64,000 bases of DNA from a bacterium (GTDB lineage: Bacteria > Electryoneota > Electryoneia > Electryoneales > Electryoneaceae). The position numbers and the translations under genes are program-made. The stretch is from positions 2,656,001 to 2,720,000 of the forward strand of contig OY769902.1 of assembly GCA_963669175.1 (NCBI GenBank), in the 5' to 3' direction. A model generated the notes under the pieces. It saw nothing but the letters and a program-made list of their open reading frames with translations. It searched no databases and was not told the DNA's origin. Positions 1 through 64,000 of this stretch are shown here, one piece after another (position 1 is the stretch's first letter; every line of letters begins with the position of its first letter).

Positions 1-376
1 ACATAATATGATGTAGAGGCAACAGGCTGACCTGTCGCGGGTCAGGATCGCCTGTAGGCAACAATGCTGTTCCTGTTTCCACAGCAATCCCAACCGCGCC
101 GGTGATGCCGGCATCCGTCTCAGCCAGTTTCTCCCGCCACGTTTCTATTCCTTTACCGGCTTTAGGCATACGCAGCATGCTGAGGCCGGAACCTTTCCAG
201 TCTTTAACCAGAAAAGCCTTTGACACAATTGTGTCATTGGATAGTGCCAGTGAAGTGATATGGTTCTGCTTGAAAACTTTTTCCAGCGTAGTATGAAGAT
301 TGTCTGCTTTGGTGACAACCAGGGTTGCATCCAGTTCAACCAGGACCTCACGAAGTTGAGTCAGTTTTTTATTCAT
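1..376 (-). CDS. lutC: LutC/YkgG LUD-domain lactate utilization protein (runs off window edge)
   Basis: Hand translation from ATG at 376: MNKKLTQLREVL...DAGITGAVGIAVETGT...RQVSLLPLHHI; overlaps the lutB stop. Missing from the ORF track because it has no stop in the window. Confidence 0.85.
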   Translation of the reverse strand, partial: MNKKLTQLREVLVELDATLVVTKADNLHTTLEKVFKQNHITSLALSNDTIVSKAFLVKDWKGSGLSMLRMPKAGKGIETWREKLAETDAGITGAVGIAVETGTALLPTGDPDPRQVSLLPLHHIM

Positions 377-1766
377 CGTCCGCACCCCCGTCTTTCCGGT
401 TTTCAAAGAGATCCCTGAACGCTTTGGGCGCCAGGGTGGGGCTGGTTCTTCCCGTTGACCAGCCTGGAACGGGGAAATCGCGTCCCGGCCAGAAACGTTG
501 AGCAGTTCTGGCTAACGCTGTAGCCTGCTCGTAACGGTTCGAATCGGACATCATGTATTTGAACAAACTCCAGATTTTTTGTTCCGAAGCCTTGCCCGGA
601 ATATTTTCAGTGATCCGCTTCCGTAAAAGCAGCATCAATTCCGGGAGCGGAATGGAGGCAGGGCATATCGCTTCACAGGCTCCGCAAAGGCTGCTGGCGA
701 AAGGATGATCGGGGGCTTCTTCCAGACCATATAGGGCCGGAGCCAGCACTTTCCCGATGGGGCCGGGATAAACGCCACCGTAAGGATGCCCGCCGAGCTG
801 CTGATATACCGGGCAGGTATTCAGACAGGCTCCGCAACGGATACAACGTAGAACCGGACGCAATTCTTCATCCGCATAGAGCGATTTACGTCCATTATCC
901 ACGATAATGACATGGACTTCACGTGGACCGACCGGGCCGGGCGCCGGGCCATGTGTCAGGTTGAGATAGACGGTTGTTTTCTGGCCCGTAGCGCTTCTTG
1001 CCAGGAATTGCCACAGCATGGACAGGTTTCCCAGGCTTTTCGTAACACGTTCCCATCCGAGCAGGGCGATAACCACTTTCGGCGTGGATGTAACCATCCT
1101 GCCATTGCCTTCATTGGTAACGGTTGCCAGGTGTCCGGTTTCCGCAACGGCAAAATTCACACCGCACATGCCTGCTTCTGAAGACAGGAATTCTTTTCTA
1201 AGTGTTTCACGAGCGATTTGAGTCAGTTCGGACGGGTCTTCGGTATATTCGATCCCCAGTTTTTCTGCGAAAAGCTGACCGATTTCCACACGTGTGAGGT
1301 GCATGGCCGGCATGGTAATATGACTGGGATGCTCGCCACGCAGTTGGACGATATATTCGCCCAGGTCCGTTTCAAAGGGGACGATCCCGTGCTGTTCCAG
1401 AAAAGGATTAATTTCGATTTCTTCGGATAGCATCGATTTCGATTTGAGGATTTTATTAATCCCGTGTCCCTGCAGAATATTCAGCACCGTTTCGCGTGCA
1501 GATTGGGCATCAACCGCTTCATGGGCGATGATGCCATTCGCAGCCCATTTCTCCCGCAGCTTTTCGTGTAATTCTTCCAGATGTTCGATGTCGTCAATAC
1601 GTTTTCGGGAAAGATCGGCGCGTTTTTCCTGGAAATCCGGCCATTCATCCTTCCTGAGGTTCCTGGCGCGAACCGCTTTGACAGTATTTTTCTTATAGGG
1701 GAGAGGACCGTCCGGTCGCTCTGCAATGACTGTTTTGATGTTCTTCTTGAAATCACGCATGCTCAT
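369..1766 (-). CDS. lutB: LutB/LldF L-lactate utilization iron-sulfur protein
   Basis: ETDLGEYI, PSHITMPA, NEGNGR, CIRCGACLNTCP and SSLCGACEAICP motifs. Confidence 0.93.
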   Translation of the reverse strand: MSMRDFKKNIKTVIAERPDGPLPYKKNTVKAVRARNLRKDEWPDFQEKRADLSRKRIDDIEHLEELHEKLREKWAANGIIAHEAVDAQSARETVLNILQGHGINKILKSKSMLSEEIEINPFLEQHGIVPFETDLGEYIVQLRGEHPSHITMPAMHLTRVEIGQLFAEKLGIEYTEDPSELTQIARETLRKEFLSSEAGMCGVNFAVAETGHLATVTNEGNGRMVTSTPKVVIALLGWERVTKSLGNLSMLWQFLARSATGQKTTVYLNLTHGPAPGPVGPREVHVIIVDNGRKSLYADEELRPVLRCIRCGACLNTCPVYQQLGGHPYGGVYPGPIGKVLAPALYGLEEAPDHPFASSLCGACEAICPASIPLPELMLLLRKRITENIPGKASEQKIWSLFKYMMSDSNRYEQATALARTAQRFWPGRDFPVPGWSTGRTSPTLAPKAFRDLFENRKDGGADDE

Positions 1767-2491
1767 GCGAGGAACTCCCCGCCGGCAAGAATGCGGGCGT
1801 AGTGCAAGGTTTTAATCGGAATGCGTTTCTTCTGCAACATCCCGGACAGATGCATCAGGCAGGAATCATCTGTCGCTGTGATCACATCAGCGCCCGTACG
1901 CAAAACTGCCTGGATTTTATCTTCACCCATGGATGTGGACAGCTCGGGAAACTTGGCCGAAAATGTTCCGCCGAAGCCACAACAGGCGTGTAAATCATCC
2001 GGCTCAACCAGGTCTATTCCTTTTACCTTCTGCAGCAAAGACCTTGGTTGATCATAGATTCCCAGCTCACGATACCCATGACAGGAAGTATGATACGCCA
2101 CTTTATGGTGAAAGGATGACTCAACGTCATTCCATCTCAGATGATCAACCAGGAATTCACTCAGTTCAAAGACCCGACTCTTCAGGCGCTCGTATTCTTC
2201 AGCAATGCTTTTGTCAAAATTCAGGGAAGCATAATGTTTCCTGACCATGGCAACACAGCTTGCGGAAGGAGCGACAACCGCTTCAGACTGGCTAAAAAGA
2301 CGGATGAATTTCTCTGCGAGAACCTGGGCATCTTTATGATACCCGGAATTGAAAGCAGGTTGACCACAACAGGTCTGCTCGCGGTTATAGCGGACCTTGC
2401 ACCCGGCTTTTTCCAGGAGATGGACTGTCGCCAGACCCGTCCTTGGAAACACCTGGTCAACAAAACAGGGAATGAATAGATCGATGGTCAA
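1763..2491 (-). CDS. lutA: LutA/YkgE CCG-domain Fe-S oxidoreductase
   Basis: LFIPCFVD, QTCCGQP, CCGFGGTFS; TTG start at 2491 with GAGG RBS preferred to the longer track ORF. Confidence 0.9.
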   Translation of the reverse strand: MTIDLFIPCFVDQVFPRTGLATVHLLEKAGCKVRYNREQTCCGQPAFNSGYHKDAQVLAEKFIRLFSQSEAVVAPSASCVAMVRKHYASLNFDKSIAEEYERLKSRVFELSEFLVDHLRWNDVESSFHHKVAYHTSCHGYRELGIYDQPRSLLQKVKGIDLVEPDDLHACCGFGGTFSAKFPELSTSMGEDKIQAVLRTGADVITATDDSCLMHLSGMLQKKRIPIKTLHYARILAGGEFLA

Positions 2492-2510
2492 GGCAGCCTC
2501 GTGTTGAGAA

Positions 2511-2537
2511 TAAAAAACCCGGGAAACCTCCCGGGTG
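2511..2537 (-). terminator. Intrinsic terminator after ugd
   Basis: ACCCGGGA-GGTT-TCCCGGGT followed by TTTTT on the minus strand. Confidence 0.75.
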
Positions 2538-2575
2538 TAAGATCGACTACACAAGCCCCATGATCAATAGCTATG

Positions 2576-3880
2576 TCAGTTTTTCCTGCCGATGCAAAAA
2601 TAGGTGAGACCCTTTTGAGCCATATAGATCGGATCATACAGGTTGCGTCCGTCGAAGACGACTTTGTCCTTCAGAATCGAAGCGATCCGTTCGAAGTCCG
2701 GTGAACGGAAATCGATCCATTCAGTCACCACTACCAGGGCATCCGCACCCTCAAGAGCCTGGTATTCATTGTCGGCAAAATCAATTTTATTGCCAAAAAT
2801 TCCACGAGCCACATCCATCGCAGCGGGATCGTAGGCAGCAACACTTGCTCCTGTCTCGAGAAGAGCATTGATCAGGACGATTGATGATGCCTCACGCATA
2901 TCATCCGTTTCAGGCTTGAAGGAAAGACCCCAGACAGCAATTCGTTTTCCGGCAATCTTGTCGCCATAGAAGGATTGCAGTTTCTGGAAAAGAACGCGCT
3001 TTTGTTTCTCGTTCACACTTTCTGTGGCGGAAATCAACTCCAGGTTCACACCGACTTCCTGTGCTGTGCGCAGGATTGCCTTGACATCCTTCGGGAAGCA
3101 GGAACCGCCATACCCAGCGCCGGCAAAGAGGAAATGCTTGCCAATACGTGGGTCCGAGCTTATCCCGCGCCTGATATCACGAATATCCGCGCCGACTTCC
3201 TCACACAAGCGTGACATTTCGTTCATGAAGGAAATCTTCATGGCGAGGAAGGAATTCGCAGTGTACTTGGTCAATTCTGCCGAGGGTACATCCATCACGA
3301 CAATCGGATGGCCCGTGCGAGTGAAAGGCTCATAAAGCCTCTCCATGATTTCAGTCGCCTTGGGATCATCGGAACCGATGACAACGCGATCCGGATAGAG
3401 GAAGTCGTTGATCGCGGCGCCCTCTTTCAGGAATTCCGGGTTGGACACAACCGCGAAATCATGATCCGTAAACTTCTTTATCGTTGCTGTAACCTTCGCT
3501 GCTGTCCCTACCGGGACAGTGCTTTTGTCCACCACAACCTTATAGCCGTTCATTGCCTGGCCGATGCCTTCTGCGACCGCCAGGACATGTTGCAGGTCAG
3601 CGCTTCCATCCTCATCAGGAGGAGTACCCACGGCAATCAGGATAACCTCTGCCTGTTGAATGGCATCGCTTAAACTTGTTGTAAAGAACAGGCGTTCTTT
3701 GCGAACCCCGTCACGCACCAGCGTTTCCAGACCGGGTTCATAAATCGGGATGTGACCCTGACGCAACTTTTCAATCTTGGCTTCATCAATATCTACACAG
3801 GTGACATGGTTACCTGTGGATGCGAAGCAGGCGCCGGCTACCAGGCCAACATACCCAGTTCCTACTACGGCCATCCGCAT
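2576..3880 (-). CDS. ugd: UDP-glucose/GDP-mannose 6-dehydrogenase
   Basis: GTGYVG Rossmann motif, NPEFLKEG, catalytic GGSCFPKD, FKPETDDMRE. Confidence 0.95.
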   Translation of the reverse strand: MRMAVVGTGYVGLVAGACFASTGNHVTCVDIDEAKIEKLRQGHIPIYEPGLETLVRDGVRKERLFFTTSLSDAIQQAEVILIAVGTPPDEDGSADLQHVLAVAEGIGQAMNGYKVVVDKSTVPVGTAAKVTATIKKFTDHDFAVVSNPEFLKEGAAINDFLYPDRVVIGSDDPKATEIMERLYEPFTRTGHPIVVMDVPSAELTKYTANSFLAMKISFMNEMSRLCEEVGADIRDIRRGISSDPRIGKHFLFAGAGYGGSCFPKDVKAILRTAQEVGVNLELISATESVNEKQKRVLFQKLQSFYGDKIAGKRIAVWGLSFKPETDDMREASSIVLINALLETGASVAAYDPAAMDVARGIFGNKIDFADNEYQALEGADALVVVTEWIDFRSPDFERIASILKDKVVFDGRNLYDPIYMAQKGLTYFCIGRKN

Positions 3881-4114
3881 GAGATGTTTCCTTATCTGGC
3901 TTGACTTTGTGACTCAACATGACACTGAAACCCAACTTAACTCCACTTGGTTCCAGATGCCAAACTAGGTTCATACTGTTGCCTCATCATTTGCAAACTG
4001 TTCCGCTTTTATTGGATTCAGCGGAGGCGATGAGGTAACAGCTTGATATTCTTAATGGATATGAAACCTGCTCTGAGAAGATTATGGTTAGCAGCAATAT
4101 CTCGATATGTCAGG

Positions 4115-4915
4115 TTAATGTGAAGAGTTGTGCAGCAGACCTACGAGATCGGAAGAAGAGGCTGCGTCGAAAGGTGTACCGGAAAAGTCTCCATAATAAT
4201 GCTTGATAGAAAAACCAGCCTCAGAAGCTGCCTGCTCCAGCTCAAGCTTGCGCCAGGGGTGCAATTCTGTCGAATAGATCGAATGCATCCATCGCTGGCC
4301 AACACGTTGAAAATGGACAATATTGAAGCGAACATGATCTTCTTCGAAGTCGTTGAACCTGAAGAAAATCTGTTCTGAATCAGCTTCCCGGAATGTCGTG
4401 GGAAACTGGAACCGGTCTTTTTCTTCCATTAAGCGATCATAGTTTCTATTCTGAAATACGAATACACCATCCGGTTTGAGAATACTGGAGATATTCGACA
4501 GCGCCAAAACGAGTTGATCCCTGTTTGCCAGGTGCGGGAGGGAGTTTCCCAGGGCAACAACCGCATCAAACGGACCATCGACAAGTGAAGGGAATGAAAG
4601 GAAATCCGCCTCAACAAAATCAATGGTGCCACTTCCGTCTGTTGTTTGTTCTTTTTGCGTAAACAGGGGAAGCCCGTCTTTTCCTTCGCCACGAGCGATG
4701 CGCAGCATGGCGGGGGAGGGGTCTACAGCAACTACATCGCATCCCCATTTCTGGAAAAGCTTGCTGTGATGACCGGTTCCACAGCCAAGATCGAGCACGC
4801 GTTTGATTCGTTTTTCGCTGAAGAGACGCTGGAAAAAAGGCGCTTCACGTTCAAGACGCTGCTTCCAGCGAATCATCAAGTCATATTTCTCGTCAAGCGA
4901 ATCGTACATGGACAT
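4115..4915 (-). CDS. Class I SAM-dependent methyltransferase (glycine/sarcosine N-methyltransferase-like)
   Basis: VLDLGCGTG motif I, FDAVVALGNSLPHL, RNYD. Confidence 0.85.
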   Translation of the reverse strand: MSMYDSLDEKYDLMIRWKQRLEREAPFFQRLFSEKRIKRVLDLGCGTGHHSKLFQKWGCDVVAVDPSPAMLRIARGEGKDGLPLFTQKEQTTDGSGTIDFVEADFLSFPSLVDGPFDAVVALGNSLPHLANRDQLVLALSNISSILKPDGVFVFQNRNYDRLMEEKDRFQFPTTFREADSEQIFFRFNDFEEDHVRFNIVHFQRVGQRWMHSIYSTELHPWRKLELEQAASEAGFSIKHYYGDFSGTPFDAASSSDLVGLLHNSSH

Positions 4916-4922
4916 CGTGGCT

Positions 4923-5276
4923 TCAATCCTTCTGCATCACATCTGCGGAATCGTCAACCGTCTCGTATTGGATTCGGAGCACGGTCTCTCCCGGTTTCTG
5001 CATTCCCATCCGCCGGGCTTCCTCTTCAATAACTGTAGCGTCTTTCTCTTCCAGTAGCTGAATCTGCTGTTCAAGCTCTGCCTTTTCACTTTGCAGGCGG
5101 CTGATTTCAGTATTCAACTGATCATTTTCACTTTTTAATTCGAGCACACGAATAATACCACCTTCGCGCCCGAAAATGATATAGATGCCCAACAGGATCA
5201 ACGCTATCAACGTAATGCGCGGCCACCAGCGTTGAACCTGTTGAGCAACAAGCGAAGCCTTGTTTCGATCAGCCAT
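4923..5276 (-). CDS. ftsB: Septum formation initiator FtsB/DivIC family
   Basis: One TM helix, coiled coil, IEEEARRMGMQKPGE; typical position after eno. Confidence 0.8.
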   Translation of the reverse strand: MADRNKASLVAQQVQRWWPRITLIALILLGIYIIFGREGGIIRVLELKSENDQLNTEISRLQSEKAELEQQIQLLEEKDATVIEEEARRMGMQKPGETVLRIQYETVDDSADVMQKD

Positions 5277-5305
5277 AGATCGATCAGCGCTTTTGTGTCA
5301 GGATG

Positions 5306-6622
<1,317 letters not shown>

Positions 6623-6680
6623 TCATCCAATACTGGAAAACTCCAGACTTGAATGTACAACATGTTTTGTGATCATAAAA

Positions 6681-6705
6681 CAAACCCGGCTCAATTGAAG
6701 CCGGG
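6681..6705 (-). terminator. Probable terminator hairpin upstream of eno
   Basis: CCCGGCT...AGCCGGG followed by a T-rich tract on the minus strand. Confidence 0.5.
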
Positions 6706-6769
6706 AGGAAAGAACGTACTGAACCTTACACTTCAGTCAACAAAATCCGTGTACACATAAGGGTTTTGC

Positions 6770-7138
6770 TTACCACTCGTCATCCGCATCCGGATCAAAA
6801 ATCATTTGGTCGTCATCAGGCGGGGCGATACCCTGCTGAATCTCGAGAGCTAAATCGTAATGTGATTCAGGAACATACAGGATGGCGCCGCCGCCGTAAT
6901 ACTCCGAACCGGAGGCCAGGTCTGCCGAGATATAACAGGGAATCTCAGCCTCATCCAGAGCGTCTCTGACTTTTACAGCATGCACCAATTCTGACAGCGG
7001 ATCGAGTTCAACCCACTCATTGGAATCCACATCATCGAACATCTCTTCCACTGTCCCCTCAATGAGAGGACCGCCACAGACGACACATTCTTCGATTTCG
7101 TCTTCGTACTCAATGCGATCCTGAGGACAATAGCCCAT
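6770..7138 (-). CDS. Small acidic protein, N-terminal Zn-ribbon-like segment plus DUF2007-like domain
   Basis: YCPQD...CVVCG, then L..AEIPC...ILYVPE pattern; GGAG RBS. Confidence 0.6.
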   Translation of the reverse strand: MGYCPQDRIEYEDEIEECVVCGGPLIEGTVEEMFDDVDSNEWVELDPLSELVHAVKVRDALDEAEIPCYISADLASGSEYYGGGAILYVPESHYDLALEIQQGIAPPDDDQMIFDPDADDEW

Positions 7139-7165
7139 ACGTGATCACTCCTTAACAGTCTCAGG

Positions 7166-9322
7166 TTACAACTTCACCTGTAATGGTGAATCCTTAACCG
7201 GCCATCTACCTTTACCGATGTTCTCGCCGGAAGCGAACACCAGGTAACCATATTTTCCGTAATGCGGTAGTTTTCTTCCCAACATTCCCAACGCGTCCGG
7301 CGAATCTGCCCAGATATTCAGATGCACCAGCGTCAGGTTACTCTGATCACGGGATGCGTATACAAAGGCCAATCCGTGGTCCGCTTCAGCATCATTCAAC
7401 ATCGAACTCTGCAATTCCGGATCTACATCTTTGCCCAGCAGCAGCAATGATTTGCCTGCAAGCATGTCCGGAGACGCTTCCGATTCCAGAAGAACAGAGG
7501 CATTGCCACGCCGGTTAAACGATGCCGCCAAAGCACGGTACGCATCGATCATTTCCGGTTGTGTGTCCGAGATCAAGATCACCGGGTTCTCGGAACCATA
7601 AAAACCGGCCAGTGTCGGCGATGCTTCCCGTGGATCCAGGACACGGAAAATCTGCATGTCCGGATCAACTTCCACCAGTGTCGGTCTCGAACTGGTCGGA
7701 ATGCGCGCATGGTACAACGAGCCCTCGGCATTATGCAAGATCATCGCGCTACTTGTTCCATCGGAGAAGGAGATACGTACCGGCACGTCCAGACGGTATG
7801 ACGGCCCCTCCTGAACCTGCTTTAAATCAAAGGTTACCAGATAATTACCGCCATTTTTTTCTGCCTTTACATTCGCGATTTCCAGTTTCGGGGCTCCAGT
7901 GCGCTCTACCCACTGGCGCTTGAACCAGTCCAGGGATTCTCCACTGGCTCTGCTGAATGCGTCAAAGAAATCACTCCATTCAGCTTTCTGGAAGCTCATA
8001 TTCGCATAGACATTGCGCAAGGCTGACCAGAAAGCGTCATCGCCGATCCGCTGACGCACCATGTGGAATACCATCATGGCTTTACCATACCCGATGGTAC
8101 GTGTACCGGCCGTTGTCCGGGAAGTAAACTCGGTCAGCGGGAAATCTTCCTCGTCACCGACAGCGATATATTCCGTATAATCACTGTTCACGTCGAGTCG
8201 GTATTCACGCGCCGCTTCCGGGCTCTCATCCGCCTTGTAAGCATAGTCCGCGCAATAGACCGTTATTCCTTCACACCAGTTGCCGGTGGCATAATCGACA
8301 TAGACACCGTTACCCCACCAGTTGTGGCAGATCTCGTGGCCGAAACTGATGTAGATGATAAACGGCAGGCGTAGTACCTGGGAACCGAGCAGGGTGTAGG
8401 TCGGCATGCCGTAACCAGTCGGGAACCAGTTCTCTACGGTCGAAAAGCGGCTGAAGGCGTATTGACCAAGCTGCTCGTTATATCGCTTCAGGTAGCGTTC
8501 CGTGGCGCCCAGGTACCTTTCCACCAGGTCTTCACCGCCTGGGTAATAGTACATGGCGATTTCAATACCGTCCACTTCGCGGCTGGCCAGTTTGTACGGA
8601 CCGGCTACGATATAGGTGCCATCTATCGGATGCTCGCTGTCGAAAGTGACAGAGGTATCAGTTTTCTTGACAATCTTTCCCTCGGCAATGGCTTCCCAAT
8701 CTTCAGGGTGATGGATAGTGGATGTAAAGTGATGGATGTCATCATCCGCCGGGAAGCGTGGATAAAAACCACTCATTGGGGTCAGGAAAGCTCCCTTTTC
8801 CGAAATCAGGCCAGTCGTTTCATCGGCGATTTCCCAGCGTGAGAACGAGGCCACTTCCACATCATCGTAGATCTCACCTTTATAAGACATCTGAACATTG
8901 ACTTCTTCGGGACCGGCACCCTTCTGGAAAGGGACAGCAAAGAGCGCTACCATGTCCGGATCTTCAATAGCGCCACCGTCATGATCCAGACGACTCATCC
9001 ACAGGTTCAGAATCTCTCCGCTGGCGACCTTTGCCGGGCGACCAGACATGCCATCAGCCTGGATAATGTCCACGACCAGTTTATTGTTCAGCAGGAAAAA
9101 CAGAGTGTCTGATGATCCACGTTTCCAGGTAAATGCGGCATCCATCTGCAACTGGTGTGCTGCAGGATCAAGTGTCATGGATAGCTGGATATCGCCAACC
9201 TGCCCCGTATACGACGGTTTTTCCGTATTCTGGGTGGACAAGCCGCATATCACCCAACTACCTGCGAGGAGGCCAACCAGTAAAATGATGATGCCAACGA
9301 ACAGCCCGCCTTTGTTTTCCAT
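7166..9322 (-). CDS. Secreted or membrane-anchored M1-family zinc aminopeptidase
   Basis: HEICHNWWGN...WCEG (HExxH...E), YGKAMMVFHM, N-terminal hydrophobic helix. Confidence 0.85.
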   Translation of the reverse strand: MENKGGLFVGIIILLVGLLAGSWVICGLSTQNTEKPSYTGQVGDIQLSMTLDPAAHQLQMDAAFTWKRGSSDTLFFLLNNKLVVDIIQADGMSGRPAKVASGEILNLWMSRLDHDGGAIEDPDMVALFAVPFQKGAGPEEVNVQMSYKGEIYDDVEVASFSRWEIADETTGLISEKGAFLTPMSGFYPRFPADDDIHHFTSTIHHPEDWEAIAEGKIVKKTDTSVTFDSEHPIDGTYIVAGPYKLASREVDGIEIAMYYYPGGEDLVERYLGATERYLKRYNEQLGQYAFSRFSTVENWFPTGYGMPTYTLLGSQVLRLPFIIYISFGHEICHNWWGNGVYVDYATGNWCEGITVYCADYAYKADESPEAAREYRLDVNSDYTEYIAVGDEEDFPLTEFTSRTTAGTRTIGYGKAMMVFHMVRQRIGDDAFWSALRNVYANMSFQKAEWSDFFDAFSRASGESLDWFKRQWVERTGAPKLEIANVKAEKNGGNYLVTFDLKQVQEGPSYRLDVPVRISFSDGTSSAMILHNAEGSLYHARIPTSSRPTLVEVDPDMQIFRVLDPREASPTLAGFYGSENPVILISDTQPEMIDAYRALAASFNRRGNASVLLESEASPDMLAGKSLLLLGKDVDPELQSSMLNDAEADHGLAFVYASRDQSNLTLVHLNIWADSPDALGMLGRKLPHYGKYGYLVFASGENIGKGRWPVKDSPLQVKL

Positions 9323-9341
9323 GGCGTTCCTTTCATCCGTA

Positions 9342-10109
9342 TCAGAAAATGAGCATCAACCCAATGGCCCCCGTCGCACCGGCAATGGTACAGATCAGGT
9401 TGATGGCATTGTTATCTATCCATGCAACGCCCTGTACAAGGCGTTGTTCCGAAGTTCCTGGCTGCTTGTGCTCAGTAATAGAGCCGTCGGAGTTTTCCCA
9501 GACTCCCTGCACCCAGGCTCCTGCAAGGCTGTCGATTAACCCTCCCCATGCGCCAGCCAGAAAAATGAGAATCGTTTCTTTGCCGGATAGAATGTCCACG
9601 GCAAAACTGGCTAACGCTACAGAAGCAGCGCCCGAAAGCGATGCAACTGTTCCAACAAAACTTATCGCACCGGAACGTCCCGGTTCACTTTGCCGAAAAG
9701 TGCGTAATGAAAGCGGATGTCCGCCTAAAGGACGACCCCATTCTGTAGACCATGTATCCGCTGCAGCCGCCGCAAATGATCCGGTGACAATCAATCGCCC
9801 GATGTCAGCAAAACCCAACAAGGCGAGAATGCCACCCAAAGCCGCAACACCGCCATTGGCCAGCACTTGCCAACTGTTCCGTGGCGCTTTCTTTCTGTCG
9901 GCGCCGCCGGGCCAGCGAGTCCATACACTCGACAGAACAAAGAATGTAACAGCGGGCACCAGCCATATATAACCACCACCGGCGATCAGGATCAGGGCCA
10001 TGAATACGGTCACCAATGAGCCACCTGCAGTCAACGCGCGACTCCAGGTCAAAACGGCTACAGCTCCTGTACCGCCGATAATTGCTATGACAAGCTGTTG
10101 GAATTCCAT
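9342..10109 (-). CDS. DUF92 (TMEM19-like) membrane protein
   Basis: RNSWQVLANGG, ADTWSTEWG, GRSGAIS, DSLAGA, NNAIN. Confidence 0.85.
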   Translation of the reverse strand: MEFQQLVIAIIGGTGAVAVLTWSRALTAGGSLVTVFMALILIAGGGYIWLVPAVTFFVLSSVWTRWPGGADRKKAPRNSWQVLANGGVAALGGILALLGFADIGRLIVTGSFAAAAADTWSTEWGRPLGGHPLSLRTFRQSEPGRSGAISFVGTVASLSGAASVALASFAVDILSGKETILIFLAGAWGGLIDSLAGAWVQGVWENSDGSITEHKQPGTSEQRLVQGVAWIDNNAINLICTIAGATGAIGLMLIF

Positions 10110-10188
10110 TGGCGTATGGGTCTCGCTGTCAATCGAGGGGAACATACACCCTGATGTGCCCCCGGTCAACGGGAGAGCAAAAGAAATG

Positions 10189-10218
10189 CAAAAGCCCGGT
10201 GACAAGTCGCACCGGGCT
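10189..10218 (-). terminator. Intrinsic terminator
   Basis: AGCCCGGTG...CACCGGGCT with flanking A/T runs. Confidence 0.7.
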
Positions 10219-10244
10219 GAAAAGTCCAAGTCTTTTGGATTCTT

Positions 10245-11129
10245 CTACTTCCTGTACTGCGGTTTCGTGAAATAGCCAAAATCAAGTGAGAATTGTGTGC
10301 TAAGGCCAGCAGGGGCCGGAGGGAAACGCCATCCCTCAATACGACTTTGCACGCAGTATTCCACCTTTTCACCATTATACTTGTCGTTCCATTCATGTTC
10401 GACAAATTCCACATCTTCAACATAACCGTCCGCCCTGACCGTGAATCGAATGGATACACGTCCGGCCAGCTCCAGGTTTCTGTCATGATAGGACAGGTAA
10501 CATTTCTGCAATTCAGGCTGTTCTGTCGTGACCATTTGTCTGATCGCCTGCTGACGAATCAGTTTCCAGTCATTTGGTTGAACCGGAGCCACTGGGGCTG
10601 GAGCTTCTGATGCGACTTGTCCGCCACCGGGTTTCTGGCCTGGCTTCTTTGTCAAACCAGCGCTGATCAACAATTCACGCATGTCGTCCGGAGTAATAGG
10701 CGCAACCGGGAAACACTCCGTAGAATCTGTGACTTTAAAATCAGCAAAGTTGCTTTCTACTGTACCGACTTGCATGGAGTCTTCCTGTATCGCCAGGATA
10801 CGGAAAACATGTTCACGTGCGTCGAAACCGGGATTGTCCGCCTGGGAAAACCAAATGATTTCTTTTCCCTGGCCCGGGAGGATGTCCTCGCCAAGATCAC
10901 GGATGGCGCTCCTGGGATGAATCTGGAACGCGCCACCGCCATCCTGAGATACTTCCAGGGAGATTGTGAAGTCACCACCGCCGAAAAGATCATAACGCAC
11001 CAACACCAGGCCGGTAGGTGTCTGGCATACCACGACATTGGCAATATCAACAGCGAACGCTGTCCCGAACGACAGAAGGAGTAGCAGAATTGCCCAAAGA
11101 CTGATGTGTTTTGTCACCTTTTTCCCCAT
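10245..11129 (-). CDS. Exported protein with AgmX/PglI (TonB-C-like) C-terminal domain
   Basis: Signal peptide; LQKCY...LAGRVSIRFTVRADG.V...CV...WRFP pattern. Confidence 0.7.
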   Translation of the reverse strand: MGKKVTKHISLWAILLLLLSFGTAFAVDIANVVVCQTPTGLVLVRYDLFGGGDFTISLEVSQDGGGAFQIHPRSAIRDLGEDILPGQGKEIIWFSQADNPGFDAREHVFRILAIQEDSMQVGTVESNFADFKVTDSTECFPVAPITPDDMRELLISAGLTKKPGQKPGGGQVASEAPAPVAPVQPNDWKLIRQQAIRQMVTTEQPELQKCYLSYHDRNLELAGRVSIRFTVRADGYVEDVEFVEHEWNDKYNGEKVEYCVQSRIEGWRFPPAPAGLSTQFSLDFGYFTKPQYRK

Positions 11130-11229
11130 GCGATTCCCCCAGGTACTCCAGAAGGATAATTGCCTTTGCTATTCAAACACCTGTCAACTCAAACAGCATC
11201 AAGAGGCAATGCGAAGAATATACAAAGGT

Positions 11230-11958
11230 TCACTCTCTCTGTACAGGGGTAGCGTGAATCTTATTCCATGAAGCCACTGCTTCCCGGAGAAGGGATTCTG
11301 CACTATCTACCTCTTCAAATCCCCGAATCACTACCTGATCACCGCCTTTGTAATGAGCAAACCACGTAGACAGGATATCGGTAACACCAGGGAAATGCAG
11401 TTGCAGGTCCGCCAGTGATGCCACGTCAACCCAGCCATCAACCGGTTGAACCGCAATCAGTTTGTCGTCCGTTTTACCGTTATCTACCATCCGCATGACC
11501 CCGATCAGACGGCAGGCAACCACACTGCCACGGGGGAGACGGTTTCCCAGCTGAACGATATCCAACGGGTCACCATCGCCGCCAAGCGTTTCAGAAAGAA
11601 GTGTGCGCGGGATAAAGCCGTAGTTTGCCGGATAGCCCAGATAATTCACCTCACGCAAGCTGTCACCGGCTTCCTCCCATTCGATGGCGCCCGACTGCTT
11701 GTTGACCTCCCACTTCGCAGTTTCACCGGCCGGAATCTCGATAACCATGTGAACCAATCCGTTATCGAGCATTGCCGGATAACCATCAAGAAATGATACG
11801 TCACCTTTGAGGATGGTGGTTTGCGCCTCGTCACCGGAACCGGGGGCTGGTAGGGGGGGATTCGTTTCGCATCCGACCTGGAGGGATATAAAAAGAATAC
11901 CCGCCAGTGAAACTCTCAGGATAAGGGAAGAGTGAAACAAATAGAATCTGGTGACCAC
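11230..11958 (-). CDS. ppa: Family I inorganic pyrophosphatase with predicted lipoprotein signal
   Basis: EIPAG..KWE, YPANYGFIPRT, DGDPLD, DDKLIAV; GTG start with CAGGAG RBS; hydrophobic leader ending LQVGC. Confidence 0.85.
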   Translation of the reverse strand: MVTRFYLFHSSLILRVSLAGILFISLQVGCETNPPLPAPGSGDEAQTTILKGDVSFLDGYPAMLDNGLVHMVIEIPAGETAKWEVNKQSGAIEWEEAGDSLREVNYLGYPANYGFIPRTLLSETLGGDGDPLDIVQLGNRLPRGSVVACRLIGVMRMVDNGKTDDKLIAVQPVDGWVDVASLADLQLHFPGVTDILSTWFAHYKGGDQVVIRGFEEVDSAESLLREAVASWNKIHATPVQRE

Positions 11959-12215
11959 CGTAGACTCCTGACTGAACTGATCGATGCGATTTTCCAAAGA
12001 TAAATAAAGGTTGCCATTATGTCGAATAAGTGAGTTTCCGCGTTTACGAGCTAACAAGATTATATTGATGATAAGGTCAATGATGGGAGGAGATGATAGG
12101 ATTCATGGTAGGATTATTTGTAAAGTGCGAACGACTTTGTATTTGAGAAAGCGCGACGAATCTGCGAGAATATCACAGCGAGTCTTCTGGAAATCACAAC
12201 TAATCTGCGAGTAAG

Positions 12216-12430
12216 CACCTCGAAGAGGTGATACATGAATAGCGCGGGTCGTCAGCCCCGGGAGATAGAACGGTCTCCTTTCAGTTCGTCCCCGAAGGGT
12301 ACGCACATCCGGTTCGTACTGGAATATAAACAGAGCTGTTATGCGATTCCTTCAGGATCGTAACGGGGTGATTCGGTTTTCTCCCGGGGCTGACGGCCCG
12401 CACTATTCAAGTCGTCCACCTTCAATGGAC
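12216..12430. repeat. Inverted pair of REP-like multi-hairpin units
   Basis: TGAATAGCGCGGGTCGTCAGCCCCGGGAGA (12236) versus TCTCCCGGGGCTGACGGCCCGCACTATTCA (12380), flanked by small GAA/TTC-loop hairpins. Confidence 0.75.
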
Positions 12431-12676
12431 TATCGCTGAAAATCAACAGAAAAGAAGATTTGTTTTTTAGATCTTTTGGTGTTTTACGTTTTAGTGAAGG
12501 CTAAACAAGTAAAAAAGGTATCATTTTACCGGAAAGAATCAATTGTCGGGAACGCACGGGGACAAATGTGAGTATTACGATTAAGAAAGGGTAAATTTGT
12601 TTATTTAGTGTTTTCTTGTTGTAGTTTATAGAAGTAACGATCCACGTGAGGGGGTGGAAAAGAGAAGGAGGCCAGC

Positions 12677-13195
12677 ATGAACGGGACACCTTACCACTAC
12701 CTCAGTGAAGACTTGCGACGGCAGCTTGAGACGATGACGGCCGCCTTCAATCGCAGCGGCCTCACACCAGCAAGTTTCCTGAGTGAACTGAAAGAGGTTT
12801 TGCATGTGGACAACGCAAAGCCTGAAACCCTGTACGTCCGTATCGAAGGGCTGCACCTGGTTTCCGGTCTGCTGTTCGATTTGACCCTGAACCTGGGCAC
12901 ATTCCGTTTCGGGGACGGCTGGAACCGGAACAAAGTTGTTGAGATGGCGCGCATTCGTCCGCTCAGCACCTACCACTGGCTTACCGGATCACGAGAATCC
13001 TCGGATTACGTGACAACGCGACGGGATTATATGAACGATCCGGGTACGGCGCTGGTGAAACTGAAAGATGACATATTACTCCTTGGAAGACTGTTGCGCA
13101 TGCTGCAGGAGGGCATGCCACAACGCCCCCCTTCACAACCACGCAACGGCCCTCACAAGATTTCCCTTGAAGGGTGGGGCTGGGACGCACGTTAG
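12677..13195 (+). CDS. Hypothetical protein
   Basis: AGGAGG RBS, 172 aa, AT-rich promoter region upstream, terminator downstream. Confidence 0.75.
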   Translation: MNGTPYHYLSEDLRRQLETMTAAFNRSGLTPASFLSELKEVLHVDNAKPETLYVRIEGLHLVSGLLFDLTLNLGTFRFGDGWNRNKVVEMARIRPLSTYHWLTGSRESSDYVTTRRDYMNDPGTALVKLKDDILLLGRLLRMLQEGMPQRPPSQPRNGPHKISLEGWGWDAR

Positions 13196-13221
13196 CATAA
13201 CGTGAAAGGAACTGGATTGAT

Positions 13222-13250
13222 AATCGGGATGGTTCGCCATCCCGATTGTT
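13222..13250 (+). terminator. Terminator hairpin
   Basis: AATCGGGATGG-TTCG-CCATCCCGATT. Confidence 0.7.
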
Positions 13251-13415
13251 ATTTCAAATCTGAAGTATGTTAATGAGCAATATGTTGCCGTTTATTACCG
13301 ATAAACGATGATAACAGGTAACATATTACTCGTTATGCTACTGAAAAACTTAGAATTCAGCCGGTTAGAAATGTCCCTATCCTGTAAATTGAATTCTGGC
13401 TGCGCTATTGGAGAG

Positions 13416-13448
13416 AAAAACCCGGACAACAAAACGCTGTCCGGGTTG
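13416..13448 (-). terminator. Terminator after the ammonia-lyase gene
   Basis: AACCCGGACA...TGTCCGGGTT followed by a T run on the minus strand. Confidence 0.65.
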
Positions 13449-13473
13449 GAATGTCTATCTGCGATCAGGAGGA

Positions 13474-15003
13474 TCAGTAGGTCGCCAGCTCGCCGATCTC
13501 GGCTTCCACGGCTTCCAGCACCTTACGCGCCTTGACCGCGTCCATCATGTTGTTGTGGTCCTTGAAGAGCGGACGGTCTACATCAAGATGTTCGACCACT
13601 TCACGTACTGCTGCCTTGGCAGCCTGGGTTCCCTTGCCCGGCATGAATTCACGGAAATCCAGTCCCTGTGCGGCGGCGATGAACTCGATTGCCAGTACGC
13701 CATACGCGTTGTCAAGGATCTGGTTGGTTTTCAGGGCGGTGTTCATACCCATGCTGACGAAGTCTTCCTGGTCCGCAGCGGCCGGGATGGACTGCACACA
13801 GGCCGGGTTGGACAGGATACGCTGTTCCACGATCAGCATGTCAGCCGTGTACTGGCTCAACATGTGGCCGCTGAACATGCCCGCGCCCTTGGTCAGGAAG
13901 GCTGGCAAGCCGACTGACAACGCCGGGTTGAGCAGGCGGTTCAGACGACGTTCGCTCAAAACACTCACCATTGCCACACTCGCGCCGACCATATCCAGTG
14001 GCAGGCTGATCGGAGTGCCCTGGAAATTCGCTCCGGACAGCACCACATCATCTTCCGGGACGAAGATCGGGTTGTCAGCAACACCGTTCAGCTCGGTTTC
14101 GAACTGTTCACGTGCCCATTTCAGGTGATCACGCGCCGCACCAATAACCTGCGGGGTGGAACGCATGGAATAGGCGTCCTGCACCTTGACCTTCATCTTG
14201 CCTGTAGCCAGGTCGGAGCCATCGATGATCTTGCGGATGTTGGTTGCGGATGTAACTGCTCCACTGAAGCCACGGAGTGAATGCAAACGGCCGTCGTAAG
14301 GCTTCATGTTGGCCAGCAGGGCTTCGAGACTCATCGCGGCTGCGATTTCCGCCTGTTTGAACCAGCGTTCGATGTCGAAAATCGCCAGGGATCCCATGCC
14401 GGAGATCAGGTTGGAACCGTTGATCGCGGCGAGGCCGTCACGCACTTCCAGCCCCGGGATCGGGATGCCGGCCTTTTCCATGGCGGTACGGGTGGCCATA
14501 CGTTCGCCCTGGTAGAAGGATTCACCTTCGCCCATCAGGGAAAGCGCGACCTGGCTCATCGGGGCGAGGTCGCCACACGCGCCTACGCTGCCCTTCTGGC
14601 ATACGACCGGGGTGACGCCCTTGTTCAACATGTCCACGTAGGTCATGGTGATTTCGGGACGGCAGCCGGAGTTGCCATGAGCGTGCATGTTGATGCGGCT
14701 CAACATCGCCGCGCGAACCTGCTCGACCGGGACCGGATCGCCGATGCCTGCCGCGTGGTTGTAAATCAAGTACTTCTGGAATTCACGAGTCTGCTCGTCA
14801 TCCAGCACGATTTCGCTGAATTCGCCGATACCGGTGTTGACGCCGTACATGATTTCACGCGCCGCCACTTTCCGTTCCAGGAATGCCCGGCAAGCCTTAA
14901 TCCGTTCTATAGCGTCCGGATGCAACTCGATTTTCTCGCCCAACCGCGCTACCGCGACCAGGTTTTCAATGGTCAGTCCCTGACCAGTGATGACAATAGC
15001 CAT
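13474..15003 (-). CDS. hutH: Histidine ammonia-lyase-like MIO enzyme with Ala-Cys-Gly triad
   Basis: YGVNTG.G, GSVGACGDLAP, INGS, QDAYSMR..PQV.GA, DNP, QEDFVSMG. Confidence 0.85.
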   Translation of the reverse strand: MAIVITGQGLTIENLVAVARLGEKIELHPDAIERIKACRAFLERKVAAREIMYGVNTGIGEFSEIVLDDEQTREFQKYLIYNHAAGIGDPVPVEQVRAAMLSRINMHAHGNSGCRPEITMTYVDMLNKGVTPVVCQKGSVGACGDLAPMSQVALSLMGEGESFYQGERMATRTAMEKAGIPIPGLEVRDGLAAINGSNLISGMGSLAIFDIERWFKQAEIAAAMSLEALLANMKPYDGRLHSLRGFSGAVTSATNIRKIIDGSDLATGKMKVKVQDAYSMRSTPQVIGAARDHLKWAREQFETELNGVADNPIFVPEDDVVLSGANFQGTPISLPLDMVGASVAMVSVLSERRLNRLLNPALSVGLPAFLTKGAGMFSGHMLSQYTADMLIVEQRILSNPACVQSIPAAADQEDFVSMGMNTALKTNQILDNAYGVLAIEFIAAAQGLDFREFMPGKGTQAAKAAVREVVEHLDVDRPLFKDHNNMMDAVKARKVLEAVEAEIGELATY

Positions 15004-15226
15004 GCTATACCTCAAAACTACCAGTTAACGTGCTGACTTTCCGGAGGAAAGCACATTCTCCGTACTTCGTGAAGGTGGAAGATGCAACATTGGGGAAGCC
15101 GTTCCAAGGCTGGGGCTCTGGGAGGAAGCTGGAAGAAAGATATTCGAAGATCGATGTTGTGAAAACTCTTTCTGTTTATGGCTGATGAGCACCTGCATTG
15201 GTCATGTATTTGGTCATTCATGATGT

Positions 15227-15330
15227 ATGCAACCCGCTTCGGGGTTGAAATTAGTTGAAATTTGACATAGGGTAAATGCCAAAAAGACGGCATTTACCCT
15301 ATGCTAAAATAGGGAATCCCATCCGGGATT
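15227..15330. repeat. Three-hairpin REP/IS-end-like element; inverted copy of 15981-16083
   Basis: CAACCC..GGGTTG, CATAGGGTAAATGCC-AAAAAGAC-GGCATTTACCCTATG, AATCCC..GGGATT. Confidence 0.85.
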
Positions 15331-15430
15331 CTTAACAAGAATAGTTACCTCAAAGTGTATTCTTCAGGATTGTCAGAATGTCTGCAATTATCTACATGGT
15401 ATTGATATCATCAAAGAGACGAGATTGTTA

Positions 15431-15716
15431 TTGGGATGAGATTGTCATTGGGACGAGGTTGTCATTGGGACGAGGTTGTCGTTGGGACGAGGTTGTCGTT
15501 GGGACGAGGTTGTCATTGGGACGAGGTTGTCGTTGGGACGAGGTTGTCGTTGGGACGAGGTTGTCGTTGGGACGAGGTTGTCGTTGGGACGAGGTTGTCG
15601 TTGGGACGAGGTTGTCGTTGGGACGAGGTTGTCGTTGGGACGAGGTTGTCATTGGGACGAGGTTGTCGTTGGGACGAGGTTGTCGTTGGGTCGAGATTGT
15701 CATTGGGACGAGATTG
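15431..15716 (+). repeat. Tandem array, 17 copies of 17-bp TTGGGACGAGGTTGTCR
   Basis: Unit starts every 17 bp from 15431 to 15703; degenerate copies at the edges and at 15741-15772. Confidence 0.97.
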
Positions 15717-15792
15717 CAAATATATTTGCAAGCACCATCGTTTGGATGAGATTATCATTGGGATAAGATTGTAAGAATTTTGTAAACACTAA

Positions 15793-15962
15793 CCTTGAGA
15801 CGCGATTATCTTTGAGACGCGATTATCTTTGAGACGCGATTATCCTTGAGATGCGATTATCCTTGAGATGCGATTATCTTTGAGACGCGATTATCCTTGA
15901 GATGCGATTATCCTTGAGATGCGATTATCTTTGAGACGCGATTATCCTTGAGATGCGATTAT
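15793..15962 (+). repeat. Tandem array, 10 copies of 17-bp CYTTGAGAYGCGATTAT
   Basis: Read directly; two variants (CTTTGAGAC and CCTTGAGAT) are interspersed. Confidence 0.97.
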
Positions 15963-15980
15963 CAAATATTGTGGTTGTAC

Positions 15981-16083
15981 AACTCCGAAGGAGTTGCCTA
16001 TTTTAGCATAGTGTAAGCGCTGTCTTTTTAGCGCTTACACTATGTAAGATATCGACAATCTTTCAACCCTGGAAGGGTTGCAT
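15981..16083. repeat. Three-hairpin element directly upstream of tnpA
   Basis: AACTCCGAAGGAGTT, CATAGTGTAAGCGCT-GTCTTTTT-AGCGCTTACACTATG, CAACCCTGGAAGGGTTG. Confidence 0.85.
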
Positions 16084-16105
16084 AAAAACGAAATGTGGAG
16101 GAACC

Positions 16106-16561
16106 ATGCCGCAATCATTTGTTGCAAACTATATCCATCTTGTCTTTTCCACAAAAAATCGAATTTCCGCATTGAAAGGAACTGTTATTCAAAATGAATT
16201 ATTCCCCTATATCAATCAAGTTATCAAAAAAAATCATTCTACTTGTTTTATTATTAACGGAACAGAAAACCATATTCACCTCTTTATCTCATTGTCACCC
16301 AGGGTTGCACTTTCTGATCTGGTCCGGAATATTAAAAGAGCCTCATCAATCTGGTTGAAGGAAAAGGATGCTCAATTCAAGGAATTCCATTGGCAGGAAG
16401 GATATGCCGCCTATTCTGTAAGTCACAGCCTTATGACACAAGTAAGTTCGTACATAGAAAACCAGGAAAAACATCACAAGATGAAATCCTTCGAGGAAGA
16501 GTTTGTTGAATTCCTAAAAATGCAGAGGATGCACTATGATGAAAAATACCTGTTTGGATGA
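16106..16561 (+). mobile_element. tnpA: IS200/IS605-family Y1 HUH transposase (solo, no tnpB)
   Basis: HLVFSTKNR, NHIHL (HUH), WQEGY, YIENQ catalytic Tyr; AT-rich; GGAGG RBS. Confidence 0.92.
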
Positions 16562-16671
16562 TAACTTCCCCAACTCGCATCAAATTCTGTCTTGAGCTTC
16601 CCCATTGAGCGGAGCCGTTCAAAGCCGTATACTCCCTCCAAAGCAAACCATAACCAAAGCAGGGTAGTAGC

Positions 16672-17217
16672 ATGGCGATCAAGTTTCCATCGCAGGAACA
16701 GACAGACCAGGCGCAGAGCCGTCTTGAAGCGCTGGCACGGATAGACCGATATATCGAGATGATCGAAGCCGGGCAAGGTACCGCAGAACTGTTGTACAAC
16801 CTGGGTGTGGCTTACCTGGAAGTGGGTGAGTGGGACGAAGCACAGCGGGCGTTCGAAGAATCAGTCCGTCATGACCCGCGTCTGCTCCAGGGCTATGTCA
16901 ACCTGGGCGCGGTGCATTTCCAGCAGGGACGTCTGGATGAGGCCGTCACCAACATGCGTAAGGCGCTGGAGCTTCAGGACGATTTCCTGCCGGCACGTTC
17001 CAACCTGGGCATCACCCTGATGAAGATGGGACGTCACCAGGAAGCGATCAAGGAACTGGAAATCGTACATGAAGCCGAACCGAAATACCCAGCTGCATTG
17101 GGCGCGTTGGCCATGTGTTACAAAGCCGTAGGCGATGAAGACAAGGCAGAAGCGTTGCGCAAGAAAGCGGAAGAAATGGGTGTCCGCTTCAGCACGCCAG
17201 ATGAAGAACAGAAGTAA
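16672..17217 (+). CDS. Tetratricopeptide repeat protein
   Basis: Repeated YNLG/VNLG/SNLG...A...A...P helix pairs. Confidence 0.9.
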   Translation: MAIKFPSQEQTDQAQSRLEALARIDRYIEMIEAGQGTAELLYNLGVAYLEVGEWDEAQRAFEESVRHDPRLLQGYVNLGAVHFQQGRLDEAVTNMRKALELQDDFLPARSNLGITLMKMGRHQEAIKELEIVHEAEPKYPAALGALAMCYKAVGDEDKAEALRKKAEEMGVRFSTPDEEQK

Positions 17218-17240
17218 TTCGTACTTGCAGAAATGATTGA

Positions 17241-17517
17241 ATTTACAGGATGAACAGGATAAATAGGATATCAAGGATAACTGATAATTATGATGAATTA
17301 AAACGAATGGGTAAAGGATGGAAGGCGACTTCGTTTCTGTTGAATAACTGAAGTTGATTATCTGACCAGGAAAGAGAAAACCTCGAACCGGCTCTGAGAT
17401 CAGGGCTGGTTTTTTTTAAATAAACCAGTTTTCAGTTTTATATCCTTTTCATCCTTTCAATCCTTTGCATCCTGTAAATTCTTGCAGATCCTGTAAATTC
17501 TTGCAGATCCTGTGAAT
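17241..17517. repeat. Inverted AGGAT / ATCCT ~9-bp-period arms
   Basis: ATTTACAGGATGAACAGGAT... at left; ATCCTTT/ATCCTGTAAATTCTTGCAG units at right. Confidence 0.75.
17386..17417 (+). terminator. Intrinsic terminator after the TPR gene
   Basis: AACCGGCTCTGA..TCAGGGCTGG followed by a T9 run. Confidence 0.75.
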
Positions 17518-17570
17518 ACTGGCGAATGGCAGGAGAGGGGGTTGAGATTTTTCGAGTTAACCTCTCTTAA

Positions 17571-17588
17571 TCGTGAAAAGCTTCACGA
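17571..17588. promoter_or_regulatory. Rex-type operator upstream of dsrT
   Basis: Palindrome TCGTGAA-AAGC-TTCACGA, matching the TTGTGAA-N4-TTCACAA Rex consensus. Confidence 0.7.
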
Positions 17589-17721
17589 GATTTTGTATCT
17601 TTCCTGATCCCGATAAGGGGAAAGGCGGCACTGCTCACAAGCGTGTGAGCGACCTTCCTGCAATCCGCAGGCGTCAAAGAACACAAACCGTTTGAACCAC
17701 GCCGGTAAGGGGGGCGAACCG

Positions 17722-18246
17722 ATGAGGATCTGGCAACGGTTGAAGGAGAGAGAGCAAGCTCTGCTCGACCGGTGGCGCACTCTCATCACCGAATCCTACC
17801 CGAAAGAAACCAGTCTGTTCCTGCAAAAGAAGAAAAACCAGTTTGCGAACCCGGTTGGGCATAACATCCGGAAGGTAACGCAAGACCTGGTTTCCATCTT
17901 TTTGTCTGAAGAAGAAATCGGCGCTCCGCCTGATTCGTTGCTCAACTTTGTGAAAATTCGTGCAGTCCAGGAATTCTCTGCTGCACAGGCGGTTGGCTTC
18001 GTGTTTTTCCTGAAGCAGGCTGTACGTGAACTACTGGAAAAAGAAAAAGATATACAGGTGTCCACCAAGGACTGGTTCGATGTGGATCACCGTATCGATT
18101 ATCTCGCGCTTGTGACTTTTGACGCATACGTAGTTGCACGGGAGAAGCTGTTCAACATCCGGATCAGGGAGTTGAAGACGGGGGCTTATCATGTCATGAA
18201 CGGCACCTCGCCATTTGATCAGGATGACAAACTATCTTCGTCATAG
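17722..18246 (+). CDS. dsrT: DsrT (RsbRD N-terminal domain protein)
   Basis: NQFANPVG, KIRAVQEFS..QAVGF, REKLF.IR; directly upstream of dsrM. Confidence 0.85.
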   Translation: MRIWQRLKEREQALLDRWRTLITESYPKETSLFLQKKKNQFANPVGHNIRKVTQDLVSIFLSEEEIGAPPDSLLNFVKIRAVQEFSAAQAVGFVFFLKQAVRELLEKEKDIQVSTKDWFDVDHRIDYLALVTFDAYVVAREKLFNIRIRELKTGAYHVMNGTSPFDQDDKLSSS

Positions 18247-18318
18247 AAAAACAAGAAACGATACAGTAACTAACTCCCGTTTCGACGGGACACCGCAACA
18301 GGAAAGGAGGAAGACCGT

Positions 18319-19359
18319 ATGAGATTTTGGTTTTCCCTCTTCGTGATGCTGATTTTGATCGCCATCCCGTGGTTTGTATCGGGAACGGCTACGGTGTTTT
18401 TCGCTGTAGTCATGCCGTACATCGCGCTGGTGGTTTTTCTGGTTGGCATTGCGCTCAAGCTGCTGAAGTGGTCACGGTCAGCTGTACCGTTCCGCATCCC
18501 CACGACGTCGGGACAGCAGAAATCGCTGAGTTTCATCAAGAACGACAAGCTGGAAAGTCCGCCAAACGCTTTCTGGACAACGATGCGGATGGCTGCTGAA
18601 ATCCTGTTCTTCCGTTCCCTGTTCAGGAACACGGCAACGGATATCAAGGAAGATCGGAATGGTGAAGAACGTGTGGTCTACGGTTCCAGCAAGTACCTGT
18701 GGGCCGCAGGCATGGCGTTTCACTACACCTTCCTGATCATCGTGCTGCGTCACTTTGACTATTTCAGCGATCCGACGCCGTTCTTTGTTCCCTGGATCAA
18801 CGCATTTGACGGCTGGGTACAAATTGGTCTGCCGGTGCTGTACATGACAGACGCGCTTTTCCTGGCTGCGGTTGGTTATCTGTTTGTTCGCCGTGTCTGG
18901 GATCCCAAGATCCGTTATATCACCATGGCGCAGGACTGGTTCCCGCTGTTGCTGATCCTGTCGATCGGTACAACCGGTGTGTTGATGCGGTACTTCATGA
19001 AAACTGACATTGTCAGTGTGAAGGAATACGCAGTGAGCCTGTTCGGCGCACAACCCACTGTTCCGGCTGAGCTTGGTACGATATTCTGGATTCACCTGTT
19101 CCTGGTTTGCTGCCTGTTGATTTATTTTCCGTTCAGCAAGCTGATGCACATGGCGGGCGTATTTCTCAGCCCGACACGTAACCTGGCGAACAACAACCGG
19201 ATGAAGCAGCATGTCAACCCGTGGAATTACGATGTCAAGGTTCACACTTACGCGGAATATGAAGAGGAATTCCACACGGTGATGAAGGCTGCCGGGTTGC
19301 CATTGGAGAAAGAATACGCAGATCCGAAACCTGCTGCCAAAGAAGCTGAGAAGGAGTGA
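18319..19359 (+). CDS. dsrM: DsrM membrane cytochrome b
   Basis: VPFRIPTTSGQQKSL, FRSLFRNT, FPFSKLMH, PTRNLANNNR. Confidence 0.95.
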   Translation: MRFWFSLFVMLILIAIPWFVSGTATVFFAVVMPYIALVVFLVGIALKLLKWSRSAVPFRIPTTSGQQKSLSFIKNDKLESPPNAFWTTMRMAAEILFFRSLFRNTATDIKEDRNGEERVVYGSSKYLWAAGMAFHYTFLIIVLRHFDYFSDPTPFFVPWINAFDGWVQIGLPVLYMTDALFLAAVGYLFVRRVWDPKIRYITMAQDWFPLLLILSIGTTGVLMRYFMKTDIVSVKEYAVSLFGAQPTVPAELGTIFWIHLFLVCCLLIYFPFSKLMHMAGVFLSPTRNLANNNRMKQHVNPWNYDVKVHTYAEYEEEFHTVMKAAGLPLEKEYADPKPAAKEAEKE

Positions 19360-19361
19360 GC

Positions 19362-21023
19362 ATGTCATCTGAACCAAGATTTACCAAGAGTGGCCTGCTC
19401 CAGATCGACACCCGTCCACCGAGTAAGGATTGGACCGATCCCTCCATCAACTTCGAGGAGAAGCGCGGGAACTGGTGTTACTCCGGCGTTCTGGCCTCTT
19501 TGAAATACCTGGACCTTCCGACCCCGGACCACAAATGGGCGCCGGATGAAGAGAAGTGGCCACTTCCGGAGAACTGGAAGCAGATCATTATGGACGGTCT
19601 GCATGAGAGGCTGAAGAAATTCCGCACTCTGCAGATCTTCATGGATATTTGTGTACGTTGCGGCGCCTGTGCGGACAAGTGCCATTTCTTCATCGGGTCT
19701 GGCGATCCGAAGAACATGCCGGTGCTGCGTGCCGAGCTGCTGCGTTCGATCTACCGTAAGAACTACACGATGGCCGGGAAGATCATGGGCAAGATGGTTG
19801 GCGCCCGTGACCTGACCGAGGATGTGATCAAGGAGTGGTTCTACTACTTCTACCAGTGTACCGAATGTCGTCGTTGCAGCGTGTTCTGCCCCTACGGCAT
19901 CGACACGGCTGAGATCACCATGATCGTTCGAGAGCTGCTGTCCCTGCTGAACCTGAGTGTGGACTGGATCGTCACCCCGGTGGCGAACAGCTTCCGTACA
20001 GGTAACCACCTGGGTATCCAGCCGCATGGTGTGGCGGATAGCCTTGAATTTGCTGCGGACGACCTGAAAGACATCATTGGTATGGAGGTCGAGGTGCCCA
20101 TCAATAAGAAGGGCGCTGAGATTCTGTTCATCACCCCGTCAGCAGACTATTTCGGTGAACCGCACTACTTCACCCTGTTGGGCTACCTGGCGCTGTTCAA
20201 ATATCTCGACCTGGATTATACCTGGAGTACCTACGCATCAGAAGGCGGTAACTTCGGCCTGTTCCACAGCCATGAGATGATCAAGCGGCTGAACGCGAAG
20301 ACCTACGCCGAAGCGGATCGTTTGGGTGTGAAGTGGATCCTGGGCGGTGAATGCGGTCACATGTGGCGTGTGTATCATCAGTACATGCACACCATGCAGG
20401 GCAAAACTCCGCCGAAACTGGAAGTGCCGAAGAGTCCCTTTACCGGTACTGTGTTCGATAATGCTTCCGTGACCAAGATGATCCATATCGCCGAGTTCAC
20501 GGCCGACCTGATCAATAACGGCAAGCTGAACCTGGACAAGAGCCGTAACGATCACTGGACCCCGACCTTCCATGACAGTTGCAACCCGAGTCGCGCCATG
20601 GGGCTGCTGGATGAGCCACGTTACATCCTGAACGCGACCTGTAACAACTTCGTGGAAATGCCGGAAAATACCATTCGTGAACAGACTTTCTGCTGCGGTT
20701 CGGGCGCTGGTCTGGGTACGGACGAAAACCTTGAGGCACGGTTGCGTGGCGGCCTGCCACGTGGCAACGCTGTGAAGTATGCCCGCGATGAGTACGGCGC
20801 AAATATTCTGCTGTGCATGTGCGCCATTGACAAAGCGACCCTTCCGGCCGTCTGCGATTTCTGGGCGGAAGGTGTTGAGGTTGGTGGTGTTCACGAAATG
20901 GTTGGCAACGCTCTGATAATGCCAGGTGAAACCCATCGTGAAACCGACCTTCGTGGCGAACCTTACCCCGAACCCGAAGAAGCGAACGACACCAAGAGCG
21001 AGGAGGTGACTGAGAATGCATGA
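19362..21023 (+). CDS. dsrK: DsrK Fe-S/CCG catalytic subunit
   Basis: CVRCGACADKC, CTECRRCSVFCP, GECGH, HDSCN, CCGSG. Confidence 0.95.
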   Translation: MSSEPRFTKSGLLQIDTRPPSKDWTDPSINFEEKRGNWCYSGVLASLKYLDLPTPDHKWAPDEEKWPLPENWKQIIMDGLHERLKKFRTLQIFMDICVRCGACADKCHFFIGSGDPKNMPVLRAELLRSIYRKNYTMAGKIMGKMVGARDLTEDVIKEWFYYFYQCTECRRCSVFCPYGIDTAEITMIVRELLSLLNLSVDWIVTPVANSFRTGNHLGIQPHGVADSLEFAADDLKDIIGMEVEVPINKKGAEILFITPSADYFGEPHYFTLLGYLALFKYLDLDYTWSTYASEGGNFGLFHSHEMIKRLNAKTYAEADRLGVKWILGGECGHMWRVYHQYMHTMQGKTPPKLEVPKSPFTGTVFDNASVTKMIHIAEFTADLINNGKLNLDKSRNDHWTPTFHDSCNPSRAMGLLDEPRYILNATCNNFVEMPENTIREQTFCCGSGAGLGTDENLEARLRGGLPRGNAVKYARDEYGANILLCMCAIDKATLPAVCDFWAEGVEVGGVHEMVGNALIMPGETHRETDLRGEPYPEPEEANDTKSEEVTENA

Positions 21024-21513
21024 TGGTGGCAAGATCATTCTGTTCCTGATCATCCTCCTGGTGCTGTTCACCGCTCCGGTGTGGTACAACATCATCGGGG
21101 GACAGGCAGGCAAGGAAGTAAATCCGGTGATCGCAACCGCGGATGAGCCGGGCAGGGATAAATGCGTGTACGATAAAGAGTACATGCTGGGTAACCATAT
21201 GAATGTCCTGAACCAGTGGCGTGACGATGTGGTCCGTCGCGGGGACCGTATCCATGTGACCGAAGATGGCCGCAGGTTCAGCAAGAGCCTGTCGTTGACC
21301 TGTATGGACTGTCACAGCAACAAGGAAGAGTTCTGCGACAAGTGCCATGATTACATGGATGTGACTCCCTATTGCTGGACATGCCATATTGAGCCGTCAC
21401 TGTACGGAGAAAGAGTGGTCGTGGAAGCGCCTGAGGTTGCTACTGGAGAAGAGATAAAAGGCGAAGACATGACCGTCGGTCACCCGACCGGAACACACGG
21501 GGAGGGTCACTGA
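21016..21513 (+). CDS. dsrJ: DsrJ triheme cytochrome c
   Basis: Three CxxCH motifs (CMDCH, CDKCH, CWTCH), WRDDVVR. Confidence 0.93.
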   Translation: MHDGGKIILFLIILLVLFTAPVWYNIIGGQAGKEVNPVIATADEPGRDKCVYDKEYMLGNHMNVLNQWRDDVVRRGDRIHVTEDGRRFSKSLSLTCMDCHSNKEEFCDKCHDYMDVTPYCWTCHIEPSLYGERVVVEAPEVATGEEIKGEDMTVGHPTGTHGEGH

Positions 21514-22301
21514 TGACAGTCGATAGACGAAAATTCGTAAAGGTTGCCGGACTGGGCATGATTGCCCTGGCAGCCAAACCGGCGGCAGAACTGTTTGGCA
21601 AGGATATCGAACATGTTCCAGCCGGTACTGCCCATAAACTGGATGTCGATCATCCGAAGACCGCCAAACGGTGGGCGATGGTGATTGATACTCGCAAGTG
21701 TCGTGAAAATCCGGACTGCGATGCCTGTATCAATGCCTGTCATGATGTTCATAACGTGCCGCATTTTGAGGAAAAAGACGAGATCAAGTGGATCTGGAAA
21801 GAAAGCTATCACCATGCTTTTTCCGGCGATGACAACGAATACATGCCGCATGACATTCTGCATTCGAATGTCCTGTTGCTGTGTAACCACTGTGATGATC
21901 CGCCTTGTGTGAAGGTGTGTCCGCCGAAGGCGACATTCCAGCGTGAAGACGGTATCGTGATGATGGACTGGCACCGTTGTATCGGTTGTCGTTATTGCAT
22001 CGCGGCCTGTCCTTACGGTTCACGTTCGTTCAACTGGCGTGACCCGCGCGAAGGCTTGGAAAACAAGAACCCGAACTTCCCGACACGGGAAAAGGGCGTT
22101 GTTGAAAAGTGTACATTCTGCGACAGCCGACTGGCGCGCGGCCAGTTACCGGCCTGTGTTGAGGTCTGCCCGCATCACGCGCTGACATTCGGTGATATTG
22201 ATGATCCGAACAGCGAGGTGCGTGAGATTCTCGAACAGAACAACACGATTCGCCGCAAGCCCAGTTTGGGTACAAAACCGCAAGTTTTCTACATTGTGTG
22301 A
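21513..22301 (+). CDS. dsrO: DsrO 4Fe-4S protein with Tat signal
   Basis: DRRKFVK twin-arginine leader; CNHCDDPPCVKVCP, CIGCRYCIAACPY, EKCTFC. Confidence 0.93.
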   Translation: MTVDRRKFVKVAGLGMIALAAKPAAELFGKDIEHVPAGTAHKLDVDHPKTAKRWAMVIDTRKCRENPDCDACINACHDVHNVPHFEEKDEIKWIWKESYHHAFSGDDNEYMPHDILHSNVLLLCNHCDDPPCVKVCPPKATFQREDGIVMMDWHRCIGCRYCIAACPYGSRSFNWRDPREGLENKNPNFPTREKGVVEKCTFCDSRLARGQLPACVEVCPHHALTFGDIDDPNSEVREILEQNNTIRRKPSLGTKPQVFYIV

Positions 22302-22311
22302 GGGATAGATC

Positions 22312-23481
22312 ATGATTGAAAAAGCGTTACACGGTGGAAAGGCATACTGGGCGCTGATCGTGGTCATCCTTGGGGTGATTGGGGTTGGCGTAGCCACCTG
22401 GTTCTATCAGTACCACAATGGTCTGACAGTAACCGGGTTAAACCGGGACGTGTCCTGGGGGCTGTATATCGGCCAGTTGACTTTCTTTGTGGGTGTCGCG
22501 GCGTCTGCAGTTATGCTCGTACTGCCGTACTACCTGCACGATTACAAAGCGTTTGGCAAGATGACGGTGTTGGGTGAGTTCGTCGCCATTGCTTCCGTCA
22601 TCATGTGCGTGTTGTTCGTGTTTGTCGACCTTGGCAAGCCGATGCGCATTACCAATGTCTTCCTGCATCCGAACCCGATATCCATGATGTTCTGGGATAC
22701 GATCGTGTTGTCCGGTTACATGTTGCTGAACATCCTGATCAGCCGTGTTGCCCTGGATGCGGAGAAGAAGGGTATTGCACCGCCGAAGTGGATCAAGCCG
22801 TTCATCATCCTGTCGATTCCATGGGCGGTCAGTATTCATACTGTCACGGCATTCCTGTATGCCGGCCTGGTTGCTCGTCCCTTCTGGATGACGGCTGTTA
22901 TGGCGCCTCGATTCCTGGCGTCTGCGTTTGCCGCCGGTCCGGCTCTGCTGATGATTTTTGCGTTGATCATTCGCAAGTTCACCAAGTTTGATCCGGGCGA
23001 AAAGGCGATCAACCGTCTGAGCATCATTATCACGTATTCCATGGCGATCAATGTTTTCCTGATTCTGATGGAAGTCTTCACCGCGGCCTATAGCGGGATG
23101 CCGGAACACCTGGACCACTTCAAGTTCCTGTATACCGGCATTACCGATGCGAACGGTGTCACCCATACACAGATGGTACCGTGGATGTGGGCATCGTCGA
23201 TCCTGGCGCTGGTTTCCCTGTTCATCCTGTTTGTTCCGAAACTACGGAAGAACCACGGTTTGTTGTTCATGGCTTGTGCGGCGGTGTTCATTTCGCTGTG
23301 GATTGACAAGGGTTTCGGCCTGATGATCGCCGGATTCACCCCGACACCGACTCACCAGATCGCGTACTACATGCCGACATTGCCGGAATGGTTGATCATG
23401 TTCGGCATCTTCGGGATTGGCGCGTTTATCATCACCACGTTGTACAAGGTGGCGCTGACCATGCGTGGAGCGGTGAAATAG
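22312..23481 (+). CDS. dsrP: DsrP NrfD-family membrane protein
   Basis: RDVSWGLYI, DLGKP, SIHTVTAFL, PRFLASAF. Confidence 0.93.
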   Translation: MIEKALHGGKAYWALIVVILGVIGVGVATWFYQYHNGLTVTGLNRDVSWGLYIGQLTFFVGVAASAVMLVLPYYLHDYKAFGKMTVLGEFVAIASVIMCVLFVFVDLGKPMRITNVFLHPNPISMMFWDTIVLSGYMLLNILISRVALDAEKKGIAPPKWIKPFIILSIPWAVSIHTVTAFLYAGLVARPFWMTAVMAPRFLASAFAAGPALLMIFALIIRKFTKFDPGEKAINRLSIIITYSMAINVFLILMEVFTAAYSGMPEHLDHFKFLYTGITDANGVTHTQMVPWMWASSILALVSLFILFVPKLRKNHGLLFMACAAVFISLWIDKGFGLMIAGFTPTPTHQIAYYMPTLPEWLIMFGIFGIGAFIITTLYKVALTMRGAVK

Positions 23482-23501
23482 CAGCACGTTTCAGTCTTTT
23501 C

Positions 23502-23540
23502 AGGGGGTCGGGGTATTTATGATCCCGGCCCCTTTTTGTT
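23502..23540 (+). terminator. Terminator of the dsr operon
   Basis: AGGGGGTCGGG...CCCGGCCCC followed by TTTTTGTT. Confidence 0.8.
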
Positions 23541-23542
23541 GG

Positions 23543-23592
23543 AAGTGAAAAAAGTGAAAAAAGTGAAAAAGGTGAAAAAAGTGAAAAAGGTG
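23543..23592 (+). repeat. 9-bp microsatellite ARGTGAAAA, about 5 copies
   Basis: Read directly, just after the terminator. Confidence 0.9.
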
Positions 23593-24114
23593 GGTGGCCC
23601 TGTACGTTTCTAACAATACTGTATAGGAGTGCATGGCCCGATTTGCCGGAAGTGCAACATGATACTATCGAGATGCTGACAAGATTTGTGGGGCGTCGTC
23701 TTATGATGCGGATCATGAGCAAGTCGGGAACTGCGGAGAGCCTGGGTGGCCGATCCGCAGGTACAAATGCTGCCACTATACTTGAAACAAGAAAACAATG
23801 AGGAACTATCCATTCTTGATGAGGTATTGAGCGAATCGGGACAGTGATAGGGAATTGTGTTTTCTCTATTGCCCGAAACCCATTCCCGATGCGCTCAAGA
23901 GTACGAAGAGGAATGAGATGCAGTGGGTATATTTCTTTTGAACCGAAAACGGAAAGTGCATCACTTGAGGTTCTGGCCAACCAGTCCATTTTTGTTTGAA
24001 GTGGAAAGTGAAAAGGTGAACAAAGTATAACTGTAGGATATGTCTTGGATTAGATTTGTGGTGCGCCTTTCACTGTTGAGATGAAAGAGTGTGACAGTCA
24101 CAATTGGAGAAACC

Positions 24115-25023
24115 ATGAAACAAGCACGCATCATTTTCCTGGCCGGAGTAGCAAGCCTGCTTCTCTTCACCGGAATTGGCTGCAAGAAGCAGGAACAAAT
24201 ACCTGGTGCGTCAGCATGGAATCAGGAACCGGAAAAAGCAGTGGAAACCAGAGCGGCGAGCCAGGATCCGGAAGAAGTGTTGGAGACGCTGGTCGTTGAT
24301 GCGGATGTGGATGTTGAGATACGAATGCAGTTCATTCCGGTTTTTAATCGAAAAGACCCGATGAGCTATGAAGATATGGGCGAAGACTACGAGAAGATGG
24401 AAGGTTGTGTCGCAAAAGCAGAATCACTGCTTGCCGCCCAGCGTGATATGAACTATAACCTTTTAACAGCAGCCGGTGGAGTTTCTGATTTCCCTTATTA
24501 CGATCAAGCTGGTCAGGCCTGGAATCTTGCATATTCTGAACTTGGCGAGAGAAACAACTGGTATCTGTTTTCACTTTGTTGCGATAGTGATACCGTGTAC
24601 CAGTTTGAGACGCCATTTGGGTATCCTTTCAAGGTTCTACATGGAATCATCTTTCACGATACAACCTGGGTATTGGGGTATCATCGTATCACAAGAGAAG
24701 AACACGATTTATCCATACAATATGAAACAATTATAAATGGCGTCAGCTTCAATGACCAGGAAGGGTATGACGAAGTTGACTTCTACGGTTGGATAGAAAA
24801 CGAACCTTTCTATGTCTTCAAGAAGGGAGATCAATATGGGTATGTTTATAAAAATCAAGTAGTAAATGTCGGTTGGTCGTATTTATATAATAGCGCTGGT
24901 GATGGCAGTCCAAAGTACACCTATCCGGAGAAAAGAAAGCAGGGCATGTTCTTCCAGGTACAGGAAGATGGGTACTGGGGATTTGTGGTACTGTACAGTG
25001 AAGTGATTGCCAAGAATGTGTGA
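24115..25023 (+). CDS. Hypothetical lipoprotein (paralog A)
   Basis: Lipobox GIGC, GGAG RBS; clear paralog of the next gene. Confidence 0.8.
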   Translation: MKQARIIFLAGVASLLLFTGIGCKKQEQIPGASAWNQEPEKAVETRAASQDPEEVLETLVVDADVDVEIRMQFIPVFNRKDPMSYEDMGEDYEKMEGCVAKAESLLAAQRDMNYNLLTAAGGVSDFPYYDQAGQAWNLAYSELGERNNWYLFSLCCDSDTVYQFETPFGYPFKVLHGIIFHDTTWVLGYHRITREEHDLSIQYETIINGVSFNDQEGYDEVDFYGWIENEPFYVFKKGDQYGYVYKNQVVNVGWSYLYNSAGDGSPKYTYPEKRKQGMFFQVQEDGYWGFVVLYSEVIAKNV

Positions 25024-25090
25024 TAGAGGTGATTCAGGGCAGTTAACAGGATAGTTGTACTTACTGGCGAGCTCCATTTCAGGAGAATTC

Positions 25091-25924
25091 ATGAGACAAG
25101 CGATCATCTGTTTATGGGTACTGGGGCTGAGCCTGCTGCTTTGTCTCGGAAACGGTTGCCAGAGATGCGAACAGGAACAGAAGAAGCCAGCCATCGATGC
25201 GGACACAGAAGTGGCGTTCAAAATGGTGTTTATTCCTGTCGCTGATCATAAAGAGCCACTGCATTATGAAGGAACGAGCGAAGAACGTGAGAAGCTGAAA
25301 GAAAGTTTCGCGGAAGCGGAATCATTGCTGGCTGCACAACGTGACATGAATTACAACTTGGTGACAACGACCATGTGGGGACATGAATTTCCCTATCGTG
25401 ATGACCAGGACAATATCTGGACCCTGAGCAAAACGCGACCGTCCAACAATACGGCTACGTATTCACTGATTCGAGGTAAGGATACCGTATACCGTTTTGA
25501 AGCGCCGTTTGCATCCTCCAGCAATATTATAAAGGGATTCATTGCAATGGATTCGACCTGGGTTCTGGGGTACAAGGGATACCGTAAGCAAACACAGGAA
25601 GACAATGGATCCCGTCTGACTTCTAAAATGGTAGTAAATGGAATCGATATCGGTGAACAGGAAGGGTATGATGACGTCTATTTCTTCGGCTGGATCGAGG
25701 GTGAAGTTTTTTATGTATTCAAACAAGATGAACAGTTTAGCTATGTCTATAGGGACAAAGTGAACAACCTTGGCTGGACAAAAGTAATGGATACTGCAGG
25801 GGATGGGAGTTACATATACACTTTTCCTGAAAAGCGAAGCCAGGGCATGTTCTTCCAGGTGCAGGAAGATGGGTACTGGGGATTTGTGGTGTTGTACAGT
25901 GAGTTGATACCGAAGGATGGATGA
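25091..25924 (+). CDS. Hypothetical lipoprotein (paralog B)
   Basis: Lipobox GNGC, AGGAG RBS; shares AESLLAAQRDMNYNL and QGMFFQVQEDGYWGFVVLYSE with paralog A. Confidence 0.8.
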   Translation: MRQAIICLWVLGLSLLLCLGNGCQRCEQEQKKPAIDADTEVAFKMVFIPVADHKEPLHYEGTSEEREKLKESFAEAESLLAAQRDMNYNLVTTTMWGHEFPYRDDQDNIWTLSKTRPSNNTATYSLIRGKDTVYRFEAPFASSSNIIKGFIAMDSTWVLGYKGYRKQTQEDNGSRLTSKMVVNGIDIGEQEGYDDVYFFGWIEGEVFYVFKQDEQFSYVYRDKVNNLGWTKVMDTAGDGSYIYTFPEKRSQGMFFQVQEDGYWGFVVLYSELIPKDG

Positions 25925-26182
25925 GGGGCAGATGAGTGAATATAGAAAAAGGGGACAGTTTCCTTTTCCATAAGTTGTGCGAAAATGTCACGTATTATCG
26001 AGAGGAAAAGGATCCCGTCCCCTTTTCCCGACATACAAAATACGCTATTCAAATGATCGAACTTCGGTTGAAAGTCGAAAGAATGCCGTTATTCTAATCA
26101 TCCTTTTATCCTGTTATCCTGTTCATCTTGAGAGTATCTTGTACATCTTGTGAATAGCAGTGGAGCTGTAAAGGAGAGAGAG

Positions 26183-27835
26183 ATGCAAGTCGTGATTATC
26201 GGTGGTGACGCCGCAGGGTTGAAGACAGCAGCACGTTTACGCAGGCTGGATGCCGATACGGAGATCGTGGTTCTCGAAAAGGGTGATGTCATTTCCTATG
26301 CAGCCTGTGGGCTGCCCTATGTCCTGTCCGGGGATATTGATTCAGTCAATGACCTGTTGACCACGTCGTGGGATGAACCCAAGACCCCGGAGTATTTCAA
26401 ACGGGCCAAGGATGTTGACGTTCGGATCAAGACAGAAGCAGTCGGTATTGACCGGGAAAATAAGCTGGTTACGGCTAAAAATGTCGAGACCGGTGAAATG
26501 ACTGAAATTCCTTATGACAACCTGGTCATCGCGACCGGCGCATCACCGATTCTTCCTCCGGGTGTGACAGGATGCGATCTGGATGGTGTCGGCTGCTTCA
26601 CCAAACCGTCCGAGATGAAAGCGTTGAAGATGGGGTTGGCGCAGGGTGAAATCGGACGTGTGGTGATTCTGGGGGCCGGGTATATCGGGCTGGAACTGTG
26701 CGAAGCCTTCGCCGCTTTGTGGGGCGCGGAAGTCGTTCTGCTGGAGAAGGAAGACCAGGTGCTGCCACGTTTTCTCGATCCTGAAACGGCAAAGCTGGTC
26801 AATGCCGAGCTTGTAAACAATGATATTGAGGTACACTGCGGGGTGACAGTCGCCTCAATCGAAGAATCCGATGACGGTCTGTTGGTGAAAGATACGGACG
26901 GAAACGAGTATACCGGCGATCGTGTGGTTCTGGCTGCCGGGGTGCGTCCGAATACAGCATTGGCGGAACAATGTGATCTGCCCCTGGGTGCGCATGGCGG
27001 CATACAGGTCAATTGCCAGGGCAAAACAGAAGATCCCTACATCTATGCCGCCGGTGACTGCGCCGAGCTGCCGATTGAGGATGGTTCCCACCTGATGCCG
27101 TTGGGATCGATTGCCAACCGCATGGGCCGGGTGGTGGCGAATAACATCATGGGGCAGGAAGATGAAATGCCCTTCCTGCACGGTACAGCAGTCGTGAAAG
27201 TGTTTGATCTGAACGTGGCGATTTGCGGCACCTGCGCCAATAGTCTGAAACGTAAAGGTCTGGAACCGGAAGAATACTGGTCCAGCTTTGATGAACGAGC
27301 GCATTATTACCCGGAAGGTCAGAATGTCAGGATGAAGATTACCTGTTATCCTGGCGGTAAACTGGCGGGGATACAGGTGCTCGGTAAGGGAGAAGTGGTT
27401 CGTTGGGCAAATACCTTTGCACAGGTGATGGACCTGGGCGGGGGAGATGCACGTATGCTCAACCGTCTTGAACATGCCTACGCGCCACCCTTTGCCGCGG
27501 CGATGGACCCGTTACACTACATGGCCTCCATGATCGAACGTGGCCCTGACTGGCAGATGGCCCCGGATACGCTCGAAGACGGTGGTGATGAAGCCTGGAC
27601 CGTGGTTTGCTTGCTGACCGACGCGGAAGAAGCGGAATTGGATAAGCCGGATGTAAAGGGACACTGGCTGCATATTCCGTACAGTCATCTTCGTGAACGC
27701 ATGAGCGAGTTGCCGAAGGATAATGTGGTCCTGATCTGCGCCCTGGGTACACGAAGCTATGATGCCTGTGTAACCCTGCGGAACCTGGGCTACCATGCCA
27801 AGTATATCGCAGGGGGAGTGGCTTTCGGGAAATGA
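26183..27835 (+). CDS. FAD-dependent CoA-disulfide/persulfide reductase with C-terminal rhodanese domain
   Basis: GGDAAG, SYAACGLPY redox Cys, GAGYIGLE, YAAGDC, YAPPF, C-terminal ICALGTRS. Confidence 0.88.
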   Translation: MQVVIIGGDAAGLKTAARLRRLDADTEIVVLEKGDVISYAACGLPYVLSGDIDSVNDLLTTSWDEPKTPEYFKRAKDVDVRIKTEAVGIDRENKLVTAKNVETGEMTEIPYDNLVIATGASPILPPGVTGCDLDGVGCFTKPSEMKALKMGLAQGEIGRVVILGAGYIGLELCEAFAALWGAEVVLLEKEDQVLPRFLDPETAKLVNAELVNNDIEVHCGVTVASIEESDDGLLVKDTDGNEYTGDRVVLAAGVRPNTALAEQCDLPLGAHGGIQVNCQGKTEDPYIYAAGDCAELPIEDGSHLMPLGSIANRMGRVVANNIMGQEDEMPFLHGTAVVKVFDLNVAICGTCANSLKRKGLEPEEYWSSFDERAHYYPEGQNVRMKITCYPGGKLAGIQVLGKGEVVRWANTFAQVMDLGGGDARMLNRLEHAYAPPFAAAMDPLHYMASMIERGPDWQMAPDTLEDGGDEAWTVVCLLTDAEEAELDKPDVKGHWLHIPYSHLRERMSELPKDNVVLICALGTRSYDACVTLRNLGYHAKYIAGGVAFGK

Positions 27836-27881
27836 AGTTTGAAAGTTCAAAAGTTTGAAAGTTTGAAAGTTGAAAAGTTAT
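27835..27881 (+). repeat. 8-bp microsatellite AAGTTTGA-like, about 5-6 copies
   Basis: Begins at the stop codon. Confidence 0.85.
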
Positions 27882-27939
27882 TTTGTCAGCAAGCCGGGAC
27901 AGAGCCATAGAAGAGCTGTCCCGGTTTTCGTATACAACG

Positions 27940-27964
27940 GTAGCCCGGCCATGCCTGGCCGGGA
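27940..27964 (+). repeat. GTAG-tagged REP-like palindrome
   Basis: GTAGCCCGGCCATGCCTGGCCGGGA; second copy at 46026. Confidence 0.75.
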
Positions 27965-28141
27965 ATGGCATGTTGTATTGCTCGAGATCCCCGTTTTGTT
28001 CACGGCAGTGCTTCGCACCCCGCAAGCTTCGCTACGGTTCAAGCCGAGCCAGACGATTGATGTCTGATACTATTTTCATCTTTCGACTGCCCCTGCTTGC
28101 TCGTCAGCATAGTATATACTAATTCAAAGACCAAGTCGGTA

Positions 28142-30424
28142 CTATTTCATCAGAATCAATCGTTGAATTGAGGTTTGTCCATCAATATCCGCAACCACAA
28201 AGTATATCCCGCTGGATAGCAGACCATTGCAGGCCTGATTGCTGTTCCAATTTAACTCGTGATGCCCCGCGGCAATTTCCCCTGAAATCAGGGTTTGTAC
28301 CCGCTGTCCCAGGATATTAACGATCTCCACCTGGCCGTTCCCTAGTCGTGAAAGGTTCAACGTGATCCGTGTCGAACTGTTGAACGGGTTGGGGTAGGGC
28401 GCGCTCAGATTTACCTGTTGTGGGAGCAAGGATTGGTCTGAGACTTGTTCGTCTACCGAAGTCGGACAGGCTTCGCTGATGTCGAACACTCTGAGGCCTG
28501 TATTGGACGTACAATAGAATCTTTGACCTTCATAGACAATGGAATTAAAGACATCGACATAATCAGGATAATATCCCGTCAGTGCTGGGTGGGCACGATC
28601 TGCTAGATCATAGATCATAAATTCATCTTGACCAGAGCAGTATATAAATAGATATCCCCAGTGAATGGAAATGGCCGATTGATTCTCGAGTAGAATTTCG
28701 TCAACAATTTCAGGTTGTGATGCAATACGAGCATCAATAATCATCAACGAACAGATATAACCATCATCATATTGATAGGCATAGGCATAAAGAAAACCAT
28801 TGTAATATTCACAAAATCTTATGGTATAATTATCCAACGAAAGGGTTGCAATAATTGTGGAATCTGCCGGACGTGTCAAATCGAATACTGTTATCTCATT
28901 TCTAAACGGCGCAAACAGGAAACGATCCGTCCCACAACACCTGTTTGCACCTTCCGGTATCACAAGCCTTTCTTGAAATTGGTCATTTTCAGTATCAAGA
29001 ATGCACATGGATTCATTCCCATATACAGGACCGCAAAATACCACAATTGTAGAGTCGCCTGTCGTCACCATATTTCCAATCACGGGAGCGGTGAATGTAT
29101 CACACGCAACAGGCGTCTGCATGTTGTCCAGATTATACAAGACGACCATGTCATTTCCAGCCTCATTAGAAAGTGCAAGTAGATAGTTGTTTCCGATCAT
29201 GACTTCCGAAAAAACAGTCTCAGTCTCAAGTGTATCAATGACATCCGGAAGCCCGGGTGCGGAAAGATCAAGGATGAAGATGCCCTGTTCTGAATTTGCC
29301 ATATAGCCATAATTATTGAACATACAAATGTCACGTGGACCACCAGGCGCAACTCCAGAAGTGGAAAGCAGCTCAAACCAGTTGTTCTGTCTACTGTAGA
29401 TATCGTAGGATTCACCAGCAGCATGGACAAAATCTCTATCTGCATACCAGACTTTGTGCAACTCACCGATTTCATCAAACAGTCCATACATTTGCGGGGA
29501 TACCGGATTTGTTATATCGTAGATGCGCAACATGTTTCTGTTATACGTCAATTCCAGTAGTCCATTCCTGTATTTCATCTTGTAATCATCATCAGAAAGG
29601 GTAAAACTGCTTTGTAATTCCAGATCATCGTTCTCTTCAGAAAAGGTGTAGATTTCCAGGGTGGCGGGGTGATGAAACCAGGGAACCGTAATCGCATAGA
29701 AGATATCATCCACAATCAATTGCTGAGCGAAACTGTTGAATTCAACATCAGTAAAATCACCGTACAGGTTGTCGATGTAATCCTGTCCTCCGGATAAGTA
29801 GAGAGTTGAATCATGAATAGCAAAATCAACAAAGGGAGTGATATAGTCGCCAACGAATGCTTCGCCTTCATACACTTGCCGAATCGTGTCAGGGTTTGAA
29901 ATGTCATAGATACCAACGGTCACGGTAATGCAGGCAAAGGGCCAATCGGGCGGAGGGGGAGATTCCCACTCGCCACAGATCATGATATAGGGATAACGAA
30001 TGCTTTTTTCCAGGAAACTCGGATTGGAGCCAGTCCCGGCCGGGATTTCCAGTGTATCTAAAGCTATTACCTGGTGATCTTCCTGAACACGGTAGATGAC
30101 CCGTTTGCTGTAAATCAGGTTTTCGTTCACTTGCTCAAATTCAACGGGGAAGCCGTTTGAGTAGTGCGCAGTCTCGACAGGTGAAGCAGGATCGGAAATA
30201 TCCAACCAGGCGTGACCATAGTGCTCGATGCCTAATAATACCGTATCACCAAAGACGGCTATCGATTGGACATCTCCCCAGGACTCGAACATGGTGCCAA
30301 GGCAGGAAACATTCAGGCTGTCCTGGGCATGGGTAACTGAAGAAAAGGGCAAAATGGAAAGAGAAACGAGGATTGAAAGCACAAAAACCTGCGCCAGACG
30401 GAACAACGCATCCTGCTTTACCAT
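28142..30424 (-). CDS. Secreted LVIVD-repeat protein with T9SS/FlgD-type C-terminal sorting domain
   Basis: Signal peptide; repeated (I/L)(Y/L)DI(S/T).P..P units; C-terminal PYPNPFNS...SGIYF...LILMK. Confidence 0.85.
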   Translation of the reverse strand: MVKQDALFRLAQVFVLSILVSLSILPFSSVTHAQDSLNVSCLGTMFESWGDVQSIAVFGDTVLLGIEHYGHAWLDISDPASPVETAHYSNGFPVEFEQVNENLIYSKRVIYRVQEDHQVIALDTLEIPAGTGSNPSFLEKSIRYPYIMICGEWESPPPPDWPFACITVTVGIYDISNPDTIRQVYEGEAFVGDYITPFVDFAIHDSTLYLSGGQDYIDNLYGDFTDVEFNSFAQQLIVDDIFYAITVPWFHHPATLEIYTFSEENDDLELQSSFTLSDDDYKMKYRNGLLELTYNRNMLRIYDITNPVSPQMYGLFDEIGELHKVWYADRDFVHAAGESYDIYSRQNNWFELLSTSGVAPGGPRDICMFNNYGYMANSEQGIFILDLSAPGLPDVIDTLETETVFSEVMIGNNYLLALSNEAGNDMVVLYNLDNMQTPVACDTFTAPVIGNMVTTGDSTIVVFCGPVYGNESMCILDTENDQFQERLVIPEGANRCCGTDRFLFAPFRNEITVFDLTRPADSTIIATLSLDNYTIRFCEYYNGFLYAYAYQYDDGYICSLMIIDARIASQPEIVDEILLENQSAISIHWGYLFIYCSGQDEFMIYDLADRAHPALTGYYPDYVDVFNSIVYEGQRFYCTSNTGLRVFDISEACPTSVDEQVSDQSLLPQQVNLSAPYPNPFNSSTRITLNLSRLGNGQVEIVNILGQRVQTLISGEIAAGHHELNWNSNQACNGLLSSGIYFVVADIDGQTSIQRLILMK

Positions 30425-30563
30425 AATATTCTCCCCCTCAAAGAATAAGTCTTATTGGGCTTTCGCACTCCCCCTTCATAAAACTACTAACAACATTTCG
30501 CTCTTTTCAAGTGATTCTGGCGTATTGAGCAGACTTTTACCAGATGTACAGTAGGGCGATTTC

Positions 30564-31118
30564 TCAGGACGTCAGGTGATCGACCAGAATTCGGACACCG
30601 ATCAGGATGAGGATAATGCCGGCGCTGATCTCCAGCTTGCCAGACAGACGATTGGTGACAAAAGCCGCAGCACGCATGGAAACAGCCGTGAGCAGGGTGG
30701 TGGTGACGCCTATGATTGTGACGGCGAGCGGAATGCCGATGGTTGTGCCCGGAAGCGCCAATCCAGCACCCAGCGCATCGATGCTGACTGCAATGGAGAG
30801 GCCAATCATTCGCCAGCTACGAGTGAGGTCAACTTCGGAAGCGTGTTCGGTGTCGTCGTTACGGTTGAGGATCATGCGAACACCGAGAAAGGCCAGGACG
30901 CCAAACACCAGCCAATGATCCCAGGGGCCGATCCATTTCAGCAGTACCGTACCGGCCAACGCGCTGGCTAATGGGAATAGCGCCTGGAACAGACCGAAAT
31001 GGAAGGAAATACGGAAAAGGGCACGTCCGCTACGGTAACGTAAGCCTAATGCACCACCTACCGCGGTGGCGTCCATCGCCAAAGCAAGGGATAAAACAAG
31101 TACTTCAACCAGCCCCAT
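30564..31118 (-). CDS. mntP: Manganese efflux pump MntP family
   Basis: LALAMDA, FGLFQ, DHW, AVSIDAL.AG. Confidence 0.9.
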   Translation of the reverse strand: MGLVEVLVLSLALAMDATAVGGALGLRYRSGRALFRISFHFGLFQALFPLASALAGTVLLKWIGPWDHWLVFGVLAFLGVRMILNRNDDTEHASEVDLTRSWRMIGLSIAVSIDALGAGLALPGTTIGIPLAVTIIGVTTTLLTAVSMRAAAFVTNRLSGKLEISAGIILILIGVRILVDHLTS

Positions 31119-31608
31119 CAGGGTTCCTGTGTTTGCTTCGTATCAAACAGGCGATTCTTCTCTTATTATGACTCTTGATTACAACATTTCATCCAAAACG
31201 GAAACTATCGTATGCTGTAGTGCCTAAAAACTTGTTTCTCCGCTGTTTAGAATGCGTAAGATATCGACTTGAGTATTCCTTCTTATGATCATTCAGCAAT
31301 AACAAGCGATAAATCTGGTACAGTTACCTTTTCATCAAAGATATTTTCTATATCTTACATCTGTAATCATGAAAAGGTAACAGTACCATTTTTCGCGTGA
31401 TTCCTGCCTGTTCGCAAGAAAAAGGGTACAGCCACCTTTCCCGAACCATATACACACCGGGACCACTTGATTCCAGGGAAAGGAAACTGTCCCCTTTTTC
31501 CATATCCTCTTTCTATATCACCAATAGATCGATCGTTTGATACTATCATGACGGTTTATTTTCAAGAGTAGCTATATTTTATCCTAATTCCTAATTCCTA
31601 ATTAAGCT

Positions 31609-33735
31609 CTATCCCACTTTGATCCATTGCATTTTGTCTTTCGCCATTTCCTGGAACGCTTCCCGGAGTTCCGGCCAGGTCCGCAGGGTGACATCTTTGT
31701 TGATCAGTTCGTCGGCAGCGTGGCGGGCGCGCATGAGGAGCTGCTGATCGTTGACGATATCCGCGAATTTCAGTTCCGGCATGCCATGTTGACGTGTGCC
31801 GAAGACATCCCCGCTGCCACGCAGGCGCAGGTCTTCTTCCGCGATGACGAAGCCGTCGAGAGTATTGATCATCGTCTTGATACGTGAACGCGCTACTTCA
31901 GTTACCGGCGGATAGCCCACGAGGTAACAACGGCTGTCGTTGCCGCCACGTCCGACTCGTCCACGTAACTGGTGCAACTGCGACAGGCCGAACCGTTCCG
32001 AGTGCTCGATCACCATTTCCGTAGCTTCCGGCACATCCACGCCGACTTCTACTACCGTGGTCGATACCAGTGCCGCCGCCTGTCCTGAGGCAAACTTCTG
32101 CATGGCAGCTTCTTTCTCGTCCATCTTCATCCGGCCATGCAGCAATTCAACAGGCAGGCCTTTCAATGGTCCATTTATCAGTTCTTCACGTCCCTCGACA
32201 GCCGCTTGCAGATCCAACTTCTCCGATTCCTCAACGAGGGGGAAGATGATGTAGGCGCGTCCACCTTTTTCCAGGCGTTTGCGGATACGGCGATACAAGT
32301 CATCACGTTGATTGTCGCCGTTGATGGCCTGCGTGGTGATCTTCCCGCGTCCCGGGGGCATCTCATCAAGCCTGCTGACCTCAAGATCACCGTACATGGT
32401 CAACGCCAGCGAGCGTGGGATCGGGGTAGCGGTCATAACCAGGACATCCGGCTTCTGCTTCAGGCCGGGGTCCATCAGTTTCTGACGTTGTGCTACTCCG
32501 AAACGGTGCTGTTCATCTATGACTGTCAGCCCGAGGTTGGGCAGGATGACCGAATCCTGGATAATGGCGTGAGTGCCGATCACGATACATGGTTCCCCGG
32601 AATCGAGACGGGGCAGGATTTCTTTCCGTTCAGCCGCCTTGGTTGATCCGGTCAGAAGATAGACCTGAACGCCAAGCCCCTCAAGGAATTTTCGACTGGT
32701 CAGGTAATGCTGTTCCGCCAGGATTTCTGTGGGCGCCATAAGCGCTGCCTGATAACCGTTTTCCACGGCTATACTCATGGCTATCAGCGCTACAACCGTC
32801 TTCCCCGAACCAACATCGCCCTGTAACAGGCGGCTCATCGGATGGGGGGAGGTCATGTCATTCCAGATCTCACGCAATACCCGTTTCTGGGCATTGGTCA
32901 AGTCAAAAGGCAGCTTTTTGTTGATCAGGTCACGTGTCTGGTCGCCAACCTGCGGATAAGCGATGCCGGATTCTTTCTGCTTCCGTTTATACCGGGTATA
33001 TCCCCACATGAGTTGCAGAAATACGAGTTCGTCAAACTTGAACCGTTCCAGTCCTTTTTCCAGCTCCTGCTGGTTGTGAGGACGATGGACTGCGTTCAGC
33101 GCTTCACGTATTGGCATCAGGTTAAAACGGTTCAGCAATTCTGTAGACCACATCTCTGTAATGGAATTGCCGAACTCACCGATAATACGTTCCATCAGTT
33201 TTCGCAGGCCGCGCGCATCCAGCCCGGCATTTTCGAACTCCTTGCCGCCTGGATAGAGCGCTACCCATCGTCCACTTCCGGATTTCAGATCTTCCGCTTC
33301 TCCTTTGGACAGGTATGTAACTTCCGGATGCGCCATTTGCAGCTCGAAACCGAACTGCTTGACCACTCCGGAAAATGCAGCGGTATAGCCGAATTTGATC
33401 CATTTTTTTATCTGGTTGGTACGTCGGAACCAGACCAGCTTGATAGCGCCGCCGCTGCCGTCTTCCAGGATGGCTTCGTACCGGGTTTTGCCTTTGGCTT
33501 TAACTTCTCGCGTGTCGGCAATGGTGCCGATAACCGTGATCTCGCCATTGGATGGCCCCTGCAGGGAGTTGAGCTGGGTTGTATGAGTACGATCCAGGTA
33601 ACGACGCGGGAAGAAGAGGAGAAGATCCCGAAGAGTGCGTACCCCGGCCTTTTCGAACGGCACCGCTTTTTTTACCCCGATGCTCCGTACGAATCGTACC
33701 GATAAATTCAATGGCGCTGCTTTTTGACTACTCAA
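31609..33735 (-). CDS. recG: ATP-dependent DNA helicase RecG
   Basis: RLLQGDVGSGKT, DEQHRFG, TATPIPR, QLRGRVGRG. Confidence 0.98.
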   Translation of the reverse strand: MSSQKAAPLNLSVRFVRSIGVKKAVPFEKAGVRTLRDLLLFFPRRYLDRTHTTQLNSLQGPSNGEITVIGTIADTREVKAKGKTRYEAILEDGSGGAIKLVWFRRTNQIKKWIKFGYTAAFSGVVKQFGFELQMAHPEVTYLSKGEAEDLKSGSGRWVALYPGGKEFENAGLDARGLRKLMERIIGEFGNSITEMWSTELLNRFNLMPIREALNAVHRPHNQQELEKGLERFKFDELVFLQLMWGYTRYKRKQKESGIAYPQVGDQTRDLINKKLPFDLTNAQKRVLREIWNDMTSPHPMSRLLQGDVGSGKTVVALIAMSIAVENGYQAALMAPTEILAEQHYLTSRKFLEGLGVQVYLLTGSTKAAERKEILPRLDSGEPCIVIGTHAIIQDSVILPNLGLTVIDEQHRFGVAQRQKLMDPGLKQKPDVLVMTATPIPRSLALTMYGDLEVSRLDEMPPGRGKITTQAINGDNQRDDLYRRIRKRLEKGGRAYIIFPLVEESEKLDLQAAVEGREELINGPLKGLPVELLHGRMKMDEKEAAMQKFASGQAAALVSTTVVEVGVDVPEATEMVIEHSERFGLSQLHQLRGRVGRGGNDSRCYLVGYPPVTEVARSRIKTMINTLDGFVIAEEDLRLRGSGDVFGTRQHGMPELKFADIVNDQQLLMRARHAADELINKDVTLRTWPELREAFQEMAKDKMQWIKVG

Positions 33736-33802
33736 CGGCTTTCTGTCCTCTCACTCATGCTACTAACCAAGTATTTTGCCCGTCTGCCAGCCAGCCGGGT
33801 AT

Positions 33803-33828
33803 CGTCATTCCCGCGAAGGCGGGAATCT
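33803..33828 (+). repeat. CGTC-tagged palindrome
   Basis: CGTCATTCCCGCGAAGGCGGGAATCT. Confidence 0.75.
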
Positions 33829-33900
33829 ACTCCCTTTGAATTACAGAGTAATACTTGTTGCAACGTACAGTTCGTCTTCACTGGAAAAAGTGTTAGTCTC

Positions 33901-35253
33901 TTACCAGGCCTTTACCCGGTATTTCAACATGATTTCGCCATCTGCAGGAACCGGGACATTCCATTTGTAGGTACGGGAATCGGTTTTCCGGCCCTTGATG
34001 GATTCATTTTCTATGGACCAATTGGCATAATTGTGTTCAACCACGACAATAGTCACGGCTTCCTTCTTATGGTTGCGCAACGACAATTCCACTTCGTACT
34101 CGTAAACATTGCCGCGACGCACTTCATTGGTGACAACACGTTCGGCAACGAGGTCAAACGCTTTCCCGGTGACAAGTTGGATATCCTCATCACGTGGAGT
34201 ATGGTCGATATTGTCCTCACCGATGAATTCAAGGTTACCGTCGGAATCACGCTTCATCAAACGAACCAGTCCCTTGGGCAGAGGCAGGCCAAGCCCGTTT
34301 TCTTCCGAGTTCGTGAATTCCATGCTTACTGTGATCTTGGTCTGATCAACGCGGTTGTCGTAAGTGAAAACCTTTTTCGCTGGCGTACTTGCCGGCTCGA
34401 ACAGGCTGATCTGCTTCTGTTGATTGTGTTTGATCGTAACAGGGCGTGGCAGGGTATAGAGGTGGTATTCGAAGAATTCCTTCTCTGCGAACCCCTCATC
34501 CAGGGCAAAAAAGTCTACCGTATTGGCCTCCATGTAGCCACCTGCTTTACGCCCACGCACTTGTTGCAATACCTGCACATCACCAGCCATCAGTTTCAGC
34601 CTGGCGTTTTCATATGTAGCGCCGGAACGGTTGTCCATCTGAACCCAACCGGCCAGATCAATCGCGTCATCGTTGGCGGAGATCACGGCCACATAGCTTG
34701 CATTCCAGGAAATACCACGAGTAATGTAGGACAGATCGGCTTCCATCTTACCGGCCTTGTTCGCCACCAGTAACCAGCGCAAGGTCGGTTTGAGCATGAG
34801 ACCATCCGGCAAGGCGGGAAAATCAATACTGGTGATGGAAGCGTGGGTGATGGAACGGATGCGTCCGTCTTTCTCTTCCACGATTACCGGAGGACCGGCG
34901 CTGAGCAAACGTCCACGCACCAGGCCGCCCTGTTCAACCAGTTGAATCTCAATCTGTTCACCGATGTACTTGCTCATCAGGGCCGTATTGTCGACCAGGT
35001 CGTACTCGTAGTTCTGCTCGAGAATCTTCAGCCCTTTACCTTTTAGCAGAACCGAGGTTGGATCAATCTGGCTGGCTACACCGTCGTATGAGAATTCCTG
35101 CACGCCCTTTTCCAGGTCCAGGGTGCGTTTCTGACGTACCAGCGCCATGCCCTGGTTGTATACGGTAATAGCCGTGGTCGGCTCTTCGGCCAGTGCAACA
35201 ACGGCAAGACAAAGCAGGATAGCAGAAGTCACCAAAGTTTTTGGATGTTTCAT
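33901..35253 (-). CDS. DUF4139-domain exported protein
   Basis: Signal peptide, ITVYNQ..ALVR, EQNYEYDL, EYHLYTL, FIGED.IDHTP. Confidence 0.85.
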   Translation of the reverse strand: MKHPKTLVTSAILLCLAVVALAEEPTTAITVYNQGMALVRQKRTLDLEKGVQEFSYDGVASQIDPTSVLLKGKGLKILEQNYEYDLVDNTALMSKYIGEQIEIQLVEQGGLVRGRLLSAGPPVIVEEKDGRIRSITHASITSIDFPALPDGLMLKPTLRWLLVANKAGKMEADLSYITRGISWNASYVAVISANDDAIDLAGWVQMDNRSGATYENARLKLMAGDVQVLQQVRGRKAGGYMEANTVDFFALDEGFAEKEFFEYHLYTLPRPVTIKHNQQKQISLFEPASTPAKKVFTYDNRVDQTKITVSMEFTNSEENGLGLPLPKGLVRLMKRDSDGNLEFIGEDNIDHTPRDEDIQLVTGKAFDLVAERVVTNEVRRGNVYEYEVELSLRNHKKEAVTIVVVEHNYANWSIENESIKGRKTDSRTYKWNVPVPADGEIMLKYRVKAW

Positions 35254-35496
35254 CAGTTCCTCCCGAGTAGTTGGCAAATCACTGCAAACAGTACCGGCTC
35301 GATTTGTAAACATCAATCTGCACAAGACAAAGCAGGATGGTATTAAAATAACCATCCTGAGTATCCTTTACATCCTTTGCATCCTGTAAATTCAAATTTT
35401 ACAAGTCGGGACTCAGACCCGATTGAATAGACCGAGAACTTGCTTCCGGTTCTTACAATGCGAGAAAAAACAACTTCTCTTGACAAGCATTTTGCT

Positions 35497-35570
35497 GAAA
35501 CCCGACAGCAAGCAGTCGGGCCAAGCGAATTTCATTGTATTGAAACCCGACAGCAAGCAGTCGGGCCACA
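35497..35570 (-). repeat. Two GTGG-type REP-like palindromes
   Basis: TGAAACCCGACAGCAAGCAGTCGGGCCA twice; same family at 40696-40762. Confidence 0.85.
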
Positions 35571-35623
35571 CAATGTCTTATCCTGTAAATTCTGAATCAA
35601 TCCTGTTCATCTTGTGAATCGAT

Positions 35624-38287
35624 TTACCCCAGGTCGGCCAGGTGCGCTTCCAGTTTCTTGACCTTGGCTTCGAAGTCAGCCAGTTTGTCACGTTCGTGCT
35701 GAACCACATCAGCCGGGGCGTTGTTCACGAATTTCTCGTTCTTCAGTTTCCCGGTGATGCCTTTCAGCAGGCCCTTCAATTTGCCGATTTCCTTTTCGAC
35801 ACGAGCTTTTTCCGCGTCAAGGTCGATCAGGCCCGCGAGGGGGACATACAGCTCACGTCCCTCGACAACCGTGGTCGCGGACTGAGAAGGTTTCGAATCG
35901 GTAACTTCCGGCCCTTCGCCCTGGAGTTTTGCCAACCTGCTGATCATCTGCCATTCACGTTCGATCAGGGCCAGTCTCGGCTCACCATTATTCACGGCAA
36001 TACGAGCGTCCTTGGAAGGCGGCACCTGCAATTCACCGCGTACGTTCCGTACCGCGCTGATCAGCTCCTGCACATAGCCGAATTCTTCCACAGCGACTCG
36101 GTCGGTTCCGGACTCATCAAATACCGGATAAGCAGCTACTGCCACCGATTCGCTGCGATCTTCCGGCCAGTTCACACCTTCCACCTGTACCAGCAGGCTA
36201 TAGATCTCTTCCGTGATATAGGGCATGAAAGGATGAAGCAGACGGACAATTTTATCCATCATGCCATAGGCGAAACGCAGCGTAGCGTCGCCCTGTTCGG
36301 CATCGGGGGAATCCTGGGCAATACGTGGCTTGATTGCTTCTATGTACCAGTCACAGAAATCGTTCCAGGTGAACCGGTAGATCGCCAGCAGCGCTTCATT
36401 CAGTTTGTATTTCTTCAAATATTTCCGAACATCATCAGCAGTCTGATTAAAGCGTCCTTCGATCCATTTATCCACGAGCTGCGGCTGGAACTCAGCGAAT
36501 TTCTCCGGATTCCGGAAATTGTAGGTCGCCAGGAAACGGAACGAATTCCACAGCTTGTTGGCGAAGTTACGGCCCATCTCAAAGCGGGTCGGGTCGAGGT
36601 TAATGTCCTGACCTTCTGTGGTCAGCACGACCAGGCTGTAACGGACAGCATCGGCGCCGTACTGGTCAATCATTTCCAGAGGATCAATGCCGTTACCCAG
36701 GGATTTGGACATCCAGCGGCCCTGCTTATCCTTGATCATACCGGTGATGTACACGGTGTCGTATGGGATCTGGCCGGTGAAATGCAGGTCAGCCATGATC
36801 ATCCGCGCGATCCAGAAGAAGATGATGTCGTAGCCGCTGACCAGTACGTTGGTCGGGTGATAGAAGTCCAGCTCCTTGGTCTTGTCCGGCCAGCCCAGGG
36901 TAGAGAAGGGCCACAACCAGCTCGAGAACCAGGTATCCAGCACGTCCTCATCCTGACGGATACGTTCGCTGCCGCACTTTTCGCATTTGGTTGGATCTTC
37001 ACGGTTGACCGTTACATGGTCACAATCCGCGCAATACCATGCCGGGATACGGTGACCCCACCAGAGCTGACGGCTGATGCACCAGTCCCGGATATTTTCC
37101 AACCACTGGTAGTAGACCTTCTCCCAGCGTGGTGGAACAAACTTGATCTCGCCGTTACGGACCACATCCAGGGCCGGATCGGCGAGTGGTTTCATCTTCA
37201 GGAACCACTGGGTTGACAGATAAGGCTCAATCGGCACCTTGCTACGGTTGCAATAGCCGACCGCGTGCATATGCTTCTCGATTTTGACCAGCAAGCCCGC
37301 TTCCTCGAGGTCTTTAACGATAGCGTCACGCGCTTCGAAACGGTCCATCCCGATGTATTTATCCGGCGCTGGCGCACAGATCTTTGCCGATGTATCCAGG
37401 ATGATCGGCATGGGCAGGTTGTGGCGTTTGCCCACTTCGAAGTCATTGGGATCATGCGCCGGGGTAACCTTCACACATCCGGTCCCGAATTCACGGTCCA
37501 CATAATCATCTTCAATTACGGGAATGGTGCGTCCGGTCAGGGGTAATTGCACTTCCTTACCCTTGAGATGAGTGTAGCGTTCATCTTCCGGATGAATCAT
37601 TACCGCGGTGTCGCCCAGCATCGTTTCCGGACGTGTGGTAGCGACAACAACCCCTTCGCTGCCGTCAACACCGGGATAACGGATGTGCCAGAGATGGCCT
37701 TCTTCGTCCTTGTGATCCACCTCTTCATCGCTGATCGCCGATTGCAAGGCAGGGGACCAGTTCACGATATACGGACCACGATAAACAAGGCCTTCTTCGT
37801 AGAGCTTAACGAACACTTCACGAACCGCCTTGGACAGGCCGTCATCGAGGGTGAAGCGTTCACGGCTCCAGTCCGCGGAGTCCCCAAGCGCCGCCTTCTG
37901 GCGGGTGATGGTGTCACGGTTACGCGCGACAACTTTCCAGACTTCTTCGACAAACTTTTCCCGTCCCAGTTCGGCGCGAGTCGGCATGCCGTTCTTCTTC
38001 AGCTCTTTCTCGGTCACGGTCTGGGTGGCGATGCCGGCGTGATCCTTGCCTGCCTGCCAGTGAGATTCGAAGCCCATCATGCGATGATAGCGAATCAAAG
38101 CGTCCTGGATAGAGTCCTGAAGGGCGTGCCCCATGTGCAATACGCCCGTCACATTTGGCGGCGGCATCATGATGCAATAGGATTTTTTGTCCGGATTCGG
38201 CTGTGTATCAAACAGGTGGTTTTCCTGCCACCATTCGGTCCACTTGGGCTCGACCTGCTTGGGGTCGTATAACTTCGGGATGTCCAC
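35624..38287 (-). CDS. valS: Valine--tRNA ligase
   Basis: PPPNVTG.LHMGH, ATTRPET, DWCISRQLWWGH, WMSKS, C-terminal coiled coil; GTG start with GGAG RBS. Confidence 0.98.
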   Translation of the reverse strand: MDIPKLYDPKQVEPKWTEWWQENHLFDTQPNPDKKSYCIMMPPPNVTGVLHMGHALQDSIQDALIRYHRMMGFESHWQAGKDHAGIATQTVTEKELKKNGMPTRAELGREKFVEEVWKVVARNRDTITRQKAALGDSADWSRERFTLDDGLSKAVREVFVKLYEEGLVYRGPYIVNWSPALQSAISDEEVDHKDEEGHLWHIRYPGVDGSEGVVVATTRPETMLGDTAVMIHPEDERYTHLKGKEVQLPLTGRTIPVIEDDYVDREFGTGCVKVTPAHDPNDFEVGKRHNLPMPIILDTSAKICAPAPDKYIGMDRFEARDAIVKDLEEAGLLVKIEKHMHAVGYCNRSKVPIEPYLSTQWFLKMKPLADPALDVVRNGEIKFVPPRWEKVYYQWLENIRDWCISRQLWWGHRIPAWYCADCDHVTVNREDPTKCEKCGSERIRQDEDVLDTWFSSWLWPFSTLGWPDKTKELDFYHPTNVLVSGYDIIFFWIARMIMADLHFTGQIPYDTVYITGMIKDKQGRWMSKSLGNGIDPLEMIDQYGADAVRYSLVVLTTEGQDINLDPTRFEMGRNFANKLWNSFRFLATYNFRNPEKFAEFQPQLVDKWIEGRFNQTADDVRKYLKKYKLNEALLAIYRFTWNDFCDWYIEAIKPRIAQDSPDAEQGDATLRFAYGMMDKIVRLLHPFMPYITEEIYSLLVQVEGVNWPEDRSESVAVAAYPVFDESGTDRVAVEEFGYVQELISAVRNVRGELQVPPSKDARIAVNNGEPRLALIEREWQMISRLAKLQGEGPEVTDSKPSQSATTVVEGRELYVPLAGLIDLDAEKARVEKEIGKLKGLLKGITGKLKNEKFVNNAPADVVQHERDKLADFEAKVKKLEAHLADLG

Positions 38288-38381
38288 GGTTGTCTGCTCC
38301 AAATACTTCGGATTTACGGATTTCAGGTTTAAAAACAAGTTGTCACCACTTCAGCTCAAAGAGTTACACTGAACCGAAATA

Positions 38382-38570
38382 CTCTTATCCCAGCGAAGCA
38401 AGGTGCCTCAGAATCACTGATACTCTCATCCCAGCGAAGGCTGGGATCCAGGCAAGTATCTATGTGTGAAAGAGAAGAACCTTTCTACATCACACAATGC
38501 GACGTGCAGAAATTCCCGCTTGTACGAATGTCGCAAGATGACTGGATTCCTGCCTGCGCAGGAATGAGAG
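38382..38570. repeat. Inverted pair of hairpins related to the CGTC/GTCAT-tagged family
   Basis: CTCTCATCCCAGCGAAGGCTGGGATCCAG versus CTGGATTCCTGCCTGCGCAGGAATGAGAG, plus a partial copy at 38382. Confidence 0.75.
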
Positions 38571-38920
38571 TGTTATTGAGTCTGAGTAATCTTGAGAATC
38601 GTACATCACTTTCCATAAAGCTGCAATCCTCTGGTCACTCGTAACGTAAAACTCTCAAGACTTGGAAGATACAAAAGAAGTAAGGGAGGGAACAGACCTG
38701 ATTTCAGAGGGAGACGAGGAGGTAGATGCTGTATTTCCAAAACAGTAGGGTGAATTCACAAGATGAACAGGCCAGGTAATGATAAACAACCGGTCAGCGC
38801 ATGAGTAGGTCTACCTGCACAGGATGCCAGTTACAGGAAAGGTATCAGGAGAACGATTGTGAAAAGGAGCCAACTAATTCTACGAGCCCAATGCACTGGG
38901 ATTTACCCGTTAGCGGGCGA

Positions 38921-39730
38921 CTAAAACGATACCACACTGCCAAAACTGATTGCCGGATAAATCTTTTCATTCATGAGCACCAGCATGAGTTCTGGATGAA
39001 TGTTTCCCCATCGGTAGCCGAAACTCAACGAGGGAATAATCGTGAATCTCTGGTCCGTGGCTTTCACTTCTATGCCATTGATTATTCGTGGAGTCGCTGA
39101 TTGCGCCGTGACGTTGTAGTCAAGGAAATACACGGATGGTGTAAATGTAAACCACTGGTTTTCCCTTGTTTTGGAACTGATTGGGATGACCAGCTCATAG
39201 CCAAGAATGGAGGATGTGGATTCCAGATCCGGATCATTTATCATTGAGGATCTGAAAGTTTCAGTTTGATCGCTGAAGGAATACCCTACTCCCGGCATGA
39301 CGCTCATCTGGGTGGGATTCTCCTTTTCGCTTACGCAGTATTTCAGATGGACAGACCCGCCATAACTGCGCCCGAGCACGGCCCGTCCGGCAAAACCATG
39401 CAGACGGATGTCCATCCTGTCTAACACGCCCAGGCTGAAACCGCCGCCAAAACTGGTCCCGTAAAAAGAAAACGACTTGCATTCAATACCGGTAAGAGTA
39501 TCGTCTTCAAGGCTGTAAAAGGATGTAATGTTGTTCATTGTGTAACTCAGGCCGGCATTGCCATGAAAAGCGACGTGCCATTGCCCCTCCGTCGAACCCA
39601 GTTCATGGTGAGCCATTTCGTAGGTGGCGGCGGAAGTGATACGTGGGGTCTCAAGAATACTGCTACAGGAAGTAAAAAGCGCCATTACAAGTAGCAAGAC
39701 AAGGATTCTATACAGGCATTTTATCCGCAT
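38921..39730 (-). CDS. Hypothetical lipoprotein / possible outer-membrane beta-barrel protein
   Basis: Lipobox FTSC, amphipathic beta-strand pattern, terminal Phe. Confidence 0.65.
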   Translation of the reverse strand: MRIKCLYRILVLLLVMALFTSCSSILETPRITSAATYEMAHHELGSTEGQWHVAFHGNAGLSYTMNNITSFYSLEDDTLTGIECKSFSFYGTSFGGGFSLGVLDRMDIRLHGFAGRAVLGRSYGGSVHLKYCVSEKENPTQMSVMPGVGYSFSDQTETFRSSMINDPDLESTSSILGYELVIPISSKTRENQWFTFTPSVYFLDYNVTAQSATPRIINGIEVKATDQRFTIIPSLSFGYRWGNIHPELMLVLMNEKIYPAISFGSVVSF

Positions 39731-39891
39731 CGGTGATCTCAGTGGGTAAGGTTGACGAAAGAACCTGAGTATCGTGCCAGCGCTAACAATAAACTGTTAC
39801 GGAAAGTGGGGGAAAGTCAAGTCATGCTATCGAAGCTTATCAAAATATCAGCGTAGATTAGCATCCGATAGTATCTCATTTTTGAGTTTTA

Positions 39892-40497
39892 TTATGACTT
39901 TCCCATATTCTCGATGACTTTACGAAGTCCCACAAAGTCGGTCTTGCATGGTTTCAGCGAAAGCAGGCTACTTAGAGTAATGGTTTTCTGGTCAGGAATT
40001 TTATCGTTGAGCACACTTGTCGGAAGAATATAAAAATCCCACTGGTCAAGGTCCAACGGATTGATTTTGTCTTGATCCCTGGTTTTCAAGACACAGAAGA
40101 TATACACGTCTGCATATCGTTTCAGTTCACCCGGATATTCGTTGGTTTCTGCGATCCATCCCCATGTCCTTGGAATACCGAATTTAATAATCGAATAGTC
40201 TTTCTGTGACCAGGATTGGATGTAAGACGCTGATTTGACTTCGATTTTGATCCCCGATTCTGTTCTCAGGTCATAAGCGTCCCATTCCTGCCTTGTCCCG
40301 CCGGTTTGTCCAATTGCCATTGCAACGATGTATTCAGCCAAGACACCACGTAAGGCATTACCAACCAGGTCCGATGATGACCATTGCCAGAAAGACACCA
40401 GGTTCTGGTCCAAGGAATTTCCATCAACCACAAAGGATTCAGAACCAGATTTCTGGGTGATATTCAATGCCCCCAGATGGTTTTTGAGATTGGTCAT
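39892..40497 (-). CDS. Hypothetical protein, PD-(D/E)XK nuclease-like
   Basis: LAEYIV...YDL...IEVKS motif; AT-rich. Confidence 0.65.
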   Translation of the reverse strand: MTNLKNHLGALNITQKSGSESFVVDGNSLDQNLVSFWQWSSSDLVGNALRGVLAEYIVAMAIGQTGGTRQEWDAYDLRTESGIKIEVKSASYIQSWSQKDYSIIKFGIPRTWGWIAETNEYPGELKRYADVYIFCVLKTRDQDKINPLDLDQWDFYILPTSVLNDKIPDQKTITLSSLLSLKPCKTDFVGLRKVIENMGKS

Positions 40498-40695
40498 CTG
40501 TATTTCCTATGTATATAACTCAGACTTTTTGAGGATTGCGTCCCGAAGTACAGGGAAAATAGTGTCTCGCCGTTTGTTTGAAAGTTCGGATTTTTCCAGA
40601 TTGGAATCAACATGTTTGAATACAAAATTCCTTTTTTATAGAAGGATGTCTCAAGAATTAATAACTTAAAGCCAGGTAAACTAATAAAAGGGCGC

Positions 40696-40855
40696 GTGGC
40701 CCGACTGCTTGCTGTCGGGTTTCTGAGCCTTCCCTGAGTCCCGACAGCAAGCAGTCGGGCCATACGCATAAAAGACAAAGAATTAAACTAAAAGACAAAG
40801 GACTAACTCTTTGATCTAATTATAATAGACCACCGCCAGCAAGCTGGCGGGGCCA
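40696..40855. repeat. Cluster of GTGG-type REP-like palindromes
   Basis: GTGGCCCGACTGCTTGCTGTCGGG, an inverted copy at 40740 and a variant CGCCAGCAAGCTGGCG at 40834. Confidence 0.8.
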
Positions 40856-41157
40856 AAGGGCATTGCAATAGACTCCTGACAGTGAGCAGTTGGACAAAAG
40901 CTGTTTTAGCGTTCGGGAGTAGAGAATGGGGGCTTTTGATCCGAAAACAGAACCGCAATCATATGTCTCCTGCCCGAAAGTATCTACTGAATGAAAAGTC
41001 TTGATTTACCCGGCATACTGGCATTACTACCGTATCTTCAGTAACTTCCGTTGGTGCAGTACGCTTCCAACTTCGCAGTTCAGGTTTTTCTTCCCGCATG
41101 CTTTCACCGCTCCGGCTCCCTTCGTATATTATTTGGTTAAAGCAAACCGGCGGAGAC

Positions 41158-41925
41158 ATGGGCAGGATCATAGCAATCGCAAACCAGAAGGGTGGTGTAG
41201 GCAAGACTACCACCGCGATCAACCTCGCTGCGGGGCTGGCAGTAGCGGAGAAACGTACGCTGCTCGTGGATTTCGATCCCCAGGCCAATGCAACCAGCGG
41301 GATGGGATTCGCTACGGATGGCAAGCTGTCTACGATTTACGATGTTTTGACCGGTGACGTGAAGCCGGAAGACGCGATACTGGAAACCTCAATCCCGTCG
41401 TTGTACCTGCTCCCGGCGCATATCAAGCTGGTTGGCGCTGAAATTGAGCTGGTGAACCTGGAGAATCGGGAGCGTCTGCTCCGTATGCGCGCCCGTCAAT
41501 ATCTGAAAGACAATTTCGACTTTGTGCTGATTGACAATATGCCCAGCCTGGGACTACTTACAGTGAATTCTCTGGTCTGCGCCGATTCCGTCATTATCCC
41601 GGTCCAGACCGAGTATTATGCGTTGGAAGGGTTGAGCCAGTTATTGCAGACGATCAAGCTGGTGCAGCAGCACCTGAACCCGCAGCTCAAGATCGAAGGT
41701 GCGGTGATGACCATGTTCGACAGCCGGTTGAACCTGGCGCGTCAGGTGGTGGAAGAGGTCTACAAGCATTTTAAGGGTAAAGTTTTTCATACACCGATAT
41801 TCCGCAATGTCCGTTTGAGTGAAGCGCCCAGTTATGGCTTGCCGATCATGATGTATGATCTGTCCAGTCGTGGCGCTGAGAACTACATGGCGTTGACCGA
41901 GGAGGTGATCAAGCATGGCGCGTAA
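41158..41925 (+). CDS. parA: ParA/Soj ATPase
   Basis: NQKGGVGKTTT, DPQANAT, EYYALEG, RLSEAPSYG. Confidence 0.96.
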   Translation: MGRIIAIANQKGGVGKTTTAINLAAGLAVAEKRTLLVDFDPQANATSGMGFATDGKLSTIYDVLTGDVKPEDAILETSIPSLYLLPAHIKLVGAEIELVNLENRERLLRMRARQYLKDNFDFVLIDNMPSLGLLTVNSLVCADSVIIPVQTEYYALEGLSQLLQTIKLVQQHLNPQLKIEGAVMTMFDSRLNLARQVVEEVYKHFKGKVFHTPIFRNVRLSEAPSYGLPIMMYDLSSRGAENYMALTEEVIKHGA

Positions 41926-42802
41926 GGGGGGGCTGGGCAAAGGGTTGTCCGCATTGATTCCGAACGCGGATGAAAGTGATCTGAGCATCAATTCATCGCT
42001 GGAAATCGAACTGGCCTTGATCGAGCCGAGGCGTGATCAGCCGCGAATCCGGTTTGATCCGGAAGCGCAGGCGGACCTGGTGCAATCCATCCGTACACAG
42101 GGCGTATTGCAGCCGCTGCTGGTCACACCACGTGGCGACAAATACATCCTCGTTGCCGGGGAACGGCGCTATCGTGCGTCACGAGCGGCCGGATTGTACA
42201 CCGTGCCCTGCCGTGTGCTGGATGAGTTGGATGATCAGCAGCTCCTGGAAATCAGCCTTGTCGAAAATGTTCAGCGTGAAGACCTGAACCCTATCGAACT
42301 GGCAATGGGCTATCGTCGGATGATCGAAGACCTGGGCATGACGCAGCAGCAGGTGGCGGATCGTGTGGGGAAGGATCGTGTCACAATCGCCAACATGCTG
42401 CGCCTGCTGAAACTGCCGGAACCGATCCTGAACATGGTGCTGGACGGTGAACTGACCGGCGGGCATGCACGTGCGCTATTGATGCTGAAAAGCGATGCGG
42501 ACCGGGTGGCATGGGCGAAGAAAAGCGTTGAACAATCACTTTCCGTGCGCGATGTGGAGCATGCCGCGCAGGTTGCCGAGAAGAAAGTCAAACCCGCTCC
42601 GAACCCGAAAAAGACTCCGCAACAGGCCTCGCAGGATGTCCATGCCAGTGATGTCGCACGTCAGCTCGAAGAGAAGTTGGGCATGTCTGTCGATGTGAAG
42701 CACAAGGGACCGGGCGGGAAAGTGATTCTGCATTACAATGACCTGGACGATCTGGATGAACTGATAGCCAATCTTACCATGGGGAGTCCTCCTGTCGAGT
42801 AA
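41915..42802 (+). CDS. parB: ParB/Spo0J partition protein
   Basis: GLGKGLSALI, GERRYRA, ENVQREDLNPIE, HTH. Confidence 0.96.
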   Translation: MARKGGLGKGLSALIPNADESDLSINSSLEIELALIEPRRDQPRIRFDPEAQADLVQSIRTQGVLQPLLVTPRGDKYILVAGERRYRASRAAGLYTVPCRVLDELDDQQLLEISLVENVQREDLNPIELAMGYRRMIEDLGMTQQQVADRVGKDRVTIANMLRLLKLPEPILNMVLDGELTGGHARALLMLKSDADRVAWAKKSVEQSLSVRDVEHAAQVAEKKVKPAPNPKKTPQQASQDVHASDVARQLEEKLGMSVDVKHKGPGGKVILHYNDLDDLDELIANLTMGSPPVE

Positions 42803-42805
42803 GCT

Positions 42806-45355
42806 ATGAATGTACGCCGGACGGCCGAACAGGGATTTCACGCGGCGCTTCGCCGGACGGCGGATGCGGACGCGGCCGTACGCGCTATCATGAGACCCTA
42901 CCAATCTCATTGTGAAGGACTGATCATACTCGCGACCGGCGGGTATGGTCGCGGTGACAATTCTCTCCGAAGCGACCTCGACCTCATCTTTCTAACCGAC
43001 GATGATTCTGACCGTTACGCTGAATCCTTGCGGAAACTGGTGCAGTCCTTATGGGATCATGGCTGGACGCCGGGGCAGACGCTTTTCTCCCTGAACGAAC
43101 TGGATAAAGAGCTGCTGACTGTCCCGGATCGGGCGTCCGCGTTGCTGGAATCACGCAAGGTATGGGGTGATCCCAAGGTCGCGGATAAAATGGACCTGAA
43201 GCTGAACTCGACCATGAGCCGGAAGGTCTGGACCCGTTTTGTCGAAGAAAAACACATCGAGTATGTCTTCCGACGCAGGAAGTTCGGCGAATCCGTGCGG
43301 GTGATCGAGCCGGACTTGAAAGCACAGGCAGGCGGCCTGCGAGATCTGCACCATGTCTTCTGGATCGAACGGGCTCGCATGGCTCGTGAGAATGGCTGGC
43401 GGGTGCAACGCAGGCGATACGCATCAATCCCACCATTTCTGAACCGTCTGGCCAACGAGAAGCACCTGACACAACCTGAAGCGGAAGACCTGACCAATGC
43501 TTATGGTGTACTGCTGTATGTTCGTGAGAACCTGCGTGAAGTAGCGATTCGATCCGACAACCAGTTAACCGTGGAACTTCAGCCAAAGGTCGGGCTCAGG
43601 CTTGGCATCAGCGGTGACGACCAGCAGGTGATGCGAACCCTGATGCGCCAGGTTTACTGGGCAATGGAGAAGCTGGCGCGGTTTTCCGAAGAGTTCGGAA
43701 CTGTACTGAGCGATGTAACCGGGCATGGGATTCCGCAACGCAAACCCCTGATTGAGATCCAAAGCGCTTCAGAAGTATCCGGTCTGATTTACATGGAGGA
43801 AGACGGGCCGGAAAAGGCTGCGTCGTCACCGGAGAACCTGTTGGGGCTTGTCGATGCCTGCATGGAGATGGAAGCTTCCCTGTCCGGAAGCGTACGTCAC
43901 AGGCTGCGTCGTGAAGTGAATCGTAATTATTCACATGAACACAATCCGAAAAAGTGGGCTGGAGCGTTGGCCGACTGGTTCAAACTGTCTGATGGTGTCG
44001 GAAGACGCCTGCGCAGGTTGTCCGAACTTGATGCGATTGAGCCCTGGCTGCAGGAATGGCGTGAAGTAAACGGTCTTTCAACGGGCAGCTTTTATCATAC
44101 CTATACGGTGGATGAACACACCCTGCGTGCTTTGGAAGAGCTGGACCGTCTGCCGAACAAAAGCCTGGAAGGGCTGGCCGGGACACTCTGGCAGGGATTC
44201 GCAAAGAAGGAATGGGTTTACCTGGCGATATTGCTGCATGATATCGCCAAGGGGCGTCCCGGGGATCATGGCTTGCTTGGCGCTGAAGTGGCAGAAGAGG
44301 CCATGCAGCGCTTGGGGTGGGATCACCTTGCTGAACCTGTCGCCCACCTCGTTCGTATCCACTTGAAAATGGAACAGACCGCGTTTCGTCGAGATCCGAC
44401 TGATTCGACCGTATTACAGGATTTTGCCGAGCTGGTCGGTGATGAGAACATGCTGGTTGCGCTTTATCTCCTGACAGTATGCGATCTTCGTGCGGTTCGA
44501 AACGGAGTCTGGACAGCCTGGAAGGGACGTTTGCTGGCAGAGCTTTACCTCGCCACACGTCAGTGGATGTTGATCGGGCGGGAACGTGTCATCTCGGTAA
44601 AAGACGAAGCGCAAATCCTGGTTCCGGATTCGCAGGAGAATGAAGCGGCGCGTCGTCATGCGGAAGAGTTTCTCGAAGACATGCGTAGCGAGTACCGCCA
44701 GGTTGTCCCGGCAGATGAAATTGCGAACCATCTTGAAGCGCGCGATGAAATACGTTCGGGACGAGAGAAATTCCGTTGGCTGATCGATCCGGAGAAGGAT
44801 TTTATCGTTCTGGCGCTGGTTACCAAAGACCGATTGAGGTTGGTTGCGGATGTGGCAGGCCTGCTGGTCTCACAGGGGATCGGCATTCGTGAGGCGCGCC
44901 TGTTCACCGGGAAAGACGGGATCGTTATTGACCGTTTCCGCGCAGAGGATATTGAACCGGATGGCATTCCGCTCGAAGAACGCTTGCGTCGTATCCCGGA
45001 GTATTGGGGTAAAATGGAACGCAAGGAAACCTCCATCAAACGCCTGATGGAGAGCTATACCCGGCGCAGCAGAAGAAGACGTCCCCCGGCGGCTGTGGTG
45101 GAAAGCGAGATCAACCTGGCATCAGCTCAAAAGGGCTGGTTTATTGATGTGTCGGCCTCCAACAGTATCGGCCTCCTGTATCGTCTATGTACGGCTATCA
45201 GCGAGTTCGGACTGGATATTCACGCTGCTCGTGTTACCACCCGTCTGGATGGTATTCATGATGCGTTCCTGGTTCGTGATCCTGCGAAAAAGCTGGAGGC
45301 GGAAGAAGGGCGCGACTTGTTGATGCGTAACCTGAAAAAGGCAGTTCATGAATAG
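42806..45355 (+). CDS. glnD: PII uridylyltransferase / uridylyl-removing enzyme
   Basis: GGYGRG...SDLDL, EPDLK...GGLRD, YTVDEH, LLHDIAKG HD domain, two ACT-like domains. Confidence 0.9.
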   Translation: MNVRRTAEQGFHAALRRTADADAAVRAIMRPYQSHCEGLIILATGGYGRGDNSLRSDLDLIFLTDDDSDRYAESLRKLVQSLWDHGWTPGQTLFSLNELDKELLTVPDRASALLESRKVWGDPKVADKMDLKLNSTMSRKVWTRFVEEKHIEYVFRRRKFGESVRVIEPDLKAQAGGLRDLHHVFWIERARMARENGWRVQRRRYASIPPFLNRLANEKHLTQPEAEDLTNAYGVLLYVRENLREVAIRSDNQLTVELQPKVGLRLGISGDDQQVMRTLMRQVYWAMEKLARFSEEFGTVLSDVTGHGIPQRKPLIEIQSASEVSGLIYMEEDGPEKAASSPENLLGLVDACMEMEASLSGSVRHRLRREVNRNYSHEHNPKKWAGALADWFKLSDGVGRRLRRLSELDAIEPWLQEWREVNGLSTGSFYHTYTVDEHTLRALEELDRLPNKSLEGLAGTLWQGFAKKEWVYLAILLHDIAKGRPGDHGLLGAEVAEEAMQRLGWDHLAEPVAHLVRIHLKMEQTAFRRDPTDSTVLQDFAELVGDENMLVALYLLTVCDLRAVRNGVWTAWKGRLLAELYLATRQWMLIGRERVISVKDEAQILVPDSQENEAARRHAEEFLEDMRSEYRQVVPADEIANHLEARDEIRSGREKFRWLIDPEKDFIVLALVTKDRLRLVADVAGLLVSQGIGIREARLFTGKDGIVIDRFRAEDIEPDGIPLEERLRRIPEYWGKMERKETSIKRLMESYTRRSRRRRPPAAVVESEINLASAQKGWFIDVSASNSIGLLYRLCTAISEFGLDIHAARVTTRLDGIHDAFLVRDPAKKLEAEEGRDLLMRNLKKAVHE

Positions 45356-45965
45356 GGCGGCGTACATATCGGTTCGCCGTTTGGCCCTGTTGTTGCTGCT
45401 CACGGCTTTCCTGGCCGGGTGCGCAGGACTGAAACCTGATCCGGCTTACAATCGTACTCGCCCCAATGGAAAAAAATCGACTCCTTCCCAGGACAGAAGC
45501 GGTTCAGCAAGCGACAGAAAAACCACACCGGCGACACCCGGAGGGAGCGGGCATCAGGGATCGTCTGCAACTGCCAACAAAACATCAGGGCCATACGCGC
45601 AGGACAAACTGACCCGCGAAATTGATACCTGGTGGGGCTCACCTTATCGCTGGGGCGGCAACACTCGTGGTGGAGTGGATTGCAGCGGGTATACGGTCGC
45701 GTTGATGAAGAATGTGTACGGGGTCACCATCCCACGCACCTCCTCGCTTCAGTACAAGTCCGGCGTAGCTGTTTCCAAGGGGAACCTGCGGCGGGGCGAC
45801 CTTGTCTTTTTTAATACGAACGGACGTGGTGTATCGCATGTCGGGGTGTACCTGGGCGCTGGGAAGTTTACCCATGTGTCCAACTCGGACGGCGTCACTA
45901 TTGATGATCTGGACAGTCCTTATTACAAGAAACGGTATGTCGGGGCGAGGAGGGTATTAAAGTAA
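45348..45965 (+). CDS. NlpC/P60 peptidoglycan endopeptidase lipoprotein
   Basis: Lipobox LAGC, PYRWGG, DCSG, GDLVFF, HVGVY. Confidence 0.93.
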   Translation: MNRAAYISVRRLALLLLLTAFLAGCAGLKPDPAYNRTRPNGKKSTPSQDRSGSASDRKTTPATPGGSGHQGSSATANKTSGPYAQDKLTREIDTWWGSPYRWGGNTRGGVDCSGYTVALMKNVYGVTIPRTSSLQYKSGVAVSKGNLRRGDLVFFNTNGRGVSHVGVYLGAGKFTHVSNSDGVTIDDLDSPYYKKRYVGARRVLK

Positions 45966-46119
45966 AGAAGGTAAAGAAGGTAAAAAAGGTAAAAAAAAGT
46001 AAAGAAAGTAAAGAAGGTAATGAAAGTAGCCTGGCCATGCCTGGCCGGGAGTTATAAAGTTGTAAAGTTGTAAAGTTGTAAAGTTGTAAAGTTGTAAAGT
46101 TGTAAAGTTGTAAAGTTGT
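45960..46119 (+). repeat. Composite: 9-mer ARGTAAAGA run, GTAG REP (46026-46050), then 8 copies of AAAGTTGT (46056-46119)
   Basis: Read directly. Confidence 0.9.
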
Positions 46120-46301
46120 TTTGAGCTAAACTATAAAGATAAGTGTTTATCTGTTTGATATACTAAGATTAACAAGAAAAATTTTGTATTTTTGAATTAT
46201 CATTAAAGAAAGGTTTTTATCCTGTCTTATCCTTCATATCCTTTCCATCCTGTAGAATCTTGCTGTCATCCTTGAAATCCTTGTATCCTTGCATCCTGTG
46301 A

Positions 46302-48500
<2,199 letters not shown>

Positions 48501-48530
48501 AGACACCAGGTACTTTCCTTTATATGGCTG

Positions 48531-48699
48531 GTGTCAGGTCACACGCCGCTTCGCGTCGCAAGACCTGACACAACGTGTCGGCAAGACCTGACACAACTTG
48601 CAGGTAGATCTGACACAACATGACGGCAAGAGCTGATATTGCTGGATTTAAATGTTCCGTCAGATCTTGCGCACACGTTTTTCGTGCGTGTGACCTGAC
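48531..48699. repeat. Nested palindromic element of AGACCTGAC motifs
   Basis: GTCAGGTCACACGC versus GCGTGTGACCTGAC; internal GCAAGACCTGACACAAC direct repeats. Confidence 0.7.
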
Positions 48700-48791
48700 G
48701 GCTGCGATGCAAGTGGGAGTATCAGCACAGCGATTGCGAGTTTCAGCAAAAAGTTCTACTACAACCATAAACGAAGTGAAGAGGTAGAGTT

Positions 48792-49358
48792 ATGGCCAAT
48801 ACGGCCGATTTCCGCAACGGCATGGTCATCCGTTTCAGTGGTGATCCGTTTATTATCGTAGAGTTTCAGCATGTGAAGCCCGGTAAGGGCGGCGCGTTTG
48901 TACGCACCAAGCTGAAGAACATCGTAACCGGTCGCGTTATTGACAATACCTTCCGCGCTGGTGAAAAGGTGGAAGAAGTGCGTGTAGTCGCACGTCAAAT
49001 GCAGTACCTGTACCAGGAAGGCGACAATTATGTCTTCATGGAAGGGGAAACCTACGAACAGTTTTACCTGGACCGCGAGATGCTGGGTGATGATGTCATC
49101 AAGTATCTGAAAGATGGTGAAGAGTACAAGGTTCTTTTCGAAGGCGATACTCCGCTGATCGTAGAAGTGCCATTCTTCATGGTCCTGGAAGTAACTGAGA
49201 CCGAGCCGGGCGTAAAGGGAGATACCGTCTCCAACACCACCAAGCCGGCCACCCTGGAAACAGGAGCGGTTGTGCAGGTGCCGTTGTTTGTGGATGTGGG
49301 TGAGTTCATCAAGGTTGATACCCGCACTGATGAGTATCTCGAACGGGTGAAGAAGTAA
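48792..49358 (+). CDS. efp: Elongation factor P
   Basis: [24 protein letters not shown]. Confidence 0.98.
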
Positions 49359-49395
49359 ACCCGTATTTAACACAGCACATCACAGGGAGTACTTC

Positions 49396-49872
49396 ATGGA
49401 TTGGTCAGAAGTACGGAAACTGGTAAAGCTGGTGGAAGCCAGCGAGATCCAGGAACTGGAGCTTGAGAAGGAAGGGACCAGGCTCCGTATCCTGAAGCCG
49501 CAGCCGAAAATTGTTGAAATTCAGCAGGTAGCTGCTCCGGCCACGGTCACCATTCCTGCCCAGCCCGCAGCGCCCGTACAGGCTGCACTGGCAGCGGAAA
49601 CGGTAGTGGAGAAGAAGGAAACAGCTCAATATCACGAAGTAAAATCGCCGATGGTCGGGACATTTTACCGTGCCCCGTCCCCCGATGCCGATCCTTATGT
49701 ACAGGTTGGTGACAAGGTGAAACAGGGGCAAACCCTGTGCATCGTGGAAGCGATGAAGCTGATGAACGAGATCGAGGCGGATGCGACCGGTACCGTTGTT
49801 GACATTCTCTGCGAGAATGAGGAACCGGTAGAGTTCGGCCAGGTAATGTTCCTAATCGACCCAAAGGCATAA
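49396..49872 (+). CDS. accB: Biotin carboxyl carrier protein
   Basis: [17 protein letters not shown]. Confidence 0.97.
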
Positions 49873-49873
49873 C

Positions 49874-51241
49874 GTGTTTTCCAAAATCCTGATAGCCAAT
49901 CGTGGGGAAATCGCGCTTCGTGTCATCCGGGCCTGCCAGGAGATGGGCATTAAATCCGTAGCTGTTTACAGTGAAGCGGATGCCGATGCCCTGCATGTCA
50001 AGTTCGCGGACCAGGCGGTCTGTATCGGACGTGCGCCTTCCAACCAGAGTTACCTGGATTACCGGAGAATCATATCCGCCGCCGAGATTACCGGTGCGGA
50101 TGCTATTCATCCCGGGTATGGTTTCCTGGCGGAAAACGCTGAATTCGCAGAAATCTGCGATGAAAGCAATTTTGTCTTCATTGGCCCATCTCCGGATGCG
50201 ATCAGCCGCATGGGCGATAAATCCCTGGCGCGCACGACCATGACCAATGCCGGGGTGCCGATTACGCCTGGAAGTGATGGTGCGATCACGTCGCTGGAGC
50301 ATGCACGCAAGCTGGCCGAGGAAATTGGTTACCCGGTGATCCTGAAGGCCAGCGCCGGTGGCGGCGGACGTGGGATGAGAATCGCACGCAGCGAAGACGC
50401 CCTGGAATCCAGCTACGAAATGGCCCGTGCCGAAGCGGAAGCCGCCTTCTCCAATCCCGAAGTGTACATGGAGAAGTACATCCTTCAGCCTCGCCATGTG
50501 GAAATCCAGATCATGGCGGACCAGCATGGCAACGTGGTCCATTTCGGGGAACGTGATTGCTCGATTCAGCGTCGGCACCAGAAGTTGATCGAAGAGAGTC
50601 CTTCACCGGCTGTGACGCCTGAGATCCGCAAAGCGATGGGTGATGCTGCTGCGAAAGCGGCGCTTGGTGTCAACTATGTCGGCGCCGGAACAGTAGAATT
50701 CCTGCTGGACAAGAGTGGCGAATTCTACTTCATGGAGATGAATACACGAATTCAGGTAGAGCACCCGGTCACTGAAATGGTTACCGGAACTGACCTGATC
50801 CGTGAGCAGATCCGAGTTGCGGCAGGCGAAAAGCTTTCCTACAAGCAGAAAGATATCAAAGTTCGCGGGCATGCGATTGAGTGCCGTATCAATGCGGAAA
50901 ATCCGGATAAAAACTTCCTGCCGGCTCCTGGACAGATTGAGAGCTACCATGTTCCCGGCGGGTTTGGAGTCCGAGTTGACAGCCATGCTTACCAGGGATA
51001 TCGCATACCGCCGCATTATGACTCCCTGATCGCAAAACTGGTGGTTCACGATGAGGATCGTGAAAAAGCGATCAGAAAAATGCGCTGGGCATTGCAAGAG
51101 TTTATTATTGAAGGTGTTCCGACAACGATTCCACTGCATTTGGCCTTGATGGACAGCGAGGAATTTAATTCCGGGGATGTCTCTACCATGTGGTTAGAGG
51201 GCTGGATGCCGAAGTATCTTGCAGGGAGAAGTAACAAGTAA
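49874..51241 (+). CDS. accC: Biotin carboxylase
   Basis: [28 protein letters not shown]. Confidence 0.97.
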
Positions 51242-51294
51242 AACTGGAGTCTCGGACAAAGGGACCATTTTTCTTTGTGTGAAGGGAGACGATC

Positions 51295-51675
51295 ATGGCC
51301 GATGTACCAAACAACCTGAAGTATACCGAAGATCATGAATGGGTGAAGCTCGATGGCGATATCGCCACGATTGGGATTACGGATTACGCACAGGGTGAAC
51401 TGGGTGACGTGGTATTCCTCGAACTGCCGGAAGTAGACGAAGAATTCGGCCAGGGCGATACCATGGGCTCAATTGAAGCGGTAAAGACTGTGGCGGACGT
51501 ATACGCGCCGATCTCCGGCAAGGTTATCGAGATCAACGAGAAGCTCGATGACGCTCCGGAAACAGTCAACCAGGATCCTTACGGTGAAGGCTGGTTTGTC
51601 AAGGTCCAGGTTTCGGACAAGACCGAACTTGACGGCCTGATGGACGCCGAAGCTTACGGGCAGCACATCGCATAA
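51295..51675 (+). CDS. gcvH: Glycine cleavage system H protein
   Basis: HEW, GITDYAQ, EAVK lipoyl-Lys, PYGEGW. Confidence 0.97.
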
Positions 51676-51680
51676 GTTTT

Positions 51681-51705
51681 AACCCGGAGGAAACTCCTCC
51701 GGGTT
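51681..51705 (+). terminator. Hairpin after gcvH
   Basis: AACCCGGAGGA-AAC-TCCTCCGGGTT. Confidence 0.55.
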
Positions 51706-51807
51706 GAATTTGGATCATCCGCAACGGGTTTAGAGTCGGCAAGGACTCTATAACCCGTTTTGGATACCAGAACAAACCCGGTACAAACGGGTCAGGAGCA
51801 CAGACCT

Positions 51808-53151
51808 ATGGCCTATGTGCCGCACACGGATGCCCAGATCGCCGAGATGCTGAAGGCGATCGGAGTTGAAAAGTTCGAAGATCTGATTCGGGCAATTCCG
51901 GAAGACATACGGTTGACCGAAGGATTGGATATGGCGGAAGGGTTGTCCGAGCTGGAAACCCGTACAGCCATGGATGTCCTGGCGAGCGCAAACCGTAGTG
52001 CAACAGACAGCATCAGTTTTCTCGGTGGTGGCAGTTACGACCACTTTATCCCGGCCGGTGTCAGCGCGTTGACATCACGCAGCGAATGGTACACCGCGTA
52101 TACGCCGTATCAGCCGGAAGTTTCGCAGGGAACCCTGCAGGCCATCTACGAATACCAGTCTGTCATCTGTGACATCACCGGTATGGATGTGGCCAACGCC
52201 AGTATTTATGATGGCGCTACAGCTTTGAACGAAGCGATGTTGCTGGGCCTTCGTTCGCAGCGCAAACGCACCCGTATTGTCGCTTCATTGGGGATTCACC
52301 CGCATTACCTGCAGGTGTTACGTACTTATGCGACGACGTCAGACATCAATCTCGAGTTCCTGCCCGTCGTGAAGGGACGTACGGAACCTGAAATGCTGAA
52401 GGACGCGTTGGGTGATGATGCGGCCGTGTTCCTGTTCGCGCAACCGAATTTCTTCGGCGTGCTTGAGGATGCAGAAACACTGACGCAGATCGCACACGAT
52501 GCCGGCGCAGTTGTGGGTGTCAGCATGTACCCGGTCAGCCTGGGCATGTTGAAAACTCCGCGCGAGTTCGGCGCTGATATCGTAACGGGTGAAGGGCAGT
52601 GCCTGGGTAACCCGATGGGCTTCGGTGGGCCGTACCTGGGTGTTTTCGCTACGACTACCAAGCTGATGCGTCAGATGCCGGGCCGTATCGCTGGCCAGAC
52701 CACGGATGTGGAAGGCAAACGCGGATTTGTGCTGACCCTGCAAACGCGTGAACAGCATATCCGTCGAGGCAAAGCAACGTCCAACATCTGCACCAACGAA
52801 GGTCTTAACGCCCTGACCGCCGTGATTCACATGGCGCTGATAGGCAAAGAGGGCTTCAAGCAGGTCGCGGAGCTGTGTTACCATAAGGCGCATTACCTGC
52901 ATGATCAGATCAAGGCGCTGGATGGGTATGCAATGGCGTACGATCATCCGTTCTTCAATGAATTTGTCGTGAAGACTCCAATTCCGGCCAGGGATGTGGT
53001 CAGCAAACTGGAAGCGAAGGGAATCTTCCCGGGCATCCGTTTGGACCGTTTCTTCCCGGAGATGGAGAATGACCTGTTGGTGGCAGTAACCGAGAAGCGT
53101 ACCAAACAGGATATGGACCGGCTGGTCGAGGAGCTTGCGGCCATCCGGTAA
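51808..53151 (+). CDS. gcvPA: Glycine dehydrogenase subunit 1
   Basis: YTPYQPEVSQG, NASIYDG, TREQHIRR.KATSNICTN. Confidence 0.96.
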   Translation: MAYVPHTDAQIAEMLKAIGVEKFEDLIRAIPEDIRLTEGLDMAEGLSELETRTAMDVLASANRSATDSISFLGGGSYDHFIPAGVSALTSRSEWYTAYTPYQPEVSQGTLQAIYEYQSVICDITGMDVANASIYDGATALNEAMLLGLRSQRKRTRIVASLGIHPHYLQVLRTYATTSDINLEFLPVVKGRTEPEMLKDALGDDAAVFLFAQPNFFGVLEDAETLTQIAHDAGAVVGVSMYPVSLGMLKTPREFGADIVTGEGQCLGNPMGFGGPYLGVFATTTKLMRQMPGRIAGQTTDVEGKRGFVLTLQTREQHIRRGKATSNICTNEGLNALTAVIHMALIGKEGFKQVAELCYHKAHYLHDQIKALDGYAMAYDHPFFNEFVVKTPIPARDVVSKLEAKGIFPGIRLDRFFPEMENDLLVAVTEKRTKQDMDRLVEELAAIR

Positions 53152-53173
53152 ATTGCCGGATAAGGAGGCACGC

Positions 53174-53998
53174 ATGGAATTCCTGCTAGGCTTGGGTATC
53201 GTCCCGGTTATCATCGTGATCGGCATTCTTATGTCAGCGATCAGGGTGGTAAAGGAGTACGAACGTCTGGTTATCTTCAGACTGGGTCGTATCATCGGGG
53301 CAAAAGGACCGGGATTGGTATTTATCATACCGGTTATCGATCAGGTACGGCGTGTCTCGACCCGGATTCAGGTGATTGATGTTCAACCGCAGGACCTGCT
53401 GACCAAGGACAATGTGTCCGTGCAGGTCAATGCGGTTATTTATTTCCGGGTACTCGATCCGAACCGTGCCATTCTATCGGCGGAGAACTATTACCAGGCC
53501 ACGGTTCAGATTGCGCAGACCACGCTTCGTGCCGTGATCGGTGAGACTCAGTTGCAAACATTGCTGGACGACCTGACGCAGGTCAACAGCCGTTTGCAGG
53601 AGATCATTGATAAACACACCGATGCCTGGGGAGTGAAGGTTTCCACAGTTGAAATCAAGCATGTGGACCTGACCCATGAATTGAAGCGGGTGATGGCGGC
53701 GGAAGCAGAAGCGGAACGTGTCCGGAAAGCCAAGATTGTTGCGGCTGAAGGTGAGTTCCAGGCATCGCAGAAACTGTCGGAAGCTGCGGCGGTGATGTCA
53801 ACCAACCCAATGGCATTAACGCTTCGATACTTGCAGACGCTTGTCGAAGTGGCCGCTGAGAACAACTCGACTACCATTTTCCCGGTGCCGATTGACCTGT
53901 TCGAGGTGTTCATGAAAGCGAAGCAACAGGGCGGAGAAATGCCTGCTTCTGCGCCGGCAAATGCTCCTGCGGCAACACCTGAACCGAAAGAAGAGTAA
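53174..53998 (+). CDS. SPFH/band 7 (slipin) protein
   Basis: EYERLVIFRLG, GPGL, TKDNV, AEAER, LRYLQTL. Confidence 0.93.
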   Translation: MEFLLGLGIVPVIIVIGILMSAIRVVKEYERLVIFRLGRIIGAKGPGLVFIIPVIDQVRRVSTRIQVIDVQPQDLLTKDNVSVQVNAVIYFRVLDPNRAILSAENYYQATVQIAQTTLRAVIGETQLQTLLDDLTQVNSRLQEIIDKHTDAWGVKVSTVEIKHVDLTHELKRVMAAEAEAERVRKAKIVAAEGEFQASQKLSEAAAVMSTNPMALTLRYLQTLVEVAAENNSTTIFPVPIDLFEVFMKAKQQGGEMPASAPANAPAATPEPKEE

Positions 53999-54029
53999 GT
54001 CTCGGGGTACGATAGTATTGTGATTCTTC

Positions 54030-54065
54030 GATCCTGTCTGGTATTTCCAGGCGGGATTTTTCTCT
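54030..54065 (+). terminator. Intrinsic terminator
   Basis: ATCCTGTCTGG-TATTT-CCAGGCGGGAT followed by TTTTCT. Confidence 0.65.
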
Positions 54066-54073
54066 CTTGTCTC

Positions 54074-54155
54074 ACGCAAAGACGCAAAGACGCAAAGACG
54101 CAAAGAAAGAAAAACATAAGAAAAGAAAAGAAAAGAAAAGAATAAGAAAGATAAA
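54074..54155 (+). repeat. 4 copies of ACGCAAAG followed by an AAAAG purine run
   Basis: Read directly. Confidence 0.85.
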
Positions 54156-54160
54156 GGCTG

Positions 54161-54482
54161 CTCACAAGAATTTGTGCATATTATCGACGAGCACGTTTCG
54201 TCAGGTCTTGACGTGATGCCTTTTTCTTGTTCTTCTCCGCAATTTCAGACACCTGTCCGACTTCACAGCTGCTATTTCGCATGATAGATCGTCATCAGGC
54301 ATCACGTTGTGACCTGACGACAGCGAGAGTGCTGATACCGGTGGCAGGTCACAACGCGACAATAACAGGACGAGAGGTGGTTTCAGTATCATGTGCACTT
54401 AGAAATACATTGCGAAAGCCGAAAACGGAATGTCGCGTCAAGACCTGCCACAACTTTGCCCGGATGCACAAATTCTTGCGAG
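54161..54482. mobile_element. MITE-like nested palindromic element with 19-bp terminal inverted repeats
   Basis: CTCACAAGAATTTGTGCAT versus ATGCACAAATTCTTGCGAG; internal inverted AGACCTG motifs; no obvious target-site duplication. Confidence 0.6.
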
Positions 54483-54556
54483 GAACCTATTATCCTTAAC
54501 CATCCTGTTCATCCTGTGAATCCCTGTTGTTATTCTTGCAATTCCGTGAGGCAAAG

Positions 54557-54585
54557 AAAAAACCCGGACCTGACGACCCGGGTTG
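54557..54585 (-). terminator. Intrinsic terminator
   Basis: AACCCGG...CCGGGTT followed by a T run on the minus strand. Confidence 0.65.
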
Positions 54586-54609
54586 AATGTTCACAATTGC
54601 GAAATAGGA

Positions 54610-54969
54610 TCACAAGGGATTATGCACCATGATTTCTTCTTTTTGCGTTCTAAGGATGTTGATTTCTTCTTCCGGAATCTTGCCGTAGGCGCGTTCCATC
54701 GCATCATTGAACATAGCTTCCAGGCTGTCAATTTCAAAAGCGATCTGATCCAGCTTGGCATTTGCGGGGCCGGATTCCATCATGCCATCGTCCAGCAGGC
54801 GCAATGTGTTGTTGGCTGAAGAGATTTTTTCACTCAGTTTGTTCGAGATTTTTTCCATCTCACGTTTTGGGCCGCCACAACCGACAGTAGCGAAAAGCAA
54901 TGCACTTGCAAGCAACGTAAATACTACCAGGCGATGGATGGCAGCAAATCTGGACAGCTTCGTCTTCAT
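54610..54969 (-). CDS. Small helical lipoprotein
   Basis: Lipobox TVGC-GG. Confidence 0.7.
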   Translation of the reverse strand: MKTKLSRFAAIHRLVVFTLLASALLFATVGCGGPKREMEKISNKLSEKISSANNTLRLLDDGMMESGPANAKLDQIAFEIDSLEAMFNDAMERAYGKIPEEEINILRTQKEEIMVHNPL

Positions 54970-55097
54970 CGTTCACTCTCTTTTCTTTGTTCTTTATCGC
55001 GTTACCGCGCGAAAACTACAAAATCACTTGTCAACATGCAATCGTAATTCGATGCTTCAGTATAATTTGTGAGATCGTGCTTTACTAATCAAACGAC

Positions 55098-55454
55098 TCA
55101 GACTCCGTTTAGTTTAGCCAGCGCCACTACAACTCGAAGCCCGTACTGCGCTTTTTTCTCGTCAGTCAGTTCACCTTCCAGCTCATCTGCCAGCGCGTTA
55201 AATCTCTTTTCCAGTTCAACAATTTCGTTGCTGATGGTTTCAATGTACCGATTGGCGTCTTCTTCGCCCAATTCTCCGGCTTCCGCCTGGCTTGCTATTT
55301 CGAGAATCTTGTCAACTTTCGCCTCGATCTGGCTAACGACTTCTTCCATTTCACTTTCTGCGCCGCCACAGCCGTTTACCAGCAGGGCAGCCAGGAAAAG
55401 GAAGCCGACCAGAGATGTAATGCATAAAAGATGTTTTTTGCTACTGCCACTCAT
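55098..55454 (-). CDS. Small acidic helical lipoprotein
   Basis: Lipobox VNGC-GG, GGAGG RBS. Confidence 0.7.
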   Translation of the reverse strand: MSGSSKKHLLCITSLVGFLFLAALLVNGCGGAESEMEEVVSQIEAKVDKILEIASQAEAGELGEEDANRYIETISNEIVELEKRFNALADELEGELTDEKKAQYGLRVVVALAKLNGV

Positions 55455-55712
55455 GCTTGCCTCCGTGCCATCTGATGCCAACGGGGATACGGCATCCTCT
55501 ATCAGGCGTAAGCTAAACCGAAGTCATAAAGCATGCAAGAGGAATAAGGGAGGTAAGACATATTGTACTGAAAAATAATAAATTCAATAGCATCAACAGG
55601 TAAGAGAAAATATGGAAATGTTATTTGCCCTGCTCGTTTTCCCTCCCGTTCGCCGGATTTGTTGCCTATTTTATTCAATTGATCCAGATTCTCGAAATTC
55701 ATGGAGGTCAGC

Positions 55713-58661
55713 ATGCTTCGTTCTCGCATCTTATTGCTTTGTATCCTGGTCGCTTTGTCCGCCAGTACTGTCTTGTTTGCGCAACCCGTTTCCGAAACGG
55801 GCGATCTGCCTGAAGAAGGCTGGCAGTTGGTAGAGCAGGGGACCACCTGGCTGGATCTTTTCCCGGGGGTTGCGAATCGTGCCAACCTTGATGAAACCGT
55901 AACTGAATTTGATCCGGGAACAGACCCCGAGGGTGATTTCATGGGGCAGGTGGCCTTTTCCACTGACGGCGCTCGTGTGCTCCTGACCAACAGGGTGACC
56001 AACAATATCAGCGTCTACAATGTCGAGAACATGGAATTGCTGGAAAACATCAGTGTAGGCAACTATCCCTGTTACATCGCCTGCACGGATGAGTATGCCA
56101 TTGTGCCGTGCGCTTTTGCTGATAGTGTCTGGATTATTGATCTGGATGATTATTCCACGGCTGCCATTATTCCTACGGGCGAACAACCCTGGATTGTCCA
56201 TGTCACGGATGACGGCGCCCGTGCGTTAGTCGCAACGGATATTGATAACACCCTGGAAGTGATTGACCTGGAAAACCTCACCTTGTTGAATACTATCGAG
56301 AATGTCCCGTTTTCGTTGATTTCCTATTCCTGGAATTCAGAGAGCGGCCGGAACATGATCAAATTCCTGGATTTCCTGTATGTCCCGGGCACAGAGCATG
56401 TGATGTTCTCCAACCGTGAGGAGGCGATCTGGATTTACGATTTTGAAGGTGGTGAGCTGGCGGACAGCATTACGGGACTGGCAAATATCCTGGCGATGGC
56501 TGTTTCCGGTGATGGCTCCACATTGATCGCTGCCAATAGCGAAAACAGCACGGCAACTGCGTATCAGATTGATCTTGAAACATATGCCATTACCGATTCC
56601 GCGGTTTGTACAGGGCATTCACTGTCCACCTACCAGATTGGTGTCAATGATGATGGCAGCAAGTGCTATCTCGGTGTCGGCGGCAATGTAAGCGCCATGA
56701 TTGACTTCACGGATAACGATATTACCTACTTCGATCAGACCTACACTGCGTTCTGGATCGGTGTAAATGCCGACCATAGCCATGTGGTCAGCGGTCAGTA
56801 CCGTTTTTCCATTCTTGACTTTGACACGGAAAGCATTCTGGGTTCCTACTGGGGCTATTCGCAGTGGACCGGAACTGTATCGCCTGTAGACGAGATTTGT
56901 GTAGGGCTTTCACCGTTGACCGATGAAGTCATGTATGTCTACGACTTCACCAACCCGGCGTCCATCACCTTCGATAACAGCCTGGTTGCCGGGGAGAACC
57001 CGGAAGCTGATGGTCCGCGTCGTGTGGCGATCACATCAGATGGTTCCCTCGCAGTGGCAACTCATGTGATCAGCGATAACGCTACCATCATTGACCTGGA
57101 AACGATGGAGACACTTGTTACACTCTATATCGGCGACCGTGTGCAGGATGTCGCGATTACGCCCGATGACGCCTACGCGGTGATCTGCGGATTCAACAGC
57201 AACAACGCGCATATCATTGATCTGGATTTGTTGATGCAGGTGACCACAGTTCCCTGCGGCCAACGCCCCATGTGTATCGCCATGGACCCGGACGGTGAAT
57301 ACGCTTACATCTCCAACGTATCAGACAACACGATCACATTCATCGCGCTGGATGGCGCGAACAGTTCGGCAGTTGGAACAGTTGCCTGTGGTACGATCGG
57401 CGTGAACTGGTCCAGCTATGGCGTAGGTAGCCAGATAGCCGTAACCCCTGATGGCGAATACCTGCTGGTTTGTGCATCATTTGATGACGTGCTTAAAGTG
57501 ATCGATACAGATACTCGTACAGTAGTGGCGACGGTTCCGACTGGTGATTTTCCACTGCAGGTGGCGATTAATGATGCCAGTACACGTGCGGTTGTAACCA
57601 ACAACAACGACTACACCTATTCCTATATCGAGCTGGATGGTGCGAGCAGCAACACGATTGGAACATATGGTGTGGGGGCGCATCCGCTTCGGGTAGCGTA
57701 TGACGGTTTCAATGAGCGTTTCCTGATTGGCGACATTTCCAACGCCAACCTGTACTATGTGGATGAAGAATCGGGCGCTGTTTCCGGTTCGGACAGTTAC
57801 GCGGCCTATGGCGCTATCACCGGGGTTGCGGTAGATGATTTCGGTGATGCGGTTGTGATGACGGCTGCCAATGGCGACATCCCCGGCATGGTACACAAAG
57901 GTGATGTCCATAGTGAGTACCCGGGATCGGCCGCTATGCTGGCTTATCAACCGGATGCGGATATTGCAGCGGTTCCTGTGCCCGGTCCGGACTGGATCAC
58001 CTTTGTCCAGTATGACGCGGTCAACCACCCGCCGTCCCATTTCGCATTGCTGGAACCGGAAGATTTTGATACGGTTACTGTGGATATGGAAACGCTGAAC
58101 TTCTACTGGGAGGAATCAGTCGATCTCGATCCCGGTGATGAGGTTCATTATACCTTTGAAGTTGACCCTGTAAATGCCGGCAGCACTCTTGTCGTTGAAG
58201 ACTTGACCGATACGACTTACATGATGGACCCCTACGTGCTGGAGGGCCTGGTTGATAATCCGAATATCTTCCAGCCTTTCTGGTGGCGAGTCCTGGCGAT
58301 TAGTGGGGAGGATACTGTTGAATGTGATGAGCGCTTCGGCTTGTTGCTGGAGCCGCCAATATGGGTTGATGACGATGCAGAAGCGGCGTTACCGACAGTC
58401 GCATCCATCACCGATGCCTATCCGAACCCGTTCAACTCCACGGTCACCATTCGTTTCGGACTCCCGTCAGCGGGTACAGTAAAGATGACGGTGTTCGATG
58501 TGTTGGGACGTGAAGTAACTTCACTGCTGAACCAGAGTGTCAGTGCGGGACATCATATCCTTAGCTGGGAAGCGGGTGCGACGCTGCCGAGCGGGATGTA
58601 CTGGATCAGGCTTGAAGCGGGCACCGAAACCAGCTTACGGCGAGTTACTCTGATAAAGTAG
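55713..58661 (+). CDS. Secreted YVTN-type beta-propeller protein with T9SS/FlgD-type C-terminal sorting domain
   Basis: Signal peptide; repeated G..P..VA(I/V)TPDG units; AYPNPFNS...SGMYW...VTLIK. Confidence 0.87.
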   Translation: MLRSRILLLCILVALSASTVLFAQPVSETGDLPEEGWQLVEQGTTWLDLFPGVANRANLDETVTEFDPGTDPEGDFMGQVAFSTDGARVLLTNRVTNNISVYNVENMELLENISVGNYPCYIACTDEYAIVPCAFADSVWIIDLDDYSTAAIIPTGEQPWIVHVTDDGARALVATDIDNTLEVIDLENLTLLNTIENVPFSLISYSWNSESGRNMIKFLDFLYVPGTEHVMFSNREEAIWIYDFEGGELADSITGLANILAMAVSGDGSTLIAANSENSTATAYQIDLETYAITDSAVCTGHSLSTYQIGVNDDGSKCYLGVGGNVSAMIDFTDNDITYFDQTYTAFWIGVNADHSHVVSGQYRFSILDFDTESILGSYWGYSQWTGTVSPVDEICVGLSPLTDEVMYVYDFTNPASITFDNSLVAGENPEADGPRRVAITSDGSLAVATHVISDNATIIDLETMETLVTLYIGDRVQDVAITPDDAYAVICGFNSNNAHIIDLDLLMQVTTVPCGQRPMCIAMDPDGEYAYISNVSDNTITFIALDGANSSAVGTVACGTIGVNWSSYGVGSQIAVTPDGEYLLVCASFDDVLKVIDTDTRTVVATVPTGDFPLQVAINDASTRAVVTNNNDYTYSYIELDGASSNTIGTYGVGAHPLRVAYDGFNERFLIGDISNANLYYVDEESGAVSGSDSYAAYGAITGVAVDDFGDAVVMTAANGDIPGMVHKGDVHSEYPGSAAMLAYQPDADIAAVPVPGPDWITFVQYDAVNHPPSHFALLEPEDFDTVTVDMETLNFYWEESVDLDPGDEVHYTFEVDPVNAGSTLVVEDLTDTTYMMDPYVLEGLVDNPNIFQPFWWRVLAISGEDTVECDERFGLLLEPPIWVDDDAEAALPTVASITDAYPNPFNSTVTIRFGLPSAGTVKMTVFDVLGREVTSLLNQSVSAGHHILSWEAGATLPSGMYWIRLEAGTETSLRRVTLIK

Positions 58662-58760
58662 CAAGATACTCAAGAAGATTTACAGGATGAACAGGATGTG
58701 AAGGATTAACAGGATAAAGATATTTTAAGTTGTTTAAGAGATTGACTATGGGAGATTAAC

Positions 58761-59033
58761 ATGCCAAGTATAGCTATTGAGTTCTCGAGATTTTTGGAAG
58801 AAGCGAGGAATATGAGTTTGCGTGAAGTAATTTATAATGCACAAAGGATTGGTATGCGTATGGAACAAGAAAGATATGATGATGCTTTAAATATGCAAAG
58901 ATTGAAAGAATTTACATTTTCATTGAGAAATAATTTAGAAGGATCAAAAATCTGTTCCTTATATAAACCTATTGTTGATTCGTTAATTGGTCGAGGTGAG
59001 CTTCAAGATACTGGTTTTACATATTACTCATAA
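58761..59033 (+). CDS. AT-rich orphan protein between AGGAT/ATCCT repeat arms
   Basis: GGGAG RBS, 90 aa open frame in AT-rich DNA. Confidence 0.6.
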   Translation: MPSIAIEFSRFLEEARNMSLREVIYNAQRIGMRMEQERYDDALNMQRLKEFTFSLRNNLEGSKICSLYKPIVDSLIGRGELQDTGFTYYS

Positions 59034-59149
59034 TACCTTTTATCCTTATCATACTTAATATCCTTGGCATCCTGTATATTGAGTCATTATCCTGTGAATC
59101 CTGGAGAAATCCTGTATATCTTGTGAATCCAACAAGTGAGGAGAGTGTA

Positions 59150-61774
59150 GTGGCGACCCCCATGATGCAGCAGTACCGTCAAATCAAGAAGCAGTACCCG
59201 GAAGATGTGATTTTCTTCCGCATGGGGGATTTCTTCGAGATGTTCCACGAGGACGCCAAAACCGCCCACAAAGTCCTCGGCATCACTCTGACTCGTCGCA
59301 ATCACGGCAAGGGTGAAGATGCCGGCACTCCTCTCGCTGGCTTCCCCCATCATCAGCTCGAGACGTACCTCGCCAAGATGACCCGCGCGGGCTATCGTGT
59401 CGTGGTCGTGGAGCAGGTGGAAGACCCGAAGAAGGCCAAGGGACTGGTCAAACGTGATATTGTCCAGATCGTCACTGCAGGCACAAACTTTTGCGAACAG
59501 GCCCTGGATTCAGGAAAAAACCAGTTCCTCGCTGGAGTGGTGAAGCTGGAAAAGAAGGCCGGGATCGCATTCTGTGACGCTACGACCGGCGAGTTCACCG
59601 CGGCTTCGGTGCCGTTTGACCAGGTGCGTGACCTGCTGGACCTGGTGTATCCGGCGGAAGTGATCATGCCCGATGATCAACGCGATGACTTCAAAGAGCT
59701 GTTGCCCACCGGGGTGATGCGGACCCTGCTGCCGCCGTGGATTTTCGAGACTCAATTCGCACGCGACACCCTGATCGAACATTTCAAGGTGAGAAGTCTG
59801 AAAGGATTCGGGGTGGAGGACGACCTGGCGGCTATCGGCGCGGCGGGTTCGGTGATGCATTATGTGCGTGAGAACCTGCGTGTCGACCCAGAACATATCA
59901 AGGGGCTGTCACGTCTGCCGCTCGACGATGTCATGCTGTTGGATGCTTCCACACGCCGCAATCTGGAGCTGGTAGAGCCATTGTGGGGATCGGACCGCAC
60001 CAGCACACTGCTTTTCCATATCGACCGCACTGTTACCCCGTTCGGACGCCGTCAGTTTATCCTGAACCTGTTGCGTCCTTTACTGGACAAAGCATCCATT
60101 GAAAGACGTCATGACGCGGTTGAAGACCTGGTCGAGAATACCGAATTCCGGCGTGGACTGCGGGAACGATTCCGTGAGTTGGCGGATTTGGAACGTCTTG
60201 TCGGTCGTATTGCTGCCATGCGCGCCAATCCACGTGACTTGGCGGCGTTGCGAGAAACTCTGCTGGCCATTCCGGGTATTCGTGACCACGTTCAACGAAA
60301 CGCCCAGGCTGACGCGCTATCCCAGGCGGCTACGGCGCTCGATACGCTGGATGAGTTGGTTGACCTGTTGAGCAGGGCGGTTGCGGATGAACCTCCGGCC
60401 ATGCTGGCCAAGGGCGGAGCGATTCGACAAGGCTACCATGAAGAACTGGATGAGCTTCGTCGGGTGGCGCGTGGCGGGAAAGAGTATATCCTGTCACGGC
60501 AGCAGGAGGAACGCGAAGCTACCGGTATCAACAGCCTGAGTATCAAGTACAACAAGGTGTTCGGATACTATATCGAGGTATCGAAGGCAAACCTGGACAA
60601 GGTGCCGGAACACTATATCCGAAAGCAGACGCTTGTCAATGCCGAACGCTTTATCACGCCTGACCTGAAGGAATGGGAAGACAAGATTCTGACCGCCGAA
60701 GAACGTATGCTGGTGCTGGAGAAGGAGCTGTTCGACCAGCTATGCATGGACATCACCCACTATGCGGGCAAGATCCAGTTCAACGCTCGTGTGCTGGCCC
60801 TTCTGGATTTCCTGGCAGCGGCGGCAGAGATCGCGGTTGAGAAACGGTACACTCGTCCGGTGATCCGTGAGGACAGCCGTCTCCTGCTGGTGAAGAGCCG
60901 TCATCCGGTGGTCGAGAACCTGCTCCCGGTCGGGGATTCGTTTGTCGCCAATGATCTGGATATCGACAGTGACAAACGCTCTATCGCACTGGTGACCGGG
61001 CCGAACATGGGCGGGAAATCGACATACCTGCGTCAAGTTGGCTTGATTATCCTGATGGCGCAGGCCGGGCTGTTTGTCCCGGCGGAACGTGCCGAGATCC
61101 CGATCACCGACCGGATTTTCACCCGTGTGGGCGCGTCGGATAACCTCGCCGCGGGGGAGAGTACCTTCCTGGTCGAGATGCACGAAGCAGCCAATATCCT
61201 GCACAACGCGACCGGCAAAAGCCTGATTCTGCTGGACGAGATTGGACGTGGAACCAGCACCTTCGATGGCCTGTCACTGGCCTGGTCGATTGTGGAATAC
61301 CTGCATGATTACCCCGGCGGCGCCAAGCCGAAAACCCTGTTTGCGACCCATTACCACGAACTGACCGAGCTGGAACACAAACTGGACCGTGTCTTTAACC
61401 TGCATGTGCAGGTGAAGGAATGGGGCGACCGTGTCATCTTCCTGCGCAAAATCGCAGCCGGGGTGAGCGGAGCCAGCTACGGTATCCAGGTAGCTCGCCT
61501 CGCCGGACTGCCGCAGAAGGTGATTGACCGTGCCAAGGAAGTCCTCGCCGCACTGGAAGCGAGTGACATCACACCGAACAACCTGCCACACAAGGGACGC
61601 CGTCCGCAAACCGACGCTGTCCCTTCCAACGATGATCCCCTGCAACTGACCCTGTTCACGAAAGAAGAACGCGCCCTGCGTGACGAGATCGCCAAGGCCG
61701 ACCTGGATAACATGACGCCCCTCGAAGCGCTGAGGTTCCTCGCAGATTTGAAAGGGAAGTATGGGGGAGGGTGA
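59150..61774 (+). CDS. mutS: DNA mismatch repair protein MutS
   Basis: TPMMQQY, FRMGDFFE, TGPNMGGKST, DEIGRGTS, FATHYHEL. Confidence 0.99.
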   Translation: MATPMMQQYRQIKKQYPEDVIFFRMGDFFEMFHEDAKTAHKVLGITLTRRNHGKGEDAGTPLAGFPHHQLETYLAKMTRAGYRVVVVEQVEDPKKAKGLVKRDIVQIVTAGTNFCEQALDSGKNQFLAGVVKLEKKAGIAFCDATTGEFTAASVPFDQVRDLLDLVYPAEVIMPDDQRDDFKELLPTGVMRTLLPPWIFETQFARDTLIEHFKVRSLKGFGVEDDLAAIGAAGSVMHYVRENLRVDPEHIKGLSRLPLDDVMLLDASTRRNLELVEPLWGSDRTSTLLFHIDRTVTPFGRRQFILNLLRPLLDKASIERRHDAVEDLVENTEFRRGLRERFRELADLERLVGRIAAMRANPRDLAALRETLLAIPGIRDHVQRNAQADALSQAATALDTLDELVDLLSRAVADEPPAMLAKGGAIRQGYHEELDELRRVARGGKEYILSRQQEEREATGINSLSIKYNKVFGYYIEVSKANLDKVPEHYIRKQTLVNAERFITPDLKEWEDKILTAEERMLVLEKELFDQLCMDITHYAGKIQFNARVLALLDFLAAAAEIAVEKRYTRPVIREDSRLLLVKSRHPVVENLLPVGDSFVANDLDIDSDKRSIALVTGPNMGGKSTYLRQVGLIILMAQAGLFVPAERAEIPITDRIFTRVGASDNLAAGESTFLVEMHEAANILHNATGKSLILLDEIGRGTSTFDGLSLAWSIVEYLHDYPGGAKPKTLFATHYHELTELEHKLDRVFNLHVQVKEWGDRVIFLRKIAAGVSGASYGIQVARLAGLPQKVIDRAKEVLAALEASDITPNNLPHKGRRPQTDAVPSNDDPLQLTLFTKEERALRDEIAKADLDNMTPLEALRFLADLKGKYGGG

Positions 61775-61824
61775 AGCGTTTCATGATATTGGCATTGTCT
61801 TCCACGCCATGCTTGTCTCTACAA

Positions 61825-61952
61825 GTCATTCCCGACCTATATGTCATCCTCGACCACCCTGTCATCCCCGGCCCTCCACTATGTCATCCTCGACCACCCT
61901 GTCATCCCCGGCCCTCCACTATGTCATCCCCGGCTTGAACGGGGATCTCGAG
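61825..61952 (+). repeat. Left modular GTCAT(C/T)C-headed array ending in the hairpin core
   Basis: Units of 18, 18, 22, 18 and 22 bp, then GTCATCCCCGGCTTGAACGGGGATCTCGAG. Confidence 0.9.
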
Positions 61953-61994
61953 CGATGTCGAGCAAAGACCTAATCAACAGAAAGGGAATTTGTT

Positions 61995-62276
61995 ATGTAT
62001 TACGTTTACATCCTGACCAATGACCGGCATACGGTTTTCTATACAGGGATCACTAATGATATTGTCAGACGTGTGCATGAGCACAAAGAGAAAATGATTG
62101 AGGGGTTTACGAAGCAGTACAATGTATCCAAGCTAGTCTATTTCGAAGAACATCACAGAGTTGATGATGCCATCCGCAGGGAAAAGAGACTCAAGAAATG
62201 GGACAGGGCGTGGAAAATAGAATTGATTGAAAAGGATAATCCGGAATGGAGCGATTTGTATGATATGTTCTTTTGA
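61995..62276 (+). CDS. Solo GIY-YIG nuclease (UPF0213/YhbQ-like)
   Basis: YYVYIL...FYTGIT.D..RR..EH, LVYFE, AIRREKRLKKW.RAWK..LIE..NPEW.DL. Confidence 0.92.
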   Translation: MYYVYILTNDRHTVFYTGITNDIVRRVHEHKEKMIEGFTKQYNVSKLVYFEEHHRVDDAIRREKRLKKWDRAWKIELIEKDNPEWSDLYDMFF

Positions 62277-62284
62277 CATCCTCA

Positions 62285-62965
62285 CACCGGTCTCGAGATC
62301 CCCGTTCGAGCCGGGGATGACATAGCGGAGGACTGGGGATGACATGTCGTTAGGATTGGCGCACCGGTCTCGAGATCCCCGTTCGAGCCGGGGATGACAT
62401 AGCGGAGGACTGGGGATGACATGTCGTTAGGATTGGCGCACCGGTCTCGAGATCCCCGTTCGAGCCGGGGATGACATAGGGGAGGGCCGGGGATGACATA
62501 GTGTCGGGTATTGGCGCACCGGTCTCGAGATCCCCGTTCGAGCCGGGGATGACATAGTGTCGGGTATTGGCGCACCGGTCTCGAGATCCCCGTTCGAGCC
62601 GGGGATGACATAGCGGAGGACTGGGGATGACATGTCGTTAGGATTGGCGCACCGGTCTCGAGATCCCCGTTCGAGCCGGGGATGACATAGGGGAGGGCCG
62701 GGGATGACATAGTGTCGGGTATTGGCGCACCGGTCTCGAGATCCCCGTTCGAGCCGGGGATGACATAGTGTCGGGTATTGGCGCACCGGTCTCGAGATCC
62801 CCGTTCGAGCCGGGGATGACAATCTATATGAGGATGACAAGCTATATGGGGATGACTGGTTATATGAGGATGACATGCTATATGGGGATGACATGTGTAA
62901 AAAGGATGACATGTAGACCGGGGATGACAGTGGGGTTGAGGGTGACATGGAGTGCGGGAATGGAA
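62285..62965 (+). repeat. Right modular array: 8 copies of a 38-bp hairpin core with reused linkers, then about 8 18-bp GATGAC units
   Basis: CACCGGTCTCGAGATCCCCGTTCGAGCCGGGGATGACA at 62285, 62362, 62439, 62517, 62573, 62650, 62728 and 62784. Confidence 0.95.
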
Positions 62966-63178
62966 AGAAGCCTCTTAGCGTTAAAAGCAATTCCTTTTCA
63001 TTCCTGCAATTAGTACTCATTGTGCGTACAATAATAAAGGTGTTCCGGGAGGGGTGACTGGGATAATTATCACAAGGATCCTTACCGGGAATTTCCCACC
63101 AGCACCTGGAGCCGGGTGAGTAAGTGGTTCGATCCATCATGCCTGATGCAATGGATCATTAGCAAGGGAGGAGTGGCT

Positions 63179-63655
63179 ATGCAGGTACATCGTCAACACA
63201 AGAACGTGCTCCTGGGACTGCTGCTATTCTGTTTGTTGCCCATCGTGTCTTTCGCGAATGTCCTGACCGTGGATGAGGTCATGGCGGGTGATTTCCTCCG
63301 TTTCGGTGACTGGAAAACTCATATCACCGGAATAACAGCGCCGGCCCCTGATACGGAATGGGGCAAGGTTGCGCTTGATTTTGCCATCGAGACGCTTCAA
63401 GGCAAGGCAGTGAAAGTCTTTACCCTGACCACCAACAACACCGCTGCCGGGATCGTATACGGGGAAGATGGGAATGCCTTCGCTACGATCCTCTGTGGTG
63501 AGAACCGTGACCAGGATTTCGCCGTTCTGTTACTGGAACGTGGGCTGGCCAAAGTGAACACCGAAACCCTGCAGGAGGACCAGCAGAATTACCTCGAGGT
63601 CGAGAAAAAAGCCCGAGATAAGAAACTCGGGTTATGGTCCGACGAAACAGAATAA
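63179..63655 (+). CDS. Exported thermonuclease (SNase)-fold protein, possibly inactive
   Basis: Signal peptide, GITAP, LLERGLA, EKKAR..KLGLW. Confidence 0.75.
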   Translation: MQVHRQHKNVLLGLLLFCLLPIVSFANVLTVDEVMAGDFLRFGDWKTHITGITAPAPDTEWGKVALDFAIETLQGKAVKVFTLTTNNTAAGIVYGEDGNAFATILCGENRDQDFAVLLLERGLAKVNTETLQEDQQNYLEVEKKARDKKLGLWSDETE

Positions 63656-63670
63656 AATTCCGATCCAATT

Positions 63671-64000
63671 TTATCCCTGCTTATCGATCACCTTTTTGAA
63701 ATGGAAGCCATAGATCATAAAGGTGATCGCCAAGGGGAACATACGTGGCGAATGAGCCAGCGTACCGAACAGCATTTTCCAGAAATACTGGCGTCCCCTG
63801 TCGATAATTCCCAGGAAGAATATCGATTTAAAAAACGCCCCGATATAAGAGAAACGGAATGATGCTTTCTTCTTCAAGGCTGGTTTATAGTCCTTGAAAA
63901 AGGTGATTACACGGTGGTAAAAGGACTCACTGCTGTAGATCGATTGCAGGACTTCACGGTAACCGTTGACCAGATCCTTCTGTTCCATTTTAGGCACGAA
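63671..64000 (-). CDS. C-terminus of a B12-binding radical SAM protein (DUF4070-like), partial
   Basis: PKM...L..GY..VL..IYS...FY.R...YGFHF pattern; frame runs off the window. Confidence 0.7.
   Translation of the reverse strand, partial: FVPKMEQKDLVNGYREVLQSIYSSESFYHRVITFFKDYKPALKKKASFRFSYIGAFFKSIFFLGIIDRGRQYFWKMLFGTLAHSPRMFPLAITFMIYGFHFKKVIDKQG

Follow-up and report, generated by a model that had tools for sequence, protein, structure and literature searches.

The tnpA locus

In the window (the whole 64,000-nt stretch of DNA that was analysed), we found a gene for a Y1 HUH protein, tnpA, two satellite arrays, and two inverted copies of a three-hairpin module of ~105-115 nt, which are read directly from the window sequence at 15227-15330 and 15981-16083. 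The features of the locus are:

15224..15337, + strand: three-hairpin module, '+' copy (covariance model R1 100.5-100.6 bits, E 5.7e-19; fold z-score -6.9)
15338..15382, + strand: outer segment, weakly collinear with the MITE-A stretch between module and terminal repeat
15418..15716, no strand: satellite array 1, 17-bp unit GACGAGGTTGTCGTTGG, 17.6 copies, 95% matches (Tandem Repeats Finder)
15793..15963, no strand: satellite array 2, 17-bp unit CCTTGAGACGCGATTAT, 10.1 copies, 51-bp higher-order period (Tandem Repeats Finder)
15973..16086, - strand: three-hairpin module, '-' copy (R1 117.8-117.9 bits, E 1.5e-22; fold z-score -8.3)
16097..16103, + strand: GGAGGAA, a likely ribosome-binding site judging from its sequence, 2 nt before the ATG
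16106..16561, + strand: tnpA, coding for a 151-aa Y1 HUH protein (Pfam PF01797, Y1_Tnp, E 1.6e-25)
16562..16598, no strand: truncated right boundary, lacking the downstream module(+) that would be expected; homology with the region upstream of a congeneric TPR gene begins at ~16598

The '+' copy is made up of a small hairpin (CAACCC/GGGTTG), a 15-bp stem with a AAAAAGAC loop and a second small hairpin (GAATCCC/GGGATTC), and over 15224..15337 it shares 80-81% identity with the right-hand module of MITE-A, a family dispersed in the genome. A local alignment of window positions 15200-15440 with the right half of MITE-A reaches the start of the MITE-A terminal repeat, with weak similarity; beyond this weak collinearity with the MITE-A outer segment, the locus bears no terminal repeats of the MITE-A or MITE-B type. 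The '-' copy occupies the canonical place, directly upstream of tnpA and with its 5' end towards the gene. Between the two modules lie the satellite arrays, together 27.7 copies of 17-bp units. Each array occurs only once in the genome, and the distance between array 2 and the 3' terminus of the '-' module is ~9-19 nt. The MITE-A terminal repeat was considered as a candidate source of the satellites; by eye, the two are alike at ~8 of 18 positions. An Rfam search of 15000-16700 (E<=1) returned chance-level matches alone, Acido-Lenti-1 not being among them.

Downstream of tnpA, we could find neither a further module (with filters off, the covariance model matches only the two upstream copies at the locus) nor tnpB, the next gene encoding a TPR protein; the initial annotation had likewise reported no matching end and no tnpB on this side. 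Synteny with a congener is conserved for this right flank alone, and for that reason the empty site cannot be reconstructed from the congener. Contigs of three runs were fragmentary and revealed neither an informative variant nor an informative joint at the locus.

Concerning the protein, the catalytic residues are present (HUH at H56 and H58, and Tyr116) within the motifs NHIH, WQ and YIENQEKHH, and H56, H58, W96, Q97, Y116, Q120, H123 and H124 are invariant in 10 homologues. Its best solved match is the ISDra2 TnpA (2xm3, E 4.8e-7). It passes the NCBIfam IS200/IS605 model NF033573 (70.4 bits, cut-off 55) and is not matched by the RAYT model NF047646, to which the genome's second TnpA scores 35.9 bits, below the cut-off of 80. 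Instead of the class 2 signature Y---NP it has Y---Q--HH. By such motifs and family models, the window TnpA is nearer to IS200 TnpA than to classical RAYTs, and the same kind of evidence places it in TnpAY1 subclass 1.2 of Quentin et al. 2018. In that paper (PMC6006769), subclass 1.2 is described by the motifs [D/N]H[IV]H, WQ and Y---Q--HH, a median length of 148 aa and a C-terminal tail of ~30 aa, is assigned mostly to Cyanobacteria and Bacteroidetes, and is entered as being without REP. The GC content of tnpA (36% vs 50% for the genome) suggests a foreign origin.

Structure and covariation of the module

The central hairpin of the left copy reads CATAGGGTAAATGCC / AAAAAGAC / GGCATTTACCCTATG (stem, loop, stem), and that of the right copy, on the opposite strand, CATAGTGTAAGCGCT / AAAAAGAC / AGCGCTTACACTATG. 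Both are perfect 15-bp stems, which differ from each other at four positions, all four compensated. The left copy and the reverse complement of the right one are identical at 79 of 105 aligned columns. Folding gives three hairpins in all four combinations of strand and copy, with z-scores of -6.9 to -8.3 and 0 of 200 shuffles as good. Among 19 variants from within the genome, 16 of the 25 predicted pairs show compensatory change, and among 68 copies from across phyla all 25 pairs change on both sides. In the latter set, 93.1% of cells are paired vs 70.3% when shuffled, and the covariation score is 0.421 vs 0.106 shuffled and at most 0.058 when partners are slid, the pairing counts being somewhat inflated by the model-fitted alignment. 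These data support selection on the module for structure. The initial annotation had proposed this from the compensated stem differences and the identical loop of two inverted ~100-bp copies, and its coordinates, sequences and compensations all proved exact.

The consensus of ~100-115 nt comprises a small GC hairpin, a spacer of ~20 nt, a central hairpin, whose base (CCnnGGGT...ACCCnnGG) is conserved and which has a CTAY tail on its 3' side, and finally another small GC hairpin. Derived from 68 modules, the consensus has two conserved single-stranded parts, a 5' ATG(T/C) and the CTAY that follows the central hairpin; the GT[AG]G tetranucleotide foot of REPs is absent from it.

Shorter modules of this type are matched in their distal two hairpins by Rfam RF01687, Acido-Lenti-1, an annotated sRNA whose function is given as unknown, still so in 2026, and which is graded 'probably RNA' in Table 1 of Weinberg et al. 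2010 (PMC2864571). In the texts consulted, we found no link of Acido-Lenti-1 to a transposase. RF01687 matches lie inside matches of our covariance model, on the same strand, in 8/8 cases, and also within 5/5 model matches around the tnpA genes of a genome of the same family. The window copies stay below the RF01687 gathering threshold of 37 bits (no match at E<=1), and modules of relatives next to tnpA reach up to 50.1 bits.

Modules around tnpA genes and across genomes

The initial annotation had taken the window tnpA to be solo. We found a single close paralog in the genome (5013755-5014207, 46% identity to the window copy), which is flanked by module(-) and module(+) with 63 and 62 bits, as are congeneric and same-family tnpA homologues. 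Flanking modules are also present at homologues of Planctomycetota, Acidobacteriota, Verrucomicrobiota, Bacteroidota and others. For the cross-phylum set, 80 loci were fetched and 70 of these (L074-L143) scanned, L144-L153 being left out. A model match at E<=0.1 is present at 51 of the 70 loci. Upstream of the gene, the closest module within 150 nt is '-' in 32 loci, with the same position and strand as the '-' copy of the window, and '+' in 5; downstream, the closest one is '+' in 30 loci and '-' in 5, amounting to 5 reversed flanks on either side. Both flanks are canonical in 22/70 loci, and no module match falls within tnpA itself at any of the 70. The Rfam RF01687 model, which is independent of our analysis, gave on 30 acidobacterial tnpA loci '-' 7 vs '+' 2 on the left and '+' 6 vs '-' 2 on the right, and 3 of the 12 loci with adjacent matches have at least one reversed flank.

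In its canonical form the unit reads module(-) - tnpA - module(+), both modules pointing their 5' ends towards the gene. The paralog has the gene flanked on both sides as in RAYT/REPtron systems, and the window locus is canonical on its upstream side alone. The earlier claim that the ends enclose satellites rather than tnpA thus holds as a description of the window, where 27.7 units are enclosed, but reflects a local rearrangement of a unit that flanks tnpA. Each paralog has its own kind of module: the window tnpA lies beside A-type modules, 77-81% identical to those of MITE-A, and its paralog beside B-type modules. Some acidobacterial genomes hold 7-8 tnpA copies, and in five multi-copy genomes the identity between copies has a median of 37-47% and a maximum of 49-83%, none being identical. 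The initial annotation had named two observations that would speak against its reading, multiple identical IS copies and a lack of association with homologous tnpA genes; what we observe are few and divergent tnpA copies, and at least one canonical flank at 40/70 loci.

RF01687 matches (E<=0.001) and tnpA (E<=1e-30) also tend to occur in the same genomes, as raw genome counts that ignore kinship: in the own phylum (79 genomes, tnpA at E<=1e-30 being picked by hand from matches at E<=1e-20) both are found in 13, tnpA only in 3, the motif only in 9 and neither in 54, and in one acidobacterial class (101 genomes) the corresponding counts are 67, 7, 10 and 17. There are also motif-rich genomes without tnpA at E<=1e-30, three of them, for example, with 44, 52 and 34 matches.

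The modules are widely dispersed. In this genome the covariance model finds at least 150 copies and iterated nhmmer 249, vs 2 tnpA genes; there are 89 matches in the congener and 50 in another genus of the bacterial family, while a Blastocatellia genome has at least 150, some of them arranged as 76-nt tandem arrays, and a Pirellulales genome 23. Adjacent modules form 103 inverted doublets here, mostly inside two MITE families. MITE-A has CTGTCTCTT... ends, which resemble the end sequence of Tn5/IS50, and a perfect 10-bp duplication in 36/43 copies. MITE-B has terminal inverted repeats CCCGAATATTTCA with YTAR on both flanks, and the duplication lengths of the two families differ. Both carriers thus combine the terminal inverted repeats and target-site duplications of DDE-type MITEs, and by these sequence features they look like products of DDE transposases and not of the Y1 enzyme. 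Neither family shows an orientation bias with respect to the replichores (MITE-A 25:19, MITE-B 31:21). Because most modules ride as doublets in two MITE families with DDE-looking ends and flanks, their local amplification, which looks DDE-driven, is probably second-hand.

A genome-wide scan for an autonomous MITE-A partner with the 21-nt end (<=4 mismatches) gave only the MITE copies themselves plus a small number of solo sites; the two that were inspected lie in ordinary genes. Likewise, pairs of CTGTCTC ends separated by 0.7-3.5 kb and accompanied by a 9-11-bp duplication were found only in the two MITE-A copies carrying nested insertions. The paralog's unit bears one MITE-B terminus, and no second one within 5 kb. 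DDE transposases of other families are present in the genome, such as a 413-aa ORF inserted in one MITE-A copy. No degraded tnpA was found between the modules of the pair at genome 3836657/3837257, the 496-bp gap holding another small inserted element.

Interpretation and relation to known systems

We consider that the window probably contains a rearranged, right-truncated copy of a REPtron-like unit, in which a Y1 tnpA of subclass 1.2 is associated with a large structured repeat that is scattered over the genomes possessing such genes. The copy has lost its downstream module. Beyond the two satellite arrays, and facing the upstream module, lies a module(+) together with its outer segment, a layout consistent with the interior of a tandem or circularly permuted unit. 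By analogy with the TnpA of IS608 and ISDra2 and with E. coli TnpA-REP, a TnpA dimer would bind the central hairpin while the DNA is single-stranded, and would nick and rejoin beside the conserved single-stranded tail, so that modules and doublets would be duplicated locally and dispersed. That TnpA binds or cleaves the module is thus a prediction, and the terms 'domesticated' and 'recognition element' of the initial annotation apply to the system putatively. Counting against this reading are the features of MITE-A and MITE-B that HUH chemistry is not known to produce, and the UNCG-type loops of the small hairpins, which suit RNA. The lack of a RAYT-model match for the window TnpA (the paralog staying below the cut-off), the missing GT[AG]G foot, the motif-rich genomes without tnpA at E<=1e-30 and the reversed flanks at some loci count against it as well.

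Alternatively, the modules may be RNA or transcription signals and not TnpA substrates, spread by MITEs and slippage alone. They would be either structured untranslated regions, insulators or terminators that shield or tune tnpA, like the 5' hairpins of IS200, or free-standing small RNAs, as annotated for Acido-Lenti-1. The grade of 'probably RNA' in Weinberg et al. 2010 (PMC2864571) points this way, as do the close contact of the upstream module with the ribosome-binding site and the DDE-type look of amplification in this genome. Moreover, all four UNCG loop variants occur in the small hairpins on the modelled strand. On the other DNA strand, however, UNCG loops are GNA triloops, which are very stable in single-stranded DNA, and the loops therefore do not decide between RNA and DNA. 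Among the non-Watson-Crick positions of 74 distinct central hairpins, G-T outnumbers A-C by 61 to 30, again in favour of RNA. A terminator-like signal at 15980-16006, formed by the complement of the third hairpin and CCTATTTTAG, is read towards tnpA; in the comparison across phyla, the third hairpin has no conserved T-run behind it. The arrangement around the gene argues further against RNA: a single transcript would contain one module in sense and the other in antisense, since the two flanking copies lie on opposite strands, and the inverted arrangement recurs whatever the neighbouring genes. Tandem arrays and clusters around tnpA also look like REP/BIME clusters. We regard an RNA function of this kind as unlikely.

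It is more doubtful still that module(-) - tnpA - module(+) moves whole as an ordinary autonomous IS200-group insertion sequence, its inverted ends being unusually large and the window copy having decayed. IS200/IS605 ends are not inverted repeats (PMC6006769), and neither several near-identical copies nor non-inverted ends with subterminal hairpins were found here. The passing score with NF033573, the intact catalytic residues, the low GC of tnpA and the 7-8 copies of some acidobacterial genomes would all suit such an element, but the copies are nowhere (near-)identical, neither the two in this genome nor those of the five multi-copy genomes, and modules far outnumber genes.

Least credible of all is that the Y1 enzyme itself moves TIR-bounded doublets, MITE-A and MITE-B being the non-autonomous partners of the two tnpA genes and their duplications being left by repair of staggered nicks on opposite strands at two inverted modules: that the genome yielded no autonomous element bearing MITE-A ends, that the two Y1 genes are the sole coding relatives of both families, that each family matches the modules beside a different paralog and that one MITE-B terminus is present at the paralog's unit would favour it, but no HUH Y1 transposase is known to make target-site duplications, and the Tn5/IS50-like look of the MITE-A ends, the differing duplication lengths, the missing second MITE-B terminus and the DDE transposases of other families speak against it.

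As for Acido-Lenti-1, the chances seem to us evenly balanced that it is not primarily an sRNA but a DNA-level cognate repeat, a three-hairpin REP analogue, of TnpAY1 subclass 1.2. If so, subclass 1.2 would be a third, class-1 lineage of REPtron-type systems, in at least six phyla, and the doublets of this genome would additionally have been captured and amplified by two unrelated TIR-type MITE families. Partnerships of the REP/RAYT type would then extend to an origin within the IS200-like class, there with a multi-hairpin element of much greater size. For a widespread Y1 HUH subclass listed without repeats, there would be a cognate repeat and hence a substrate to test, and the conserved base and tail, with two paralog-specific variants in one genome, offer a ready specificity experiment. 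An abundant orphan 'RNA motif' that is read as a regulator in many genomes would gain a mechanistic hypothesis and a partner protein. The nesting of the doublets in DDE-type MITEs is an unusual case of one repeat system riding another. Its 46 nt correspond to the module's central hairpin, a CUAY linker and the UNCG-capped hairpin, whereas the window copies have a 15-bp central stem, an 8-nt loop and an extra proximal hairpin.

Like IS200, IS608 and ISDra2, the system has the Y1 HUH fold, its catalytic residues and hairpins adjoining the gene, and IS200 carries a terminator-like hairpin upstream of tnpA that is comparable to that of the window. Unlike IS200/IS605, its ends are inverted and of ~100 nt, tnpB is absent and there are no multiple identical copies. 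With the TIRYT elements of De Nocera et al., as cited in PMC6006769, it shares a Y1 gene with inverted repeats that are not simple hairpins. These are characterized there as mostly subclass 2.1, with HTH tails and a repeat consensus GGGG[AT][CG]A[CG], none of which applies here. Subclass 1.2 is resembled in length (151 aa vs the median of 148), in Y---Q--HH, in the invariant WQ, in a conserved C-terminal tail of ~30 aa, and in having few copies with low identity between them within one genome; against the HuH motif DH[IV]H, the window TnpA has NHIH, with N replacing D, and the paralog DHVH. Unlike the subclass as listed without REP, the members here are flanked by a conserved structured repeat, and the family occurs in many more phyla than the taxa of that paper.

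The initial annotation, which had called the system RAYT-like rather than a canonical IS200, is partly supported as a whole: the inverted arrangement around tnpA is that of REPtron/RAYT, but the protein is nearer to IS200 and unmatched by the RAYT model. The TnpA is of class 1 (Y---Q--HH, IS200-like) and not of class 2 (Y---NP) as in RAYTs, the repeat is unlike REP in its ~100-115 nt, its three hairpins and its lack of a GT[AG]G foot, and unlike in REPtrons the doublets of this genome ride in MITEs with duplications. Nevertheless, as in REPtron/RAYT systems (Nunvar 2010; Bertels & Rainey 2011; Ton-Hoang 2012; Quentin 2018, class 2), a low-copy Y1 HUH gene lies between inverted copies of a palindromic repeat (there REP, BIME or REPIN), which is spread over the genome in tens to hundreds of copies, frequently paired in inverted doublets or grouped in clusters, and of which each paralog has its own variant.

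The module pair and the tnpA gene of the window

The locus consists of two inverted copies of a three-hairpin DNA repeat (hereafter module) enclosing satellites, followed by an IS200-like Y1 HUH gene (tnpA):

15227-15330, plus orientation: left module
15418-15716 and 15793-15963: satellite arrays
15981-16083, minus orientation: right module
16106-16561, forward strand: tnpA

Alignment and folding bore out the initial annotation, which had described paired inverted three-hairpin copies whose stem differences compensate each other. The left module and the reverse complement of the right one are identical at 79 of 105 columns, and each is predicted to fold into a small hairpin, a perfect 15-bp stem with the loop AAAAAGAC, and a second small hairpin, with energies 6.9 to 8.3 SD below shuffled controls (0 of 200 shuffles as stable, on either strand). 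The long stems differ at four positions, all four compensated. The enclosed satellites are likewise present, as two arrays of related 17-bp units (17.6 and 10.1 copies). Elsewhere in the genome, further arrays of 16-20-bp satellites lie 2-106 bp from modules (G000:C1:3743328-3743509, 3836555-3836655, and 1502365-1502499), the first two abutting module 3' ends, and of the 76 tandem-repeat rows of at least 100 bp, 11 are no more than 150 bp from a module and represent 7 distinct loci, with the window counted once.

The tnpA ORF (151 aa) begins twenty-two bases past the right module and has a GC content of 36%, against 50% for the genome. Its product matches Pfam Y1_Tnp (E 1.6e-25), passes the NCBI IS200/IS605 model, and, in an alignment to ISDra2 TnpA, retains the HUH histidines and the catalytic tyrosine. 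As had been noted from the sequence, neither a tnpB nor an additional module was found downstream of tnpA, where the neighbour is a TPR gene. On the 3' side of the latter, 17227-17327 and 17429-17500 stand out by very high summed contig depth and numerous loose ends (run X1), and are probably another dispersed repeat. ORFs at 18319-21023, unconnected with the module and tnpA, presumably resemble membrane and iron-sulfur subunits of a DsrMK-type or nitrate-reductase-gamma-like complex.

Modules and their carriers in this genome

BLAST with either window module hits about 99 places in the whole genome, mostly copies of a dispersed family that we call MITE-A, and a structure-based scan recovered further variants with the same architecture and loop but unrelated stem sequences. 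In an alignment of 19 distinct in-genome variants, compensatory change occurs at 16 of the 25 pairs predicted, and 8 of the 19 have G-U at one position of the stem. The covariance model built from this alignment (R1) detects at least 150 modules in the genome, and iterated nhmmer 249. Adjacent modules less than 150 bp apart form 103 pairs ordered minus then plus, with their 5' ends facing each other. Two families carry such inverted doublets:

MITE-A, 395 bp, e.g. G000:C1:109789-110184: two inverted modules 86-90 bp apart; 43 paired-end copies; ends CTGTCTCTTGCTCACATCTTC and its complement
MITE-B, ~471-475 bp, e.g. G000:C1:781516-781986: ends CCCGAATATTTCA, YTAR on both flanks; 52 doublets aligned

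Of the 43 MITE-A copies, 36 lie between perfect 10-bp direct repeats whose sequence varies. The ends, which we take to resemble those of Tn5/IS50, were found on no autonomous element in this genome. Many copies are inserted in the loop of a second, small palindromic repeat, CCCGGCT(T/G/A)(T/A)AGCCGGG, itself preceded by CTCTTCTTAGC; this family appears to be favoured as a MITE-A target. The two modules of the MITE-B doublet are different variants, one with the loop AAACTGAC and the other with AAACAGAC, and a class of ~300 bp has the same ends (22 pairs); the YTAR on both flanks fits duplication of a TA within CTAG. No bias in orientation with respect to GC-skew replichores is seen in either family. 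Two MITE-A copies contain nested insertions (G000:C1:4494613-4496329 and 847595-848464): one is an IS with a 413-aa DDE-like ORF, in a small hairpin, and the other a MITE-B copy in the long-hairpin loop, at CTAA. Most likely, the bulk of this genome's modules were spread by DDE transposases acting on the doublet-carrying MITE-A and MITE-B.

Inverted flanks of Y1 genes across phyla

The module is a conserved, covarying multi-hairpin repeat that flanks Y1 genes of subclass 1.2 in inverted orientation across phyla. The genome holds one close paralog of the window tnpA (5013755-5014207, 46% identity), and R1 with filters off places a minus and a plus module directly on either side of it (63 and 62 bits). 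The same pattern occurs beside homologues in the congener and in a further genus of the family, and together these flanks define a canonical unit, module(-) - tnpA - module(+), which has the relative arrangement of the MITE doublets with the gene replacing the spacer. Since the modules of the paralog are of MITE-B type, with a MITE-B terminus on one side, and those of the window gene of MITE-A type, each paralog has its own repeat variant. Three more distant Y1 genes show 24-31% identity to the window protein, one of them with an in-frame TGA:

G000:C1:1503063-1503380: no module flanks apart from a MITE-A copy ~100 bp away
G000:C1:5361186-5361539: no module flanks (R1, filters off)
G000:C1:4919430-4919690: no module flanks (R1, filters off)

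At the window locus, the right module is the canonical upstream flank, but the downstream module is missing. Homology with the region upstream of the congener's TPR gene resumes ~37 bp past the tnpA stop and the left neighbour differs from the congener's, so the unit is cut off at this point by a rearrangement or deletion. The pair itself, ordered plus then minus with 654 bp between, is an exception to the usual order. Since MITE-A is collinear through its left half with the right module and, weakly, through its right half with the left module and ~50 nt beyond it, the outer ends of the half-elements face each other across the satellites, a layout that would be expected for the middle of a tandem pair or of a circularly permuted unit.

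A pattern-plus-tblastn scan of one genome per species gave 593 relatives, of which the best 80 loci were kept; these show 35-49% identity and represent Planctomycetota, Verrucomicrobiota, Acidobacteriota, Bacteroidota, Ignavibacteriota, and others. With filters off, R1 was run on 70 of the 80 (L074-L143) and matched at 51 (E<=0.1). Upstream of tnpA, within 150 nt, the nearest module is minus in 32 loci and plus in 5, and downstream the nearest is plus in 30 and minus in 5; canonical flanks occur on both sides at 22 of the 70 and on one or more at 40, with no match within the tnpA gene itself at any of the 70. Some loci have module clusters, such as five minus upstream and three plus downstream in a Blastocatellia. 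At L157 (G007:C142:12300-13700), a second plus module has the initial ~15-20 nt of the tnpA coding end beside it (positions 57-75 and 971-989), which suggests copying with a breakpoint inside tnpA.

When 68 cross-phylum copies were aligned to R1, a fit to the model that somewhat favours the resulting figures, 93.1% of cells pair (70.3% shuffled), both sides change at all 25 pairs, and the score for covariation is 0.421, compared with 0.106 after shuffling and no more than 0.058 when partners are slid. In the consensus, a small GC hairpin with a UNCG-type loop is separated by ~20 variable bases from a central hairpin, whose base (CCnnGGGT/ACCCnnGG) is conserved and whose top varies; a CTAY tail and a second small GC hairpin follow.

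Dispersal, Acido-Lenti-1, and known Y1 systems

The repeat co-occurs with subclass 1.2 Y1 genes and is dispersed in some of their genomes. Among 16 genomes of the window's order, R1 finds modules in four (at least 150, 89, 50, and 1), all with tnpA; two further genomes have tnpA without strong R1 matches. Among the genomes of the cross-phylum loci, a Blastocatellia has at least 150 modules, some in head-to-tail 76-nt arrays, a Pirellulales 23, one other 2, and two others none. One such array in the Blastocatellia genome (L156, G016:C61:71650-72370), abutted by a heptamer microsatellite, has at least nine 76-nt units of one small and one central hairpin. As neighbouring modules there have a small hairpin in common, the basic repeat may consist of two parts, not three.

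The repeat also overlaps an orphan Rfam motif, Acido-Lenti-1 (RF01687). An Rfam scan of 12 tnpA loci (11 cross-phylum plus that of the paralog, L002) gave eight matches (25-36.9 bits; gathering score 37). Each of them lies within an R1 match, shares its strand, and covers the two distal hairpins. In a genome of the same family, above-threshold matches flank tnpA genes and coincide with all five R1 matches there. The central hairpin, CUAY linker, and capped hairpin of the module recur in the seeds in the supplement of Weinberg et al., 2010, and Table 1 of that paper lists the motif as probably RNA and not cis-regulatory. In the literature searched, we found no link between Acido-Lenti-1 and a Y1 transposase.

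Co-occurrence of RF01687 (E<=0.001) and tnpA (E<=1e-30) by genome; Fisher values overstate the evidence because the genomes are related to one another
Own phylum, 79 genomes (tnpA set hand-picked from E<=1e-20 matches): both 13; tnpA only 3; motif only 9; neither 54; odds ratio 26
One acidobacterial class, 101 genomes: both 67; tnpA only 7; motif only 10; neither 17; odds ratio 16

One of the genomes with tnpA only is the congener, whose 89 long-stem modules are invisible to RF01687. As a check with an independent model, 30 tnpA loci of five multi-copy acidobacterial genomes were scanned with RF01687: matches are minus in 7 and plus in 2 on the left side, and plus in 6 and minus in 2 on the right. 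One or more flanks are reversed at three of the 30 loci, on both sides at L184.

Y1 proteins have been divided into classes (Quentin et al., 2018; PMC6006769), and the window protein has the length and the HuH, WQ, and Y---Q--HH motifs of subclass 1.2. We infer that the Y1 enzyme recognises and processes the repeat as single-stranded DNA. The RAYT-like system initially proposed for this locus stands in part: the NCBI RAYT model has no match to the window protein, and most copies in this genome are most likely DDE-spread, whereas the inverted repeat flanks of tnpA across phyla, the co-occurrence, and the dispersal in some genomes are in line with a RAYT-like relationship.

Follow-up and report, generated by a model that had tools for sequence, protein, structure and literature searches.

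What is a very small nuclease gene doing between two mirror-image arrays of DNA hairpins? This question is raised by a locus in a 64-kb stretch of bacterial DNA, referred to as the window in its full length, with positions counted from its first letter. An open reading frame at 61995..62276 on the plus strand encodes a protein of 93 aa that matches the Pfam GIY-YIG family (PF01541) over residues 1-75 with an E-value of 4.4e-16. Its AlphaFold2 model (pLDDT 96.1) is one compact domain with a confident GIY-YIG fold, and a second, DNA-binding domain is absent according to both Pfam and the model. The nearest solved folds are UPF0213 BH0048, HIGLE, Slx1, UvrC-N and I-TevI, and a search of NCBIfam with the protein returned no family. 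Across 24 aligned homologs, the residues Y5, Y16, R26, H30, E63 and N82 are invariant.

The architecture of the locus can be written as SRM(+) - gene - SRM(-), where SRM stands for Ssn-related motif, a published tagged hairpin. The right SRM is amplified to eight full copies in a mosaic tandem array. On their tag sides, both arms carry stacks of half-repeats, which consist of the tag and the 5' arm of the stem. The inverted arms at 61922-61952 and 62791-62821 each span 31 nt and are complementary to 97%, with one mismatch. The hairpin ATCCCCG-N7-CGGGGAT has nine matches in the window, one to the left and eight to the right of the gene, while dinucleotide shuffles give a mean of 0.38. A more accurate description of this hairpin is a stem of 8 bp, the top of which carries a single G.A mismatch, closed by a loop of 5 nt that is CTTGA in the left hairpin and CTCGA in the right hairpins; the gene-flanking copies then read T-GTC-ATCCCCGG-CTYGA-ACGGGGAT. 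On the left, the published SRM pattern and the tagged-hairpin list both give one full SRM at 61922..61950 on the plus strand (TGTC tag, 8-bp stem and CTTGA loop, the palindrome being immediately followed by a C), of which the hairpin starts at 61923. Outside of it, a repeat search delineates an outer array of five half-repeats on the plus strand (61825..61921), each consisting of the tag GTC, the 5' arm ATCCYC(GG) and 8-12 nt. These start at 61825, 61843, 61861, 61883 and 61901, have lengths of 18/18/22/18/22 nt, and all five are devoid of the 3' stem arm.

The right array (62285..62821, minus strand; repeat search and SRM pattern) contains eight 38-bp cores that are 100% identical and start at 62285, 62362, 62439, 62517, 62573, 62650, 62728 and 62784. 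Each core holds a full SRM on the minus strand, at 62294-62322, 62371-62399, 62448-62476, 62526-62554, 62582-62610, 62659-62687, 62737-62765 and 62793-62821. The cores are separated by spacers composed of four modules, in the order AB (39 nt), AB, CD (40 nt), D (18 nt), AB, CD and D. Modules A (62323-62344, 62400-62421, 62611-62632) and C (62477-62498, 62688-62709) are half-repeats themselves; module B is found at 62345-62361, 62422-62438 and 62633-62649, and module D at 62499-62516, 62555-62572, 62710-62727 and 62766-62783. Tandem Repeats Finder describes the right array as a higher-order unit of 211 nt, repeated 2.3 times with 98% matches. Farther out, the repeat search reveals about eight degenerate half-repeats of about 18 nt at 62822..62965 (on the minus strand, TGTCATCCYC followed by about 9 nt), which mirror the left outer array, and a left 22-mer is the reverse complement of module C with one mismatch. 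A preliminary description of this DNA had already listed the 93-aa GIY-YIG gene, the inverted core with one mismatch and its hairpin, the eight cores (R) in the order RAB-RAB-RCD-RD-RAB-RCD-RD-R, the divergent 18-mers ending in GATGAC, the five GTCAT-headed 18/22-mers and the module shared across the gene; all of these were recovered.

The repeats are strongly concentrated at the gene. The sequence GGGGATGACA, with at most one mismatch, occurs 25 times in comparison to 5.5 expected, a number reached by none of 100 shuffles, and 23 of the 25 occurrences lie in the locus. Similarly, the published SRM pattern has 11 matches in the window, against 0.26 in 50 shuffles, and nine of these flank the gene in inverted orientation. 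As single-stranded DNA, the left SRM has a folding energy of -6.8 kcal/mol; the gene-flanking hairpins, with z between -1.3 and -1.4, fold no better than shuffled sequences, and longer stretches of the array have z values of +1.2 and -0.8. Therefore, a reading of the array as a long structured RNA or DNA is not supported. Rfam at gathering thresholds gives no match in the whole window, so that the hairpins are covered by no known RNA family. A CRISPR array can be rejected because the spacers are four reused modules, and no CRISPR repeat family is found by Rfam. A role as terminator or promoter was rejected as well, with no terminator-like and two promoter-like sites, versus 1.9 expected, in 61600-63300.

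The best explanation, to which we assign a probability of about 0.85, is that the locus is an Ssn-type system, in which the gene of the 93-aa GIY-YIG nuclease is flanked by its own recognition hairpins, the SRMs being TGTC/CGTC-tagged REPs. Ssn enzymes are single-domain GIY-YIG proteins of about 94 aa, encoded between inverted hairpin motifs named NTS or SRM (Chenal et al., Nat Commun 2025, PMC11893778). Four homologs bind the hairpin and cleave single-stranded DNA in an orientation-specific manner, with the cut placed a few nucleotides 5' of the tag, and the characterized enzymes are inactive on double-stranded DNA and RNA (PMC11893778). For SsnA of N. meningitidis, it was reported that mutation of Y6, Y17 and E64 abolished cleavage, and that a palindrome with changed sequence and preserved structure abolished activity, which indicates that each enzyme has its own target (PMC11893778). 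The role tested in vivo in this species is the restriction of transforming single-stranded DNA. Since both the pairing and the enzyme activity were published in 2025, the locus does not represent a new kind of system; it is an unusually expanded new example of the Ssn family. A literature search for GIY-YIG in connection with REP yielded nothing relevant, and one for later work on Ssn yielded only the paper by Chenal et al.

The protein itself conforms to this assignment, and its annotation as the product of an ssn-like gene combines Pfam, AlphaFold2, the alignment of homologs and BLASTP. With the frame at the NTS-flanked ssnA locus of N. gonorrhoeae, 44 of 86 residues are identical (51%, E 5e-36), and tblastn against two chromosome-sized N. 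gonorrhoeae records yields an E-value of 2e-25. This comparison is a proxy that uses the gonococcal frame as comparator; the values are below the limit of Chenal et al. (BLAST E < 1e-10), for whom the CDD domain cd10448 (GIY-YIG_unchar_3) also defines the family. Y5, Y16 and E63 align with this Neisseria frame and, allowing for a length difference of one residue in the numbering, would occupy the positions of Y6, Y17 and E64 in SsnA of N. meningitidis. It is adjacency alone that suggests which hairpins are the target of the 93-aa enzyme. The tail after the critical C in the gene-flanking copies, TCGAG versus the usual CA(G), counts against the Ssn reading, as do the G.A mismatch in the stem and a single-strand folding energy that does not surpass that of shuffled sequences.

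A broader view is provided by homologous loci. Relatives of the 93-aa protein are encoded in 593 of 600 candidate stretches, of which the best 80 were examined. Under a strict criterion (GTC plus a perfect hairpin, in the expected orientation, within 200 nt of the gene), a tagged hairpin is present on either side in 56 of the 80 loci and on both sides in 29, in many phyla. The density of tagged hairpins is 3.86 per kb near the gene and 0.19 far from it, an approximately 20-fold difference, and about 0.05 in shuffled flanks. The published SRM pattern occurs on either side in 40 of 80 loci and on both sides in 18. Two numbers count against the Ssn reading: 24 of the 80 loci lack a strict tagged hairpin on either side, and in 34 of 80 the SRM pattern is absent within 1 kb of the gene. 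In 55 of 78 loci, the terminal inverted repeats lie above the 95th percentile of the controls, and the distance between gene and hairpin has a median of 30.5 nt upstream and 14 nt downstream. In the other loci, the tail is CCA in 37 of 45 upstream hairpins, and 91 tagged hairpins lie far from the gene in 472 kb, which is above the shuffle level. A conserved neighbouring gene was not found among the loci, the largest cluster of flanking ORFs comprising 5 of 81, and with the Y1 transposase of the window as the one query (tblastn, E 1e-3) none of the 80 loci contained a homolog at a distance of up to 4 kb from the gene.

Together with the published biochemistry of homologs, these data indicate that the REP/RAYT-like coupling with cutting near the tag, as proposed in the preliminary description, is probably largely right; the system itself is not a new one, having been published in 2025. 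Two further suggestions, a nickase of cruciforms and structured RNAs made from the array, are not favoured, because the characterized Ssn enzymes cut only single-stranded DNA and are inactive on double-stranded DNA and RNA (PMC11893778). Co-phylogeny of hairpin class and protein, a check put forward in the preliminary description, appears only as weak clustering on a mostly unresolved tree. With labels on 43 of 81 rows, two hairpin classes (4-nt loop versus CTTGA loop) require 8 changes on the protein tree, compared with a mean of 10.65 after shuffling, a value this low being reached in 36 of 1000 shuffles; all seven hairpin labels require 32 changes versus 42.6, and none of 200 shuffles is as low. 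The tree scrambles phyla and is poorly resolved (3 of 78 branches starred), and the weak co-variation of hairpin class with protein counts against the Ssn reading.

Half-repeats are not restricted to the window either. With the window excluded, the tag side has 45 of them (19 of 73 loci) and the tail side 10 (9 of 73 loci), the counts within arrays not being independent events. Clear arrays of this type are found in L047 (8.9 and 6.6 copies) and L039, and in L062 the gene is located inside a 62-nt tandem array, the units of which continue on both sides. Such "stutter" arrays, which lie mostly beside the tag of full hairpins, where cleavage would take place, are possibly a new detail.

By analogy with the characterized enzymes, the following course of events can be imagined. 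The enzyme would bind the folded hairpin only in single-stranded DNA and in the orientation of the motif; the single strand could be supplied by incoming transforming or conjugative DNA, or by replication or recombination intermediates. The C just after the palindrome would be required for binding and the GTC tag for cutting, and the strand would be hydrolysed a few nucleotides 5' of the tag. With such a cut 5' of the tag, the plus strand would be cleaved just left of 61922, and the minus strand just right of each of the eight cores. Motif-bearing single-stranded DNA would thereby be restricted in a strand- and site-specific manner, and recombination and horizontal transfer may be modulated as a result. 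Array growth most likely resulted from unequal recombination, or from slippage during replication, with the identical cores and the shared TGTCATCC heads as partners, and nicks made by the enzyme may have acted as a stimulus.

Several known systems resemble the locus. With Ssn it shares a GIY-YIG protein of about 94 aa that consists of one domain and keeps the Tyr/Tyr/Glu positions, inverted tagged hairpins that fit the SRM pattern, and homologs spread over many phyla. In contrast, the host is an environmental bacterium that has not been cultured; the named relatives of its MutS belong to Ca. Electryonea, Calditrichaeota and KSB1, and a MutS with 87% identity is encoded on a contig of 22.5 kb. 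In the window, the gene and its array lie between mutS and an SNase-like gene. The hairpin is a variant with an ATCCCCGG stem, a CTYGA loop and CTCGAG in place of the CCAG tail, and the expansion of one arm has given eight identical copies and about 18 half-repeats. The orientation-specific cleavage of single-stranded DNA only, known for four homologs (PMC11893778), is a prediction here. The CGTC-tagged REPs, which include dRS3 of Neisseria and RPE-4/-6 of Rickettsia, share a CGTC/TGTC/CCTC tag, a stem of 8-9 bp with AT as its first letters, a 4-5 nt loop and a short tail, and they occur as dimers arranged head to head and, occasionally, in large clusters (Di Nocera et al., BMC Genomics 2013, PMC3733652). 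The gene-flanking copies differ from them in having CTC(GAG) in place of the CCA tail. An associated enzyme, encoded by the GIY-YIG gene, exists here as well as in Chenal et al., whereas no transposase or dedicated enzyme was found for CGTC REPs in 2013; mosaic intergenic dRS3 clusters in Neisseria are mentioned in the same article (PMC3733652). REP/BIME elements with RAYTs (HUH Y1 "REPtrons") also have a small nuclease gene between inverted hairpins, which would here too be recognized as single-stranded DNA, and solo copies, doublets and clusters elsewhere in the genome. They differ by the HUH covalent tyrosine intermediate, as opposed to GIY-YIG hydrolysis, and by the tag GTAG instead of GTC. 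An identity as REPtron was rejected, as the enzyme is GIY-YIG and not HUH Y1 (IS200-like); the Y1 transposase gene of the window (Y1_Tnp, 16106-16561) has no tagged hairpin nearby, and with it as the one query no homolog was detected in the 80 loci. The mosaic dRS3 clusters of Neisseria, called NIMEs, similarly alternate tagged hairpins with a few reused modules in long intergenic arrays. Here, however, the full copies are all in one orientation and identical, the modules are partly half-copies of the hairpin, and the array abuts a nuclease gene. The UPF0213/YhbQ-like proteins (PDB 1zg2, 1ywl) are the closest solved structures, also single-domain GIY-YIG proteins of about 100 aa, but the sequence relation is distant (profile E 4.9e-8; 27% identity in the fold match), and we know of no hairpin-repeat association for them.

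Other explanations assign a different purpose to the enzyme or to the hairpins. It is possible, albeit unlikely, that the locus is a mobile element driven by the GIY-YIG enzyme, with SRM-gene-SRM as the autonomous form, solo and paired hairpins as non-autonomous derivatives, and the nuclease itself as the agent that multiplies hairpins and array. This model overlaps with the Ssn reading and differs only in the purpose of the enzyme. It would account for the IS-like architecture with terminal inverted repeats, for the gene-less doublet at 38425/38546 and the solo hairpin at 33803 in the window, for the 91 distant hairpins in 472 kb of other loci, and for a protein tree in which phyla are scrambled and genomic context is not conserved. 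The preference of half-repeats for the tag side, where the enzyme would be expected to cut (19 versus 9 of 73 loci, with L047 and L039 as examples), points in the same direction, as do the lack of a transposase for CGTC REPs (PMC3733652) and of a homolog of the window's Y1 within 4 kb in 80 loci; repeat multiplication by Ssn was also raised as a hypothesis by Chenal et al. (PMC11893778). Yet half-repeat counts inside arrays are not independent, GIY-YIG enzymes are hydrolytic, the available parts of the Ssn paper report no strand transfer or rejoining, and the in-vivo role tested there in N. meningitidis is the restriction of transforming single-stranded DNA (PMC11893778). Moreover, multiplication and maintenance of the Neisseria repeat have been attributed by another group to an HUH RAYT in a preprint (10.1101/2021.07.10.451892). 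A phage collection contained no homolog of the 93-aa protein by tblastn, and the 33 records matched in a plasmid collection are mostly very large replicons, 32 of them typed non-mobilizable; therefore, there is no sign of a phage or small plasmid as vehicle.

It is rather improbable that the gene is a selfish gene of the homing type, inserted between pre-existing hairpin pairs and copied by recombination after cleavage of a doublet, the repeats serving as target and homology. The position of the gene, always between inverted copies at short, fairly fixed distances (medians 30.5 and 14 nt), would fit such a scenario, and so would the outer/inner polarity shared by gene-less doublets and the placement of the gene in L062 within a 62-nt tandem array. 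On the other hand, a DNA-binding domain of the I-TevI type is absent, the homologs do not cleave double-stranded DNA (PMC11893778), and no pair of empty and occupied alleles was seen. An I-TevI-type homing endonuclease was rejected as identity for lack of a second domain, I-TevI being a weak fold match (E 2.1). Hardly credible is a mere coincidence of the gene with ordinary REP-like regulatory hairpins or terminators, or an incorrectly assembled array. REP-like hairpins are indeed common in intergenic regions, and a higher-order repeat with 100% identity is of a type that assemblers can mis-size. However, an unrelated co-occurrence is already contradicted by the association in 56 of 80 loci, in many phyla and with fixed orientation and spacing, and homologs bind such hairpins specifically (PMC11893778). 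The hairpins are not followed by a T-run and 61600-63300 holds no terminator-like site, while the contig is reported to be 5.4 Mb long and an assembly error could alter the copy number, not the architecture.

Under the Ssn reading, the partnership between enzyme and hairpin appears, from sequence comparison, to extend to a lineage distant from Neisseria, and the 80-locus comparison reproduces the published association by an independent route. The ATCCCCGG stem, CTYGA loop and C-TCGAG tail constitute a candidate new enzyme/target pair, in a family that is of interest as a programmable cutter of single-stranded DNA. How widespread tagged hairpins multiply has been a question since at least 2013 (Di Nocera et al.), and the extreme one-sided expansion, the reuse of modules and the preference of half-repeats for the cleavage side provide concrete and testable clues. 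It could be speculated, and we consider this doubtful, that the stacks of half-repeats are footprints of Ssn cuts made in vivo and occasionally repaired with a short local duplication, that the same breaks seed unequal exchange and thereby mosaic arrays and dispersal, and that the enzyme is the missing multiplier of CGTC-tagged REPs. In such a case, Ssn would be a hydrolytic, non-HUH counterpart of RAYT, beside its role in restriction of single-stranded DNA, and would define a new class of mobile or amplifying elements in prokaryotes. One half-repeat consists of the tag and the 5' arm of the stem, followed by about 10 nt, and besides the present locus, at least 19 of 73 others have such stacks on the cleavage side.

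The window contains 12 tagged hairpins of the CGTC-REP type in total, nine of them in the gene locus, and the related hairpins that had been noted elsewhere in it are present. The SRM pattern identifies a solo canonical hairpin at 33803..33830 on the plus strand (CGTC tag, 8-bp stem, 4-nt loop; -8.9 kcal/mol, z -3.55). It is a perfect CGTC-1 type with a tail CTAC, and its stem sequence is unlike that of the gene-flanking copies. The tagged-hairpin list furthermore includes two CTC-tagged hairpins with CCAG tails, at 38425-38447 on the plus strand and 38546-38568 on the minus strand, which face each other about 100 nt apart; this pair (38425..38568) is a gene-less, REPIN-like doublet. A degenerate copy of the hairpin lies near 38382.

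The 93-aa ORF of the GIY-YIG nuclease (61995-62276, + strand; Pfam GIY-YIG match, E 4.4e-16) lies in the intergenic region that separates mutS (59123-61774) from a staphylococcal-nuclease-like gene (63116-63655), and it is enclosed by inverted hairpins. A single copy of ATCCCCG-N7-CGGGGAT, preceded by TGTC, is present on its left and eight copies, in mirror image, on its right; these nine are all the matches in the window, against 0.38 expected. Each right hairpin is contained in a 38-bp core (R), and the eight cores are exactly identical. The spacers between them (39, 39, 40, 18, 39, 40 and 18 nt) are made of four reused modules, A to D, in the order RAB-RAB-RCD-RD-RAB-RCD-RD-R, with a 211-nt higher-order repeat. 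On both sides, outside the full hairpins, there are half-repeats, short units in which the tag and the 5' stem arm are all that is kept. The left flank has five, spaced 18 or 22 nt apart; on the right, modules A and C supply five inside the array, and about eight more lie further out. Apart from one mismatch, module C is the reverse complement of the left 22-mer. Much of this had been read from the sequence alone in the preliminary description, namely the gene between inverted hairpins, the half-repeats on both sides, the module shared across the gene and the repeat order, which core and spacer mapping reproduced exactly.

The repeat pattern is far beyond chance, since GGGGATGACA occurs 25 times in the window with up to one mismatch against 5.5 expected, a count reached in none of 100 shuffles. 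The 100% identity of the eight cores and the 211-nt super-repeat suggest that the array arose recently by unequal exchange or slippage; any mis-assembly could change only its copy number. The folding energy of the gene-flanking hairpin is unremarkable (-6.8 kcal/mol, z -1.3). The named relatives of the adjacent MutS are Ca. Electryonea, Calditrichaeota and KSB1.

Full-text literature searches for GIY-YIG together with REP terms returned nothing relevant. Nevertheless, this kind of system is already known, as it was published in 2025. CGTC-tagged REPs, which have a CGTC, TGTC or CCTC tag, an 8-9 bp stem starting with AT, a 4-5 nt loop and a CCA tail, are reported from five phyla, with the Neisseria dRS3 repeat among them, and were described as elements that "apparently lack a dedicated transposase" (Di Nocera et al. 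2013, PMC3733652). SsnA of N. meningitidis is a 94-aa single-domain GIY-YIG protein whose target, the NTS, is an oriented extension of dRS3 that is bound only as single-stranded DNA and cut a few nucleotides upstream; no activity is reported on double-stranded DNA or RNA (Chenal et al. 2025, PMC11893778). According to the same paper, cutting is affected by the three nucleotides that precede the palindrome and binding by the C directly after it, the substitutions Y6A, Y17A and E64A abolish cleavage, and SsnA lowers transformation by motif-bearing DNA. Three more Ssn homologs cut close to their own motifs, and the Ssn-related motif (SRM) occurs at least once at 71% of homolog loci and on both sides at 42%. 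The NTS-ssnA-NTS arrangement was likened to an insertion sequence, and domestication of a mobile element was raised as a hypothesis (PMC11893778).

The published SRM pattern matches 11 sites in the window, whereas 50 dinucleotide shuffles give 0.26 on average. Nine of the sites are the left hairpin and all eight on the right; the others are a solo hairpin at 33803 and a non-hairpin-like site at 31665. The gene-flanking hairpins have the family motif's GTC tag and the C that follows its palindrome, but depart from the canonical form in their tail, which is CTCGAG instead of CCAG, and in a G.A mismatch at the top of the stem. Y5, Y16 and E63 of the protein are invariant across 24 aligned homologs and correspond to the residues that were substituted in SsnA. 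AlphaFold2 predicts the structure with high confidence (pLDDT 96.1), the nearest solved folds being small UPF0213 proteins, HIGLE, Slx1, the UvrC N-terminal domain and I-TevI. In a plasmid collection, the nuclease is 51% identical to two chromosome-sized N. gonorrhoeae records (tblastn E 2e-25); pairwise BLASTP against the gonococcal frame, which sits among canonical NTS repeats, gives 44/86 identical residues (E 5e-36). Judged from its sequence, the locus clearly belongs to the Ssn/SRM system, of which it is a genuine and unusually expanded example from an uncultured bacterium, and the core of the preliminary description, a GIY-YIG gene coupled to tagged hairpins, agrees with the system published in 2025. 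As to the gonococcal record (NZ_CP119142.1, 1880219-1883476; labelled plasmid, 2.17 Mb long), the homologous frame starts at about 1501 of the extracted locus, where the PLSDB gene table has no feature. Since only a 71-aa TTG-started ORF is listed there and the nearest ATG is out of frame, the start codon may be ambiguous or the gene disrupted.

Relatives of the nuclease are widespread. In a word-indexed protein search, 2006/2012 candidates matched it with E up to 1e-3, the best non-self matches being 65-70% identical. A scan of one genome per species gave at least 600 candidate stretches, and 593 of the 600 listed encode a relative. The best 80 of these (51-64% identity) span Proteobacteria, Bacteroidota, Cyanobacteriota, Planctomycetota, Chloroflexota, Patescibacteria and other phyla. 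The preliminary description had suggested looking for tagged inverted arms within 200 bp of homologs, and they are indeed enriched there. A strictly defined tagged hairpin (GTC directly before a perfect hairpin, in the expected orientation, at most 200 nt from the gene) is found upstream in 42/80, downstream in 43/80, on both sides in 29/80 and on either side in 56/80 of these loci. Tagged-hairpin density is 3.86 per kb beside the gene versus 0.19 per kb at more than 400 nt in the same loci, and shuffled flanks contain about 1.45 per 31 kb. CCA follows 37/45 upstream and 37/48 downstream hairpins, and 40 of the 80 loci have a correctly oriented SRM match no more than 300 nt from the gene, 18 of them on both sides. 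The stems vary from locus to locus, while the two sides of one gene usually agree; in gap-tolerant alignment, the upstream flank and the reverse-complemented downstream flank score above the control 95th percentile in 55/78 loci.

No conserved neighbour genes were found, the largest homologous flanking-ORF cluster covering 5/81 loci, and the protein tree mixes phyla. Together with the flanking hairpins, this indicates that the gene and its two hairpins are a self-contained unit occurring in many contexts. In three Burkholderiales-related loci (L033, L063 and L075), homologous genes are common to both sides of the nuclease gene, which suggests vertical inheritance of the locus within this group rather than a fresh insertion. 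One Zetaproteobacteria contig (L080) carries two nuclease gene copies about 600 nt apart (1125-1394 and 1986-2258), with tagged hairpins near each.

By analogy with its homologs, the enzyme would bind the folded hairpin on single-stranded DNA and cut the strand a few nucleotides 5' of the tag. On the + strand the predicted cut falls immediately to the left of 61922, and on the - strand immediately to the right of every core, so that each strand would be cut on only one side of the gene. Since SsnA recognises the sequence as well as the shape of its motif (PMC11893778), the target at this locus is a prediction.

The proposal in the preliminary description that the enzyme multiplies and spreads the repeats is compatible with this arrangement; however, a preprint (10.1101/2021.07.10.451892) ascribes the multiplication of the Neisseria repeat to an HUH RAYT, and enzyme-driven expansion and spread go beyond the published literature and are a hypothesis. 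The window does contain a Y1 (HUH) IS200-like transposase gene of 151 aa (16106-16561, + strand; PF01797, E 1.6e-25), but no tagged hairpins flank it there and none of the 80 nuclease loci holds a homolog. Upstream of it, a 17-mer occurs 17.6 times in tandem at 15418-15716 and another 10 times at 15793-15963; these long arrays are bracketed by a 47-nt inverted pair of 70% identity (15300-15346 / 15964-16010), and a perfect 15-bp hairpin (16007-16044) and two smaller ones are also present. The Y1 locus resembles a RAYT/TIRYT-type locus whose repeat arrays are its own and differ from the GIY-YIG hairpins. A homing-type insertion of the nuclease gene into hairpin doublets is possible. Coincidence, a terminator role or RNA products as the reason for the hairpins are not supported.

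Half-repeats are not peculiar to the window. Tandem arrays with a short period (18-22 nt), in which a unit consists of about 10 nt, the tag and the 5' arm, adjoin the nuclease gene in several other loci: L047 has arrays of 8.9 and 6.6 copies, L039 one of 3.6 copies with 100% matches, and L005, L010 and L030 have them too. In L047 (3720-3895 and 4290-4640) and L039 (1290-2010) they are stacked on the tag side of full hairpins, the same design as in the window. Longer-period tag-containing arrays occur in L057, L062 and L077; in L062 (3618-4450) the gene lies inside a tandem array of 62-nt units, which extends to either side of it, with eight SRM matches within 1 kb. Counted within 150 nt of every full tagged hairpin, the window excluded, there are 45 half-repeats on the tag side versus 10 on the tail side, a raw difference inflated by arrays seen from several neighbouring hairpins. 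The fairer per-locus figure is 19/73 loci with at least one half-repeat on the tag side versus 9/73 on the tail side. The tag side is the side where characterised Ssn enzymes cut. As hairpins split in two strands or with loop insertions are still cut (PMC11893778), a single 3' arm shared by stacked 5' arms could allow cutting in alternative registers; the stacks could also be scars of repeated cutting and repair. No discussion of half-repeat arrays was found in the consulted parts of PMC11893778 and PMC3733652, and tag-side stacking may be a new detail, perhaps a footprint of the enzyme.

At least two further tagged hairpin types occur in the window without a nuclease gene: a canonical CGTC-1-type solo hairpin (33803-33830) and two CTC-tagged hairpins that face each other across about 100 nt (38425-38447 and 38546-38568). 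As their stems are unlike the gene-flanking ones, the genome may hold other ssn paralogs or relic repeat populations. In addition, there are nine clusters of three to four ATCCT(G/T)T boxes, 9-10 nt apart, against 0.02 in shuffles (17247-17278, 17442-17473, 26100-26120, 35354-35385, 46219-46251, 46268-46297, 54492-54515, 58684-58715 and 59089-59113). Two pairs are mirror-arranged around short units, and the pair at 58684/59089 flanks a 90-aa ORF (58761-59033) without a Pfam match; possible readings are regulator boxes, iteron boxes or a further small element. Other intergenic simple tandem arrays, at 45962-46119 and 54074-54156, consist of GTAAAGAAG (7 copies), AGTTGTAA (8.8 copies) and ACGCAAAG (4 copies), and short tandem repeats seem unusually abundant in the genome.
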